A stretch of DNA of 64,000 nt, from NCBI GenBank assembly GCA_963727805.1, contig CAVSHF010000003.1, forward strand, positions 736,001 through 800,000, in the 5' to 3' direction. This document shows, in pieces, positions 1 to 64,000 of the stretch. The stretch's first letter is position 1. Each line of letters starts with the position of its first letter. The translations under genes and the position numbers were made by a program. Below the pieces are notes generated by a model. That model made no database searches, had not been told where the DNA came from, and saw nothing but the letters and a program-made list of their open reading frames with translations. This DNA is from an uncultured Nitrospiraceae bacterium (GTDB lineage Bacteria; Nitrospirota; Thermodesulfovibrionia; Thermodesulfovibrionales; Dissulfurispiraceae).

Positions 1-2491
1 CCAGGATCGAAAGTTCAGCACTTTCGAGATCGGGAAGTTTGCTGAGGCGTACTTCGCCGATCAATTCCTCGACGCCGCTGTCGTCCGTTACAGCAGCCAC
101 AAAAGCCATTTCTCTGTCATAATCAATCTGGCAAAACCTGACGAGCTTTTCGTGAGGCATGTCTTTAAGCAGGCGAGCGAATCTCGAATAGACAGATTCA
201 TCCGATAATGATTTCAATAATCGGTACATTATTGGCTCGTCTTCTGCGCGGATGGGACGGATCAGAACAGACCTTCCATCCGAGCTGATCATTTCTCTGC
301 GATATTGTGCAGGATATGGAGGGATTGATAAATGGGATGGGCAAAGGCCCCCACCCGGGATCTTCACTTCCCTAGATTCTATCTTTGCGATGTGGAGCAT
401 GCTTGCTTCAAGTGCTGTGACACCACTTTCGGAGAACAGGACTGGGTTAATATCGATCTCATCGATTTCGGGTATATCGATAATCAACTTCGAAAATCGC
501 ACCAAGACTTCTTCGAGTTTCTTCAGAGAGGCCTCGTATCTTGGCTGGCCCTTAAGAAATTGATATATCCTGGTCTCTTCCATCATGCGTCGCGCCAGGG
601 TCTGATTCAGGGGCGGGAGACCGACTGAATAGTCTTTCTCCGCTTCGCGAAGATCTCCTCCGATGCCAAATACGATCACCGAGCCGAAATTCAGGCTTCT
701 CTTAGCGCCCACCGACAGCTCGATGCCGCCTTTTTTGATTACAGGTTGGATTATGATCTTTGTGGCATTGTCTCTCAAGGTTGACGCCTTCTCCTGGAGA
801 GAATGATAAGCTTCGCAGACCTCATTATCGTCTGTTAGGTTCAGCCCTAATGTGCCATTCCCATGGTGATAGGACAACATCTCAGAGTCGAGCATCAATG
901 CAACAGGATAACCGAGCCTGTGTGCCACGGCAACGGCATCCGCTTCGCTTTGCACTTTGATTGTCTCGATGGCAGGAATGCCGTATATATTGAGTATTTC
1001 AATCGCCTCATTAAGTTGAAGCAATACGCCCTTTCGGTCTGCAACATTGGCTATTATTGTCTTCACTTTGGCAGAGTCGGCCTCGAAATCGCTGAGGATA
1101 GTCTCGGGTGTTTCACGCAGCAGTTTAAGATTGTAGTCGTATCGATACATATAGATGAAACTCTTCACCGCACGCTCAGGGGCATAATATGTTGGGATGC
1201 CGTGACTGTTGAGAAGATGCATGGCATTGTGAACAGTTTTTTCTCCCAGCCATGCGGTAAAGATCGGAATTTCGGGGTTCGTCTTGGCAGACTTCAATAC
1301 CGCTTCAGCAATACCGACAGGGTTCGCTCCCGGAAACGGCACATATATGACCAGGACGCCATCTACTCCGTCATCGTGCAGGCAAGTTGTTACAGATATC
1401 TCATAATCGGCTGGTGACGCATCTGAGAGAAGACGTACAGGATTTTCGATCTGTAACTTTGGGGCCAGATGGGATTCGATCGTAGCCGAAGTCGCGTTAT
1501 CGAGAAGCGCGAGTTCCCCGCCCATACGGTGCAGGGCATCGACAGCCATTTGTATAGGGACGACCGCATTCGAAATGACAGCCAACTGTTTTCCTCGCGG
1601 CCGCCGCTGCTTCGAAAGGGTCTCTGCCATATCGATAATATCAACCATCTCATTTACTTCTACGGCACCGGTTCTCTTGAACGCCGCTTCATATATCCTA
1701 TCTTCTCCAGCAAGAAATCCCGAGTGGGTCACCGCCATTTCCGAAGAGAGATCGAATCTCCCCGACTTTACCACAACTATGGGCTTCCGATCCGCAAAAC
1801 TCCTCACAGCAGCCATGAATCTTCTGCCGTCCTTTATCTGCTGCACATGCAGGACAATCGCGCGTGTCTGCATATCGACCCCCAGAAAATCTATGAGATC
1901 GGAAAAATTGACGTCCAGCTTGCCCCCAAGCGAGATGAAATAGCTGAATCCGACATTTTTGACGATCGCCCGCTCCAGAAATGCCGAAGAGAATATCCCG
2001 CTTTGAGAGATGAAGGCTATATTTCCTTTTTGCGGCATGGCTGTAAAAAGCCCGGCACTGAGGTTCTTTCCGGGCCTTATAAAACCAAATGTATTGGGAC
2101 CGAGTATCCTGTAACCATAAATCGAAGCAAGTTTCCTGATATCTTTTGATAAACGGTGCGAGTCTCTGATCCGATCTTCAAAATCGGGCGCCAGCATAAT
2201 CACGCCCTTTACATTTTTTTGCCCGCATTCATCAAGTGCGGCATAGATGCCTTCTGGGGCGCAGGCCACTATAGCCAAATCCACGGGATCACAAATGTGA
2301 TTGATGCTCTCGTAAGCCTCGATGCCAAGGATATTTTTATAACTGGAATTAACTGGGTAGATCGCCGCTTTTACACCGTTGTTGATCAGGTTTCTGAGCG
2401 CATAATATCCGATGGAGCTCTCGTCCTCGTCGGCGCCAAGGACGGCTATTGTTTTAGGATCAAAAAGCTCATTCAAATTTTTAAGAGACAT
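1..2491 (-). CDS. Bifunctional acyl-CoA synthetase (NDP-forming)-like / GNAT protein acetyltransferase (Pat/PatZ family); runs off the window edge
   Basis: Not in the ORF track because it is open-ended. Manual translation from ATG 2491 gives MSLKNLNELFDPKTIAVLGA...ILGPNTFG...IAFISQSG...KPIVVVKSGR, and the part near positions 1-300 reads as a GNAT domain. Confidence 0.85.
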   Translation of the reverse strand, partial: MSLKNLNELFDPKTIAVLGADEDESSIGYYALRNLINNGVKAAIYPVNSSYKNILGIEAYESINHICDPVDLAIVACAPEGIYAALDECGQKNVKGVIMLAPDFEDRIRDSHRLSKDIRKLASIYGYRILGPNTFGFIRPGKNLSAGLFTAMPQKGNIAFISQSGIFSSAFLERAIVKNVGFSYFISLGGKLDVNFSDLIDFLGVDMQTRAIVLHVQQIKDGRRFMAAVRSFADRKPIVVVKSGRFDLSSEMAVTHSGFLAGEDRIYEAAFKRTGAVEVNEMVDIIDMAETLSKQRRPRGKQLAVISNAVVPIQMAVDALHRMGGELALLDNATSATIESHLAPKLQIENPVRLLSDASPADYEISVTTCLHDDGVDGVLVIYVPFPGANPVGIAEAVLKSAKTNPEIPIFTAWLGEKTVHNAMHLLNSHGIPTYYAPERAVKSFIYMYRYDYNLKLLRETPETILSDFEADSAKVKTIIANVADRKGVLLQLNEAIEILNIYGIPAIETIKVQSEADAVAVAHRLGYPVALMLDSEMLSYHHGNGTLGLNLTDDNEVCEAYHSLQEKASTLRDNATKIIIQPVIKKGGIELSVGAKRSLNFGSVIVFGIGGDLREAEKDYSVGLPPLNQTLARRMMEETRIYQFLKGQPRYEASLKKLEEVLVRFSKLIIDIPEIDEIDINPVLFSESGVTALEASMLHIAKIESREVKIPGGGLCPSHLSIPPYPAQYRREMISSDGRSVLIRPIRAEDEPIMYRLLKSLSDESVYSRFARLLKDMPHEKLVRFCQIDYDREMAFVAAVTDDSGVEELIGEVRLSKLPDLESAELSIL

Positions 2492-2539
2492 GGCTCACCA
2501 CCTCTGTTGTCCGAAAGTACTAGCCGGGATACCTTCCAA

Positions 2540-3217
2540 TCACTGGGGCAAATATTTGCGTAATACTTCGTTAAATAACTTCTCTGGAGACATTAGGTAC
2601 TTTGGGCAATGCTTCACATCAAGACCAGCAAACTTTTCAAGAGGTATGTGAGGAAGCCTGGACAGAATAACTATGGGGACTTTCTTGTCACTCTCTCTGA
2701 TGGCTTTTACCGCCTCCAATGTGTCCTCAGTGTAATCGAATACGATCGCCACTGGGTTGTACTGGCCAAACACGAGTGACATGTCGTTAAAAGTATCCCT
2801 GGTTATGACATCGTAGCCCCCTTCGTGCAGCACCTTTCCGTAAGAGAAGCGGGATGTGGCGTCTTCATCAATCATGAGGACAACTGGAGTTTCATTTGCA
2901 GATTTCATTTTCGTGATCGTCTCGATGAGTACGCGCACGAATTCCTTGTGGTCTGGCGTCAGACTCCCTAGCTCGGCCCCGAATCCATAGATCCTCCCCT
3001 TCTTTCTGGTCGCCTGGCGCACGATGGCGCCGAACAGCATTTTCGTGTCGCCCTCATCAAACTGGATTACAAGAGCCGCACCTCTTTCCATGGGCGCCAA
3101 TGTTTCTATAAAAACACCCGATTCGCTGAGGTCTACCACTCGCGCCTTCATCGATCTGTTGATCGTTACTGGTACATCTACTTGTATACGCTTGTGCCGC
3201 CTCTTTTCTTCAGTCAT
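2540..3217 (-). CDS. PilZ domain fused to a degenerate receiver-like domain
   Basis: EKRRHKR and DLSESG PilZ motifs; C-terminal VLMIDED...PIVILS receiver-like pattern. Confidence 0.75.
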   Translation of the reverse strand: MTEEKRRHKRIQVDVPVTINRSMKARVVDLSESGVFIETLAPMERGAALVIQFDEGDTKMLFGAIVRQATRKKGRIYGFGAELGSLTPDHKEFVRVLIETITKMKSANETPVVLMIDEDATSRFSYGKVLHEGGYDVITRDTFNDMSLVFGQYNPVAIVFDYTEDTLEAVKAIRESDKKVPIVILSRLPHIPLEKFAGLDVKHCPKYLMSPEKLFNEVLRKYLPQ

Positions 3218-3533
3218 ATGCCCTCCAATTTTCCAGAATGCCTCATTCTGTGCGAATTCCGGCGTTCAAATATAGACATTGTTGCATATAAGCGTAAAAT
3301 ATGCATACTTAACAGCGTAATCGCCAAATTATAGCATAATTTAATAGAAACCATTGCCAGAAACAAAAGTTATCCCGTTGCATCAAAAGGTATTGCGTGT
3401 TTCAACTGCGCACAAGTACTCAGCCGGACACACTTAAAAGCATTTAATAGTGGTTAAAGACACAAATATGGCTAGGCATAGCACGGGGCGAAAATTGCAG
3501 TGTCGTGAGATTTATATATCTGCCCGTCGTTTT

Positions 3534-3989
3534 TTACTTTTGGGGTTTTGCAAGAAACCATGTGAATGTGCTTTCAAAGGTGACGTTCTTCCCCTCATCC
3601 ACGATCTTTACCATGACGTCCACAAGGGTCCGTCCCTTTTCCGAGAGGTCTTTCTTCGCCTTCATGGCTCTGTCTGCTTCAATAAAGCCTTTTGAAAATA
3701 GTCTTCCCTTTGCTGGGTTTCTATACTTGACTTCAACCCTCCTCACCACTGGGAAATAAGCTCCGTTCCAGTCACCAAAGTTTCTTTCCAGGATCTCACC
3801 GCTTGAGGCTTCAGCCAGTGCATATTCAGCAGATGCATGCATAGTGCCTAAATGATTCTGATATATTACACGGTCTTCAAGCATAAGAATCGTGTCGGGG
3901 ACATCCGACTTCTTTATCAATAGGATCTTATTAAAAGGCAGGTTTAAAACATTCATTTTCTCATCATCTATTACTAAAATCTTCTTCAT
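3534..3989 (-). CDS. PaaI/DUF4442-like hot-dog thioesterase
   Basis: NHLGTMHASAEYALAE motif; the first 11 aa resemble the start of a receiver domain. Confidence 0.7.
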   Translation of the reverse strand: MKKILVIDDEKMNVLNLPFNKILLIKKSDVPDTILMLEDRVIYQNHLGTMHASAEYALAEASSGEILERNFGDWNGAYFPVVRRVEVKYRNPAKGRLFSKGFIEADRAMKAKKDLSEKGRTLVDVMVKIVDEGKNVTFESTFTWFLAKPQK

Positions 3990-4220
3990 AGCTTCCTTCC
4001 CATATGTTTCCCAGAATGCTCATTACTGGGCTAATTAGCTTCATTAAAATCTTGCCAAGAGATAGAAACCAGCGGCAGGCCCCGACACAAGGTTCTGATG
4101 CATCAATTAGTGAGGTTATGCCTTAATGTATCTTTTGTCCTGCTTTATCTCGGGTCATAATCTTTTTCTCGATCTAGCATTAATTCATCTGTACCACTCT
4201 TCATTCTAACTCTCTATCAC

Positions 4221-5195
4221 CTATTTCGCCGGTTTCCATGTCTCGTCAGGGTCATACTTTTTCACAGCTTTTGCAATCTCTTCTGTTTTTGGCCCCAGGT
4301 CTTTCTCATAGACAATACCCTGTTGGTTTACCATAAAGGTCATGACGCCGGACGCCCCATACTCCGCGGGGTATGCCAGCAGGCCAAACCCGGCTGTCAT
4401 CTTGCCGTTTACTATATAATCAACTTCGCCGCCTGGAGCCTTGCTCCCCTGGCTTTTCAATATATTGAAATAATAACCATGGTATGGCTTATGCTTCTCA
4501 CCAGGTTTTCTGGCCGTGTATCCCTCGTCCGTGGCTTGCGCTACTAACGGCCCCAAAGGACTGCTTTCCTCTCCTGCTGAAGCCTTCCAGTATAGACCGT
4601 CTTTCTTGCCTTCATGGCTCCTAAATCTCTGTGCGTATTGCACCGCTCCGCTGCCATCACGGTCCTTACTGGCATATTCACGCTGCGCATCCACATAGGA
4701 CAGCGCAACCTCGATAGTGCTTAATTCATTCTTGCCTATCCTCCGGTTTATGATTTCCTGCTTGCCATCGTCCGTCGAAAAGACCCATTCCTGACCTGAT
4801 CTCACAATAGGAATAGGAAAACTACAAGCGTCCTTCCCGATTACAGCCAATACCGTATTGTCGTCTAACTTTGAAAATTTAACCGTCTCTCCGGCGGCTT
4901 CAACGAACCGTTTACGGGCATTTCTGTCTGCAACAGCATCGCCAGACGATATGATATATTTTCCCTGTGGGCCGAAGATGGCCATTAATCCCACTGTATC
5001 ATTGGTCTTTGCGGCCTCGATGAGCGCTCCAAATGCATCTTCAGGTGATTTGAACTTCTCCTGCTTTGCGTCCTGGGCAGACACTGATAAGCTAAAGGCA
5101 ATTACTGCACTTATTGCGATTATGAACCCCACTATTCGCTGTCCGTACAGGTTTCCAAGCTTTATTATATAGTTAGACATTGTCCCTTCCTCCAT
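4221..5195 (-). CDS. DUF2950 family exported protein
   Basis: Signal peptide; FPIPIV, RRIGKNEL, KPYHGYYF and YGASGVMTF motifs. Confidence 0.85.
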   Translation of the reverse strand: MEEGTMSNYIIKLGNLYGQRIVGFIIAISAVIAFSLSVSAQDAKQEKFKSPEDAFGALIEAAKTNDTVGLMAIFGPQGKYIISSGDAVADRNARKRFVEAAGETVKFSKLDDNTVLAVIGKDACSFPIPIVRSGQEWVFSTDDGKQEIINRRIGKNELSTIEVALSYVDAQREYASKDRDGSGAVQYAQRFRSHEGKKDGLYWKASAGEESSPLGPLVAQATDEGYTARKPGEKHKPYHGYYFNILKSQGSKAPGGEVDYIVNGKMTAGFGLLAYPAEYGASGVMTFMVNQQGIVYEKDLGPKTEEIAKAVKKYDPDETWKPAK

Positions 5196-5245
5196 ATATC
5201 GTTGGCATCCTGATGCTCCCTCAATAATGCACCGCAGAGCTGCTC

Positions 5246-6307
5246 TTATCGCCGCCCTCCGCCATGGAATCCTCCACTCTGCGCGCCGCCGCGGGGAGCT
5301 CCAGCACCGCCCCCATGAGGTACTCCTCCGCCCCCGTGGCCTGCAGCAGGGAGCTGGCCGGCACTCGAGCGGCTTTGGAACCCCCGATCGCTAGCAGCGT
5401 GCTCACTCTGTCTGTCCACAGAATGATGAAAGGCGCTTGAACGAGCTCCTTCAGTGCTCGGGGTTAATCCATAGCCCCGAAATTCTTTGACCGGTGCCGG
5501 CCCGGTCAACCCCCGACTTCTCTGGAACACTGCCTCTGCTCCGCCCCGTGCGCTAGGATTGGTCCCTCCCGTGCGCCCTCCAGCCGACAAATTAGCGCCG
5601 CCAAATCTGTTGGCCGGTGAGATGCGGGATATCCCACCCGTCCTGGCATCACGGAAATGATTGGTGACAAATCCTTCGTGGTCATGCCCATCATGATGCC
5701 AATGCACCCTCACATGAAAGTCTGTCAATACAAAAAAGCCGGGAAACCAGAAGTCTGACCACCAAAATGGATACGGAACCCAGTCATAAAGGTATGCATA
5801 GTCCGGAGGTGGAGCATAGTAGGTGACTGCCGGTGGGCCCTCATTATCGTAATAATCGTTTCCCCCTGTGGAATCAGGATAAGTTGGTGCAGACATGTCA
5901 TTGGCAAACCTGCCTGAGGTATCAGCAGTTACTGGTAAACTAAAGCTGCTTATCGCATCCTGAAATACTTGCAGGGCCGCATTTTTTGCGATGCTTACTT
6001 TGCCCGAGTCGGCAGACTCGCCTATTGCCGCCTCTAATTCTCCAACGATGTCGGGCGTAACAGGGTAATCGGCAATCCAGCCATTACGCGGCGCTATGCC
6101 GGCCGTGCTTAGTAAGTCTTCAGCTTCAGCCTCGTTTTCCGTTATCCCCAGCTTGAAATCGCCGGCAAGTTTGACTGCCAGGGTTCCTTCCCGGATCAGA
6201 GGCTGCGATATCGCAGAACTCGTTGTCCCCGCCGGCGGGCCTGTCTGCGCATGCACTATGAAAGGTATCATAACGAAAGCCATTAATATCATCAGCAGGC
6301 TTCTCAT
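5246..6307 (-). CDS. Exported protein with YYAPPP/WW region and Gly/Arg-rich tail
   Basis: GGAGG RBS before ATG 6307; signal peptide; directly upstream of the DUF2950 gene. Confidence 0.65.
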   Translation of the reverse strand: MRSLLMILMAFVMIPFIVHAQTGPPAGTTSSAISQPLIREGTLAVKLAGDFKLGITENEAEAEDLLSTAGIAPRNGWIADYPVTPDIVGELEAAIGESADSGKVSIAKNAALQVFQDAISSFSLPVTADTSGRFANDMSAPTYPDSTGGNDYYDNEGPPAVTYYAPPPDYAYLYDWVPYPFWWSDFWFPGFFVLTDFHVRVHWHHDGHDHEGFVTNHFRDARTGGISRISPANRFGGANLSAGGRTGGTNPSARGGAEAVFQRSRGLTGPAPVKEFRGYGLTPSTEGARSSAFHHSVDRQSEHAASDRGFQSRSSAGQLPAAGHGGGGVPHGGGAGAPRGGAQSGGFHGGGRR

Positions 6308-6745
6308 TTTTAAACCTCCTTGATCCGTCCATAATGAGGAACTGACCAACTATTTATAGTATGATTAAAAATTTACTAATGCACAACTTCTCAGTCCGTT
6401 CACGGCCTGAAATGTGTGCGCACTGGTACATTCATTCTGTTCATGTTTATCAGATTCCTAAAAAGAGTTGTTCGCGGTTGTTTGTATTCGCTAAAAGGCA
6501 CAACGCAGCATTTTCAACGTGTGCATAGCGCAAAAAGATACTTCTCCTTGTCAATTCTCGATCCAATGAACCTTTAAACTAAAGGTCTCACTTAGAACAT
6601 TATTAAAGCGGGCACAACACTAACGGGGAGGTTGAGAGGGCTTAGGTCCCATCGGGTACTAACACCACTAAACTTCCGAGCGGTCATGTGATAGATCACA
6701 TGAGCCGGACCTTAGATAGGTGCCGGCCCTCCTCTCCATCAGTCC

Positions 6746-7189
6746 TTACGGTTGTTTAAAAATGTCCGTTACGATTAAAACTGCCGGACTTGTCCCTTTG
6801 TTCTCGAGCCAGTGGATCACATTCCCCTCTTCGGACCAGTTTTGCCCCGCCCCATACTCTTTCGCCACGTCGCCACGGTGTTCCATAACTGTTCCCTTAA
6901 GGATATATGCAGCTCCGGGCCGATCTTTGTGACTATGTACTGCGAGGACTCCGCCAGGCTCGATCGTTAGCATCCGGAGCCGGAGCTGCCGACCTTGCAT
7001 CCCAATGATCTCAGGACCGAGGTCCACTACGGAAAGCGGAGTAATGGTTATACCTTTGTTCTCAGTCGGCGCAGCCTGCTGAGCGCTCGCGTTACCAACT
7101 CCGATGGCAAGCCCGAACCCCAGGAGCCATGCGGCGATTATAACAGTGCCAAAGAGAGCCCTAATACTAAAACATTTTTTCGTAGCCAT
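6746..7189 (-). CDS. Exported cupin-domain protein
   Basis: Signal peptide; IEPGG...HSH and HWLEN cupin motifs. Confidence 0.8.
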   Translation of the reverse strand: MATKKCFSIRALFGTVIIAAWLLGFGLAIGVGNASAQQAAPTENKGITITPLSVVDLGPEIIGMQGRQLRLRMLTIEPGGVLAVHSHKDRPGAAYILKGTVMEHRGDVAKEYGAGQNWSEEGNVIHWLENKGTSPAVLIVTDIFKQP

Positions 7190-7271
7190 AATCGTTTCCT
7201 CCGTTCTTGTTTTGTTAAAGTGTTAGCCCCTTACTTCTTATCTAGTTTAGTCTTGACCTCCACGGTAATTG

Positions 7272-7996
7272 CTACGTTTTTCCATCTCCTGCAGCACTGA
7301 GTGCACCTGGTCGAGTAGGCCGGTGGAATCGCACCACCAGCCCCTCACAGATTCCGTACGTGAACCTCTCGATTCATACGGCTCGTGTCAATCATCAAGT
7401 TGAGTCTTTGCAGTCTCAACCATACACATTGAGCGATAGTTCCTCCTGGTCACCCAGTTGACTGGTACTCTTTGTGGATTGACCCATCCCCTTCCCTCCA
7501 CGGCTTATTATCACCGCTTCATCGGTACTATTGGACGGTCCGACCCCTTCACCTGCATCGATACTTTCCCCCTTCGTTTGCACTTATAGGGTTTTCTCTT
7601 AGCATCAGATGAAGAGTTCCCGCGTTCCACACAGGAGCCTAGATCAGCTTCATGCCGCCTCTATGCCGGACGCCGTTCAGGCAGTAAACAGGTATCTCCT
7701 GAACTAATCCTGATGCAAAGTAAGAACATCAGTTTTGACGTCGTCCTTTTCCTTTCGACACCTCATCAGCGGTTCGCTTACGCTCATCTCTCTGATCCAT
7801 CCCTGACACGATCTAGTCGTGCCTTTTCCTTTAACGCTCACCACCGGAGCCTTTCGACTACAGCAGCTTAAGGTGGGTTGAAGCCTGCTCCTGCAAGCCG
7901 GCTTCGAGGGGCCAACCCTCATCTTCCTGTGCAGCCTCGTGGCGCACTTACTCGGGAATCCTTCAGAAACTCCCGACGGCTCACTCCACTCTCCAT
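7272..7996 (-). pseudogene. Short Tat-signal-like ORF interrupted by intron copy 1 (exons 7948-7996 and 7272-7309)
   Basis: AGGAGG RBS; the spliced product is MESGVSRREFLKDSRVTGALSAAGDGKT*, containing the twin-arginine motif SRREFLK. Confidence 0.55.
7310..7947 (-). mobile_element. ORF-less group II intron, copy 1 (638 nt)
   Basis: 5' end GTGCG; domain V GAGCCGTATGAATCGAGAGGTTCACGTACGG; domain VI ending CTACTCGAC; short domain IV with no RT ORF; matches 57354-57991. Confidence 0.92.
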
Positions 7997-8062
7997 AGTC
8001 CACCTCCTTCGTACCTCACATCAGCTTCCCCGAAAGTAGCTGAACATACAGCAAGTTTCTCC

Positions 8063-8132
8063 TCCGGTAGCGCCGCTATCTTATGCTATGGCCAACCACC
8101 TTCGTCCCCTCAAGCGTTTGGCTTTGTCGGGA
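8063..8132 (-). ncRNA. Possible degenerate c-di-GMP-I (GEMM) riboswitch
   Basis: Ordered GEMM-like segments CGACAAAGCCAAAC...GGGACG...GATAGCGGCGCTACCG upstream of the Tat-like ORF; the P2 stem is shortened. Confidence 0.3.
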
Positions 8133-8508
8133 CATCCTTAATTAAGTTTATAAATGCACTTTCGGGGTGTCAATCAGATTTATTTATCTGATCTGATTAT
8201 ATTTTGCAAACCATAGAGCTGATCAGTTCCTTGTGCGTGACTACAGACAGTAAGTGAGTCCGCCCCGCCTCCTGTCGCAGTAATCCTGATCGCTTCGTTT
8301 CTGAAATAGGTAAATATTTTCAACTTCTCTTAAAATATGTACTATTCTTTGGGGTTTTCAGGTGGCAGTTTCGTTGGAATGGAGGGCAGAGTTGCAACGG
8401 ACTAAGTGGTAGATTTCGCCGGAACCAGCAACATCTAATATTCTTGCTCAGTTAGAGTACTTAGCGTATTATAACAACAATGGTATTAATAATATTGAGA
8501 GCGCTCTA

Positions 8509-8835
8509 ATGAAAAAGTGTCCCTTCTGCGCTGAAGATATTCAAGACGAAGCGATAAAGTGTAAGCACTGCGGTGAGTTTCTGCATGCCTCCACCCCATC
8601 ACGCTTTGCAGAAGAAAAATTGCCATGGTATTTCCGAAAAGCCTTTATTATCCTCGCATTCCTCTCTATTGGACCTCTGGCGCTGCCCCTGATTTGGTGG
8701 CGTCCACAAACGTCGCGGGCATGGAAGATCGGACTTACCGTAGTAGTACTCGTTCTCAGTTGGATCTTGTTCCAGGCCACGATGGAATCCATTCGAATAA
8801 TCAAAGAGTATTACAAGCTACTTGAAGGAATATGA
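8509..8835 (+). CDS. Zinc-ribbon membrane protein
   Basis: CPFCAEDI...CKHCGE followed by two hydrophobic helices. Confidence 0.8.
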   Translation: MKKCPFCAEDIQDEAIKCKHCGEFLHASTPSRFAEEKLPWYFRKAFIILAFLSIGPLALPLIWWRPQTSRAWKIGLTVVVLVLSWILFQATMESIRIIKEYYKLLEGI

Positions 8836-9057
8836 AATTAGCTATAGCGCCGCCCGTTAGGATCTAACTTCATCCTCCATAACTAACGCTGCAGAAATCT
8901 CGCAAAGATGTTGATTTGGAATTCTTCATTTTTGAGAAGACTACCAAACTGAGTGCCAGCAGGTGTGATCGCAAAAAAGTGGATATGAATAGTTCGGGGT
9001 AAAATATGCAGAGTTTGGATAAGGGGACTTTCTGGAACAGTGCCCTGAGGCTGATTC

Positions 9058-10554
9058 TTACTTGCCTGCACTCTTATCGGCATCAGGCATGCTTTTACAT
9101 ACAACTCTGTTCCTTCCCTCTTGCTTGGCAAGATATAAGGCATCATCAACTCTTTGGATGAACCTGTCGATATTCTCTCTTTTACTGTATTCGGTGACAC
9201 CGAAGCTTGCAGTCAATTCCTTGATACCAGCAAAATTGTTTATCTCTAAAATGCACCTCAATTTCTCTGCCGCAAGACGGGCTCCCTCTACTGAAGTTTC
9301 GGGAAGAACTACCATGAACTCCTCGCCACCCCATCGACCAAACGAATCGAGGGTTCTGAGATTGGCTTGTGCTAGTGATGCTACTTCTCTCAGAACACTG
9401 TCACCGACTAAATGCCCATATGTGTCGTTTATCTTTTTAAATTTGTCTATGTCGAACATGATAAGCGATAACGGACGATTATAACGTATCGCACGCTCTC
9501 GCTCTTTTGAAATAATATGGTCCAGTGCTTGACGGTTTATAAGAGCCGTAAGCTTGTCTATTGAGGCAGCTTTTATTAGCTCCTTTTCAAGTGCTTTTCT
9601 ATCGGTTATGTCGATGCCAGTGCTGATAATGCAACAATCGGCTTCTCCTTTATCGAAAAATATGGAATTAATCCATGCGACTGTTCTTTCTGAACCGTCG
9701 ACAGCAACGAAGCTCGTTTCATAACCATTGATAAATGGCATATCTTTGGCATTAGCAATTGCAAGACGGTGTATGCTTATATCTTCAGCAACGGCAAACA
9801 CATCCCAGAGGTATCGGCCCTTCACATGGTCACTGTTAATGCCGGTCAAACGCTCGCATTCGGCATTGTATCGAATTATTGCCCCTTTAGGATCAAGCAC
9901 GACAATCAGGGTTGAGGTCGTATCCAATATTTTGGCAAGAAATTTACGCTCCTTTGCAAGTATCTTTTCAACTTTTTTACGCTCCGTGATATCCCGAATA
10001 GCAGCTACATGGACCATACGTCCCTGATAGTCAAAATAGCTGCTGGCGATCTCGACTGGAAACACTTTACCACTTTTATTGCGGTGCCAGCGGAAGGGAA
10101 TATGTGTCTGGTGTGTGGCTACAGCCTCACGGGTCTCATCCGGTTCCGCGGATATATCATCAACTTTTAAAAGGAGGAATTCTTCGCGTGTGTAAGCGTA
10201 GAGATTCAACGATGCGACGTTAGCGTCAAGAATCCGGTTAGTTTCACAATCCACCAGGAGTATCGCGTCGGACTCAACCTCGAATAGGCGGCGATACCGC
10301 TTCTCAGTTTCACGGGCATGAATAATTAAACAAACAAGAAGATAACATACAACCAGAGAAACAAAAAAAGAGCAAACGAGACCCGTAATACATAAATCAT
10401 GAGTAACTTCCCCGTGAAAATAAATACTCATTGGTATTACTATAATCTGCGTGAAGATTATCGCTAAAGCTATTGATAACCCAATAAGGCGGGCTGGTTT
10501 CATCGATATCAGCTTGTCGATGAGTAGACTTTTACCTGAAGGCAATAGTTGCAT
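9058..10554 (-). CDS. Membrane PAS-PAS diguanylate cyclase
   Basis: Two TM segments, two PAS/PAC domains (RDITERK, DITDRK), RWGGEEF. Confidence 0.9.
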   Translation of the reverse strand: MQLLPSGKSLLIDKLISMKPARLIGLSIALAIIFTQIIVIPMSIYFHGEVTHDLCITGLVCSFFVSLVVCYLLVCLIIHARETEKRYRRLFEVESDAILLVDCETNRILDANVASLNLYAYTREEFLLLKVDDISAEPDETREAVATHQTHIPFRWHRNKSGKVFPVEIASSYFDYQGRMVHVAAIRDITERKKVEKILAKERKFLAKILDTTSTLIVVLDPKGAIIRYNAECERLTGINSDHVKGRYLWDVFAVAEDISIHRLAIANAKDMPFINGYETSFVAVDGSERTVAWINSIFFDKGEADCCIISTGIDITDRKALEKELIKAASIDKLTALINRQALDHIISKERERAIRYNRPLSLIMFDIDKFKKINDTYGHLVGDSVLREVASLAQANLRTLDSFGRWGGEEFMVVLPETSVEGARLAAEKLRCILEINNFAGIKELTASFGVTEYSKRENIDRFIQRVDDALYLAKQEGRNRVVCKSMPDADKSAGK

Positions 10555-11009
10555 ACCAGATAGCCCCTTTTATCATAAAAAAGGAAGTTTACTTGATATT
10601 AGCACACAAAGGGTCTTAATGGATTTTTGAATAACCCTTCTTCGTATTAAAGATTCATAACTTTGCCCATCATATTACTTAACCTTACTAACATATTGCC
10701 ACACACATCATTTTCCCATTCATCCCGGGTTAAATTATTCGCAAAACACTTCCGCAAAAAAAGCACAAAGTATTCGATACCGCATGCGGCTGTTGGTTTC
10801 ACAAAATTGGCTAGTAGAGATTAAAAAATTATAACAGACAATAAGGAATGAAGATATGAGGTCTAGTTTGGTGGTCGATTAATTTAAGACACACTAAATT
10901 CTTCTTCGAAAACAATTATGTCGCAGATATTTTACCTTGTCAATTGTGATAATACATTTTCTCCATCAAGGAAAATTCCTTAAAAAAGCTACAAATGAAC
11001 GAATATCGG

Positions 11010-13007
11010 CTAGACGTTAGCGCAATAATGATTATAATTATTACGGCCGAGTCGTTTTGCCTGGTACATTGCCATATCGGCGTTTTTCAGCAAGGTCTCT
11101 CCGTCCTCACCATCATCAGGCGACACAGAAATCCCTATGCTCGCGCTAATCGTCAGTTTATGCCCATTGGCGATGATCGGGATTGCCAACTCCTCGATGA
11201 TTCTTTCTGCGACTGCAGCAGCCTCGCTCTGATGCTCGATATCCTGAAGAACGACTACAAACTCATCGCCGCCGAGCCGGGAGAGGGTATCCTTCTTACG
11301 AAGGCATACAGAAATTCTATTGGCTGTCTCCCTTAATACATCGTCACCCACATCGTGACCGTAGCGGTCATTTATCAATTTGAAATGGTCAAGATCCAGG
11401 AACATGATGCCAGCCTTCTTTCTCTGGTCGTCTGCAGAAACAACAGCGAGTCGAATACGATCCTGTAGCAGGATTCGGTTCGGTAATGCTGTGAGAGCGT
11501 CGTAAAATGCCATTCCCCGAATACGTTCTTCCGATTCGACCCGCTCAGTTACATCGCTGATTACTAAAACCGCTCCAGCAGCAGCTTCAGCATGGACGAC
11601 CGGTGTCATTGTGAATTCGAATGTGCCGCGGGGCTTTTCAAGGCTTTGAGACCATTTGAACTTCCCCTGCTCTGCCAAAGACGCAATATCCGGCCATACC
11701 GGCGGAGGGACGTCAGTGCCGAATATCACACAATATCCATATTGGTCTCGAACCTTCTGCAGCGTGGCCCTAAATAAGTCTTCGGCAGCGCGGTTCATCC
11801 GTACTATCCGACTCTCTCTGTCAAGGGTTATAACCGCCTCATGTACCGAGTTGAATGTGCGCTCCCAGTCTCCGGCGGCCTGTTGCAAAGAGCCGAACGT
11901 CTGTTTGAGTTTTGCAGTCAGACCCAAAAAAGATGACGCGAGCATACCGATTTCATCATGAGAATGGATCTTCTTTAGGATATCAAAAGACGAGTCTGCG
12001 ACAGCGTAAGTCCCCTTCGTCTCTGCATCTTCAAGTTCTCTGCTGATCCTAAGCGCAACACTTTCCAAATGATGAAGCGGTCCTGTTACACGGCGTACTG
12101 CCACAGCGCCGATTATGATAACAAGCAGTATTGCAATGCCCGCCATGAAGATGATATGCTCACGTGCCTCCGAAATGGGAGCGTAGGCCTCCTTCTGCGG
12201 TACTTGGACAGCAACGATCCAATCTGTCTTCGGAACCTGTCTAACCGCAAGCAGCATGGGCACACCCTGCGAGTTCACAGCCTCGCCGCCCCCCTGGAAG
12301 CCTCCGAGCGCGGCGTCCATTATCTTGTTTTTCCCCGCCTCAACATAGGTAAGCAACCGGTCGCCCTCTGGGTGCAAGACCAACTGACGAGCCCTGTCAA
12401 ATATGAACAAGTAACCGGAATCCCCGAACTTCTGTTTGCGGTAACCTCCTAAGGCTTCCTCTGACAGAAGATCTGCAGAGCAGGCTACTACAGCTATGAA
12501 CTGCCCGTGCGTATCATGAACCGGAGCAGTGAATGTAAGCACCGGCAGTCCCGTCCGCGCGGACTTGTAAGGCTTTCCGAGGATACCATTTTTCTCCCGA
12601 ATGGTCCGCTGGTAATATTCCCTGTATGCGAACGTTTGCCCCTTCAATTCTGGATGGGAAGGATAATCCCCTAAAAATCTCCCTTCGCTGTCGAGTATGA
12701 ATATTCCGTTCTTGAATTTGGGGAATGTCTCGAACATTTTTTTTAAATGCGATTCCACCTCGTTCATGTCGCCTCTGAGTAGGGCTTCCTCAGGCAGTGT
12801 AACAGCGACGGCGCGAGCGTCCAAGAGGCCTTCGTCAACAAATGCTTCGATTCCGTGGGCAGCAAGCTTTGCCTGGCCGTCAATGCCCTTGAAAATGGTT
12901 TGCTTGAGAGACACTTCCTGGTAATGCACCAAAAAGCGTCCTGAAATTATAAGCACGGTGCTAACAATTATCGCAAGCAGTAAAATTGTCTTCGTGCCTA
13001 GATTCAT
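11010..13007 (-). CDS. Cache-HAMP-PAS diguanylate cyclase
   Basis: Periplasmic Cache-like region between TM helices, HAMP (DEIGMLA), RLGGDEF. Confidence 0.9.
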   Translation of the reverse strand: MNLGTKTILLLAIIVSTVLIISGRFLVHYQEVSLKQTIFKGIDGQAKLAAHGIEAFVDEGLLDARAVAVTLPEEALLRGDMNEVESHLKKMFETFPKFKNGIFILDSEGRFLGDYPSHPELKGQTFAYREYYQRTIREKNGILGKPYKSARTGLPVLTFTAPVHDTHGQFIAVVACSADLLSEEALGGYRKQKFGDSGYLFIFDRARQLVLHPEGDRLLTYVEAGKNKIMDAALGGFQGGGEAVNSQGVPMLLAVRQVPKTDWIVAVQVPQKEAYAPISEAREHIIFMAGIAILLVIIIGAVAVRRVTGPLHHLESVALRISRELEDAETKGTYAVADSSFDILKKIHSHDEIGMLASSFLGLTAKLKQTFGSLQQAAGDWERTFNSVHEAVITLDRESRIVRMNRAAEDLFRATLQKVRDQYGYCVIFGTDVPPPVWPDIASLAEQGKFKWSQSLEKPRGTFEFTMTPVVHAEAAAGAVLVISDVTERVESEERIRGMAFYDALTALPNRILLQDRIRLAVVSADDQRKKAGIMFLDLDHFKLINDRYGHDVGDDVLRETANRISVCLRKKDTLSRLGGDEFVVVLQDIEHQSEAAAVAERIIEELAIPIIANGHKLTISASIGISVSPDDGEDGETLLKNADMAMYQAKRLGRNNYNHYCANV

Positions 13008-13418
13008 GATTTACTCCCCGCTTTATTGCATTCCATCTGACATCTCACTTTTTTTAGGCAAAGATAGCTGTCATTTAAAGATGAGAAATGCTCTGGCAGC
13101 ATCAATGTTGATCGCGCATCTACGATGTCTCAATACACAAATTATAAGTGAATTAGATTTCATAATCATAGTGTAAAGAGCCTAATAAGTCAGTAATCTA
13201 TAGCCTTGGTGATAACGATCACAAAAAGTGCGAGGATAACGTCAAATATCTCGTCAGCAATTTTTCGCGAAAGTCCCGTCATCTTCCTGAAAGATCCATA
13301 CTCAATATATGGTAAAATATTGCAGCTTGTTACAGATAATCCTAGAGCGAGGCAACCGTTTCTCAATATGATATTGAAAAACCTGACTCCGCATTTGTGT
13401 TCGATGCTTGAGTGGGAA

Positions 13419-13895
13419 TTGACCTTTAAAAAGATTTTAATCTTGACCTCCATAGCTTGCATTCTCCTCATGCACGCTTCGGCGGTTCATGCTGCCTGCG
13501 GGAACGATATTCTCGGGCTTTGGAACAATGAAGAAAAAGATGCTCAGATAGAAATCTTCCGGTGCGAAGGCAAGTACTGCGGCAAGATCGTCTGGATCGA
13601 TAAACCGCTCTATTCAGCTGATGAGGGCCAGGCGAGAACGGGCCTGCCGAGAAGAGATGACAACAACCCGAATCCGAACCTCAGGTCTCGTCCCATCATC
13701 GGTCTTCAAATCATGACAGCCTTCGAATTCACAGGGGATTTCATTTGGGGCGGAGGAAAGGTCTATGACCCGAACAGTGGCAAGACTTATAGCGGGAAAA
13801 TGACTCTCGTATCCAGCGACCGCCTGTTACTGAGAGGATACGTGCTCTTTTCGCTGTTCGGAAGGACCTCCACCTGGACCCGCGTTCGCCCCTGA
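13419..13895 (+). CDS. DUF2147 family exported protein (start inferred; the track ORF begins at 13206)
   Basis: D.NNPNPNLRSRPIIG, YDPNSGKTY and GRTSTWTR motifs. Confidence 0.8.
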   Translation: MTFKKILILTSIACILLMHASAVHAACGNDILGLWNNEEKDAQIEIFRCEGKYCGKIVWIDKPLYSADEGQARTGLPRRDDNNPNPNLRSRPIIGLQIMTAFEFTGDFIWGGGKVYDPNSGKTYSGKMTLVSSDRLLLRGYVLFSLFGRTSTWTRVRP

Positions 13896-14042
13896 TTTAT
13901 GCCAACTCGTTTATCTGTATAGGCATTACATTACATACTTCATTTTTCCGGGAAAGTCAACCACAGTGCTAAGCGAAACACAATCGCACGTAAGTGTTTA
14001 TTAGGGTTGTGGGCAGCATGAGAATTGATTCTTCAGTCGTTG

Positions 14043-14441
14043 TTATTTCCATTTTCTTATTTTTATGTTGTCTGCTGATTGCACGCAAACAAGCCGCATG
14101 ACACCAGGCTTGTCATTGGTAAAAGGGCAAACTATAAAATCTGCATACATTACAGTTTCCCAACTGAGCTTATGCACCAACTCATCCGGTATATTTCCGT
14201 AATCATCTAGATAAAACCTGCCTTCAGATATGCCGAGTATGCGTTTTGTGCCAACCGGCCATATTCTTGTGCTCGGAGTGCCGTTAGAAAAAAACATCCT
14301 TCCTCTCACTTTGAAACAAGGGCCAGAAAGCATTGGGTGTTCTTTACATGTTTTTTTCTGTAATATTTCCTCACCGTGACTTATACCAACAGCACCAATC
14401 AGAATGAACAAAACTATGCCAATGCAGTGTATTGTCTTCAT
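14043..14441 (-). CDS. Hypothetical exported protein
   Basis: Signal peptide, four Cys after the signal peptide, clean ORF. Confidence 0.6.
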   Translation of the reverse strand: MKTIHCIGIVLFILIGAVGISHGEEILQKKTCKEHPMLSGPCFKVRGRMFFSNGTPSTRIWPVGTKRILGISEGRFYLDDYGNIPDELVHKLSWETVMYADFIVCPFTNDKPGVMRLVCVQSADNIKIRKWK

Positions 14442-14735
14442 TTCATATTTGTTTCATGAGTCCGATGCTAGAACCATAAAGCGAAGTCAAACAGAATTCG
14501 AACGAGTGATTCGTTATGCACGGCTTTTGACCTCATTTCTTAAATACTTTAGTGATTTTTTTAAACTGCCACCAATATGGGGACTAAAAATAAAATGAGC
14601 ATCGGATTTAATGCTGGGGCAACACATTGCATCACCCGGACCGTATTCCAATGCAGGTCCCACAAGAGCAATATTGCCTTTTAATTGTTCAGTTCTCGCA
14701 TTCTTAAACGCAACGCCTTGCTGCGAAACTATATC

Positions 14736-15410
14736 TCAATCCTGATATGGTCTTCTATCGAGCCTTTCACTGCATCCCGATTTTTTCGCCTTCCAAACCC
14801 AGCCGATATTGCCGATCAGAAGATAAACCCACCTCGGTATGATGGGCTTTGCCATGAGCGTAATGGCCCGTTGCGGCAGATGCTCACCCTTGGCCAGGGC
14901 CTCTGCTGCAAGATCGAGAGACTTCTTCACATTTCGCACTAGCCCTCCTGCTTCCTCCAAAGGGCGTCCACCGATGGATTCGCCGCCTCCGAGGGCAAGC
15001 CCACCCGCCCATTCAAACCCACACTCTAGGGCAAATCGCCTGCTTATCGCGAGCGATAGATCATTGTGCGAGGATTCGGGGAAACCAGAATTCGAAATTG
15101 CAACCATCATGTGCTTCTTTATCTGGTGTTTGTCCTTCAGTTCCTCACGTGTCAATTCCATCGCCGCTATTACGCCGGAATGATGGCTATCGGCATAAAG
15201 CGGAGAGGCGAGTATTATGATATCCGCTTCCTCTATGTCTCGGAGCAGGGTATCGATGCCTAGTCCCGAAACCAACGACTGCTGAATGAAAACTTTGTTT
15301 ACGCTCACGCCCTTTTCTTTTAGCCTCTCAAGAAGATATGTTCCAAGGGCATCTGAAGTGCTCTTTGGTCCTCTGGGGCTTCCAATGAGTAAAGTGGCAC
15401 GCACGCTCAT
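14736..15410 (-). CDS. Flavodoxin-like / NADPH-dependent FMN reductase family protein
   Basis: IGSPRG and ADIIILASPLYAD motifs. Confidence 0.75.
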   Translation of the reverse strand: MSVRATLLIGSPRGPKSTSDALGTYLLERLKEKGVSVNKVFIQQSLVSGLGIDTLLRDIEEADIIILASPLYADSHHSGVIAAMELTREELKDKHQIKKHMMVAISNSGFPESSHNDLSLAISRRFALECGFEWAGGLALGGGESIGGRPLEEAGGLVRNVKKSLDLAAEALAKGEHLPQRAITLMAKPIIPRWVYLLIGNIGWVWKAKKSGCSERLDRRPYQD

Positions 15411-15985
15411 TTCTTCATGTTCCTCAAAATAGATCGCAGTCCTTCTCCTATCTGCTCCCGGTTCTCAGAACGGTAATAAACGACAGATTGCGCGGCAGGA
15501 CAGTGAAGATTTATAGCATTCCTTTCCACAAGCTTCCTAAATATTCGCTCGCTCTCCTCTTCAGGACTAGGCAGGATTCCTATGCCTATAAGGCGTGGCA
15601 AAGGCTTATAGCGCGCCTTGTGATGAACCTCGCCCTCTATTTTGGTGAAAAAAGGCAGAAGCATCGGGCAGGAAAACCTGTCCACAGCCTTCTTGAGTTC
15701 AGATGAATATCCACCAAATGTAATGGGTGTGAGGTAAATCATCAAATCGCATTGGATGGCCTTTCTTCCTAACTCTCTCCCGAAATCATCTATTACGCAA
15801 ATACCCGGAGTCTTTGTCCAACAGCCAAAGCATCCTGTGCATCGAGCGATCTTTTTCTCCCGAAGTAAGACAGTCTCAACTGGCCAGCCATCAAGAGACA
15901 GCGCATGAACGATTGTTTCATGCACAAAACCTGTGACATTTTCGCCTTTTCTCTCCCCATTTAAGATGAGAGTTTTCATTGCCAC
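15407..15985 (-). CDS. Iron-sulfur flavoprotein (flavodoxin family)
   Basis: CTGCFGCWTKTPGIC motif; 4-nt overlap with the downstream gene. Confidence 0.8.
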   Translation of the reverse strand: MAMKTLILNGERKGENVTGFVHETIVHALSLDGWPVETVLLREKKIARCTGCFGCWTKTPGICVIDDFGRELGRKAIQCDLMIYLTPITFGGYSSELKKAVDRFSCPMLLPFFTKIEGEVHHKARYKPLPRLIGIGILPSPEEESERIFRKLVERNAINLHCPAAQSVVYYRSENREQIGEGLRSILRNMKK

Positions 15986-16104
15986 TGGACTTCCCCCTCA
16001 ACAAATAGATCAAAAAAATTATTCATTTTACTACACCCTGATGAATATTTATATTAAAACTCAAGATTCTTGACGAAATATTCGGCATATTGGAAGGCAC
16101 TAGT

Positions 16105-16737
16105 CTAATCCCCGGCCATGATGATACAAGACATCAGGGCAGAAGCCCAGATAGTATCCGAACGCGAAAGCTGAAATTCGCACGTCGAATCGAAGAACAG
16201 GTGCACTTTTGCAGGGAACTCCGCATCTTCCATCCATAAAACCATCGTGATTGGGACGCGCGGCAGTGGGTAGATCCTGATACAGGCATCGCCGAAGTCT
16301 GTGACAACCTCAGCTCCCAAGAATTCGGCTTGTGAGAGGAAGCCCTCTTTGTCGCGGGCATAGCGACAGGCGATGGCATCGAGCGGAAGCACATGGGTAC
16401 CAGCCGAGAATCGGTGTCCCCCTTTGACGTCTACCGGCCTAATCAACCTTCCTGTCGTGGGGATGTCCAGTGCGCTCGCCATATAACAGAGCACAGTAAG
16501 TCTGAAGAATGTCTCTAGTTTGTCGAGAAATATCCGTCCCCGTATGTCCGAACACGCGATCTTCATCTCACAGGGTTCGACGTAAAAATCTGTCCCAAAG
16601 CACCGTAGTACATAAGCCCCGATCTTTTCATCATAGGTCGCGACCGTTCTTTTGCATACATCTTCGCGAGAAAGAGCGCATACTTCCTGCCATGCCTTAG
16701 CTTCACCGGATTCGATCTTGATCGGCACTATTTCCAT
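16105..16737 (-). CDS. DUF3786 family protein
   Basis: LPRVPI.MVLW..D.EFPA...LFFD motif. Confidence 0.75.
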   Translation of the reverse strand: MEIVPIKIESGEAKAWQEVCALSREDVCKRTVATYDEKIGAYVLRCFGTDFYVEPCEMKIACSDIRGRIFLDKLETFFRLTVLCYMASALDIPTTGRLIRPVDVKGGHRFSAGTHVLPLDAIACRYARDKEGFLSQAEFLGAEVVTDFGDACIRIYPLPRVPITMVLWMEDAEFPAKVHLFFDSTCEFQLSRSDTIWASALMSCIIMAGD

Positions 16738-16926
16738 AGATGTTTATTTTAGCCATTTTGCAAATTAAATTTCCATTTGACGCAGAGTCGATTTCATAAT
16801 TGTAAAGCACCCTATATTTATCGCTGAGTGTAAATTTCGGCATGAAACCTCTTGACCAAACCTGCAATTTCCCCTAAAATCACACAGAAAGACGCATGTG
16901 ACATAATAAAATAGTATTAGGCAACC

Positions 16927-17712
16927 ATGGAGTTCATCATGCAATATGCGGCAGAAAGTCATAATAAAATGATCATTGCCCAGTTTTCACTGCAGGCTGT
17001 CCCATTTGCTGAACTACCGGGGCATTCGCAGTCTATTCAGATGCTAATCGGAATGTCGGGTGTATCATGTGCAGATAATGTCCTCGACGTTGCCTGTGGT
17101 CCTGGGCTTGTTGCATGTGAGTTTGCCTTACACGCCAAGCATGTCACAGGCATCGACATTACGTCGCAAATGATAAAACTAGCCAAAGAACGACACAAAG
17201 ACAAAGGCCTAACCAATCTCACATGGCAGGTCGGAGATGTTCTACCACTGCCGTTTCCAGATTCGCAATTCTCCATCGTGCTAACGCGTTACACGTTTCA
17301 CCATTTCCTCAACCCGAAGGGCGTCCTGAGTGAAATGATTCGTGTGTGCAAACCCGGCGGTAAGGTTATCATTACCGATGTCGTGCAGACAGCAGAAAAG
17401 GCTGGCGCATATGATCGGTTGGAAAAACTCCGCGATCCCTCTCATGTTCATGTGCTGACATTCCCTGAGATGGCCTCAATGGTTGCCGCTTCTGGCCTCA
17501 TCAATGTCAAGACCGCACAGTACAAGGTCGAGGGGGAACTCGAACAGCAATTGAAGGCATCGTTTCCTAATCCAGGAGGCGCGGAACAAATACGCGAGAT
17601 GTTCAAAGACGATCTTGAGCTTGATCAAATGGGAATTGACGTTCATCTTCATGGCAACGAAATTCATTTTGCCGTGCCGATCCTTGTCGTTGTGGGTGAC
17701 AAGGTCGCCTGA
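16927..17712 (+). CDS. Class I SAM-dependent methyltransferase
   Basis: VLDVACGPG, LPFPDSQF and RVCKPGG motifs. Confidence 0.85.
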   Translation: MEFIMQYAAESHNKMIIAQFSLQAVPFAELPGHSQSIQMLIGMSGVSCADNVLDVACGPGLVACEFALHAKHVTGIDITSQMIKLAKERHKDKGLTNLTWQVGDVLPLPFPDSQFSIVLTRYTFHHFLNPKGVLSEMIRVCKPGGKVIITDVVQTAEKAGAYDRLEKLRDPSHVHVLTFPEMASMVAASGLINVKTAQYKVEGELEQQLKASFPNPGGAEQIREMFKDDLELDQMGIDVHLHGNEIHFAVPILVVVGDKVA

Positions 17713-17763
17713 CATTTCGTTAGAGAGGGGCGCTCGGCAAGTGGTTTGGCTTGCTCGCTCCGC
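17707..17763 (+). other. Degenerate/truncated attC-like sequence at the methyltransferase stop
   Basis: GCCTGAC-ATTTC-GTTAGAG followed by an imperfect hairpin; no closing GTT site. Confidence 0.35.
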
Positions 17764-17857
17764 AAGTAATATTTTAAATGATAACGTCGATCGGATAACA
17801 TTCCATTTGTGATGCAATACAGATCTATAATAACTTGTTGGACATCAGGAGATAAGC

Positions 17858-18448
17858 ATGACTGAAACACTGCTGCAACTATTAGCCAAACTCGAACGAT
17901 TTGGCAAAGATAACGACAGTACGATCGCTGAACGTCCTCGACGCATGCTGAACATCACGCGCGAGACTGGTGAGTTCCTTTCAGTTCTAGTCCGCGCTAC
18001 GAACGCTGAGCGCGTGTTGGAAATTGGAACCTCAAACGGTTACTCGACTATCTGGCTCGCTGATGCCGCACATGCCATATCTGGCAATGTATGCACGGTT
18101 GAACTCTCTGAATTGAAGATTGCCTTGGCTACTAAAAACTTCGCATGCTCCGGGCTTTCGTCCGTCATCACGCAGGTTCATGACGACGCAGGTCGCGTAC
18201 TTGCCGGTACAGAAAGTGAGGCATTTGATCTGATCTTTCTCGATTCTGAGCGACTGGAATATGAAGGCTGGTGGCCTGATATCAAGCGAGTGCTTCGGCG
18301 GGGAGCTCTTCTTGTTGTGGATAATGCCATCTCCCACCTCGACGAAATGGAGCCGCTCGTCACGCTTGTCAAAGCGGATCCCGAATTCACGACCTGTCTG
18401 GTGCCGGTTGGGAACGGTGAGTTCCTCGCAACACGGTCCGCTAAGTAG
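17858..18448 (+). CDS. O-methyltransferase (family 3)
   Basis: VLEIGTSNGYST, FDLIFLD and LVVDN motifs. Confidence 0.85.
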   Translation: MTETLLQLLAKLERFGKDNDSTIAERPRRMLNITRETGEFLSVLVRATNAERVLEIGTSNGYSTIWLADAAHAISGNVCTVELSELKIALATKNFACSGLSSVITQVHDDAGRVLAGTESEAFDLIFLDSERLEYEGWWPDIKRVLRRGALLVVDNAISHLDEMEPLVTLVKADPEFTTCLVPVGNGEFLATRSAK

Positions 18449-18873
18449 CCATAACGCCCAACTTCTCAATTAATCCTGCCGCCTGCAGGCTACGCTTTTA
18501 GGTTCCCTCCGGTGAATCCGCATTTTTATCTCGTTTCATATGTGTAGGATTAAAGGAGTAAATCTGCTACCTCTTGTAACCAGAATCAACCTGAGGTAGT
18601 TAATATTAATAGCTGCGATATAATTCAGAAATCATATGTACATAAAGATAACGACTAAAGGGCGAAAAGCCGGATACGCTATGCCTCCCATGAAAATCCT
18701 CAACCCGTGTAAGGAAAACGATATTACTACCATGGCATGGTTGGCTCTTCTTAAGTTACGCGGTTTTGCGGAAATCGGCTTCGACTAAAAGACAGACAGC
18801 ACACTGTAAAACCCCGTCATTTATGACGGATCTTTATGCCGCCTTTAGATTATTAAGTCCACTAGCGTCCTTA

Positions 18874-19077
18874 TTAACGAATTACTATTTGTTTGTCCGC
18901 CAGCCCCCCATGAGGATTGCAGATTGGGCAGGCTTTGCGCACCGGAACACGTCCACTTTGACATTTGTAACATCTCAGCGGCCCTATAAAAGTCGTACCA
19001 TCACAGCATGCACACCTCTCAGTACCGTCGTACCATAAGGTATTCTTGCAGATCTTGCATTTAGTCATTAACACCAC
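18874..19077 (-). CDS. Small Cys-rich (zinc-finger-like) protein
   Basis: Four CxxC motifs in 67 aa. Confidence 0.45.
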   Translation of the reverse strand: MVLMTKCKICKNTLWYDGTERCACCDGTTFIGPLRCYKCQSGRVPVRKACPICNPHGGLADKQIVIR

Positions 19078-19156
19078 CTATAGATTCCCACTGGATGTTT
19101 ACGTATTTCGAGCATATGACAATTGCCGGAATGAGAGCTGTTTTATCTCTGCAAAC

Positions 19157-19192
19157 GAGCGGATCAGCTCATTTATATGGTCTGACCCGCTC
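19157..19192 (-). terminator. Probable intrinsic terminator hairpin
   Basis: GAGCGGATCAG...CTGACCCGCTC inverted repeat just downstream of 19237-19587. Confidence 0.5.
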
Positions 19193-19236
19193 ATAAAAAG
19201 CAACTCATTTCACTAACGTACTTGTCATCTCATGAA

Positions 19237-19587
19237 TTATTTGCCTACATTTGCAGTCTTATCATTGTGTTTCTTTTTGTATATGTTTTTACTCGCCCTA
19301 TTCTGTTGTCTCGTGAGCTTTGCCTTGTCTTTTGCTGTGAGGTTGCCATTGTCCCTTGCTGCCATGCGATCTTCCCTCTGCTTGATTCTGGCCTGTTGCG
19401 CTTCGAGTTTGCCTGTTTCCTTCGGTGTCAACTGGCCACTCTGGACACCTTGGTTTATCCTGTTTTGCTGATTAATCTCTCTCTGATCAATACCCGGGTC
19501 GTTATTTGCAGCAAAAGCTGGTGCGATTGCAAACATACATGCGATACTTCCCGTGAGAACCATGCTGATAAGTTTTTTCATAACCAC
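19237..19587 (-). CDS. Small exported helical-repeat protein
   Basis: Signal peptide; NQQNRINQGVQSGQLTPKE and NGNLTAKD repeats. Confidence 0.75.
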   Translation of the reverse strand: MVMKKLISMVLTGSIACMFAIAPAFAANNDPGIDQREINQQNRINQGVQSGQLTPKETGKLEAQQARIKQREDRMAARDNGNLTAKDKAKLTRQQNRASKNIYKKKHNDKTANVGK

Positions 19588-19853
19588 TCCTTAATCCTAA
19601 TTAGATTTCTTGAGGTAATACCTCACTGATGATCTGACTCAACGTTATCAAATCATTATGAACTGGTCATGAAGAAAATATGAAAGATTGTGAACAGGAA
19701 GGTTAGGACTGGGAATATTTGCGATTATCTTCTTGATGAAACAACAAACCACTCAGCGGTGATTCGCCCATCCTAAGCAATCAACACCCAACTGGGAATA
19801 CTCCTCTACGTGCTCTATACGATCAGCGAGTTTGCCTCGTGCGCTCATGCCAG

Positions 19854-21143
19854 TCAAATCTTCCAGTTTTCTCTGATTTCAACTGTTTTTTCCAGATAAT
19901 CCCCGATCCATTCCCTTATTGCAGGGGCCAGGTAAAAAGCAGGGTGTAGTAGATCGTCGGCTTTTTCTATCATGCCCTCGTTTCTGGCAATGATTTCTAA
20001 TGGTGTACCAGGATATATTCTGATCCCAGCCTTTAGAGACACTAGGTCGGGAGCAAGCTCTTCTACAAACTTCACGCTCTGCATTACAGTCTCCCGTGTC
20101 TCTCCTGGACCTCCCAGCAGCAAGAAACATCCATACCTGATCCTATTTTTTCTTGCGAGTTTCGCTGCTTTTCTTACATTATCCAGCGTAAAACCTTTCC
20201 TTAGGTTCTTCAGAATAAGTTCGTGACCAGATTCATTTCCGAGACTTATGAACCTGCACCCAGCTTCTGCCATAAGAGCAAATAGTTCCTCGTCGATAAA
20301 TGCAGGATTCAATATAGCCTGCCAGCTTATTTTCAAGTTCTGTGCAATGATCTCCCCGCATAATTTCTTTGCTTGTGAAAGAGGGAAATTGAAAACGTTA
20401 TCAACTATATAAAAGCGTTGGATCTGGTTTTCTTTGTTCAATAGTGCCATTTCATTGACCACTTGGTGTACATGTCGCGAGCGGCATTTTTTACCTTCTA
20501 GTAATGGGGTTGAGCAGTAAATGCATTTCATGTGACAGCCGCGTTTACTCTGTATGGTTACGCAACCAGGCATATCACCCTTGGCTTCGTGATAAGCGCG
20601 CACATCAAAGTCGGTATATCGAGGCGATATCCATTTATCATCAGAAACGTACTGTGGATTGTTCACGATAAATTGGCCATCTTTTTTCCAAACTGCTCCA
20701 GCAACCTCCTCTATCTTGCCACCTATTATTGCTTCAAGAAGTAAAGGTAAGGCTTCTTCTCCCTCTCCATAGATGCCATAGTCCGCATCGAGGAATCGAA
20801 GACAGCCGGAGGGATGTATGTTGAATCCCGAACCGCCCAATATGATTGGCGCATTACTGTTTCTGCGAATAGCTGCGACTATTTCCAGATGATTTTCGAG
20901 GAAAAAGATCGGTCTGTGCATGTCCTGATTGTCAATGTTGCGGATGGATAATCCGATGGCTTCAGGGCGAAAGTCCTTTAAGGTAGTACGAAGCTTATCA
21001 TCCCAATCATCGAGAAACATGAAGTCGAGTATCTGTACTTCATGGCCCTCACGCCTCAATGCGCTCGAAACATAGGCAAGACCAAGTGGAAACGGAGATA
21101 TATGGGTAGTAGTCCTGTTTTCTGATATGAGAAGAACTTTCAT
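19854..21143 (-). CDS. B12-binding radical SAM protein
   Basis: PLGLAYV N-terminal cobalamin-binding domain; CxxxCxxC in RGCHMKCIYC. Confidence 0.9.
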   Translation of the reverse strand: MKVLLISENRTTTHISPFPLGLAYVSSALRREGHEVQILDFMFLDDWDDKLRTTLKDFRPEAIGLSIRNIDNQDMHRPIFFLENHLEIVAAIRRNSNAPIILGGSGFNIHPSGCLRFLDADYGIYGEGEEALPLLLEAIIGGKIEEVAGAVWKKDGQFIVNNPQYVSDDKWISPRYTDFDVRAYHEAKGDMPGCVTIQSKRGCHMKCIYCSTPLLEGKKCRSRHVHQVVNEMALLNKENQIQRFYIVDNVFNFPLSQAKKLCGEIIAQNLKISWQAILNPAFIDEELFALMAEAGCRFISLGNESGHELILKNLRKGFTLDNVRKAAKLARKNRIRYGCFLLLGGPGETRETVMQSVKFVEELAPDLVSLKAGIRIYPGTPLEIIARNEGMIEKADDLLHPAFYLAPAIREWIGDYLEKTVEIRENWKI

Positions 21144-21219
21144 GTCATGTTAGACGGCGGTTGAAAATATAACCAACATGCGCCATCCCCATTCTGATAT
21201 TGTGCAATGCATAGACCTT

Positions 21220-21657
21220 TCATTTCTCCATAACTAATGTAACGGGTCCATCGTTGATAAGCTCCACTTGCATCATGGCTCCAAAGACACCTGTTTGCAC
21301 GTTTGGAATATGTTTACGGAGCTGTTTCACAAAACGTTCATATAGCTCTTTTCCTTTTGCCAGAGGGGCTGCGTCCGCATAGCTCGGCCGACGCCCTTTG
21401 CGGCAGTCGCCAAGCAGCGTGAACTGTGAGACTACAAGCGCTTCCCCGTGGACTTCACGAAGTGAGAGGTTCATCTTACCTTGATCATCGGCAAATACAC
21501 GGATTTCAGCGCATTTGGCAGCGAGCAAATCGATAGCTTCGGGTGTGTCGTCTTTGTGAATCCCCACAAGGAGAAGTAATCCCTGCCCCACACAGCCAAC
21601 TTCCTGGTTGTCAATAACGACACGAGCTCGCGTTACTCGTTGCAACATGACCTTCAT
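21220..21657 (-). CDS. dtd: D-aminoacyl-tRNA deacylase
   Basis: QRV, SQFTL and NDGPVT motifs. Confidence 0.95.
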   Translation of the reverse strand: MKVMLQRVTRARVVIDNQEVGCVGQGLLLLVGIHKDDTPEAIDLLAAKCAEIRVFADDQGKMNLSLREVHGEALVVSQFTLLGDCRKGRRPSYADAAPLAKGKELYERFVKQLRKHIPNVQTGVFGAMMQVELINDGPVTLVMEK

Positions 21658-22003
21658 AAGTGAAGAGGCCTAAGAACGATCATGATGTAAACATGTGTGA
21701 CCGCTGCAGGTGCATGTTTTGTGCTTAGCTCAACTACCATTCTGATATCTCAGTTCCTCCTCTGCCAACATTATATATGTCTACCAGTAATTGATAGTTT
21801 TAATCAATGCAATAATATACTCTTAAAGGTGACTTCTGTCTGTCAGCATTACACGCGTCATCGAATTACTTTCTAAATTCCGCAGATACTAATCATCTCT
21901 TTCAGTGTATGTAGTCATTACACTCTTGATTCTATCGGCTCATAAGGGGAATACAAATCGAGGCATTCCGTGTGTTACACTAGCCCCGAAGGAGGTATCG
22001 CCC

Positions 22004-22804
22004 ATGTTCCACTGGCTTCGCGATCATCGCCGCGCCGAGGCGCGAAAGCGCCCGTTTCCATCTGAGTGGGAGGCCTTCGTGCGAGCAAACGTGGCCCACT
22101 ACTGCGTGCTTGACGACGCTGAGCGCAGCGAACTGCAGGCGATGATACAAGTCTTCCTGCAGGAGAAGCACTGGGAGGGGTGTGGCGGCCTCGAGCTCAC
22201 CGACGAGATCCGCGTCACCATAGCAGCCCAGGCGTGTCTTCTGCAACTGGGGCTCCCCCATGACTACTATCGCAATGTGATGTCGATCATCATCTACCCT
22301 TCCACGGTCGTGCCTCCTGAGCACCGCCTTGGCGTATTCGAGCCAGTGGGCAACCCGGTTGCAATCTCCTTCCCAATCCTGGGTCAGGCGTTCAACCAGG
22401 GTCCAGTGATCCTGGTGTGGGACGCGGTCCTCCACGGGGCGCGCCACCCCGAGCAGGGTCATAATGTGGTCTACCACGAGTTCGCCCACAAGCTCGACAT
22501 GCTCGACGGAGCTGCTGACGGCACCCCGATCCTAGCCGACCGGTACCAGTTCGCCGAATGGGTAGCAGTGTGCTCCCACGAGTTCCTGCGACTACGTCAC
22601 CTCGCCGAGAAGGGCCACAAAACCTTCCTCGACGCCTACGGCGCGAAGAACGAGGCCGAGTTCTTCGCCGTTGCCACCGAGGAGTTCTTTGACCGTCCCC
22701 TTGCCCTCCAAAAGCACGCCCCTGAACTCTACCGTGTCCTCAGCGCTTATTACCGCCAGGATCCGGCCGGGCGCGTCAACCGCACCTGCCCTGTAACAGA
22801 GTGA
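22004..22804 (+). CDS. MtfA / M90 zinc peptidase family protein
   Basis: HEFAHKLD and EFFAVATE motifs; GGAGG RBS before ATG 22004. Confidence 0.9.
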   Translation: MFHWLRDHRRAEARKRPFPSEWEAFVRANVAHYCVLDDAERSELQAMIQVFLQEKHWEGCGGLELTDEIRVTIAAQACLLQLGLPHDYYRNVMSIIIYPSTVVPPEHRLGVFEPVGNPVAISFPILGQAFNQGPVILVWDAVLHGARHPEQGHNVVYHEFAHKLDMLDGAADGTPILADRYQFAEWVAVCSHEFLRLRHLAEKGHKTFLDAYGAKNEAEFFAVATEEFFDRPLALQKHAPELYRVLSAYYRQDPAGRVNRTCPVTE

Positions 22805-22878
22805 GCTAGTACCATGCGGTCCGAGGCTCTGGACAATACTTTGCAGCCTAAGATCATTCCCAACATGTCTTGCGAAAA

Positions 22879-23442
22879 TCATTCTGTTTCCAATGGAAGT
22901 AAGTTCGGGGGGTAGGTTATTTTTGTTCCCCTCACCTTCGCCCATAGCGTAAGAGTGTGGTCCCTGCTTGAGTTGGCACTCATGATATGCCTAACTTGGA
23001 CTCCTCGAATCAATAAAGCATCCCCTACCAAAGATCTGTGGCATCGCCAAGGAACCGCTTCGGCACACATGATAACTGTTGCGACTTTCTCTGATGCCTC
23101 TATGAGTTTCTTTAGACTATCTTCGAATTCCTCGGTCTGCATGTAGTCAGTGAAGCCGCGAAATGACGCGTTTCTCCATGCCATGTTTGGCGAGTCTTTC
23201 CTAGCATGTCGCAGTCCCCGAAGCCCTTTCATATGGACATATCCTATTTTGGCCGCCTTCAGGCTTTCTCTGAGCATAACCTCGTTAAACTGTGGGTTAT
23301 GCCGCGACTTCGGGATTGTGCGAATGTCCACGACTTTCTTTATTCCATAGGCCGAAATGATTTCTATAAATTCTGAGATCGTTCTTGTCGAATGGCCTAT
23401 CGTGCATACTGCAGTCTTCTGCTGACTCGTTCGTTCTTCCAT
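22879..23442 (-). CDS. DUF488 family protein
   Basis: TIGHS and MCAEAVPWRCHR motifs. Confidence 0.9.
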   Translation of the reverse strand: MEERTSQQKTAVCTIGHSTRTISEFIEIISAYGIKKVVDIRTIPKSRHNPQFNEVMLRESLKAAKIGYVHMKGLRGLRHARKDSPNMAWRNASFRGFTDYMQTEEFEDSLKKLIEASEKVATVIMCAEAVPWRCHRSLVGDALLIRGVQVRHIMSANSSRDHTLTLWAKVRGTKITYPPNLLPLETE

Positions 23443-24170
23443 GGCAGATACCCCTTAATCTTCAGTTTGTCGAGATGAAATGGAAATAGACAAATCCGGC
23501 ATAAGGCTGTCACCGCCAGGTGATATTTCTTATTTATTCGTAGTCCGTTCTTGCCTCAATCCCCATGATATTTTGAAGGTTTCTATGTCCGTCGACGTCG
23601 TCGCTGGGATATATCTTAAGCCTGTCCAAGATAAATATAGCATTTAAATCTCATTATAACGGCCTTCGCTGAGATCCCCAAGTTGCGTAGTTAAGGCAAT
23701 TCAGCACCATTTGCAGAAGCACTATGTTAAGAAAGAAACGGCTTTTATTGGACGATCACAGGATGAAGTAGAACATATTCGTCCTTTGATTACACTAAGA
23801 AAATCTTTAGTTGCTTGATTATCTCTTGATTTTTTTTCTCAATTACTATTTAACAGAAACTGCAGCGGCTCGGTTCAGACACACGTTCCGATTTTATTCG
23901 GACATACCGTAAAGGCGTGCAAGGTCGAAATAGCTCGGCCTTTTGCTCCACAGCAAAGTTGCCACCTGTCGAAGCTCAAACGTGCTAGTCTAGCCGAGTC
24001 AAACGTTGCTTCGGATTAAGATATACGCTCAGATGTACTTGCTGTACCTGACACCTGTTTTCATCTTGTCAGCGCTCACGGGTTGGAACCGGAGGAAGAT
24101 CGGTCTGTTGGAGGCAGATCGGTCTTGACAAGAGGTCATTTTTTTGATAAAAGAGATATTGAAGGGGTTT

Positions 24171-26045
24171 ATGCATAAAAAGTTTTTAACAATAGTAAGT
24201 ACACAAAGACATTCACTCTGGCCCACGGCTTTAGTGATGGGGATTGGTATTATCATAATGGTGTGCATAACTTATGTGCATGCCAACGCCGCAGACATAA
24301 AGCAGAAGAGCTACGCTTCGCCTGAAGACGTGGCACATCCGGCACCGTTCGTACAAAGCAACCTACGCGGCACACGCACGACTAAATTATCGGCCTCCAC
24401 GACCCATAAAGGTCAGCCTCTAACCTCAGAGGCCGTATGGACTGTCGTTGGCGGGCGCTCCGCCTCCGTGAGGTTCTATCAACGCATCGAGCTCGGTGGC
24501 GTATTGCTCCGCGAACTTACGTATGTGCAAACGCCTGGATCTAAGCGGTCTAGCCAAGGTAACAAAGTAACTACCGCTATGTCGATGGGGCGAATCGAGA
24601 TTTTCAATGGGCCCGCAATTCGGGGACCTCGCCATATCATTTTGAAAAACGAAAATGGCTTGCTCAAGGGTATTGCAGATGGCCGCATCTTGACCAAAGA
24701 GGAACTGCACAACGTCAGTAGTTTCTCGGATCCGGAACTATCAAACTCAATGCGAGCGCTTGTTGCAAATGCTCACCGCAACCTGCAAACCGGCCAAAAA
24801 GGTGTACGTCGGCCGATGGAGAGCAATGCGTGTGACAACTGCGACAACGACTGCGACGACAAGGCCAAAAGCTGCGGCGTGGACTCATTTACAAGCCTTG
24901 ACCCGGTAGAGTTATTTGGGTGTTATAAAACTTGGTACGATTGCAGGAACAATTGCAACAACCCGGGAGGGCCGTGCTGTAATGTTAACTGCGGAAACGG
25001 TACCTGCTGTGCCACGGGGCAATCCTGTTGTGGAGGGAGTGGTGGAACACCTCCGACGTGCTGTGACAATGGCTCCGTTTGTGTGAGCGGCATTTTCCAG
25101 GGAGTTACCCAATATTCATATTGCTGTCCTGGGGGATCCGATGCGGCTGGATGCCAATACACTGACGACGGCTTTAATATCACAATGTATTGCCGTCAGC
25201 CGAATCAAACCTGCTGCGGCTACGAAGGTGTCTGTAACAGCGGTCAATTTTGCGCCAATGCAGAGTGGGGCATCTGTTGCTCGTCGGGTCAGGATTATTG
25301 TGCCAACTCATTGACGTGCTGTAACGGGAAGTGCATCACATACAACCGCGGAACTTCCGCCGAACATCAGGAGTGCTGCACGAACCCGAACGTCATATGG
25401 GGAGACCCTAATTCCGCCGGCAACTCCACCTGCTGCGCGCCGGCAAACCGCCGGACGGCTTCGTCAGGCAAACACGTATGCTGCGATCACCCGCTTTGCG
25501 GCGACGTGTGCTGTGAGTCTCCTGCGATCTGCCAGAACGGCAAGTGCGGGATCGGCACGCCCTGCGGCAACACTTACTGCGGTTTCGGGGAACAGTGCTG
25601 TGGCGGAAAGTGCTGTAACGGGACCTGTCTGAACGGCAAATCGTGCTGCCCCAACACACAGCAGGCGTGTGGCAACGCGTGCTGCCCGCCGGGCCAGCTT
25701 TGCGTAAATGCAAAAAGCTCAACCTGTGCGGCAGCAACACACCCGACGCTGCTAATCTACAGCACCGCTAATGGCGAGTTGCTCGGGCACTCGGGCGGCC
25801 AGCCAATCCGCTACGTCAGCGGAGGGAGCATGCTTGTGAAGGGGCAATCCTTCTCGCCGGGATCGGTTGTCCTTTCGGTCGACACCCCCGGCGGTGCCCG
25901 GATCGCTACGCCTACGGCTGATGCGAAGGGGGCGTTCTCGGTGACCATCAGCACGTCGAAGTTTCCCGGCGGCAGTCATAAACTCGTCGCGTCGCAGGGA
26001 TCTGTGAGCACCAGCATCTCCCTCACAGTCGAGTTTATCCAGTGA
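24171..26045 (+). CDS. Exported Cys-rich repeat protein with beta-rich C-terminus
   Basis: Signal-like N-terminus; long stretch of CC/CxxC repeats. Confidence 0.75.
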   Translation: MHKKFLTIVSTQRHSLWPTALVMGIGIIIMVCITYVHANAADIKQKSYASPEDVAHPAPFVQSNLRGTRTTKLSASTTHKGQPLTSEAVWTVVGGRSASVRFYQRIELGGVLLRELTYVQTPGSKRSSQGNKVTTAMSMGRIEIFNGPAIRGPRHIILKNENGLLKGIADGRILTKEELHNVSSFSDPELSNSMRALVANAHRNLQTGQKGVRRPMESNACDNCDNDCDDKAKSCGVDSFTSLDPVELFGCYKTWYDCRNNCNNPGGPCCNVNCGNGTCCATGQSCCGGSGGTPPTCCDNGSVCVSGIFQGVTQYSYCCPGGSDAAGCQYTDDGFNITMYCRQPNQTCCGYEGVCNSGQFCANAEWGICCSSGQDYCANSLTCCNGKCITYNRGTSAEHQECCTNPNVIWGDPNSAGNSTCCAPANRRTASSGKHVCCDHPLCGDVCCESPAICQNGKCGIGTPCGNTYCGFGEQCCGGKCCNGTCLNGKSCCPNTQQACGNACCPPGQLCVNAKSSTCAAATHPTLLIYSTANGELLGHSGGQPIRYVSGGSMLVKGQSFSPGSVVLSVDTPGGARIATPTADAKGAFSVTISTSKFPGGSHKLVASQGSVSTSISLTVEFIQ

Positions 26046-26109
26046 CCGCCAAAGTAAGGGCATGTCACGTGATCATCGCCCTAAAGATAACCTGAATTTC
26101 CCAGAATAC

Positions 26110-26769
26110 TCATTCTGAGCTATGTGTATTCAAATCTACGATGTGATTATGGATTGCGTAATATGTCAATTCCGCATTGTGCTTCATTTGCATCTTTTCG
26201 AGGATTCTGGCACGACAGGTGCCAATGGTCTTAACGCTGAGCGACAACTTAGAGGCGATATCTTTGACCGTTCTACAGGAGGAAATCTGACACATTATCT
26301 CATATTCTAGATTGGACAGCAGCTCGTGGGGTGGCTTCACAGCCTCTGCATCGAATTCGAAGGCGAGCTTCTCGGCCAAATAAGGACTAATGTACTTTTT
26401 ACCTGAATAGACTTTCCGTATCCCCGTTATCAGGTCGTTCGAAGTGCTCTCCTTTGTAAGATACCCGTCCGCACCTGCCCTTAGTGTCCGAATCGCATAG
26501 TGATCTTCGGGGTACATACTCAAAACAAGTATCGCGAGCTTAGGCTTATGGCTTTTTATCTCCTTCAGTATATCAAGACCGCTACTGCCCAGCATTGCAA
26601 TTTCAAGGACCAACATGTCAAAATTAGCCTTCCAAATTTTATCGAGCACTTCCCGGCTATTTGCTGCTTCATCGGCCACTACTATATCGTCCGTCGCCAT
26701 CAGCACTTGCTTTAACCCCTTGCGAACCATTGTATGATTATCGGCGATGAGAATTTTAATCATGAGCAT
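26110..26769 (-). CDS. NarL/LuxR-type response regulator, atypical receiver
   Basis: Receiver domain plus C-terminal HTH (IASKLSLSVKTI). Confidence 0.85.
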   Translation of the reverse strand: MLMIKILIADNHTMVRKGLKQVLMATDDIVVADEAANSREVLDKIWKANFDMLVLEIAMLGSSGLDILKEIKSHKPKLAILVLSMYPEDHYAIRTLRAGADGYLTKESTSNDLITGIRKVYSGKKYISPYLAEKLAFEFDAEAVKPPHELLSNLEYEIMCQISSCRTVKDIASKLSLSVKTIGTCRARILEKMQMKHNAELTYYAIHNHIVDLNTHSSE

Positions 26770-27359
26770 CTCCTTCCCAACTTTCGGAATAAGATTCGAA
26801 TGTTTATTGAATATATCTAAGCTATGGTCTGCATACTTTAATCATAAAATCGGTTCATTAAGATTAAATGAAGGATTTATGAAGAATTTATCATGGATAT
26901 CTGAGCTATAGAGGTGTCGTCGGGGAGGTATTTGGGAGCACTTACAGCCCGGAATGATGCCCATGATATTTAGGTGATCCCAAAGCGTCGACTTCCGAAA
27001 ATAGAACGTTCTTTAGCATATGACGTATGAAGTGTCGAAGTCGCTAAATGCGTTTACAGGAATTGCAAACACAATTCTTCACTTCTCTACTAGGATAGGT
27101 CCCTACTGCCCTGACGGCCACTCGATTATCCAGTCTTGTTTTTGTTACGTATAGCTGCCGGAAATAATCAGTCATCAGCTAAAAAATCTCTGGAGTCTAT
27201 CGTAACAAAAGAACAAAATAGTATTTATTCTACGATAATGTAACATTTTGCAAGGAGATCATCTGCCAAAATCCCAGATATGCCGAGTCGTTACTCAATG
27301 GTATTAATCTTGCTAGTAGAAAGCAGACTGGCAGCAAAAAATGGAGGTACGTACTTACG

Positions 27360-27743
27360 ATGATTGAATATTCAAGTGCGGAACATGATTCAAGTCGATG
27401 CATACTGATTGAGGTCGAGTGCGGCGCGGTGTTGGGCTATAACAGGGCTATGCTGCTTAAAGGCCTTATCGAGTATAAATCACTGGAAAGAGCGGTTGAG
27501 GCGATAGGAATATCTCTTCAGCATGCTCGCGAACTTATCGACAATATGAACGACAATTCGACCAACCCGCTTGTCGAGACATCTGAGGAGGCTCTTATGG
27601 GCGAGCGACTCGCCGTAACAGCCGAGGGGGAAAAGGCATTGGAATCCTTTTGGAAGCTATATAGGGAATTCAAGCTTTCACTGTGTAGCCGGGCAAGACA
27701 AAAAATTACGCAGCCATTCTCGGTGCAATGTGTTAGTAAATAA
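27360..27743 (+). CDS. Divergent ModE-type winged-helix protein
   Basis: LLKGLIEYKSLERAVEAIGIS...PLVETS aligns with the neighbouring ModE-like gene. Confidence 0.6.
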   Translation: MIEYSSAEHDSSRCILIEVECGAVLGYNRAMLLKGLIEYKSLERAVEAIGISLQHARELIDNMNDNSTNPLVETSEEALMGERLAVTAEGEKALESFWKLYREFKLSLCSRARQKITQPFSVQCVSK

Positions 27744-27753
27744 TGAATTGTGC

Positions 27754-27790
27754 TTGCATTTAAGGGCGTTATTCCCTAATATATATAGCG
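27754..27790 (+). promoter_or_regulatory. Sigma70 promoter overlapped by a ModE box
   Basis: TTGCAT-17-TAATAT; CGTTAT-N12-ATAGCG at 27767-27790 has ModE operator geometry. Confidence 0.7.
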
Positions 27791-27837
27791 TTCCAGTGTG
27801 AAAAAGCTGCTCATACGTATGGGGATCTTTCGCTGAT

Positions 27838-28272
27838 ATGAAGAATGGCAAACTAAAAGTTGACCCGCATTCAGAGTGCAGAACCGCACAAAGGGATAGA
27901 GGCGAGAAAGGCCCTTGTATCCATAGGATATGTGCAGGTGATTATACCGCTCTGGGCCGCATCTGGATTGAAGGCAGGGACAGAGCTTTTCTTGGTCGCG
28001 GCAGGATCGAACTGTTGGAACGGATCAGACAATATGGTTCGATAACTGAAGCTGCCAAGTCGTTGGGCATGTCCTATCGTCATGCTTGGGAGCTTGTGGA
28101 TTCGATGACCCGCCAATCACGAACTCCGCTTGTCGAGACGGCGACCGGTGGAAAGGGAGGTGGAGGCGCAAGGCTTACTGATGCAGGCGAACAGGCCATT
28201 ATTTTTTTTCGGAAATTGGATGAGAAGTTTAGAAAGTTTCTTGAAAAGGAAATGGCAGATTTCCCACTATGA
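27838..28272 (+). CDS. modE: ModE-family wHTH regulator without a Mop domain
   Basis: LGRGRIELL...GSITEAAKSLGMSYRHAW...GGKGGGGARLT. Confidence 0.85.
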   Translation: MKNGKLKVDPHSECRTAQRDRGEKGPCIHRICAGDYTALGRIWIEGRDRAFLGRGRIELLERIRQYGSITEAAKSLGMSYRHAWELVDSMTRQSRTPLVETATGGKGGGGARLTDAGEQAIIFFRKLDEKFRKFLEKEMADFPL

Positions 28273-28335
28273 TATTTTCCGTAATCGCAATCATCAAACA
28301 TCAAATGTAATTATCTAAAGATAGGAGGAGCTGAA

Positions 28336-29097
28336 ATGAAAAAGGTGCTGATAATATTTTCTATGCTGTGCATTATCCTTTTCTGTACATATCCCTCGGG
28401 AGCAGCAGCCTCTGAAGTCACCGTCTCGGCTGCTATCAGTCTGAAGAACGCCTTTGAAGAGATCGGCAAATTGTATGAAGCCAAATATCCGAAAACGAAG
28501 GTGCTTTTCAACTTCGGTGCTTCTGGGGATCTTGTCCGTCAGATAGCCGGGGGGGCGCCGGTCGATGTTTTTGCCTCTGCCGCGCAAAAAGATATGGATG
28601 ATATGAGTGCAAAGGGCCTGGTTCTGCCCGGAACAAGGGTGGATTTCGCGAAGAACAGTGTTGTTCTTGTCGCGCCCAGAAAAGGCAAGATTAAGTCATT
28701 TGAAGATCTGGCGACTCAAAGAGTCACGCGTATAGCTGCAGGGAATCCGAAGACTGTCCCTGCAGGCCGTTATGCTGCGGAGGTATTTGATTATTACAAA
28801 CTCACACCATCTATCAAGGAAAAGCTGATTTATGCTGAGAATGTGCGACAGGTGCTCGACTATGTCGCCCGTGGTGAGGTAGACGCAGGAGTTGTCTATG
28901 CAACCGACGCAGCAGTCCGGAGCGCAGAAGTCTCTGTTGCTGCAGAAGCATCGGAATCAAGCCATAAGCCGGTTGTATATCCCATCGCGGTGGTGAGGGG
29001 AACGAAAAATGAGGCGACTGCAAAGGCGTTTATTGAAGCTGTTCTCTCCAAAGAAGGCATAGGGATCCTGAAGAAATATGGATTCCGCATTCCATAA
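28336..29097 (+). CDS. modA: Molybdate ABC transporter binding protein
   Basis: SAAISL, FGASG and VPAGRYA motifs. Confidence 0.95.
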   Translation: MKKVLIIFSMLCIILFCTYPSGAAASEVTVSAAISLKNAFEEIGKLYEAKYPKTKVLFNFGASGDLVRQIAGGAPVDVFASAAQKDMDDMSAKGLVLPGTRVDFAKNSVVLVAPRKGKIKSFEDLATQRVTRIAAGNPKTVPAGRYAAEVFDYYKLTPSIKEKLIYAENVRQVLDYVARGEVDAGVVYATDAAVRSAEVSVAAEASESSHKPVVYPIAVVRGTKNEATAKAFIEAVLSKEGIGILKKYGFRIP

Positions 29098-29099
29098 TC

Positions 29100-29765
29100 A
29101 TGGATAGTTCGGTTGTTTTCTCCCTGCGGCTGTCGTTACAGGTAGCCTTTGCGGCTACGGTGCTGATTATTATCATCGGCCTGCCGATTGCATATCTCCT
29201 TGCCAGGAAGAATTTTCCCGGCAAGGAGCTGCTCGACATTATTCTAACGCTGCCGCTCGTGTTGCCACCGACGGTGACAGGGTATTATCTGATCCTCGCA
29301 TTTGGCAGAAATGGCTTTATTGGCAGATATCTGTATGAATTGCTGGACTGGAGCATTATGTTCACATGGTATGCTGCTGTCCTTGCATCGTTTGTGGTTG
29401 CCCTACCGCTCATGATCAAGACAGGCCGTGCTGCACTTGAGAGTGTCGATAGAAATCTTATCAATGCCGCCTATACGCTTGGGCATTCGGAATGGGAAAC
29501 TGCGCTGAAAGTTACACTTCCGCTTGCTAAGCGAGGGCTTCTTGCTGGCATAGTTCTTTCATTTGCCCGTGCGTTGGGTGAATTCGGTGCTACGTTGATG
29601 TTAGCGGGAAATATTCCCGGAAAGACCGACACCATGCCGCTGGCAATATATTCGCTTTCGGCCAGCGGAGATCAGGAGCAGGCAGCGGGAATGGTTGTTT
29701 TACTTACATTAGTTGCCGCTCTTTTTTTGTACCTGGCGAACAGATATAGCAGGAGGATTTTCTGA
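29100..29765 (+). CDS. modB: Molybdate ABC transporter permease
   Basis: LPLVLPPTV and FARALGEFGAT motifs. Confidence 0.95.
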   Translation: MDSSVVFSLRLSLQVAFAATVLIIIIGLPIAYLLARKNFPGKELLDIILTLPLVLPPTVTGYYLILAFGRNGFIGRYLYELLDWSIMFTWYAAVLASFVVALPLMIKTGRAALESVDRNLINAAYTLGHSEWETALKVTLPLAKRGLLAGIVLSFARALGEFGATLMLAGNIPGKTDTMPLAIYSLSASGDQEQAAGMVVLLTLVAALFLYLANRYSRRIF

Positions 29766-30508
29766 TGGGGCTGTCAGTTTATGTAAACAAAAAATTGAAA
29801 GAGTTTTCTCTTGATGTATCGTGGGCAATCGGCGATGAGTTGGCTGTTCTTTTCGGCTTTTCGGGGTCTGGCAAATCCCTGACATTGCAGCTTATCGCTG
29901 GGCTCATGAAACCGGACAGGGGCGTTATCAAAGCGAATGGGACAATCTATTTCGATAGCGAACACCATATCAATGCGGCTCCGCAGCAGCGGTCACTCGG
30001 GTATGTATTTCAGGACCTTGCCTTGTTCCCGCATATGACAGTCAGGCAAAACATTCTTTTCGGCGCCAAAGGGGTAGCCGAAAATGAAAGAAACGAGCGA
30101 TATCGTGAACTGACAGAAACATTTTACGTGGCAACACTCGAAAACAAGCGTCCCTCTGAAATATCGGGGGGGCAGAAACAACGAGTTGCTTTTGCCAGAG
30201 CCTTGATGAGACGCCCCGATGTTCTCCTACTCGACGAGCCCTTTTCTGCGTTGGATACCCCGCTCAGAATCGAGATGCGTGCTTTTCTGAAGGATTTACG
30301 TAAAACATTTCACGTGCCGGTCGTGTTGGTGACGCACGATGCTGGCGAGGCGGCCTCGTTAGCTGACTCCATCATAGTCTATTCCGAAGGTTCTGTTATT
30401 CAAAGCGGCTCGATAAGTGATGTCTTTAGCAACCCGGCAGATGAGCGCGTGAAGCGCTTGCTGTCGGGGCAGGAAGACGCTCTTCGAACTTTCTGCAAAC
30501 AGCACTAA
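29765..30508 (+). CDS. modC: Molybdate ABC transporter ATPase
   Basis: Walker A GFSGSGKS, signature SGGQKQ, LLLDEPF. Confidence 0.9.
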   Translation: MGLSVYVNKKLKEFSLDVSWAIGDELAVLFGFSGSGKSLTLQLIAGLMKPDRGVIKANGTIYFDSEHHINAAPQQRSLGYVFQDLALFPHMTVRQNILFGAKGVAENERNERYRELTETFYVATLENKRPSEISGGQKQRVAFARALMRRPDVLLLDEPFSALDTPLRIEMRAFLKDLRKTFHVPVVLVTHDAGEAASLADSIIVYSEGSVIQSGSISDVFSNPADERVKRLLSGQEDALRTFCKQH

Positions 30509-30546
30509 CAGGAATATAAAGCGGTATAAATCGGGAGACTACGAAG

Positions 30547-31320
30547 ATGATAAGCCAACTCAATATGAAAGATTTGGAACGGTTCAAACGACAGCTGACG
30601 CTAAGCGGATTTACGAAAGAGCATCAGATCAAGCTGAAAAACAGCACGGCACTTATAGCGGGCGTGGGAGGAGTCGGGGGAACTACGGCCCTATATCTGG
30701 CTATAGCAGGCATTGGCAGGCTCAAGCTTGTCCACTCCGGCGTGTTAACATCTTCCAACTTGAATCGACAGATACTGATGACTGAAGACTGGATAGGCAA
30801 TACAAGGGTTGATTGCGCCAAGGTAGCAATTCAGCGCATAGCCTCGGGTGTGCAGGTAGATATCTACAATGAACGGATGATGCCGGAAAATAGTGCCGAT
30901 TTCGTCAGAGATGCAGACGTAGCTGTTTCGGCGCGTCCCAATTTTCCTGAACGGTGTGCATTGAATAATGCATGCATTCAGCACGGAATCCCAATGATAG
31001 AGGGTGCAATGTTTGACATGGATGCCTATCTATTTTCAATCAGCCCCGGCCTTACGCCATGCTTCCACTGTCTGTTTAAGGATGCCGACAGCCATTGGCA
31101 GGAGCTTGGATTCCCAGTGCTCGGCGCACTTTCGGGAACTCTTGGCTGTATGATGGCTGTTGAGGCAATAAAAGTCATCACCGGCTACGGCAAACCACTT
31201 TTCTCAAAAATGCTATTGTTCAATTTGGCAAACATGGACTTTAACACTATCGCTATCAATCGCGATCCCGATTGTCCTGTGTGCGGAACACTACGAACTT
31301 CAGAAGGAGAGAAAACATGA
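30547..31320 (+). CDS. MoeB/ThiF/HesA adenylyltransferase
   Basis: GVGGVG, SNLNRQ, PCFHC and CPVC motifs. Confidence 0.85.
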   Translation: MISQLNMKDLERFKRQLTLSGFTKEHQIKLKNSTALIAGVGGVGGTTALYLAIAGIGRLKLVHSGVLTSSNLNRQILMTEDWIGNTRVDCAKVAIQRIASGVQVDIYNERMMPENSADFVRDADVAVSARPNFPERCALNNACIQHGIPMIEGAMFDMDAYLFSISPGLTPCFHCLFKDADSHWQELGFPVLGALSGTLGCMMAVEAIKVITGYGKPLFSKMLLFNLANMDFNTIAINRDPDCPVCGTLRTSEGEKT

Positions 31321-31550
31321 GCACCGCAACGATTACCGCAAAGCTTTTCGGACCACTTAGGGGGAAATATGAGTCTGATCTGACGTTAACTATCTCGGAA
31401 CACGAAACGATACAAACTGTTGTTGAGAGGCTGTCAATCAAGCCACATCCATCATATTTGTATTCAGTAAATGGGCAACATGCCAAAACCGTTACTCAGT
31501 TGCATGATGGGGACGTTTTGATGATTATCCCTCCGATAAGTGGTGGATAA
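31317..31550 (+). CDS. MoaD/ThiS sulfur carrier
   Basis: C-terminal PPISGG; ATGA overlap with the upstream gene. Confidence 0.85.
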   Translation: MSTATITAKLFGPLRGKYESDLTLTISEHETIQTVVERLSIKPHPSYLYSVNGQHAKTVTQLHDGDVLMIIPPISGG

Positions 31551-31620
31551 AAGATCGGGTGACATGCAAGTTTTGGACAAATGCTCTCCGTAAACATTGA
31601 CCACTTTGAAAGGAGGCAGG

Positions 31621-31677
31621 GTGATCTTTTTTACAGAGGAAGATATAGATAGGCTTATCGAGGAGGATATCCCATAG
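31621..31677 (+). pseudogene. ModD N-terminal remnant
   Basis: AGGAGG RBS then GTG; MIFFTEEDIDRLIEEDIP* resembles the start of ModD. Confidence 0.55.
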
Positions 31678-31686
31678 CTCCAGTTC

Positions 31687-31896
31687 TCAATGCCCCAAAT
31701 TGGCCGAACAAAATACCCCTTCGGTGACATGTTCGAGGAAAATGCCGCAGATGAACGCTCCCCAGGCTATGAGGACAATAAACGTTGCCATCTGAGTTGG
31801 TTCAATTGTTTTATATTTTCGAACAACAACATAGGAGATTGCGAAGACGAGAATTCCAAAAGACAGAACACCGATTAGCATAAGCTGCATATACAT
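31687..31896 (-). CDS. Small membrane protein
   Basis: GGAGG RBS; two hydrophobic helices. Confidence 0.5.
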   Translation of the reverse strand: MYMQLMLIGVLSFGILVFAISYVVVRKYKTIEPTQMATFIVLIAWGAFICGIFLEHVTEGVFCSANLGH

Positions 31897-31947
31897 CCTC
31901 CGAAAATAAACGCAGTAGCAAAAACGACAACAAAAAAGAAATTAAAC

Positions 31948-31973
31948 GCGGGAGAGCCAGCCGGTCTCCCCGC
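31948..31973 (-). terminator. Intrinsic terminator after mop
   Basis: GC-rich hairpin followed by a T-rich tract on the minus strand. Confidence 0.65.
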
Positions 31974-31999
31974 ATTCAGCTCCTCCCTTTTGGAAGTTG

Positions 32000-32206
32000 T
32001 TACTTGCCTACCATTACACTGCTTGCTTTTATAAGCACGACTACATCGTCACCAACCTTCAAAGCAAGATCGTTGACGGCATCTACGGTGATCGTAGAAC
32101 TGATAATGTTACCGCCGCCGATGTCGACCTTCACTCTTGCCATTACTGACCCTGTAAGAATGTCTATTACTTTGCCTTTAATCTGGTTCCTAGTGCTTAA
32201 CTTCAT
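32000..32206 (-). CDS. mop: Molbindin (Mop/TOBE) protein
   Basis: MKLSTRNQIKG...IKASSV. Confidence 0.9.
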   Translation of the reverse strand: MKLSTRNQIKGKVIDILTGSVMARVKVDIGGGNIISSTITVDAVNDLALKVGDDVVVLIKASSVMVGK

Positions 32207-32706
32207 CTGAATCCTCCTTGTCTCAAAGTCTGATATTTATTAGCTTCTCTTGCAGCGCCTCTGAAGTTAACCCCTTACTGCGTGCACACTTCTAATAAAA
32301 AATAGTAATTTCATCGCCGCGTAGCAAATATAGGGGGCTTAAAGCACTATATATGCACAGCAGCCTATAAGCTGCATGTTAATTATTTATTCTGCTATGT
32401 TTGCGAATGTGATCAACTTCAGGCTGCATATGCCAGTTAATGCATGACTGAAGGCTTCCGAGCAGCCTATCGGCTTCTTTGGTTCCCGAGATGAGAAAAT
32501 CAATCAGTTCAATGTCCTGAATTACCTCATACCAATCCAATGCATCCCAGGAAGCCAGACACGGGGTTTCAAATACATACGCTGACTGGGGGTTACGGCA
32601 AGAGCCGACATGCATGCCGATATATAACTTAAGAGCAGTGATCAAGGCGCTAATCTTTGCGACTTCCGGCACGGACTTGCCTTTCATAATGATTCAATTA
32701 TCCAGT

Positions 32707-35394
32707 TCATTGCAGAGCCGTTTTCTCTATCTTAACTGCCGAGAATTTATATTCGGGGGTTCCGGTTATCGGGTCTTTGTGACTCGACGTCAGGATGTTT
32801 GTGAGTGCATCCTGATGATGGAAAGCAAGAAAGACAACTCCATGCTGAGATCTCTCTGTAATTTTTCCCTTCACTCGGATCTTTCCGCGACGAGAGCTAA
32901 TATCGACCATCTCTCCGTCATTGACGCCAAGACGCTCAGCATCAGCCGGATTTATTTCGAGCAGTTCTTCGGGGAACAGCTCCGCGATGCCCGCAGCGCG
33001 CCGTGTCATCGAGCCGTTATTATAGTGTTCACGCCGCCTACCAGTTATGAGGATGAGAGGATATTCCTGATCGGGCACCTCGCCTGGGCCTTTGTACTCC
33101 AGTGGAACGAACCTAGCCTTTCCGCTGGGACGCGAAAATAATTCCTGGTATAGTGTGGTAGTTCCGGGATGCTCTTTTGTCGGACAGGGCCACTGGATGC
33201 CGCCATTGTCGAGCCGGTCATAGGAAATGCCGCCGTAGATCGGTGTTAAGCTCGCGATTTCATCCATAATTTGAGACGGATGGCGATATGACATAGGATA
33301 ACCCATTCGGGTCGAGAGCTCACAGATAACCTGCCATTCAGCCATACCTGAAAGAGGCTCGATGGCTTTGCGCACACGCTGGATGCGACGTTCGCCGTTT
33401 GTGAAGGTGCCATCCTTCTCCGCGAAGCTGGCACCGGGCAGGATTACATGGGCAAAGCGAGTAGTCTCAGTATGGAATATATCCTGGACTACCAGAAAGT
33501 CAAGAGATGACAGGGCTTTGCGGACATGATGAATGTCTGCGTCGGTATGAGCCTGGTCTTCGCCCAGTATGAAGAGTCCCTTGAACTCGCCGTGGGCCGC
33601 CTTATCCAGCATCTCGCAAGACTTGAGGCCGATCTCGGGAGAAAGCTTGAGGCCCCAGGCTTTTTCGAATTTCTCACGTACCTCATTGTTCGTAACAGAC
33701 TGATAACCGGGGAATGTAGCCGGCATAGGCCCCATATCAGTTGCGCCCTGAACGTTGTTCTGTCCGCGCAGAGCCATTATACCTGTAGAAGGGCGTCCGA
33801 TATGGCCGCAGCTTAGGGCGAGGTTGGCAATGGCTATTGCGTTCTCGGTACCGTTTCGGTGCTCGGTAACGCCCAGACCATAGAGGATCATCGCGCGTTC
33901 CGCCTTTGCATACATGCGTGCGGCTGCAACGAGGCGGTCAGGTGAGACGCCTGTGATTCCTTCTACCATTTCAGGTGTATAATCTTTAACTGCGGCTCTT
34001 AGATCTTCAAGCCCCTCCGTCCGCCTCTCGATGAATTCCTTATTATGCCATCCTTCCTTAAGGATCACATGGACCAACCCGTTTAGGAGTGCGACATTTG
34101 TTCCAGGCTTCAGGTTCAGCCAGATTTTGGCTTTGTTGACAAGCTCGATTTTGCGCGGATCTCCCACGATCATCTTGGCACCCCTTCTGAGCGCCTTGTT
34201 AACGTGCAGAGATACAATAGGATGACCCTCCGTCGTGTTGGAGCCAAATACAAAGAGAACGTCAGTTCCAGCTATCTGATTAAATGAATTGCTTGCTGCC
34301 CCAGCTCCCAGCGAGGTGGCCAGCCCGGCCACCGTTGGAGCGTGTCAGACCCGAGCGCAGTTATCGACATTGTTGGTGCCGAGGACCGCGCGGACCCATT
34401 TGGACATAAGATAATTTTCTTCATTTGTACAACGCGACGATGAGAAGCCTCCAACCGATTGCGGCCCGTAGCGTTCCTTCAGCTCTGTGAATTTCTGTGA
34501 CATGAGCGAGAGTGCCTCATCCCACGATGCTGGTCTGAAGTCGTTCCCTTCTCTGATAAGTGGTGTTGTGATACGGTCCTTGTGATGGATAAACTCGTAG
34601 CCAAATCGGCCTTTGATGCAGAGATTGCCGCCGTTAACAGGCGCACTGTAATCGGAGGTTACCCGAATTACCTTGCCGTCCTTCACGTTGAGATAGAAAT
34701 TGCATCCTGTCCCGCAATATGTGCAGGTCGTCTTGACCTTGTTTACTCCGCGAGTGCGGCCCTTACCCATCGATGGCCTTTCTACAAGGGCGCCGACAGG
34801 ACAGGTTGATATACACTGTCCGCAGAAGACGCAGTTATCCGGGCTTTTGGGCAAACTGAAGGCTGTGTCCGGGATAGTAGTGAAACCCCTTCCGACCAGG
34901 TCGATAGTTCCTTTTGTCACTACCTCATGGCATATTCTGACGCACCGCCCGCAGAGGATGCATTTGTTCGGATCGAAATAGACGAGGGGATTGTCGTCGC
35001 AAATCGGGAGGTTTCTGGGGGTCCCTGCAAGAGTATCAGGCTTGACTTCATAGAAATAGGCGAGTTCCTGCAGGTCGCAAACGCCCGACTTTTCACATAC
35101 CATACAATCATTGGGATGGTCGGAAAGGATGAGTGAAAGGACCGATCGTCTTAATGCGGTGATCTGTGTGCTCTCTGTCGTAATCTCCATTGATTCGGCA
35201 ACTGGCGTTGTGCATGCAGTAAGAGGACGGGGGACACCTTTGATTTCGACTACACAGAGCCGGCATCCGCCATAGGGTTCCAGTCGTTCATCATGACAGA
35301 GCGTTGGAATATATATACCGGCCTCTCTGCAGGCTTCGAGAACAGTTTTGCCCACCTCGGTTTTGATCGTTTTGCCGTTGATTTTAATCTCCAT
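32707..35394 (-). CDS. fdhA: Selenocysteine-containing formate dehydrogenase alpha subunit with N-terminal 2Fe-2S/4Fe-4S domains (about 895 aa)
   Basis: ORFs 34345-35529 and 32707-34332 are in frame, joined by TGA 34345-34347 in CARV-U-HAPT; CTYCGTGC, LRGQNNVQG; GGAGG RBS 8 nt before ATG 35394. Confidence 0.92.
34314..34347 (-). promoter_or_regulatory. UGA codon plus bacterial SECIS-like hairpin
   Basis: TGA CAC GCT CCA AC GGTGGCC-GGGCT-GGCCACC: a 7-bp stem with a G-rich loop starting 11 nt after the UGA. Confidence 0.8.
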
Positions 35395-35500
35395 CTGCAT
35401 ATCCTCCGCGAAAAAACTTATAGTTGTTGCCGATTTAATTTTCAGGTCGCGATATATCGCATATACCCAAAGCAAACAATAAATAATGAGGCCAAGTTGG

Positions 35501-35524
35501 CGTTGCGTCAATATTAGCATAACG
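35501..35524. promoter_or_regulatory. ModE box between the divergent fdhA and ModE-like genes
   Basis: CGTTGC-N12-ATAACG; on the minus strand it begins GGGCGTTAT like the 27767 box. Confidence 0.65.
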
Positions 35525-35715
35525 CCCATTTATTTTCAATCTATCCATTATTAAATCGAAGACCACCCTGTATACAGTCACCCTCAATTCTTGACCTTCA
35601 TTCTCTTGCAGTGATAAGCTTTGCCGTGAAATATATTTTAGTTACACTGACATTGTGAAGCGTTAGCTCTATTTGCGCTCAATCTTTCTTAATCAGCCGA
35701 CAGGAGGGTACCGCC

Positions 35716-36108
35716 ATGTCTAATAAATGTCGTACATTTACCATGCGAACCAAAATATGGATTGAGGACGATGCTGGAAAGGTTGTCTTCGGTGCAGGAA
35801 GGTTCAGAATACTCAAGGCAGTTGAAGAGCATGGATCTCTCTCAGCGGCGGCGAAGGCCCTTGGAATGAGCTATAGGGGTGTGTGGGGGAAGATCAGGGC
35901 TACAGAGGATCGCTTGGGTAAACAACTGTTGCAGAAACAGACTGGAGGGATCAGTGGAGGCGGGTCTGAACTTACTCCGTTTGCAGATAACCTTCTAAAT
36001 AGCTACAATCAGCTGCAGAGCAAGACACGGGCGAAGGCTGATAGTTTTTTCCGTGATGTATTTGTCGATGAGTTGGCAGATAAAAAAGATCACAGGAAGT
36101 GTAAATGA
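35716..36108 (+). CDS. ModE-family wHTH regulator without a Mop domain
   Basis: FGAGRFRIL...GSLSAAAKALGMSY...GGGSELT. Confidence 0.85.
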   Translation: MSNKCRTFTMRTKIWIEDDAGKVVFGAGRFRILKAVEEHGSLSAAAKALGMSYRGVWGKIRATEDRLGKQLLQKQTGGISGGGSELTPFADNLLNSYNQLQSKTRAKADSFFRDVFVDELADKKDHRKCK

Positions 36109-36289
36109 GACTAGTCTTCTGTTCTTCGGGGACGCTGACAAGAGCATAGCTTGAAGATATTGTGACCGTAACAGCTTCCCTCTGTGTGTATCCGAAGTCT
36201 TTGAGCACTATCTCACTAATACTGTGCAGTCTATTCATTAAATCAACTGTTATATATGGACTCCACTGCTATATAGAATTGGGCAATCA

Positions 36290-37072
36290 CTATTTCTTTT
36301 TGCTTATAACCGATGGTACCGCGTCCGGATAGAAAAGATTGATTCCATGCTTTACATACTTGGCTATCAGCGTCTGTCCTTCCGGTGCCGTAACGAACGA
36401 TATAAAATCCATGGCTTCTCTATATTTAACATTCGGAAACTTATCTGGATTGACAGCTATGACGCTGTAATTATTCCTGAGCAAAGAGTCTCCTTTATAA
36501 AGGATCTTCAGGGCAATCTTTGTCTCGTAATTAAGAAACGTTCCCATATCAGTGATCGTATAAGCTTTTTTCTGATCGGCAGCAATTAATGTGTCTCCCA
36601 TTTTGGTGCCGGTTTCAAAATACCAGCCTTTGCTCTTGGGATTTATGCCTGCATCTTCCCAGATGTCCAATTCCTTTATATTGGTGCCCGAATCATCTCC
36701 CCGCGATACAAAAGGTTCGCCTGTAGCTGCTATCTCCTCAAATGCCTCTATCGCGGTCTTTGCCCGCTTGATCTTCGCAGGGTCTTTATCGGGGCCCACG
36801 ATAACAAAATCATTATGCATGACTGCTCTCCTGTTTACTCCATACCCCTCGGCGACAAACTTCTCCTCCCTGAATGGATCATGAACAAAAAGCATATCAG
36901 CCTGGCCCTGTTTTGCGATCTTTATAGCCTTGCCGGTTCCCACTGCTATAACCTCAATCTTCAAATCATATCGTGACGACTTTTCGAAGACTGGAATGAG
37001 AATATCGAAGAGACCGGAATTTTGCGTACTCGTGGTCGATGCGATGATAAGTTTTGTCTTTTGTTTTGGCAT
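36290..37072 (-). CDS. TupA-like tungstate-binding protein with no visible signal peptide
   Basis: STTSTQNSGL, VGTGKA and SRGDDSGT motifs; GAGGAG RBS before ATG 37072. Confidence 0.85.
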   Translation of the reverse strand: MPKQKTKLIIASTTSTQNSGLFDILIPVFEKSSRYDLKIEVIAVGTGKAIKIAKQGQADMLFVHDPFREEKFVAEGYGVNRRAVMHNDFVIVGPDKDPAKIKRAKTAIEAFEEIAATGEPFVSRGDDSGTNIKELDIWEDAGINPKSKGWYFETGTKMGDTLIAADQKKAYTITDMGTFLNYETKIALKILYKGDSLLRNNYSVIAVNPDKFPNVKYREAMDFISFVTAPEGQTLIAKYVKHGINLFYPDAVPSVISKKK

Positions 37073-37563
37073 ATAAATCTCCTCATTTGTATCACAGAAT
37101 CGTACATCTGCCCTCAAAGGGACCCACTATACGAATACTAGATAAGACCTGAACAGTCAAGCGGAGGCCGTGAAGAGTTAACATTGGCGCCATCTGCGAT
37201 CCTCGGAATGCGTGGTTCTGCGGAATGTGCTAGATCATTTGATTGCACATGAAATCTATTCACCGTCTTGATGAATGTATTTAATTTGACTTGTAAGGCA
37301 GCGAGATCCTATGTTTATTTATGACGGTAAGAAGTACAGCTTTAGCATGACGAGATAATAACATGCCAATATTCTATGGCCCTATCCGACAAAAGACCAC
37401 CTCTGCACCGTAGCGCTATATTAGGAGATGGTTTCGTGGCCTGGTGGAAGGAGGCGCTTTGTATCTTTGCAGCACAAAGACCCGATTATGGCTGCCTGGA
37501 ATACAAATCATCGACCGTTACAATAGAAGAAAACAGACACGAGTTACAGTGCAAGGGGATAAT

Positions 37564-38421
37564 ATGAAAACGGTAAGATTTTATCTGCTGACATTTCTAA
37601 TACTTCTATGGACCGTATCGATATCTTTCGCTCAGGAGAAATGCAACGCTGTTTACGGAAGCGGTGCAAATAAGTTTATGTTGGCCACAGGAAGTCCCGG
37701 TGAGTTAGGCATTCTGAAGGTCCTCGGTGAGACATTCAGCAAGGAAAATGATTCGACCCTCTGCTGGATTAAGGCTGGTTCCGGGGACTCACTCAGGCTC
37801 CTGAAGGAAAAGAACGTAGATATGATTATGGTGCATGCGCCCGCTGCGGAGAAGAAGGCTATCGCCGAGGGCTGGGCGACTAAACACTTGCTAATCGGCT
37901 CCAATGAATTTTACATCGTCGGTCCTGCTGATGATCCCGCGAACATTCAAGCGGCTAAGAGCGCTACCGACGCCTATCGGAGGATCGCTTCGGCAAAGGC
38001 AGAATTCTTTTCTAGAGGGGATAGCTCGGGCACTAACAAAAAGGAGATGGCTGTCTGGCAGAAGGCTGGCATAATACCTTCTGGTCAATGGTATATAGTC
38101 ACCAAAGACTTCATGACCGCAACCCTGAAGAGGGCTAATCAGGAGAAAGGTTATTTCATGACCGACAGCAGCACATGGGCTGCCGAAAGAAAGAGTATGC
38201 CCAATTTAAAGATACTTTTCAGGGGCGATAAATTTCTCATCAACACCTACCACACACTTGCCCAGCCGGCAGGGGTAACACCCGGCTCGGAGATTGCTGC
38301 TAAGTTTATAGACTTTGTGGTGTCGGGAAAGGGCCAGAAAATAATCAGCGACTTCGGTAAAGAGCAATTCGGCGAAGGACTGTACAATGATGCATCTTAT
38401 GCGCAACAATCTGATGATTAG
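37564..38421 (+). CDS. Divergent TupA-like periplasmic binding protein
   Basis: Signal peptide; ATGSPGELG in place of the TTS motif; SRGDSSGT. Confidence 0.8.
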   Translation: MKTVRFYLLTFLILLWTVSISFAQEKCNAVYGSGANKFMLATGSPGELGILKVLGETFSKENDSTLCWIKAGSGDSLRLLKEKNVDMIMVHAPAAEKKAIAEGWATKHLLIGSNEFYIVGPADDPANIQAAKSATDAYRRIASAKAEFFSRGDSSGTNKKEMAVWQKAGIIPSGQWYIVTKDFMTATLKRANQEKGYFMTDSSTWAAERKSMPNLKILFRGDKFLINTYHTLAQPAGVTPGSEIAAKFIDFVVSGKGQKIISDFGKEQFGEGLYNDASYAQQSDD

Positions 38422-38467
38422 GCAATTCGAAAATATCACAAGAATAGCGATAGGGGAGACAATATCC

Positions 38468-39292
38468 ATGATGAGAAAGTTACTTGCATTGGTAGTACTC
38501 GTTTCAGCAATGGTGGTGTGCTGCTGGTCCTATTCATTTGCGGCCGATAGGGAAATAATCTGTTCATCGACAACGAGCACAGAGAATTCTGGACTCTTCA
38601 GTTACATCCTGCCTATGTTCGAAAAGAAGACAGGCATTAAGGTAAAGGTGGTTGCCCGCGGGACGGGAGCTGCCATCGAAATGGGGAAACGCGGGGACGC
38701 CGATGTGTCCTTTGTCCATGCCAAAGAGCAGGAACTAAAGGCGGTAGAAGAAGGCTTCTTTGTCGACCGACACGATGTCATGTATAACGACTTTGTGATC
38801 ATCGGTCCTGTCAATGATCCCGCGAATATAAAGAGCGAAAAATCGACTACCGAGGCATTCAAGAAAATTGCCGCATCGTCGATATTCGTGTCGCGTGGGG
38901 ATAATTCCGGCACGAATACAAAGGAGTTATCCATTTGGAAGAAGGCGGCAATAGAGACCAAAGGGCAGAAGTGGTATCTCGAAGTGGGGCAGGGGATGGA
39001 AAAGACCCAACGGATCGCTGACGAAAAACATGCGTACACTCTAACGGACAGGGGTACCTGGCTGGCGACGAAGGACAAGGACAGGCTTGAGATGGCCATC
39101 GTTCTTGAGGGCGATCCGACCTTGTTCAACCAGTATGGTGTCATGGCGGTTAATCCTGCAAAGTATAAGCATGTGAAATATAAAGAAGCGATGGAGTTCA
39201 TCAATTGGCTGATATCTAGGGAAGGCCAGCAGGCAATCGCTTCTTTCAAGGACAAGAACGGTAATCCGCTCTTTATCCCGAACGCAAAGTAA
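38468..39292 (+). CDS. tupA: Tungstate ABC transporter binding protein
   Basis: Signal peptide; STTSTENSGL, GTGAA and SRGDNSGT motifs. Confidence 0.88.
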   Translation: MMRKLLALVVLVSAMVVCCWSYSFAADREIICSSTTSTENSGLFSYILPMFEKKTGIKVKVVARGTGAAIEMGKRGDADVSFVHAKEQELKAVEEGFFVDRHDVMYNDFVIIGPVNDPANIKSEKSTTEAFKKIAASSIFVSRGDNSGTNTKELSIWKKAAIETKGQKWYLEVGQGMEKTQRIADEKHAYTLTDRGTWLATKDKDRLEMAIVLEGDPTLFNQYGVMAVNPAKYKHVKYKEAMEFINWLISREGQQAIASFKDKNGNPLFIPNAK

Positions 39293-39735
39293 GGGAAAGA
39301 CCGGCTCTTTCCTGAAGAAATCCTCGGGTTAGGCAGTCCTCAAAATGCGGGCACTACAGGAAGGACATCTCGCCTAACACGTAGCCTCGGAAATAAGAGT
39401 TTCTTTCAGAAAAAACATTTTTGGCGAAATGGCCGGGGTATTGATTGTCAGGATAATATTTCCAGGATAAGAGCGTTAGTCTATCGGGTATAAACATTGT
39501 GCAATGAGCTGTATCTGCATACTGTGGACTTTAAGCAGTAGAAATTTGTAAGGTTGAATGGAGCTTTGCGGCTGTAAAAGCACGTTAACGCTTCACAGAC
39601 ATAAAGAAAATGTCTCAGAGAGCTTTTATTGTTATCATGAAGAAAGGTTGGAGAATCGGAATACATATAGCGAATACAAGGCCGACGACCTAAGTCCAGT
39701 GCCGGAAGATTAATGGAAGAATATTTTCAAAAAAC

Positions 39736-40590
39736 ATGAAGACTGGATTAAGATTAGGGTTGGCAATATTGTGCTTATACGCGGTGTTTTTATCCCTTAG
39801 TAGCGGGAATGCTAATGCGGAAGATGGTGAAGTCCAGACCTCCGATCCCTGTTCAGCCGCAAACCCGTCTGCATTGTTTTATCTTTTGGATCGTCCAACC
39901 TTTTCAGACAGTGCCTGCTCTGTCCCATTTAGGCATATAGTTTTAGAATTAGGCTTGATTCGAGCAAATCTAAGAGGCGAGGGGAGCGGTAAGGCTGACA
40001 GTTACCCACAGGCCGAAGTGAGATTCGGACTTCCAGGCCGGAATGAGTTTAAAATACTTGCTCCCAACTACACGAGCCAGAGGTCGGAGACCCGACAGGA
40101 GGCATCCTCCGGCCTTTCTGCTGCCGGCATCGGGTTCAAACACGAGTTGGGATATGCCGGCAAATGGCTTGGCTCAGTGGAAGCCGTTCTGACCCTACCC
40201 TCTGGCAATGATGTTTTTGGGAGCCGAGGGTTAGGCACTACGATAAATGGGATAGTAGCATATTCACTTAGTGCTCATGTTGGATTGTCTCTCCAGCTTG
40301 GCATAAGCTCTTTGACTGACTCAGTCTCGGCTGGAGGCGGACGCTTCACGAGTTTTAACCAGTTTTTTGCGGCTACATGGAATCCCATCGAGCGGCTACA
40401 GTTATACGGCGAGGTCTATGGCCAAACGAAAACAGCGCGAAGCGAGGGAGCCGGCTACAACTTCGATGGTGGCCTCCAGTACCTTGTTACTCGCTGCTTA
40501 GTGGCTGATCTCGAAACGGGTGTGCGACTAACCGGCAATCTTGGAGGCTTCACCCATTACTACGGGGTGGGCGTTGGAATTCTTTTTTAA
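39736..40590 (+). CDS. Putative outer-membrane transporter (MetA-pathway/phenol degradation family-like)
   Basis: Signal peptide, DRP motif, beta-strand pattern, C-terminal Phe. Confidence 0.7.
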   Translation: MKTGLRLGLAILCLYAVFLSLSSGNANAEDGEVQTSDPCSAANPSALFYLLDRPTFSDSACSVPFRHIVLELGLIRANLRGEGSGKADSYPQAEVRFGLPGRNEFKILAPNYTSQRSETRQEASSGLSAAGIGFKHELGYAGKWLGSVEAVLTLPSGNDVFGSRGLGTTINGIVAYSLSAHVGLSLQLGISSLTDSVSAGGGRFTSFNQFFAATWNPIERLQLYGEVYGQTKTARSEGAGYNFDGGLQYLVTRCLVADLETGVRLTGNLGGFTHYYGVGVGILF

Positions 40591-40640
40591 GTCCGAATAA
40601 AGACTTACCAGGCGACTTAGAAATCTATAGAGAATCCCGA

Positions 40641-41000
40641 ATGATTGCACGCCTTCGCGCCTATTCAGTATTAGTCGATGGGGAAAAGGTCCGCTCAGTA
40701 AAAGATGGTGCCACGGCAATAATTCCTCTCGCAGTGGGTTCACACAGTGTTTTAAATAAGATTGACTGGAAGAAAAGCAACACAATAACAATAAATACCG
40801 AAATTGAAAAAACCACAAAACTGAATATTGGCTATAAGAAACTTACAGGATGGAAGCTGTATGCGTTATCGGGAGCATGGATAATCACAGCTCTTATCGG
40901 CGCAACTATTGGAATTGGAGCACTTATTGGTATCGGCGTAGTCGGTTTCATGTTTAATCGTGTTGGCAGATTATATTTATATCAAGAACAAGAAACATAG
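40641..41000 (+). CDS. Hypothetical membrane protein
   Basis: Beta-rich N-terminus and hydrophobic C-terminus. Confidence 0.55.
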   Translation: MIARLRAYSVLVDGEKVRSVKDGATAIIPLAVGSHSVLNKIDWKKSNTITINTEIEKTTKLNIGYKKLTGWKLYALSGAWIITALIGATIGIGALIGIGVVGFMFNRVGRLYLYQEQET

Positions 41001-41206
41001 TAGATTACAATCAAGGAATCGGCGGGAAACTTCCCCTTGATCGACAGCACCTGTCTCGATAGCTGGAAGAAACCTTGGATAATGAGCGGTTTCTCTGCGG
41101 CGATGACTTTAGGAGTAGAAACAATCGCCCAACAGAAGATATCCTGAATAATAGTTCTGATGTCGGTCTAACTTGATTGTAATTCGACGCGCATTATAAT
41201 ATCAGT

Positions 41207-41413
41207 ATGATCAGAAATAAGGATATCGCATTACAAGTTTTCTTTTTTGTCCTCGGGATGATGCTTGTGGTCTATGGCTGGCGTTCTTTTTTCAAGGGCC
41301 TGCTAGATATCGAACACAACTGGGTGCGCCTCGCCTTAGGTTTTTTCGCAGTGGGCTTGGGTCTTTTTATTTTTTATCTGCTCTTTCTGAGGAAATCAAA
41401 AAGAACCAAATAG
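41207..41413 (+). CDS. Small two-TM protein
   Basis: Two hydrophobic helices and a basic tail. Confidence 0.5.
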   Translation: MIRNKDIALQVFFFVLGMMLVVYGWRSFFKGLLDIEHNWVRLALGFFAVGLGLFIFYLLFLRKSKRTK

Positions 41414-41649
41414 AAATCTTGTGGAGTTGCTGCAGTTTTAAGAACATGGCAATCAGATACCCTGTCCCTGGTCTGGACATGAAAGGTTTTCTCTCCCCTC
41501 GATGAACACCGGTAAAATAAAACGGCTTCACCGCGTCGGGGCAATCGCAATGATAACTAGGACACATTAGCCGCGGAACCCTGCGCTATCCGACACCAAA
41601 CTTGACGTAAGGGCAGTTCGTAGCCCTTGTTGGTCCTCGCATGTCTTGC

Positions 41650-42873
41650 TTACTCTCCAATCACCTGCCCGAACGGAATCCAGGTTTTGCCGTTGAACTT
41701 GATCAAAAACAACTCTTTGATTGGTTGATAATCGGTCGGACTTGTCGTTATTCTGATTCCGGGACGGAGCATCCCGAGCTCCAGATCTAGACTTGCAGCC
41801 TGCTTAATCACGTTCGCGCGGGTCAGATTGTCACCGCACTGCTTCAGCACTTCAACCAGCGCCTGCGCACGTTCGTAGCCAGCCACGTTGTTTTGATCTC
41901 TAATACTTGCCTGAGGATTGTATTTGTTCATCCAGTCGAGAAACTCGCGCACTGCTGGGTCTTGGCGTGCTTGCATATGCGTCCAACCCTTAGAGCGTGC
42001 GTTCGAGATTATTCCAACGGCTTTATCGAGGCCAGCGGGATCTAGGAAAGCAGCAATCGAGAGGGATGCGTTGGGAATGAATTGCTGTGGATGCCAGCCG
42101 ATGTCGTAGGCTATGCGAATCGCTTGGGTAGCAAACTTCCCCCATGCCAGGTTAATAAAAATATCGGCGCCAGAACTTTTTAGCGCCACGATATGCGAAG
42201 TGAGGTCTGCATCAGTATACTCGTAGGGAACTTCCTTTATGATCATCGTTGACGCCATATCCCCTAGACCATCGTGTATACCGGCAAGATACTCTTTGCC
42301 CGCATTGTTGTCAGCGTAAAGTACCGCTATTTTCGTATCAAGTTTGTTTTGAAGTATATACTTCGCGTAGGACAGTCCCTCCGTCCGGTATGTAGCGAAG
42401 AACCCCATTGTCCACGGGAAATGCGTCGGATCGTCCAAAGCCGCTGAGCTACTCTGGAGGAAAAGTTGCGGCACTTTCTTGTCATTTAGGTATATGCGGA
42501 TCGCCAGGTTGCTCTCAGTACCAAAGGAACTGAAGATCAGCAAAACCTCTTCCTGTTCGACTAGCTTATGCGCCAGTTCGATAGACTTGTTAACATTAGA
42601 GCCATCATCAACGGTTACAAAGTTGATCTTGCGACCATTTATTCCGCCACGATCGTTGATCATCTGAAAGTATGCAGCCTCTGCACGCCCTACAGCTCCG
42701 TATTCTGAGAACAGACCCGTGTAAGGACTGATATTGCCGATTTTGATCTCGGCGTCCGTGGCACCTGTGTCGTATTTCTTCTGAGCCACTGCAGGTGTAG
42801 CTACGAGCGCGATTGCGAACAGCGTCGCCGCAATATTGCGAAGTATGGAAAAGTTCATGTTCACTGCCTCCAT
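41650..42873 (-). CDS. Branched-chain amino acid ABC-type substrate-binding protein (orphan)
   Basis: KKYDTGATDAEIKIG and GGINGRKI motifs. Confidence 0.85.
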   Translation of the reverse strand: MEAVNMNFSILRNIAATLFAIALVATPAVAQKKYDTGATDAEIKIGNISPYTGLFSEYGAVGRAEAAYFQMINDRGGINGRKINFVTVDDGSNVNKSIELAHKLVEQEEVLLIFSSFGTESNLAIRIYLNDKKVPQLFLQSSSAALDDPTHFPWTMGFFATYRTEGLSYAKYILQNKLDTKIAVLYADNNAGKEYLAGIHDGLGDMASTMIIKEVPYEYTDADLTSHIVALKSSGADIFINLAWGKFATQAIRIAYDIGWHPQQFIPNASLSIAAFLDPAGLDKAVGIISNARSKGWTHMQARQDPAVREFLDWMNKYNPQASIRDQNNVAGYERAQALVEVLKQCGDNLTRANVIKQAASLDLELGMLRPGIRITTSPTDYQPIKELFLIKFNGKTWIPFGQVIGE

Positions 42874-43711
42874 TCCGTAAAGACCCGCCTATGGTTGGCT
42901 TAGCCTATAGTTATCTATTGCTGAGATATTTTATAGACTGTATCGACATATAGAAATCAAGTCAAGCAATATACAAAATAGTAAATTCAATTCATGCCTC
43001 CATGAATCCATAGAAAAGATGCCACCTCTCCTCAATACAAATTGAAGCGACAATTGCCGAATGAAACAAATGGCCGGAGAGCATCGCCCGTGGCACTAAC
43101 TTTTGGGTGGTAAACCACATTTCTCAGCTATACAGATTGAGGCATGTTACGAGGAGTCAATCGACAAAGCCTCCATGAAAGTTTTTTTTGGTAATCACCA
43201 AATTCCTAATACTGGTAAAATCGATTGGTTTCAGGTGGTACCAATATTCTGAACCGACGCGACCCATACTTGATTTCCGGAAGAAAGCTTGTGTAATAAG
43301 CCATGTCCTTGCGGCAATGACTATAAGTTGTTATCAGTGGTACGTTCTAGATGTCACCAAGAAGAACCACCTTGGAGCTTGACAATCTACACAGCAGTAC
43401 GAGTTAAGAATCTGATTATGATAATTACGTTCGGAATACAACATCCCTGGTAAGATGCTGAGGTATGTATAGTAAAGTGCAGGCATTTTTCGGTAGGCTC
43501 TCGCAGAATTGATTTCCGGTAGAAAGCTCGTATCATTCGCTGCTTCCCCACAGCGATGACTTTAATTAGGAAGCTAGTCACCAGTCTCAATATGGCTGCC
43601 TCGAAGATTTGACATGCAATCGATCCTGTCATTCTTCTGCCGTGAGTGAAGGGTTCTCTCGGAAACAAGCGGCGATGCAAAGCCGACCCAGTAACGCTTT
43701 CGTGCGGAAGC

Positions 43712-43768
43712 CACCAACGCCAAGGGTCAGGCGCGCTGTAAAGCGTCGCCTGCACCCTCTTGTTAGTT
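43712..43768 (+). other. Isolated integron attC site (57 bp)
   Basis: CACCAAC...AAGGGTCAGGCG / CGCCTGCACCCTCTT...GTTAGTT: paired arms with extrahelical bases and AAC/GTT ends. Confidence 0.65.
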
Positions 43769-43820
43769 GATCGTTTTATCGCCGCCCAGTCAGAAGCTGT
43801 CGAAGACGTTTATGCTACGA

Positions 43821-46070
<2,250 letters not shown>

Positions 46071-46106
46071 TTACGCTGCCCATCTAGCTAACAAGTTATT
46101 AGCTGG

Positions 46107-46178
46107 TTAACACGAGTGCTCGTCGCTGGATATAAGAATACCAGCATCGGTGGTAGGTTCGCGGTCCTCGTCCTTCAT
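46107..46178 (-). pseudogene. N-terminal remnant of a monofunctional catalase
   Basis: AAGGAG RBS; MKDEDREPTTDAGILISSDEHSC* resembles the TTDAGIPV.SDEHSL start of heme catalases. Confidence 0.55.
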
Positions 46179-46222
46179 GGTAATAGCTCCTTCTTTGCCA
46201 GGGATGATTCTCCTTTCATCTT

Positions 46223-46241
46223 ATTTTGAATTGTTTCTAAT
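46223..46241. promoter_or_regulatory. Putative PerR/Fur box
   Basis: Imperfect AT-rich palindrome ATTTTGAATTGTTTCTAAT between the Fur-family gene and the catalase genes. Confidence 0.35.
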
Positions 46242-46337
46242 GGTGCGGATATTGATTATTATCCGCGGTCGTTTATAGTTTCTTGAAAAAGGCCTTTTGT
46301 CTTTGATAGGAAGATTGTTTTAAATATCAAAATTTAA

Positions 46338-46787
46338 TTAACCCTTATTCGGCCTGCAGTTTTTGCAGTAGCCATAATACTCGTAGCGCATGCGGTTCAT
46401 GACAAAACCAGTTTTCTGTTCCACCTGCTCTTTTAGCATGGGAATCGGCTCATCATAATTTACAATCCTCCCACACCCAAGACAGATCAAGTCGAGATGC
46501 TCTCTGACATCGCTCTCGTAGCGGTTTTCTCTATCATAAAACTCAAGCTCTTTTATTGCTCCTTCGCGCTTAAAAAGATTAAGCGTAAAGTATACAGTTG
46601 AAAGACTCACAGAAGGGACCTCCTGCCTCACCTTCTCAAAGATAGCACGTGCGCTAGAATGACTTCGGTCATTAGAGAGAACCTCAACAATAGCTAGCCG
46701 CTGACGTGTAAGCTTTAGATTGTTCTTCCTAAGCTTATCAATCAGCTTTCTTTTAATATCCTCTGATGTCGGAGTAATCTTCTTCAT
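46338..46787 (-). CDS. Fur-family regulator, probably PerR
   Basis: LTRQR, STVY, H.DLICLGC and GYCKNC motifs; upstream of katG. Confidence 0.88.
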   Translation of the reverse strand: MKKITPTSEDIKRKLIDKLRKNNLKLTRQRLAIVEVLSNDRSHSSARAIFEKVRQEVPSVSLSTVYFTLNLFKREGAIKELEFYDRENRYESDVREHLDLICLGCGRIVNYDEPIPMLKEQVEQKTGFVMNRMRYEYYGYCKNCRPNKG

Positions 46788-47191
46788 GATTTAATCCGGA
46801 ATAATTCTTGTTTAGAGTGTATTAATAAAGCTATAGCGTGTCAAGCCGCGCTGGAGAGCAAAAGCAACCTTACTTTCTTTGAAAATGAGAAGTGAATCCA
46901 TGTTTTTTAAATGCATTTACAATACATGTAAACAAAAATACTAACTACCGCATCTTAATGAGGCCAAACCGGTCTTACTCAGTAATCACAAAGTCGTCCT
47001 TGACACACTAGAGACTTTAAGCAAGCTCTAAAATATTGTGCTATAGTTGCAGAAAGATAAAAAAAGGGAATTTGCGGCGTTAAGTGTATGCCAAAACAGG
47101 GACAGCTGGAGCAGACAGAAAAACAGAATTACACTGATACAGACACGGACAGATACAGGCCGAAATTAAGCAAGGAAAGGAGGGAAACCTT

Positions 47192-47701
47192 ATGGGATAT
47201 AAAAATATGATGTTAGCTGAGTCCCGAAATGGCAATACTGAAGCAGTTAAGCAGCTTCTTGAAGCGGGCACTGATGTGAATGAAAAGAATAATCTTGGAG
47301 ATACCCCATTGATGTGGGCAGCCCGTTATGGTCACACTGAAACAGTAAAGCTCCTTCTTGAATCAAGCGCTGATGTTAATGCTAATAATAATTATGGCTG
47401 GACTGCTCTAATGTGGGCAGCCCGTTATGGCCACACTGAAACAGTAAAGTTCCTTCTCGAAAAAGGCGCAGATGTAAATAGAGAGAACCGTCATGGCAAC
47501 ACAGCACTACTGTTTGCGGCTTATGAAGGCAGTACTGAGATGGTGAAGCTACTTCTTGAAGCTGGCGCTGATGTTAACGCAACGAACGGAGAAGACGCCA
47601 GTGTATTGAGCTATGCCCATGAACTCAAGGACGAAGCCAAGCGAGAGGCGATCATAGAGATGTGTAGGGAATATAATGCTGTCGAATTGAACGGTGGTTA
47701 A
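47192..47701 (+). CDS. Ankyrin repeat protein
   Basis: Repeated GxT(P/A)LMWAA.YGH.E.VK.LLE.GADVN. Confidence 0.92.
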   Translation: MGYKNMMLAESRNGNTEAVKQLLEAGTDVNEKNNLGDTPLMWAARYGHTETVKLLLESSADVNANNNYGWTALMWAARYGHTETVKFLLEKGADVNRENRHGNTALLFAAYEGSTEMVKLLLEAGADVNATNGEDASVLSYAHELKDEAKREAIIEMCREYNAVELNGG

Positions 47702-48057
47702 ACACTTCCCGGCGAGCTTAACCACTGATGATTTCCCATCGTACTCACCGGAATTCTCATGATGTTCTCCGGTATTGATTTTAGCACTAGGAGCCGAGAA
47801 TACGCTTCTGATTGCGAATTTCGGACCATGCCGAACACTCATTTCGGAGCAAAGCGAACACCTGTTTCGGTCTGAACGCGAACACTGATATCGGAGTCAT
47901 GGCGAACACTTTTGGGTAATCCCGATATAGGTGTTCGCCATGAGACCGAAATAGAAGTGTTCAGACTACCTGACGAAATAAACATAGCCGAAGCTGGATA
48001 AATTCCACACAAATACGCCATTGTCCTTCTTCTACGAACTTTGACGAAGGAGAAGCG

Positions 48058-49596
48058 ATGGCTAATAGGGGTATATCCATGCGGATGGTTAGAGAAATCT
48101 TAAGACTGTATTATGGGCTGCATCTTGGCAAACGACAAATAAGCCGGTCCTGCAAAGTGTCGCCGAGCACAGTAGTAGATTATGTCCAGAAGGCCCAGGA
48201 TAAGGGCATTTCATGGCCACTTCCTGAGGACCTTGATGACGCAAAGCTTGAAGCTATGCTCAGTGAACGCAGTAGTCGGAAGACAGCCCTTCGTCCGCTG
48301 CCCCCAATGGAGGAGATTCATCGCGAGCTTCGCAAAAAGGGCGTCACCCTTCAACTGTTGTGGCTCGAATATAAAGAACGGCATCCTGAGGGGTATCAGT
48401 TTACGCAGTTCTGCGAGCATTATCACCGCTGGGAGAAAAACCTTGAGATAAGTTTACGGCAGGAGCATCGCGCCGGCGAGAAGATGTTCATCGACTTTGC
48501 CGGCAAAGGGATACCCATCGTCGACTCTTTCACAGGCGAGAGCACCGAAGCTCAGATCTTTGTGGCAGTCCTTGGAGCAAGCAACTATACCTATGTCGAA
48601 GCGCTCCCATCGCAGAGTCTCCCCTTCTGGATCAAGGCTCACATCAATGCTTTTGAATACTTTCACGGTGTGAGCCAAATCCTTGTCCCGGACAATATCC
48701 GAGCAGCCGTATCGAAGTCCTGCCGATACGAACCCGACCTCAACCCCGTATATCTGAGTCTGGCGCAGCACTACGGTACCGCCATTATCCCTGCACGTCC
48801 GTATAAACCAAAAGATAAGGCAAAGGTGGAAGCCGGAGTATTGCTGGTCACCCGATGGATCATTGCGGCATTGAGGAATCACACATTCTTCAGTATCGAG
48901 GAGCTTAATGCCAGCATCAGGGAACTTCTGGAACGCTTGAATACCCGGAAGTTCAGGAAACTAAACAGTACCCGCAGAGAACTCTTTGAGACCCTTGAGA
49001 GGCCGTATCTTAAGCCTTTGCCCGTTGAGCGGTATCGATACATCGACTTCAAGCGGCCAACGGTTAACATCGATTACCACGTCGACGTAGCGGATCATTA
49101 CTACAGCGTTCCTTACCAGCTTCGTGGCAAAAAGTTAGAAGCCTTCCTCACTGTCGATACGGTGGAGATCTTCCACAATAACAATCGCATTGTGACTCAT
49201 CAACGCAGCTTCAAAGCAAGAGGATATACGACCATTGCTGAGCACATGCCGAAAGCGCATCAGAAGCATCTTGAGTGGACTCCATCGAGGATCATCCACT
49301 GGGCGGAGCAGACCGGCGCTGCCACAGCAAAGCTTGTCGAGACCATCCTGACGACGCGACCGCATCCGGAGCAGGGATTCAAATCCTGCATAGGCCTGTT
49401 GAGACTCGGCAAGAAGTACTCGCCGGAGAGACTGGAAGCAGCCTCTATGCGGGCGGTCCATATCAAGGCTTATTCATACAAGAGCGTCAAGTCGATGCTT
49501 GAAACCGGATTCGACCGTACTCCGATCACCGAACAAAAGGAGGTGACCCCGCCCTTATATCATGACAATATCCGCGGTAAAGAGTACTTCAGTTGA
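48058..49596 (+). CDS. istA: IS21 transposase
   Basis: FIDFAG, VPDN and PKDKAKVE motifs. Confidence 0.95.
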   Translation: MANRGISMRMVREILRLYYGLHLGKRQISRSCKVSPSTVVDYVQKAQDKGISWPLPEDLDDAKLEAMLSERSSRKTALRPLPPMEEIHRELRKKGVTLQLLWLEYKERHPEGYQFTQFCEHYHRWEKNLEISLRQEHRAGEKMFIDFAGKGIPIVDSFTGESTEAQIFVAVLGASNYTYVEALPSQSLPFWIKAHINAFEYFHGVSQILVPDNIRAAVSKSCRYEPDLNPVYLSLAQHYGTAIIPARPYKPKDKAKVEAGVLLVTRWIIAALRNHTFFSIEELNASIRELLERLNTRKFRKLNSTRRELFETLERPYLKPLPVERYRYIDFKRPTVNIDYHVDVADHYYSVPYQLRGKKLEAFLTVDTVEIFHNNNRIVTHQRSFKARGYTTIAEHMPKAHQKHLEWTPSRIIHWAEQTGAATAKLVETILTTRPHPEQGFKSCIGLLRLGKKYSPERLEAASMRAVHIKAYSYKSVKSMLETGFDRTPITEQKEVTPPLYHDNIRGKEYFS

Positions 49597-49689
49597 AAAT
49601 CGGCTCTATGGGACAGCCAATAATCGACTAAGAGGCATCGACCAAGGGGTAAGTATACCCCACAAACATACTATAAGGAGGAGACAGCG

Positions 49690-50439
49690 TTGAATCACAC
49701 TATCGAAAAACTCTCACAGATGAAGCTCTACACAATGGCAACGGCAGTGAAGGAGCAGCTTGAAAATCCTTCCCTTAGCAAACTGAGCTTTGAGGACAGA
49801 TTCTCCATGATCATAGACCGGGAGTGGACTTCCAGGGAAGACAGAAAACTCACCAGAAGACTCAAGTCGGCACGCCTGAGGACCAATGCCACTATCGAAG
49901 ATATCGACTATCAGCACCCCAGGGGATTGGACAAGTCGGTCGTCAGATCCCTGGCTTCTTGTCAGTGGATCTCTTCTCACCATAACGTGATCATCACCGG
50001 GCCGACCGGCATCGGCAAGACTTACCTTGCTGAGGCATTTGCAAACAAAGCCTGCCGAGAAGGATTCACTGCTGTACAATACCGGTCAACAAGACTCTTT
50101 GAGGAACTGAGGATCGCAAAAGCTGACGGCAGTTTCTTCAAGGTCCTCGGAAGACTTGCAAAGACGGACCTCCTCGTCATTGACGACTGGGCCGTGGACC
50201 CACTGACCGAAGATGAGCGCGGCCACTTCCTGGAAGTCATGGAAGACAGATACGGACTGAAGGCGACAATCATTACCAGCCAGTATCCCGTCGCCAAATG
50301 GCATGATCGCATCGGAGAGCCTACAAAAGCCGACGCCATACTCGACAGGATCGTCCATAACTCACACAAGATAGCTTTGAAGGGAGAATCGATGAGAAAA
50401 ACTAAGACAAACTTGACGAAAGGCGAACGCTCTTCGTAA
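49690..50439 (+). CDS. istB: IS21 helper ATPase
   Basis: GPTGIGKT, LLVIDDW and DAILDR motifs. Confidence 0.95.
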   Translation: MNHTIEKLSQMKLYTMATAVKEQLENPSLSKLSFEDRFSMIIDREWTSREDRKLTRRLKSARLRTNATIEDIDYQHPRGLDKSVVRSLASCQWISSHHNVIITGPTGIGKTYLAEAFANKACREGFTAVQYRSTRLFEELRIAKADGSFFKVLGRLAKTDLLVIDDWAVDPLTEDERGHFLEVMEDRYGLKATIITSQYPVAKWHDRIGEPTKADAILDRIVHNSHKIALKGESMRKTKTNLTKGERSS

Positions 50440-50635
50440 GATGTTTTGGTACGGCTTCGCTATGTTTCACAAGTGTTCGCCATCCTCCGGCACGACTGTT
50501 CGCCATCACCGGAATTCGCATCTGATAGTTTTTTTCGGAATTCGACGGTCTTGCTCAGATGGCTGAGGTGCTGATTGTCAGGTGAACCCAGTTCATCAGC
50601 TTGTTAGAACCTTGATTAGTCTTCTTTGGCTTGCA

Positions 50636-51097
50636 TTAATTTCCGCTGTTTAATTTTAACCAGTTCGCATCGGCCGTCTTGATGTTACCGGGAATGTCTT
50701 TGCTCCATTTTTCATATGCAGTCATGCTGCAATTCAGATATAGTTTCCCGTCAACAATCTTCCATACTTCCGGATCGGTCTGGGCTTTCCGCGACTCGGT
50801 CAATGCCCAGGCACAATAACCGTCATATTGCGGTGCATATTTCTCAGGACTGGTCGCGAACAGATCCCTGTTCTCGCTGGTTATAAAGTACCAAGTCATG
50901 TTATGCCACTGGAAGGCAAATGAGTCTTTGCCTTTTAGGGCCTTACCGTCCTTGAAATATGCGACGGTATCGTATCCCTTTATGGCTACATCACCCATCG
51001 ATGACTCTCCGCCAGCCATGCCACCTAATCCGGTCAACAGTAATAATACAAATGAGAAACACCTTAGCGTCCAATTGGTTGCTTTCCATGATTCCAT
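50636..51097 (-). CDS. Exported YHS-domain protein
   Basis: AIKGYDTVAYF and PEKYAPQYDGYCA motifs. Confidence 0.85.
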   Translation of the reverse strand: MESWKATNWTLRCFSFVLLLLTGLGGMAGGESSMGDVAIKGYDTVAYFKDGKALKGKDSFAFQWHNMTWYFITSENRDLFATSPEKYAPQYDGYCAWALTESRKAQTDPEVWKIVDGKLYLNCSMTAYEKWSKDIPGNIKTADANWLKLNSGN

Positions 51098-51461
51098 AGC
51101 CGTAGACCTCCATGTTACAATTATTGTAACAATGTTAAGAATGTTATTAACACATTTTGTCAGATTACATCATAAGAACGCGATGTTGTCAAGCAAATTG
51201 ATGGCTAGATGAGTAAAATGCCATTCTTTCCAACTCATTACTGTTCTACATAGAATGAATACCATTGTTGTTAAATATACCACTCAAAATATACCATCAT
51301 CTGCCTTGATGCAGAATGAGACGCCTATAGCGAAAAGAACGACCCAGCAGTAAAGCGGCAATTATCTCCGCTGCAAACATTTTCGATACCACTTTTTTTT
51401 AGTGTTGCTGTTAGTGCCGGTTTCTATAGTAATATAAGTTGAAGTTCATGCGTGAGGAAGG

Positions 51462-51770
51462 ATGATAGTAATGAAGTACAAAATGATCGCAGAACAGACA
51501 CTCTTAGCCTCGATTATTTTCGACAATACTAGGTTTGCCGAGGCACATGCGATCATTGGCCCGGATGATTTTTCTCAGGACTTGCACAGAATAATCTATG
51601 AAGCAATGCTAGTTCTCGATGCGAACAATGAGTTCATCGATTACATTAATCTTTCTTATAAACTTCTCAGTCACGGGCAGATAGCAGCTTTGTCTTACCT
51701 TAAGAATTTTTGTGCCTGGCCAGTTTCGAAAGACATAGGTGGTCTTGCGGAAAACATCCTCAATAGCTGA
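51462..51770 (+). CDS. Stand-alone DnaB N-terminal-domain-like protein
   Basis: AEQTLLASI...PDDF....HRIIYEAM pattern; no helicase domain. Confidence 0.65.
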   Translation: MIVMKYKMIAEQTLLASIIFDNTRFAEAHAIIGPDDFSQDLHRIIYEAMLVLDANNEFIDYINLSYKLLSHGQIAALSYLKNFCAWPVSKDIGGLAENILNS

Positions 51771-52021
51771 TTCGGGGAATAGCTAGAGAACAGCAACATC
51801 CAGCTAGGTATTGCCCACAAAAGTCGTTACGTCAAGCACCGGAACTGGTTGTACAGATAGTCCCTTTGATAACCGAATAGTTGATTTTGACTATGCCGGA
51901 GGAGAGGTTGTAAACTCCACTGCTATTAGAGCCCCTTGACGCGCCGGCAACCACCTTCGTCATACTAGTGGAGGAGAAGGAGAAATTGAGAATTGCATAG
52001 CTATAAAATGCACTTCCGTAT

Positions 52022-53569
52022 TCAACTGGAGAACCGATTCTTTTCTTCTTGTCTCCACCTTCCAGGAAGCTTTATTATGACTGTCATCCCTTGTCTTTCC
52101 CTACTTTCAATGGTAATCTCTCCAAGATGCTCTGATACTATTTGTTTTGCCAGAGGCAATCCCATCCCAAATCTTTTTAGTTTCGTACTGTAAAAAACAT
52201 TAAATATCCTGTCCATTTCCTCCTGCTTGATGCCTGACCCTGTATCAGAGACTGTAATGATAATATAGTCACCTCTCCGAGATGACGTGATTGTTATAGT
52301 TCCTCCTGCTTGAGATGCATCGACAGCATTTTGTATAACATGAAATATTGCCACTCTCAACAGACTTTTTTGTGCGTTAACCTTTAACATCTCCTCTGAA
52401 AGATGAAGCATAACATGTATTTTCTTGTTGTCAGCCTCCTTCACAGCAACCGAAACCACACTTCTGACAATATCATTTATATCCTCGTACTTAAACAGAG
52501 ATTTTTTAGTTCGAAGCAAGTTTTCAAAATCCCCAACTATACCTTGTAACTTTTCGCACTCCGAGATTACATCATTAAGAAGTGTCAACTCCTCCTTATT
52601 GCTGAGAACTCTTTTGCAAAGAATCCCGATCATTGCTGCAGGATTCCTGACCTTATCAGCCACCGTTAATGCCATTAAGCTCATCGTTCTTTCTGTGATA
52701 ATAGTTTCAAACTCCTGATTCAGCTCCACTAGTTCAGTGTTCATATTTTCTATTAGTTGCTTGTCCTTTAAGACCTTCATGTGGATATCATATATCCTTA
52801 TGAAGAAAAGACTCAAAGATCCAACTAGGAAAAGGGCGATAAGATTAAAACTGCTACTGATTGGAGCAATATGTTGCCATGTTTGCGCATGTCCGGCTGC
52901 AAGCAGGATGTGCTTAATAATGTGGCCTATGGACCTCGAGATAGCAAAAATGACGAAGGCCGAACTAAGCCATATCATGTAATTCCATAATATGTTTGTT
53001 CTTTCTCTTTTGTGAAGCTTCAAACTCGTAATTAGGCTCATTGTGGAAAAAATGAGAAATACGACAGCGCCGCCCATCTCTACTATCAAAATTGGAAACA
53101 GCGGCAAAGTAACAGCGAGAACAATTGCAGAGTCTTTACGTTCATTCAGATGTTGTTTCAATCCTCGATGAAAAAGAAATATTGCGATATTTATCAAGAT
53201 ATAGTCGTATTTTGCAAAATAAAAGATATAATCCTTGCCGCTAATCGCGATCACTCTTGTAAAATAACTCCATCCTTCGGCAGTGCCGATCATCTTGGCT
53301 GGATCAACCCAATGTTCAGCCATTTGTCCGACAAGAACAACGATATCCCACAGGATGAAGAATATTAATGAATAAAAGAAATATCTCCACTTTGTATCTT
53401 TATATAAGAGATTTTGAACTACTGCTCCTAAAACAAGAATGCAGGATAAAAGAAAAAAGATGCGTGCCAGCTCCGTCACAAAAGTTGGAGGGTAATCATG
53501 TGAAACGAAAGCCCACACATTGGAAGGAAACACAGCAATGAGAAGGCTAGCTCCCACCAATTTCCGCAT
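52022..53569 (-). CDS. Multi-TM sensor histidine kinase-like protein (start inferred)
   Basis: Several TM helices; QNAVDA, DTGSGI and GMGL boxes; the H box reads ADKVRNP. Confidence 0.85.
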   Translation of the reverse strand: MRKLVGASLLIAVFPSNVWAFVSHDYPPTFVTELARIFFLLSCILVLGAVVQNLLYKDTKWRYFFYSLIFFILWDIVVLVGQMAEHWVDPAKMIGTAEGWSYFTRVIAISGKDYIFYFAKYDYILINIAIFLFHRGLKQHLNERKDSAIVLAVTLPLFPILIVEMGGAVVFLIFSTMSLITSLKLHKRERTNILWNYMIWLSSAFVIFAISRSIGHIIKHILLAAGHAQTWQHIAPISSSFNLIALFLVGSLSLFFIRIYDIHMKVLKDKQLIENMNTELVELNQEFETIITERTMSLMALTVADKVRNPAAMIGILCKRVLSNKEELTLLNDVISECEKLQGIVGDFENLLRTKKSLFKYEDINDIVRSVVSVAVKEADNKKIHVMLHLSEEMLKVNAQKSLLRVAIFHVIQNAVDASQAGGTITITSSRRGDYIIITVSDTGSGIKQEEMDRIFNVFYSTKLKRFGMGLPLAKQIVSEHLGEITIESRERQGMTVIIKLPGRWRQEEKNRFSS

Positions 53570-54174
53570 GCCGTCTTTTCCTTCTTTCCGTTTCATATGT
53601 GCAACCTGACCATTTAAAGTGTGAAAGCGCATGCTCCCCGCGGACTTAGCTGCGACAGGCTATCCTATGCTGTTCTGCCTTGCCGACCATTGCTTGCTAT
53701 TCTGCTATGGTCCAGCGTCGGAGACGCTGGACACAGGTGTTGCCTTCAACCGATTTCATCGTAAACTCTTTTTTGATTGTAGTCATAGATTTAAAACTAA
53801 GACTACAACTTATGTCGGTTTTTTACAATATATGGGCGAAACAGGGCTATCGCATAATAGATGCCAAACAGGCCAAAATGCCAAATTGGTCTGAAAAGAA
53901 AGTGTAGCATTAGAGAAGGATTAAGTTTATCTTAACTTGGAACGGTGGGTTTGTGCCTGAAACAAACACCTATTGCCGTCACATCGTCAAAACAGGGGCG
54001 AATCTTCCCCTGGGACTTCAGTGAACAGTGACTCAAAAAACATTGAAATTTCATAAAAAGAGGCATACAATTAATTTGCCATGAATAAAGAAGACATAGA
54101 CCATCTCATGAAGTTCGCAAGCGTATTAATGTCCACCGCAATTGAGATTATAAATATGCAGTTCGAGGATAAAA

Positions 54175-54633
54175 TCAATCTTGATCTCCAAGGTTATTAA
54201 TAACATCCTCTTGCTTTGATCCCAAGTGAAGGGCATGCCAATTGCCAAAGCCTTCCGTTGGGTTGAAATACTGACTCTCAGCTTTCTTCTGGTCTGGCGC
54301 TGATAAAGGCAATACGCCGGTAGAAATAGTCAACTCACCCACTACTTTATCAGTATAAAATACGATATGAAGAGTTGCCGAATGTCTCTTGTCGATGAAT
54401 ATTCTACCTCCCGTATCACCTTCGTCCTTTCGGAACAAGCCAGCCCCTAGTAAGCGAACAACATGAGAGTCGTTGTTAATGCCAACCGTGATTCCAGCAA
54501 AGTGCATCGGCCAACATACCGATCCTTTCGGAGAGACTTCGTCAGCTGCTGCATTGCTAGAATAGATCAGAACAAAAAATATACACAATACAGCAATCTT
54601 TCTCATTAAGATATATGGATCCCCTCTAGGCAT
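54175..54633 (-). CDS. Hypothetical exported protein (array gene, possibly truncated)
   Basis: Signal peptide MRKIAVLCIFF...AAA. Confidence 0.6.
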   Translation of the reverse strand: MPRGDPYILMRKIAVLCIFFVLIYSSNAAADEVSPKGSVCWPMHFAGITVGINNDSHVVRLLGAGLFRKDEGDTGGRIFIDKRHSATLHIVFYTDKVVGELTISTGVLPLSAPDQKKAESQYFNPTEGFGNWHALHLGSKQEDVINNLGDQD

Positions 54634-54710
54634 TAAGCACGTTTAGCTGATTACAATATAACATTTCTTTTTCATCTCTCTGCAACTAAAGCACAATTAT
54701 TAAGTGCTTT

Positions 54711-54768
54711 CTACTTATAATCGCGAGTCCGCTCGCTACGCTGCAGATGCGATGTTACGACTGGTAAT
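54711..54768. repeat. Two-box repeat, copy A
   Basis: CTACTTATAATC-N29-ATGTTAC-GACTG-GTAAT. Confidence 0.8.
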
Positions 54769-55019
54769 GCTCAAAGCTGAGTTGCCAATTCGCTTACTGT
54801 AGTTGTTGTGTGCACTCCTTTTCATGATCCTCCAGATAATGGCAACAGCTAACCGAGGCACAGGGCAATTCCCCTTCCGGTGGTGGCCTCCGGGAGAAGC
54901 ACCACCGGAGTGCGGCCAAACCAGAAAGAGATAGTAGCATTGCCAGCAGTCCCACGCCGGCCAGCATAATAACTAGGCAGCTACCACTAGCTGCCCTGCC
55001 ACTATCAGAAGCCTGATCG

Positions 55020-55514
55020 TTACTGACCGTGCCTTACACATAACCCACTTACTGTTATCTTCCCCTTATTAGATCCCTTTTTTGTATTAAATTTGCGCAA
55101 CACCGCATCTCGACGCTCTTTGACTCGAAGTTCCAAAATAGATATTGTCGTATCCACCCTTTCTTTTGAAAAGGATTGCTCAAGTAACGAAAGGTTCATG
55201 TTGACACGATATAGCAAATCTTCCAACGGTTCAGGTTCTTGCTTGGAGAGTACTTCATCCAAGGTCTTCCAGCCCATTGCACAGTCAATATCATCAAATT
55301 GATAATACCTATCAGGAAAAATAATTGAGGCCATTTCCAAGAAATCCTGCCCGCGATCCCCGACAAATCTAAAAATTAACGAGCCACATTGAAAAACAGC
55401 CACTGCATTGCCAAAGCTGTGCTTGTCATACTCATGCGACAATAGCCGCATGCCTTCTAACCCCTGGTTATGCATTGAATTTATTATTTTATCTACAAAT
55501 GGGTTTATAGTCAC
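55020..55514 (-). CDS. Hypothetical protein (array gene)
   Basis: 164-aa ORF containing SFGN...RFVGDRG. Confidence 0.6.
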   Translation of the reverse strand: MTINPFVDKIINSMHNQGLEGMRLLSHEYDKHSFGNAVAVFQCGSLIFRFVGDRGQDFLEMASIIFPDRYYQFDDIDCAMGWKTLDEVLSKQEPEPLEDLLYRVNMNLSLLEQSFSKERVDTTISILELRVKERRDAVLRKFNTKKGSNKGKITVSGLCVRHGQ

Positions 55515-55622
55515 GAGAAATTTGCCTCTGCTGCAATTATGTCAATGCATGCGGTATTGTCGAAGTAGACGGTAAAATGTTTGAATCTATCAGTTCCCCC
55601 CCTGAGCCCTTGAATGAGGCTG

Positions 55623-55994
55623 TTACAAAGTCATTATTTTCACTTTATTCGAAACAATCCTTATTCTATTAGTGCAAGCTCTACCACTGCCAAAGAGTCG
55701 GAGAGTATACTGTTGGAATTTGCGGTCAGCAAAGACTATTTCTTTTTGCAGCACACGGTCAATTGAGCCTGCACCGATATTATCTATGACATCATTGAAA
55801 TCGATCTTCTTGCTGATATTTTGGACATTGTGAAATTCCGCCCGAACTTTCTGTCTTTTAGCTGCCCAACCCGTACCAGGGTAAATTTCTGCTTCTATTA
55901 CTATTTTCGTTTTATCTTTCTTTGCGATGGGAAAGATATAACAAATACTAACAATATTGCCATCATGCCAGTAAGGTAGTGATATTTGTTTCAT
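55623..55994 (-). CDS. Hypothetical protein (array gene)
   Basis: 123-aa ORF with N-terminal WHDG. Confidence 0.6.
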   Translation of the reverse strand: MKQISLPYWHDGNIVSICYIFPIAKKDKTKIVIEAEIYPGTGWAAKRQKVRAEFHNVQNISKKIDFNDVIDNIGAGSIDRVLQKEIVFADRKFQQYTLRLFGSGRACTNRIRIVSNKVKIMTL

Positions 55995-56070
55995 TATTCT
56001 TATTTATAACGATTAATATATTGAAGTCCTTTTCATCTTCTGCAACTATACCATAATATTTCGGGACTTT

Positions 56071-56128
56071 CTACTTATAATCTCGATCGCGCCATCCGGA
56101 GTGAAGACGCGATATTTCTAGCGGAAAT
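56071..56128. repeat. Two-box repeat, copy B
   Basis: CTACTTATAATC-N29-ATATTTC-TAGCG-GAAAT. Confidence 0.8.
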
Positions 56129-56137
56129 GCTCAGGGA

Positions 56138-56614
56138 TTATTGTTGGTTGCCCGTCTTTTTTTCTTTGTGGTTAACCACACGAGTCTGTGCAATTCTATC
56201 ATGAAGTGTCCTTTTTTCGGGATCGAAGAAAGCCATAATATACCCTGAAAATAGTAGTACGGCACTAATGATTTCTGCCAAGAAGCGGTAAAGCGCTGAA
56301 CCAAAGGGAACCGGCTCACCTGATGCCATTACGACTTTAATCTTTAGGATGCGTTTCCCGACGGTCATGCCGGATTTAGAAACCATAATCGTTGAATAGA
56401 GGCAGGCACCGATAATTTGCAGTAATATAAACGAACCTATCATCATCATGAAACGCTCGTATGAATTAACCGAGGCCTGGAGACTATTTGTGGCAAAGCC
56501 TATCGTGGCAATAAATGCGAGCAGTGGATAAATTACAGCTATGATACAGGTATCTATTGCTTTTGCAATTAATCTACGACCAATTCCTGCATATTCAAAT
56601 TGATTCGAATCCAA
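56138..56614 (-). CDS. RDD family membrane protein
   Basis: YAGIGRRLIAKAID, GMTVGK and LHDRIAQTRVV motifs. Confidence 0.9.
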   Translation of the reverse strand: MDSNQFEYAGIGRRLIAKAIDTCIIAVIYPLLAFIATIGFATNSLQASVNSYERFMMMIGSFILLQIIGACLYSTIMVSKSGMTVGKRILKIKVVMASGEPVPFGSALYRFLAEIISAVLLFSGYIMAFFDPEKRTLHDRIAQTRVVNHKEKKTGNQQ

Positions 56615-56715
56615 TTATTATTCCTTATTTATGCTTACCGATAAATATACGAAATCCGCTATTCCCATCTTACTGCAACTATATCACAATATTACATCGG
56701 AACTAATCGTAGCTT

Positions 56716-56773
56716 CTACTTAAAATCTCGATGGCGGCAGTCGTAGTCAAGACACTATGTTTCAGTCGGAAAT
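56716..56773. repeat. Two-box repeat, copy C
   Basis: CTACTTAAAATC-N29-ATGTTTC-AGTCG-GAAAT. Confidence 0.8.
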
Positions 56774-56840
56774 CAATTATATCTTGTGTCTAAAATCAAG
56801 TGGTACGTTTTCAGAGCAGAGATCCGTTTCTGGTCTACCT

Positions 56841-57275
56841 TCAGTTTGTGCTTGTTTCATATTTTGAGATAATAGTCTTTAATAAATCTATTTTAGGATG
56901 TTCGGGATTGTGTTGTGCCAAGGCTGAATATAGCGCATATAAAAAGGAGGCTTTTGAATATCTTTGTTTTTCAAAGATGCGTAGATTATAATCTTCTGAC
57001 TTCATCAATATTTGCAAAGAAAGAAGCCCTCGGTCAATAGCATTCTCAAAATTGTTTTGTCTCATGTAATGACCAAACAGTTCTTCAGTGGCGATCTGAT
57101 AAGTTAAATCATCAGGATATTTTTCGTTCAGGGTCAAAACTTTTTCAAGATAATATATTGCGGAAGTGAAATCGCCGCGATCTCTGCTTCGAAAAGATTT
57201 TCCGAGGAAACGCGCGGCCTTGAATCGTGAATAAAAAGCCTTAATGGAACCGACAAATGCGCTCATTCTTTTCAC
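56841..57275 (-). CDS. Helical TPR-like protein (array gene)
   Basis: GDFTSAIYYLEKVL and NNFENAI TPR-like helices. Confidence 0.55.
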   Translation of the reverse strand: MKRMSAFVGSIKAFYSRFKAARFLGKSFRSRDRGDFTSAIYYLEKVLTLNEKYPDDLTYQIATEELFGHYMRQNNFENAIDRGLLSLQILMKSEDYNLRIFEKQRYSKASFLYALYSALAQHNPEHPKIDLLKTIISKYETSTN

Positions 57276-57309
57276 TATAGCACACCTTCATGAACAGAAC
57301 TAATAGTAA

Positions 57310-58005
57310 CTACTTATACTCAACACCCTGGGAGCACAGCGCATTACTCGATGGTCGAGTAGGCCGGTGGAATCGCACCACCAGCCCCTCACAGATTCCG
57401 TACGTGAACCTCTCGATTCATACGGCTCGTGTCAATCATCAAGTTGAGTCTTTGCAGTCTCAACCATACACATTGAGCGATAGTTCCTCCTGGTCACCCA
57501 GTTGACTGGTACTCTTTGTGGATTGACCCATCCCCTTCCCTCCACGGCTTATTATCACCGCTTCATCGGTACTATTGGACGGTCCGACCCCTTCACCTGC
57601 ATCGATACTTTCCCCCTTCGTTTGCACTTATAGGGTTTTCTCTTAGCATCAGATGAAGAGTTCCCGCGTTCCACACAGGAGCCTAGATCAGCTTCATGCC
57701 GCCTCTATGCCGGACGCCGTTCAGGCAGTAAACAGGTATCTCCTGAACTAATCCTGATGCAAAGTAAGAACATCAGTTTTGACGTCGTCCTTTTCCTTTC
57801 GACACCTCATCAGCGGTTCGCTTACGCTCATCTCTCTGATCCATCCCTGACACGATCTAGTCGTGCCTTTTCCTTTAACGCTCACCACCGGAGCCTTTCG
57901 ACTACAGCAGCTTAAGGTGGGTTGAAGCCTGCTCCTGCAAGCCGGCTTCGAGGGGCCAACCCTCATCTTCCTGTGCAGCCTCGTGGCGCACTTTCTTCCG
58001 GAATT
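57310..58005. repeat. Two-box repeat, copy F, split by the group II intron
   Basis: CTACTTATACTC-N29-ATG | intron | TTTC-TTCCG-GAATT. Confidence 0.75.
57354..57991 (-). mobile_element. ORF-less group II intron, copy 2 (638 nt)
   Basis: Same sequence as 7310-7947 with different flanks; GTGCG...CTCGAC ends. Confidence 0.92.
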
Positions 58006-58149
58006 CATTAAAGACACTTGGTTCATGCACTACCAGCAACCTTGTTTTCGAATTTCCAAAAAGTATGGTGAGTGTCGCTTGTGCGTCTTTAAGCGTGATA
58101 ACAAGATTCCTCAGATAATTGATAGTCAGTATACACGTTTACAAATGCT

Positions 58150-58527
58150 CTAAGGGCAAATACCTATGCAACTAGCACCAGTCAGGCTAGCATTTGAAAT
58201 TATCTTTTTCACAAACTCCAGATACTCAGGTGAAGAAATATCGATCCCGATACCGACAGTTTGTACTCCATTAACAAGGCACTTTGTGTGCCTCTTTACA
58301 ATTCCCTCAAATATAGACCGATCATCTTTGATTGTCAGTGTCAGTGTCAGTGTAACAGGAGTCCCTATAGGTGGAGGCATGCGTCTTGGAATAAGAACAC
58401 CGTGTTTTGAAATATCGATAGTTCTCATTTCATAGGTCATACCGTCATATTCTAATAGTGCACTAAGTCTCCTATCGTACCTCGGACTTCTTCTCTTCTC
58501 CGAACCACCAAACCGTCCCTTTGTCAT
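58150..58527 (-). CDS. PilZ domain protein
   Basis: EKRRSPR and DISKHG motifs. Confidence 0.8.
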   Translation of the reverse strand: MTKGRFGGSEKRRSPRYDRRLSALLEYDGMTYEMRTIDISKHGVLIPRRMPPPIGTPVTLTLTLTIKDDRSIFEGIVKRHTKCLVNGVQTVGIGIDISSPEYLEFVKKIISNASLTGASCIGICP

Positions 58528-58995
58528 AACCCTGTCATCTCCGTATTCATTTACTGCTGATTCATTACTATAAAGATATTGTCTCCTAATCGGCTTTGGT
58601 TATCAAGGAGAATTTACAATTAATTGGGGAAAAGTCTTACTTTCTTTATGTTCGGTGATGTGTGTCACGAATGACACCCACAAAATTACCCTTGGGAGGA
58701 GACAACCCTGAGCCGCTGTTTGCCTGAGAGAAAAGTATCAGAAGTTCAAATGCGTATTTTTCGGCGTTTAAGGACACCCATTCCGGATCATCGCAGCACC
58801 ATATCGGACAGTTCATGAGGGCCCCAACCAATCACGTCTAATTTCCTTAGAAGCGAATCAGCTTGTGGAGATTCTCTCTGTGGGGTTCACTTGATACCCA
58901 GCGCTTCATCCTTCTTGCCAAGAATGTTCATTACGAACGTAACTATCGAAATTAGATTCTCAATAACTACTCCTACGCATCAAATATGGTATAAC

Positions 58996-59150
58996 CAAGT
59001 TATGGACGGTTGTTAACCGCTCATAAAGGGGCAGGAGGACGTTAACTACAGGGTCATTGAATCCTTTTATCAGTCAGTCCCCTGTCTCCCAAAAGCCATG
59101 ATAAGTTGATAGGGCTAAGAGCTCTTGTAAACATGGAGATATGGTTGGGA
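58996..59150 (+). ncRNA. Predicted IS110 bridge RNA
   Basis: TGGTATAAC extended -10, then a 5' hairpin and two stem/internal-loop domains (59028-59089 and 59096-59136) in the non-coding left end. Confidence 0.65.
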
Positions 59151-59189
59151 GGCATCCTGCCTAAGATCCTATGTGGGAGGTGCTTGGAA

Positions 59190-60386
59190 ATGAGCAAAGC
59201 ATTCATTGGCATCGATGTGTCAAAAGAGCATTCGGCTGCCCAAGGCATCGATAGTGACGAAAAGAAGCTTTTTTACTTAAGGTTTTCGATGGACTCAGCA
59301 GGGTTTGCAGAGCTTCGGACTGCGATTAAAAGATGCGCTGTGAACCTGGATGATATTGCTGTTGCGATGGAGTCCACCGGCTGTTATCATATCAACCTCT
59401 TTTCCTTCCTATGTGCGGAGGGACTTCGTTGTGTGGTAGTAAATCCGCTTCTAATATCCAAGTTTGTTCAGGGGTCATTGAGAAAGACCAAGACAGATAA
59501 GAAGGATGCGATGACCATAGCGCAGTTTCTTCTGAACAATGAAAAGAAGCTTTACTCCGTGACCGAGTCCCAGGATGCACAGGATCTCAGGGATCTGGCC
59601 AGAGAACGGGAGTCTCAATCATGGATGATTGCAACACTGAAGAATGACCTCAAAAGGTTGCTGCAGAGCACTTTCCCTGAGTTTGAGACACTCCGCAAGA
59701 ATATTTACACTAAGACGATGCTGAACTTTCTTACGCAGTATCCTTCGGCCAGATTAATACGGGAGGCAAAGAGAAAAGATATCGACAAAGCGCTCATCTG
59801 TCCCGGGGAGAAGCGAAAGAGAGTACAGATTAGTGCTGACGATCTTATCAATGCGGCAAAGCGTTCGGTGGGCTCAGCTGGTATAGCAAAGGAGCTTATT
59901 GTCTCTGAGAAAGCAACAACGATCCTATACCTTGAGGAAAAGTGTGAGAAGATTACCGAGGAATTGGTGGATGCGTGTGAGGCAACACAGATCGAAGATC
60001 TTGAGATAATGAAGACTCTCGATGGAGTGAAAGACATTACTGGATCGACCTTTTTAGCAGAGATGGGAGAGCTATCCAATTACAAGTCATATAAGAGTTT
60101 GATAGCTTTTATGGGGCTTGATCCATCTACCAATCAGTCAGGGCAGCATGTGGGGCCAAGCAAAATATCGAAACGAGGGAATCGTCATCTGAGGCGAGTC
60201 ATCCATATAATGACAATGTGTTCAATAAAGTCTGACAATATATTCAGACAATACTATCTTAGAAGGATAGCCGAAGGATTGCCTAAGATGAAGGCATTAA
60301 TGGCGACATCTCACAAACTGATCAGAGTGATCTTCTCTATGCTTTCACATAGAACGACTTTTAAAAAGGAGGTGGCTGCTGCATAG
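59190..60386 (+). CDS. IS110-family recombinase/transposase
   Basis: IGIDVSK, AMESTG and KTDKKDA (DEDD); GLDP...QSG...ISKRGN; GGAGG RBS. Confidence 0.95.
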   Translation: MSKAFIGIDVSKEHSAAQGIDSDEKKLFYLRFSMDSAGFAELRTAIKRCAVNLDDIAVAMESTGCYHINLFSFLCAEGLRCVVVNPLLISKFVQGSLRKTKTDKKDAMTIAQFLLNNEKKLYSVTESQDAQDLRDLARERESQSWMIATLKNDLKRLLQSTFPEFETLRKNIYTKTMLNFLTQYPSARLIREAKRKDIDKALICPGEKRKRVQISADDLINAAKRSVGSAGIAKELIVSEKATTILYLEEKCEKITEELVDACEATQIEDLEIMKTLDGVKDITGSTFLAEMGELSNYKSYKSLIAFMGLDPSTNQSGQHVGPSKISKRGNRHLRRVIHIMTMCSIKSDNIFRQYYLRRIAEGLPKMKALMATSHKLIRVIFSMLSHRTTFKKEVAAA

Positions 60387-60391
60387 TTGAC

Positions 60392-60445
60392 TTATAATCG
60401 TGAGTGCGCCCAAAACGTTCAGGATGCTATGTTACGAATGGTAAT
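60392..60445. repeat. Two-box repeat, copy D, right part (left CTAC at 58973-58976)
   Basis: TTATAATC-N29-ATGTTAC-GAATG-GTAAT; the spacer resembles copy A. Confidence 0.8.
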
Positions 60446-60902
60446 GTTTAAAGTGGAGCTTCGCCTCTTCAGGGGTATAATAAGCACGAAGTATTCCGGA
60501 AATCACAAGGTCCCCCAATAATTCCACGGGCACTGCTTGTCCGACAGAAACGCACTCTCTATGAAAATTGTCACCTGCAAGAAACTGAATTTCGCCATGC
60601 CTTTCAATTTGAATCGCCCCGATCTTGTGAACAATACGTCCCTCTGGCAACACTTCTTTGAGAATGGGAGCAATCGTTTGCGGTGTCAGCGGTATTACAA
60701 TAAATCTACTGTCTTCATTCCATTCGCGTGTGAAGGGCGGTAGGACATTTTCAATGACGCCTGGAATAGTTCCGAAGTGCATCTCGCTCATTGCTTCTAT
60801 ATCGCCTTCAAGTGCAATGTGCGCATCTCCAGCAAGCATGCGCATAAGAGCGGTTAAGAGTGCTGGCTTATCTCTTGGATCGAGGATATAAGCTTTCTTC
60901 AT
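60432..60902 (-). CDS. Hypothetical protein (array gene)
   Basis: 156-aa ORF with IALEGD and GDNFHREC; ATG 10 nt after TGCTATAGT. Confidence 0.65.
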   Translation of the reverse strand: MKKAYILDPRDKPALLTALMRMLAGDAHIALEGDIEAMSEMHFGTIPGVIENVLPPFTREWNEDSRFIVIPLTPQTIAPILKEVLPEGRIVHKIGAIQIERHGEIQFLAGDNFHRECVSVGQAVPVELLGDLVISGILRAYYTPEEAKLHFKHYHS

Positions 60903-60951
60903 TTTTTCTGAAACTATAGCATACTTTTCTCACCAGAACGAATGGTAGCTC

Positions 60952-61009
60952 CTACTTAAAATCAACATCGTGGGGACACGTCTCATTGTACAATGTTTCT
61001 ACCTGAAAT
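60952..61009. repeat. Two-box repeat, copy E
   Basis: CTACTTAAAATC-N29-ATGTTTC-TACCT-GAAAT. Confidence 0.8.
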
Positions 61010-61100
61010 AGAGAGGCGTACCCTATAATCAGCAACAACCCCTGTATTTAAGAATTTTGGGATATTGAAATTCCAAACAAGATCTAAGGCCGCCGGGAAA

Positions 61101-62615
61101 TTACTCAACATCGTACCTTTTCATCCAGTTTGAGAGCGTCTGGTAATTTGGGAGGCCCAGGAGTTTGGCCATTTCAGTCTTGTTCTTGCCAGCCTCTTCA
61201 GAGGCGCGTTTCAGATAGTGGCGGGCTACATCCGACATAAGGGCTGCAAGGCTGAACCCGCTCCCCAGGCTGCGGTTGAGAATTCTGCCTTTGCCCTTTT
61301 CAGTGCTGCTCAGAGGAAACAGTGCAGCGCGTATATCATCGGCCTCAATTGTCCGGCCGGGCGTCCATATCGCTGCCCGTGAAATAGTGTTGAAAAGCTC
61401 GCGGATGTTTCCAGGCCAAGGATGTTGCTGTAGAATATGCCTAGCTCCCGCGGAAAAGGTTTTTCTCTCCCAGCCCGGTTTGCCCTCGAATTGCCCATTT
61501 ATTTTTATAAGGATATCGTCGATCAGTGGACTGATATCACCGCGCCGTTCGCGCAGTGGAGGCAGCTGCAGCACTCCCACTGCTATGCGATGGAACAGGT
61601 CCTCCCTGAAGCGGCCCGAAAAAACCTCCTCTATAAGGTTGCTGTTGGTTGCCGCGATAATCCTTACATCGATGTCCTGGCATTTACTGGATCCCACCTG
61701 CGTGACTACGCCCTCTTCTATGGCACGCAAGAGTTTCACTTGGGCCAATAGTGGGAGCTCTCCGATCTCATCAAGAAATAACGTACCTTCGTTGGCCTCG
61801 ATAAAATGGCCGTCACGCGCGCTCGACGCCCCCGTAAATGCTCCTTTAGTATGCCCGAAGAACTCCGATTCAACCAGTTCCGGAGGGATAGAACCGCAGT
61901 TGACTGCAACAAAGGGCTTATCGTATCTCGGACTCGATGTGTGTATTGCCCGTGCGAAAAGCTCTTTGCCAGTCCCGGATTCTCCCTGGAGAAGGACTGG
62001 CACATCGTGTACAGCAAGTCTTCGAGCCTGTGCAATAACCCTTTCCATGGCCTTGCACCGATGGATTATGGAAGCGAATTCAGGCGACTCAGGCGGCAGC
62101 CCACGGGTCATCTTCAGGATTTCATCATCCGGATACCGGGACTCGTCATTGCCATTTGAAGCGGTTATATCGAAGGGCAATGAAACGGTTCGGACACCGT
62201 ATTTTCGTGAAGTCTGGATGATCTCAGCGGGATGGACTGTTTTTGACAAAAGTATCCATGCTGCCACCATGGCGAGTGATCCGGAGCTCAGATGGAATGT
62301 CTTGCGGAGGGATTTTTCCCCGAGTCTGCGGTTCACATCTCTTATAGCTGAGACAGCAGCATCATAGGTTTCCTTGAACTGATCATAAGCAGACAGATCG
62401 ACATGGTATTTCATGACCTTGATCCGGGTCACTGACTTGAGCCAGTCAATATATCCTTGCTCCTCTTCTTCAGCGAAAACGGACAGCAGGACGATATGTG
62501 TAAAGGGCCGATTAGTCAAGGCTTCCCCGATCGGCCCCAGATTTTCTCCGTGTTTTCTCCCGCAAGCGGCGAGATCGTTTTTACCGATCCAGGCAAACAA
62601 GACGTTGTTCTTCAT
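61101..62615 (-). CDS. Sigma54-interacting AAA+ regulator with RtcR/CARF-like N-terminus
   Basis: GESGTGKE, GAFTGA, WPGNIREL and C-terminal HTH; N-terminal AWIG..DL and HLSSG. Confidence 0.85.
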   Translation of the reverse strand: MKNNVLFAWIGKNDLAACGRKHGENLGPIGEALTNRPFTHIVLLSVFAEEEEQGYIDWLKSVTRIKVMKYHVDLSAYDQFKETYDAAVSAIRDVNRRLGEKSLRKTFHLSSGSLAMVAAWILLSKTVHPAEIIQTSRKYGVRTVSLPFDITASNGNDESRYPDDEILKMTRGLPPESPEFASIIHRCKAMERVIAQARRLAVHDVPVLLQGESGTGKELFARAIHTSSPRYDKPFVAVNCGSIPPELVESEFFGHTKGAFTGASSARDGHFIEANEGTLFLDEIGELPLLAQVKLLRAIEEGVVTQVGSSKCQDIDVRIIAATNSNLIEEVFSGRFREDLFHRIAVGVLQLPPLRERRGDISPLIDDILIKINGQFEGKPGWERKTFSAGARHILQQHPWPGNIRELFNTISRAAIWTPGRTIEADDIRAALFPLSSTEKGKGRILNRSLGSGFSLAALMSDVARHYLKRASEEAGKNKTEMAKLLGLPNYQTLSNWMKRYDVE

Positions 62616-62672
62616 ATGGAAATCATATACAAACTTTCTTGTATTTTACAAGATATTTTATCAAAGTAATCC

Positions 62673-63074
62673 CTATTCATTGTCGCTATCTTGAGGCTTT
62701 ATCTTTTCAATTATATGCGGCATCAATTCCGACAACCTATCTGACCACGCTTTTTTACTGCTGAGGGCATATACGTCAAGCTCACCCTGTTTATTGACAC
62801 TTAATAGGGCTACTGGGGAAACCTTAAGTCCACCGCCGGTACCTCCTCCTTTTCCCTCGCCCTTGCATTGGCCATTCACCCCCCTTTTTTCGTCCTTGCC
62901 CCCGCCTTCACCCTCGCCCATAAAGCCTCCGCCGGCGACCCCCAGACTAATCTCAAAGAGAGGCACTATGGTCTTATCGTTTATGACTATCGATGTACCA
63001 ATGACAGTTTCTTTTACCGTAGTCCCCTCAAGTTTGCTAAAAAGTGTTTCAATCAGCATCTTCACATGTTCCAT
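62673..63074 (-). CDS. GerW/YtfJ family protein
   Basis: TVIG....TIVP...LG.AGGG...GGGTGGG..VSPVA. Confidence 0.8.
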   Translation of the reverse strand: MEHVKMLIETLFSKLEGTTVKETVIGTSIVINDKTIVPLFEISLGVAGGGFMGEGEGGGKDEKRGVNGQCKGEGKGGGTGGGLKVSPVALLSVNKQGELDVYALSSKKAWSDRLSELMPHIIEKIKPQDSDNE

Positions 63075-63753
63075 TCTTTCTTCCTCCCTTTATACAAGCA
63101 ATTAAAAATGTCGTTCCCCGGCGTGATAACAGAAATCCCAGAAGAATAAGCATCAGGCTTCCAATAACAATCCGAAATCCCAAAATACCCTCGGCAAGAT
63201 ACCGCTCTCGCTCAAAATCAGGTTCAATGTGTATGGGGAAGGGTATTGTGGCTAGCCCGGCCGCCAAAATGCCGACGCAGAGCCCGGTTTCCGCCGGATT
63301 TCCAAATCCTAGAGTGAAGTTCACCTGTACAGATGGAGAAAAGCTTCTATGTATTTTGCGCACCAGACTAATCAACAAAGGGATATGCTGCAAAACGGAC
63401 GATACCATTTCTGCCGTGAGATGTGATCGCCTGTTGAAATATTTGCGCCTCCTATTTCCCCCCGAATTTTTTCTAAAAAGTAAGATGGGTTTTCCACCCA
63501 ATAACACGATAATCTCCTTGGGGACTCGGTTGTATTTGACAACTGTAATGCCCCACATCCAAGTTATCGCGAGGTCTCCCGCCAACTTACCGTCGAAGAC
63601 TGCCTTTAAGGTTATTCGGAAAGGCACAAAAAGTATGGTGACGATTACGATCGCAAGGGGAATCAAAAACGCAATGGCCATAGCTCGGACCGAATCATAT
63701 CCAAGAACCAGATTTATAAACACAGGTCCGATCACGTTCTTTCTATTTCTCAA
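63049..63753 (-). CDS. DUF2953 / YtfI-like membrane protein (start uncertain)
   Basis: LGFGNPAETG and IEPDF motifs; adjacent to the GerW/YtfJ gene. Confidence 0.65.
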   Translation of the reverse strand: MRNRKNVIGPVFINLVLGYDSVRAMAIAFLIPLAIVIVTILFVPFRITLKAVFDGKLAGDLAITWMWGITVVKYNRVPKEIIVLLGGKPILLFRKNSGGNRRRKYFNRRSHLTAEMVSSVLQHIPLLISLVRKIHRSFSPSVQVNFTLGFGNPAETGLCVGILAAGLATIPFPIHIEPDFERERYLAEGILGFRIVIGSLMLILLGFLLSRRGTTFLIACIKGGRKNGTCEDAD

Positions 63754-64000
63754 ACATATTCATTTTATAAGTTATAAGCCCAATTTTTTTGAAGGTAATG
63801 CGAACAATAATAAAAGGCATGCAGAACAGCGTGACATATGTCATTACATAACCAGCTAATGCTTCAACAAGCAGAACTCCATGCCATTTCATTTTAAACC
63901 ATCCCATAACACCTTCCTCTGGTACTGCAGACATCAGTTTTAATAAGTATCTTTCACCGGGTCTCCTGCAAAAAAGCTCCTTTTTCTACTGCTGCCCCGG

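Follow-up and report, generated by a model that had tools for sequence, protein, structure and literature searches.

A two-box repeat between small gene modules in an uncultured Nitrospiraceae bacterium, a possible recombination joint

In the window that we analysed, a stretch of 64,000 nucleotides, short repeats made of two boxes and a spacer lie between small genes. We believe, as roughly an even call, that these repeats are genus-restricted, double-stranded joints of about 60 bp between swappable gene modules, and that modules are probably exchanged within box 1 or directly beside it, through some trans-acting enzyme. The site is found where modules differ among related genomes and it is also the landing point of three kinds of mobile element, which makes it a likely recombination joint of a module system that resembles an integron but has no integrase.

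We searched the window for box 1 (CTACTTAWAATC) with at most one mismatch and found it at 54711, 56071, 56716, 57310 and 60952. These are five matches where 0.66 were expected, and five were reached in 1 of 100 shuffles. The full two-box pattern also occurs at five places (54711, 56071, 56716, 60388 and 60952, which are C3:790711, 792071, 792716, 796388 and 796952 on the contig), with a spacer of 29 nt in every match. The sequence-only reading had described six copies of box 1, a 29-nt spacer and box 2. The spacer and five two-box matches stand, but copy D has one mismatch in box 1 and its box 2 is interrupted, with ATG followed by a 648-nt group II intron and then TTTCTTCCGGAAT. The copy that is split by an IS110 element had been given a start at 58973. 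We correct this, as the true left half of its box 1 is the CTACT at 58967-58971 and the CTAC at 58973 belongs to a conserved left end that is common to all 8 copies of the IS. The RDD gene has its stop codon 10 nt past box 2 of copy B, and gene 60432-60902 has its own within box 2 of the IS110-split copy. The plus-strand array extends past the window to C3:803729 and then to C3:807279 at least, and the minus-strand group of copies ends at the 3' end of katG (Table 1).

Table 1. Repeat copies, module genes and mobile elements, in window positions.
Feature	Position	Strand	Remarks
Second copy group, opposite direction	41057..43569	-	copies at 41057, 43271 and 43510, and a partial copy at 39479
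Module genes	54175-54633, 54794-54967, 55020-55514, 55623-55994	-	
Repeat copy A	54711..54768	+	box 1, 29-nt spacer and box 2; nhmmer E 1.3e-11
Promoter-like box (ATTGTGCTATAGTTGCAG family, TGnTATAGT)	56040..56057	-	between box 1 and the start of the following gene
Repeat copy B	56071..56128	+	pattern and profile match
Module genes	56138-56614 (RDD), 56841-57275 (weak TPR), 58150-58527 (PilZ), 58646-58831, 60432-60902	-	
Repeat copy C	56716..56775	+	pattern and profile match
Repeat copy D, left part	57310..57343	+	box 1 (1 mismatch), spacer, first 3 nt of box 2 (ATG)
Group II intron without ORF, 648 nt	57344-57991	-	Rfam RF01999 109.8 bits, RF00029 45.4 bits; in box 2 of copy D
Repeat copy D, rest of box 2 (TTTCTTCCGGAAT)	57992..58004	+	
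IS110-split copy, left half of box 1 (CTACT)	58967..58971	+	junction identical in 8 of 8 IS copies
IS110-family element	58972..60392	+	transposase 59106-60386; inserted after CTACT in box 1
IS110-split copy, right part	60393..60445	+	TATAATC, spacer, box 2
Repeat copy G, last in window	60952..61010	+	pattern and profile match

Among the module genes, Pfam matched an RDD protein (4.9e-27), a PilZ protein (2.1e-10) and, weakly, a TPR protein, and the others have no Pfam family. PADLOC gave a single weak match for these genes, from the RDD protein to PD-T4-6 (E 1.8e-06). The small unrelated genes had all been placed on the minus strand; this is right for the module genes, but the IS110 transposase gene is on the plus strand. 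None of the five terminator-like sites between 54000 and 61200 falls within a repeat, and the repeat does not qualify as an intrinsic terminator with a G+C-rich hairpin and a T run. Further promoter-like boxes of the ATTGTGCTATAGTTGCAG family are at 54680, 56673 and 60908, and one stands alone, with no repeat, at 47035.

The repeat is a family that extends beyond the window, as a profile scan of the genome and its relatives confirmed: there are 55 copies in this genome, and 38, 16, 8 and 3 copies in four of the seven same-genus species. Outside of the genus, weak matches turned up in two other genera, and there were zero in the remaining 34 genomes searched. In metagenomes, the repeat was present on 43 of the 46 loci retrieved by the two-box pattern. 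An indel in the spacer is seen in only 3 of 66 aligned copies. Adjacent copies are co-oriented in 57 of 60 pairs (24 of 26 neighbours less than 5 kb apart in this genome, 7 of 7 in relatives and 26 of 27 in metagenomes), and the earlier description of repeats that delimit unrelated genes in an array holds. Copies are spaced 127 to 4197 nt apart, with a median of 1330. A gene end faces the box 2 side in 39 of the 55 copies, and we counted 22 cases of the order gene end, site, gene start against 8 in reverse. The arrays are rich in IS elements, and toxin-antitoxin modules are among their contents.

RNAalifold found no consensus structure in 66 copies, and folds of the 170-nt subfamily on either strand had only one 6-bp hairpin. 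The best helices that we could draw by hand were 46-78% paired, and single-strand DNA folding of 12 copies gave z-scores of -2.15 to +1.55. AAC/GTT ends are absent from the repeat sequence, and an Xer-type 11-6-11 dyad is absent from box 1 and box 2. With these results and the irregular spacing, we agree with the sequence-only reading that the repeat is not attC, dif or CRISPR. It had also argued that the arms of the box 2 dyad co-vary. They do in the six local copies, but family-wide 29 of 61 copies leave the T/A-A/T pair unpaired; the dyad is imperfect, with arms of at most 7 bp and a 5-nt gap. Since there is no conserved hairpin or other structure, co-variation can no longer be used to argue for a structured site.

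Neither Rfam families nor the REP/RAYT class accounted for the repeat. A scan of the repeats with Rfam at a relaxed threshold gave zero matches, and a palindrome with GTAG together with a repeat-flanked RAYT was not found. IS200 was rejected as a parent: the Y1 transposase genes are those of ordinary IS200, are not flanked by the repeat, and have ends unlike it. Translated from its reverse strand, box 1 gives D-F/Y-K-stop, and a few frames seem to be conserved. However, the open frames that end in repeats run for only 13-165 codons and column conservation shows no third-position relaxation in the frame concerned, and we dropped the coding reading as well.

The layout is attC-like in part, with a co-oriented array, a unit present in two arrays and block ends enriched in box 1. 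The repeats could in principle be attC sites that have diverged, in a classical integron or a CALIN and with IntI as their recombinase, and the array-like layout with toxin-antitoxin modules fits this. Group II introns of attC sites lie antisense, however, and the intron here has the sense of the genes. The lack of a consensus structure, the folding z-scores and the missing AAC/GTT ends also count against attC. True IntI genes do exist in the genus (G007 at 387.6 bits, G005 at 375.5 bits), but TIGR02249 scores no higher than 86.5 bits in this genome, where the cut-off is 265, no repeat copy lies in the IntI loci of G005 or G007, and the G007 genome is without any repeat. PMC3001079 describes attC sites as hosts of IS110-family elements and group II introns, both of which occupy our sites. 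We regard attC as largely refuted and very improbable.

A second reading is that the repeat is a regulatory or architectural element bound by protein (an operator with part of a promoter, or a nucleoid-protein site) which is selected between genes and is an incidental target of mobile DNA. Boxes 1 and 2 are a fixed 41 nt apart from start to start, about four helical turns, and conserved single positions in the spacer recur about every 10 nt. The lack of a fold also favours this reading, as it implies a site that is recognised in duplex form. At copies A and B, a -35-like TAGAAA for a TGnTATAGT promoter comes from the left end of box 1, and at 56073..56045 there is a predicted promoter of the form TAGAAA-17-TATAGT with TG. 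However, the promoter-like box stands at no fixed distance from box 1 (14 to 27 nt), it also occurs without the repeat, and 16 of the 55 copies lie between convergent genes. Synteny breaks in box 1 and copies of whole units would also be left unexplained, and we find a protein-binding element improbable.

The breaks and shared units speak for the recombination joint. Blocks that loci, species and metagenomes have in common end preferentially in box 1. Within -150 to +210 of a site, 15 of 44 block-end positions fall at positions 1-16, where an even distribution would place 1.8 in each 15-nt bin, with the caveat that 6 of the 15 come from three comparisons of probably one locus. Away from the repeats there are 29 of the 44, and also a break at 55065. 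The block ends are spread across positions 1-21 and not confined to one bond. A unit of 765 nt is 96% identical (BLAST) between C5:565657-566421 and C3:807286-808050 and has both ends in box 1, with about 10 nt that differ at the left joint. In copy A, a paralogue block begins between CTA and CTTATAATC. A VapBC-like block shared with G001 (95% identical) stops right after CTACT, and a HicAB block shared with G005 and a recombinase unit shared with G003 have an end at box 1. Long similarity of the right flank goes with a similar spacer (13 pairs), and long similarity of the left flank comes with an unrelated spacer in four of five pairs, the fifth having a spacer identity of 0.72. The block ends and the unit in two arrays bear out the suggestion that gene content changes in whole-unit steps with breakpoints in box 1.

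We gave up on empty sites between species, as isolated copies do not have syntenic flanks from one species to the next. A joint of 54749 to 57349 in sequencing run X1 is best read as another intron-bearing copy and not as a deletion. An exact 31-mer from the flanking activator gene had zero matches in metagenome contigs.

Three kinds of mobile element target fixed points of the site. All 8 copies of IS110 type 1 are inserted after CTACT, a second IS110 type adjoins box 1, and so does an IS91-like element (8 copies) that encodes a tyrosine recombinase. The group II intron has 12 full-length copies in the genome, all of them in box-2-like sites. The window had been said to show no candidate recombinase. 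This has to be withdrawn, as an IS110-family DEDD transposase (DEDD_Tnp_IS110 1.6e-37, Transposase_20 2.8e-22) lies inside one site. Rfam found no bridge-RNA family in the IS110 element, and the ends of the IS elements examined have no match to the repeat.

With 8 IS110 copies at one point of box 1, exchange there could be a by-product of these elements. The main rival explanation takes this up: a passive or selfish dispersed repeat (of NIME/dRS3, REP or MITE type) sits in a flexible genome, and resident IS110 elements cause the breaks in box 1 by IS-IS recombination or composite movement, then seamless excision, with no cassette machinery of the repeat's own. The type 1 insertions and the second IS110 type at box 1 fit this, and related IS110 elements are also found in the repeat-rich relatives G003 and G004. 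Most block ends fit a break at the bond after CTACT, given the conservation of box 1. Near-identical site bodies stand in unrelated surroundings and are sharply bounded on either side, the family is a mosaic that includes the 170-nt subfamily and a short AATCACCAAATTCC form, and the arrays are IS-rich. A precedent (PMC1797815) is the NIME arrays of Neisseria, in which the repeat is targeted by a transposase-like recombinase. However, random insertion explains neither the co-orientation of neighbours nor the bias of orientation towards gene ends. By eye, the edges of near-identical copies have no terminal inverted repeats or target duplications, and the left joint of the 96% unit is about 10 nt off the IS110 cut. 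We consider a passive repeat possible and would not call it likely.

For the recombination joint, we could tie no dedicated trans-acting recombinase to the repeats in this genome, the relatives or the metagenome contigs. The co-occurrence of a recombinase with the repeats, which the sequence-only reading had suggested as a check, was not clean for any among the genomes and repeat-bearing metagenome contigs compared. An Xer-like tyrosine recombinase of 324 aa (C5:27486-28460) is encoded inside a unit; it is present in G007, which has zero repeats, and was not found in G005, where repeats are present. Of the 81 ORFs on repeat-carrying metagenome contigs, only 2 encode tyrosine recombinases and 1 is a fragment of IS110.

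Our arrays are like integron arrays and CALINs in that co-oriented sites separate accessory genes that are unrelated and mostly small, toxin-antitoxin pairs among them. The site body would go with the upstream gene, whole units are present in different arrays, and IS110-family elements and group II introns have colonised the sites. Unlike integron arrays, they have no IntI in this genome, no single-strand hairpin and no AAC/GTT core, and a fixed length takes the place of conserved structure; many modules have their own promoter-like box and some hold large genes. The pdif sites of Acinetobacter plasmids are 11-6-11 Xer sites of alternating orientation. They also bound gene modules as short sites, and use host recombinases in trans, but our sites lack the 11-6-11 dyad and neighbours point one way. 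REP/BIME sequences are targets of IS110 elements (IS621, ISPpu9/10, ISPa11), and our repeat is likewise an abundant host repeat that serves as a specific IS110-family landing site, with CTAC/GTAG at the site edge; unlike them, it has no palindrome, and no RAYT was found. For neisserial dRS3 arrays, PMC1797815 proposes a recombination site which promotes the exchange of flanking genes and is the target of a transposase-like recombinase. As described there, neisserial intergenic mosaic elements (NIME, dRS3 with RS) resemble our repeat in the short site, small dyad, variable centre and mosaic, dynamic arrays, but dRS3 is an inverted repeat of 20 bp that forms non-coding arrays. Our repeat has two dissimilar boxes 29 nt apart, strong co-orientation and genes between the sites. 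It has mosaic subfamilies and is a target of IS110, and its arrays separate genes, unlike those of NIMEs.

If the repeats are joints of swappable modules, the breaks would arise from site-specific exchange and not from general recombination. The site body would, as in attC, travel with the gene that has its 3' end towards box 2, and the enzyme would act in trans. Candidates for it are IS110-family recombinases that cut after CTACT, the Xer-like 324-aa tyrosine recombinase and the one encoded by the IS91-like element. Of the original idea, a recombination site of an integron-like gene-accretion system, the arrays, whole units and box 1 breakpoints remain, the structured-site argument does not, and the dedicated recombinase stays hypothetical. 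A bolder view, which we offer tentatively and find rather doubtful, is that the integron principle was invented a second time and independently. A Nitrospirota lineage would stockpile and swap modules at a double-stranded two-box site, with an RNA-guided IS110-family or Xer-like tyrosine recombinase in trans and not IntI.

Even if the repeat is passive, it shows cleanly how a safe-haven repeat can shape where genomes break. If modules do move at the sites, uncultured Nitrospirota-type bacteria would have a platform for gene capture that lies outside of the integron family, which would add to the known routes to a flexible bacterial genome. The sites would also be a natural case of one host site on which IS110 recombinases, which are programmable, have specialised together with a group II intron and an IS91-like element.

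Box 1, CTACTTAWAATC with at most one mismatch, has five matches in the window, which lie between 54711 and 60952; 0.66 were expected, and five were reached in 1 of 100 shuffles. The full two-box pattern also gave five matches in the window, each with a spacer of 29 nt. The sequence-only reading had counted six copies with this fixed spacer, and of these the copy at 57310 is genuine but interrupted: box 1 and 29 nt are followed by ATG, an ORF-less group II intron and then TTTCTTCCGGAAT, which finishes box 2. There is a split copy at the place it had called 58973/60392, broken by an IS110-family element (Pfam), but the left half of that copy is really CTACT at 58967-58971; the next bases, CCTAC, belong to the insertion sequence, whose start is conserved in 8/8 copies. 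As that reading had it, the minus strand carries the genes that the sites separate (RDD, PilZ, a weak TPR match and six family-less ORFs; ORFs were called crudely throughout). An IS21-type pair, IstB and a transposase that has rve and Mu C-terminal domains, occupies window 48058-50439 between the two oppositely directed repeat groups.

An iterated nhmmer profile found 55 copies in the 3.9-Mb genome. Spacer indels occur in just 3 of 66 aligned copies, and the spacers form subfamilies that are 25-100% alike. Contig C3 itself begins within a copy (C3:1-62; box 1 is at position 3), and breaks in the assembly may therefore fall at members of the repeat family. We represented relatives by one genome per species. 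With a sequence-only covariance model, four of the seven other same-genus species carry the repeat (38, 16, 8 and 3 copies), two other genera of the family have weak matches, and the repeat was not found in the remaining 34 genomes searched. When one genome per species was scanned with the pattern, matches were limited to the record of one same-genus species (G003) and two stray ones; the same pattern on metagenomes gave 46 loci (47 stretches as listed), with significant copies in 43. A short mosaic unit, AATCACCAAATTCC-N19-GACTTTCAGTAG, terminates in a box 1 variant in about 25 places, with ATG and a T-rich run before most copies. A 170-nt repeat subfamily has this motif, inverted, at its end.

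Coordinates of repeat clusters, recombinase genes and related features (C3, C4 and C5 are contigs of the studied genome, G005 and G007 other species of the genus, L083 a stretch of C3)
Feature	Location	Details
Copy clusters	C3:775-807 kb (window and beyond); C5:1-67 kb; C5:559-567 kb	nhmmer
Further copy clusters	C4:18-26 kb; C3:28-31 kb; C3:122-131 kb; plus some single copies	nhmmer
Short mosaic unit, examples	window 43193 (C3:779193); C5:10179; C5:403416	
ORF-less group II intron	in 57310 copy	648 nt; minus strand; Rfam RF01999 + RF00029
Xer-like recombinase, 324 aa	C5:27486-28460	inside a unit
Tyrosine recombinase fused to Mop/TOBE molybdate-binding domain	C3:91776-92867 (L083:3777-4868)	
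Integron integrase	G007:C6:2028-2969	387.6 bits; unusually long open frame, 468 aa
Integron integrase	G005:C111:1069-2007	375.5 bits; unusually long open frame, 463 aa

Thirteen copy pairs have long similar right flanks, and their spacers are similar; five pairs have long similar left flanks, with spacers unrelated in four and an identity of 0.72 in one. The body of the site therefore goes with the DNA on the box 2 side, and linkage is broken at box 1. A 765-nt unit (96%, BLAST) at C5:565657-566421 and C3:807286-808050 has both ends within box 1 and different neighbours at the two places, and about 10 nt differ between the two copies at the left joint. We collected 53 blocks (at least 250 nt, 85% identity or more) and counted end positions within -150 to +210 of a site. 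Fifteen of 44 ends fall at site positions 1-16, against 1.8 per 15-nt bin under a flat spread, six of the fifteen coming from three comparisons of probably one locus; the other 29 lie outside these positions, and the ends are spread across about 20 nt. Whole-unit differences in content with breaks in box 1, which the sequence-only reading had named as a check, are supported by the 765-nt unit and by these ends. With a slash marking the joint, the DNA to the right of the copy at 54711 has a paralogue that begins exactly at CTA/CTTATAATC, and a VapBC-like block that G001 also has, 95% identical, terminates at CTACT/. A HicAB block that G005 and two metagenome contigs also have runs from one site's spacer to the next site's box 1, and the unit with the Xer-like recombinase, 89-95% identical in G003, terminates at box 1. 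The sequences fit a reading in which the sites would be the joints of interchangeable modules and exchange would take place within or next to box 1. At C5:65390-65432 a 40-nt insert, which may be the scar of a lost element, sits exactly between CTCCTAC and CTTATAATC of one copy.

Mobile DNA is also found in the sites. An IS91-like element (2.56 kb, 8 near-identical copies, e.g. C5:23888-26449) carries a tyrosine recombinase upstream of a Y2 transposase; its right end, ...GTCCTAC, abuts repeat-like DNA and the left flanks finish with tetranucleotides resembling GTTC, with 2/8 junctions backed by searches (C5:26448, C5:396655) and the others read by eye. Such a junction also occurs at 54715 in a contig from another sample; sequencing reads were examined only as short contigs. 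Full-length copies of the intron lie in TTWC-N5-GRAAT sites in 12/12 cases and inside two-box repeats in 4/12. A second ORF-less copy, 100% identical, occupies a box-2-like site at window 7308-7947 (C3:743308-743947), about 40 nt from a weak box-1-like CTACGTTTTTCC. All 8 copies of IS110 type 1 have CTACT/ as their insertion point, and a second IS110 type has its end, ...GTCTA, adjoining CTTAAAGTC. Exchange at box 1 may come from a dedicated system or arise as a side effect of the IS110 elements living there. The IS110 cut point falls within the break zone, and these elements could shift a module flanked by two copies. IS110 excision is seamless. In the C5:40400 region, CCTACACATCA replaces the right half of box 1 in one copy; IS110 type 1 begins with these bases, so the copy looks like what an imprecise IS110 loss would leave behind. 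The same region has also received an IS5-like element, with a CTAC duplication.

RNAalifold found no structure shared by the repeat copies, and the best hand-drawn helices are 46% paired (spacer stem) and 78% paired (box 2). The co-variation of the box 2 arms described earlier does not hold across the family, the locally apparent pair being unpaired in 29/61 copies. Twelve copies folded as single-stranded DNA had z-scores of -2.15 to +1.55, none of the five terminator-like sites in the region falls within a repeat, and copy spacing is irregular (127-4197 nt, median 1330). Integron integrase is absent from the studied genome (best 86.5 bits vs a cut-off of 265). True IntI genes are present in the genus, in G007 and G005; their loci have no repeat copy and no obvious repeat array adjoins them, and G007 has no copies anywhere in its genome. 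With no shared fold, no integrase in the genome and repeat-free IntI loci in relatives, we rejected attC identity, in agreement with the sequence-only reading, and therefore read the site as duplex DNA.

In addition to the two Xer genes and the copies linked to IS91, the genome encodes the 324-aa Xer-like protein, the Mop-domain recombinase and two fragments. Close relatives of the Xer-like protein occur in G003, and G004 and G001 have fragments; repeat-free G007 also has the protein, and none turned up in G005. The Mop-domain gene is followed by two weak repeat copies facing each other (L083:4980-5210), and orthologues occur in 5/7 same-genus species, G002 and G007 included. The 81 ORFs of the metagenome contigs include two tyrosine recombinases and one IS110 piece. 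Our searches for recombinases in the genome, its relatives and the metagenome contigs linked no enzyme to the sites.

Of the systems known, integron/CALIN arrays and neisserial NIME/dRS3 arrays come closest. According to PMC1797815, the latter, too, have been put forward as sites for a recombinase, and a transposase-like enzyme targets them; group II introns occur in attC, according to PMC3001079. Many copies have a promoter-like box, TGnTATAGT, between box 1 and the following start codon, and this box is also found elsewhere alone. Neighbours less than 5 kb apart are co-oriented in 24/26 pairs in the genome itself, 7/7 in relatives' loci and 26/27 on metagenome contigs. By a crude ORF call, a gene end faces the box 2 side in 39/55 copies, and gene end, box 2, box 1 and gene start follow one another in this order 22 times, and in the reverse order 8 times. 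This co-orientation and the bias towards gene ends favour growth that is ordered and site-directed.
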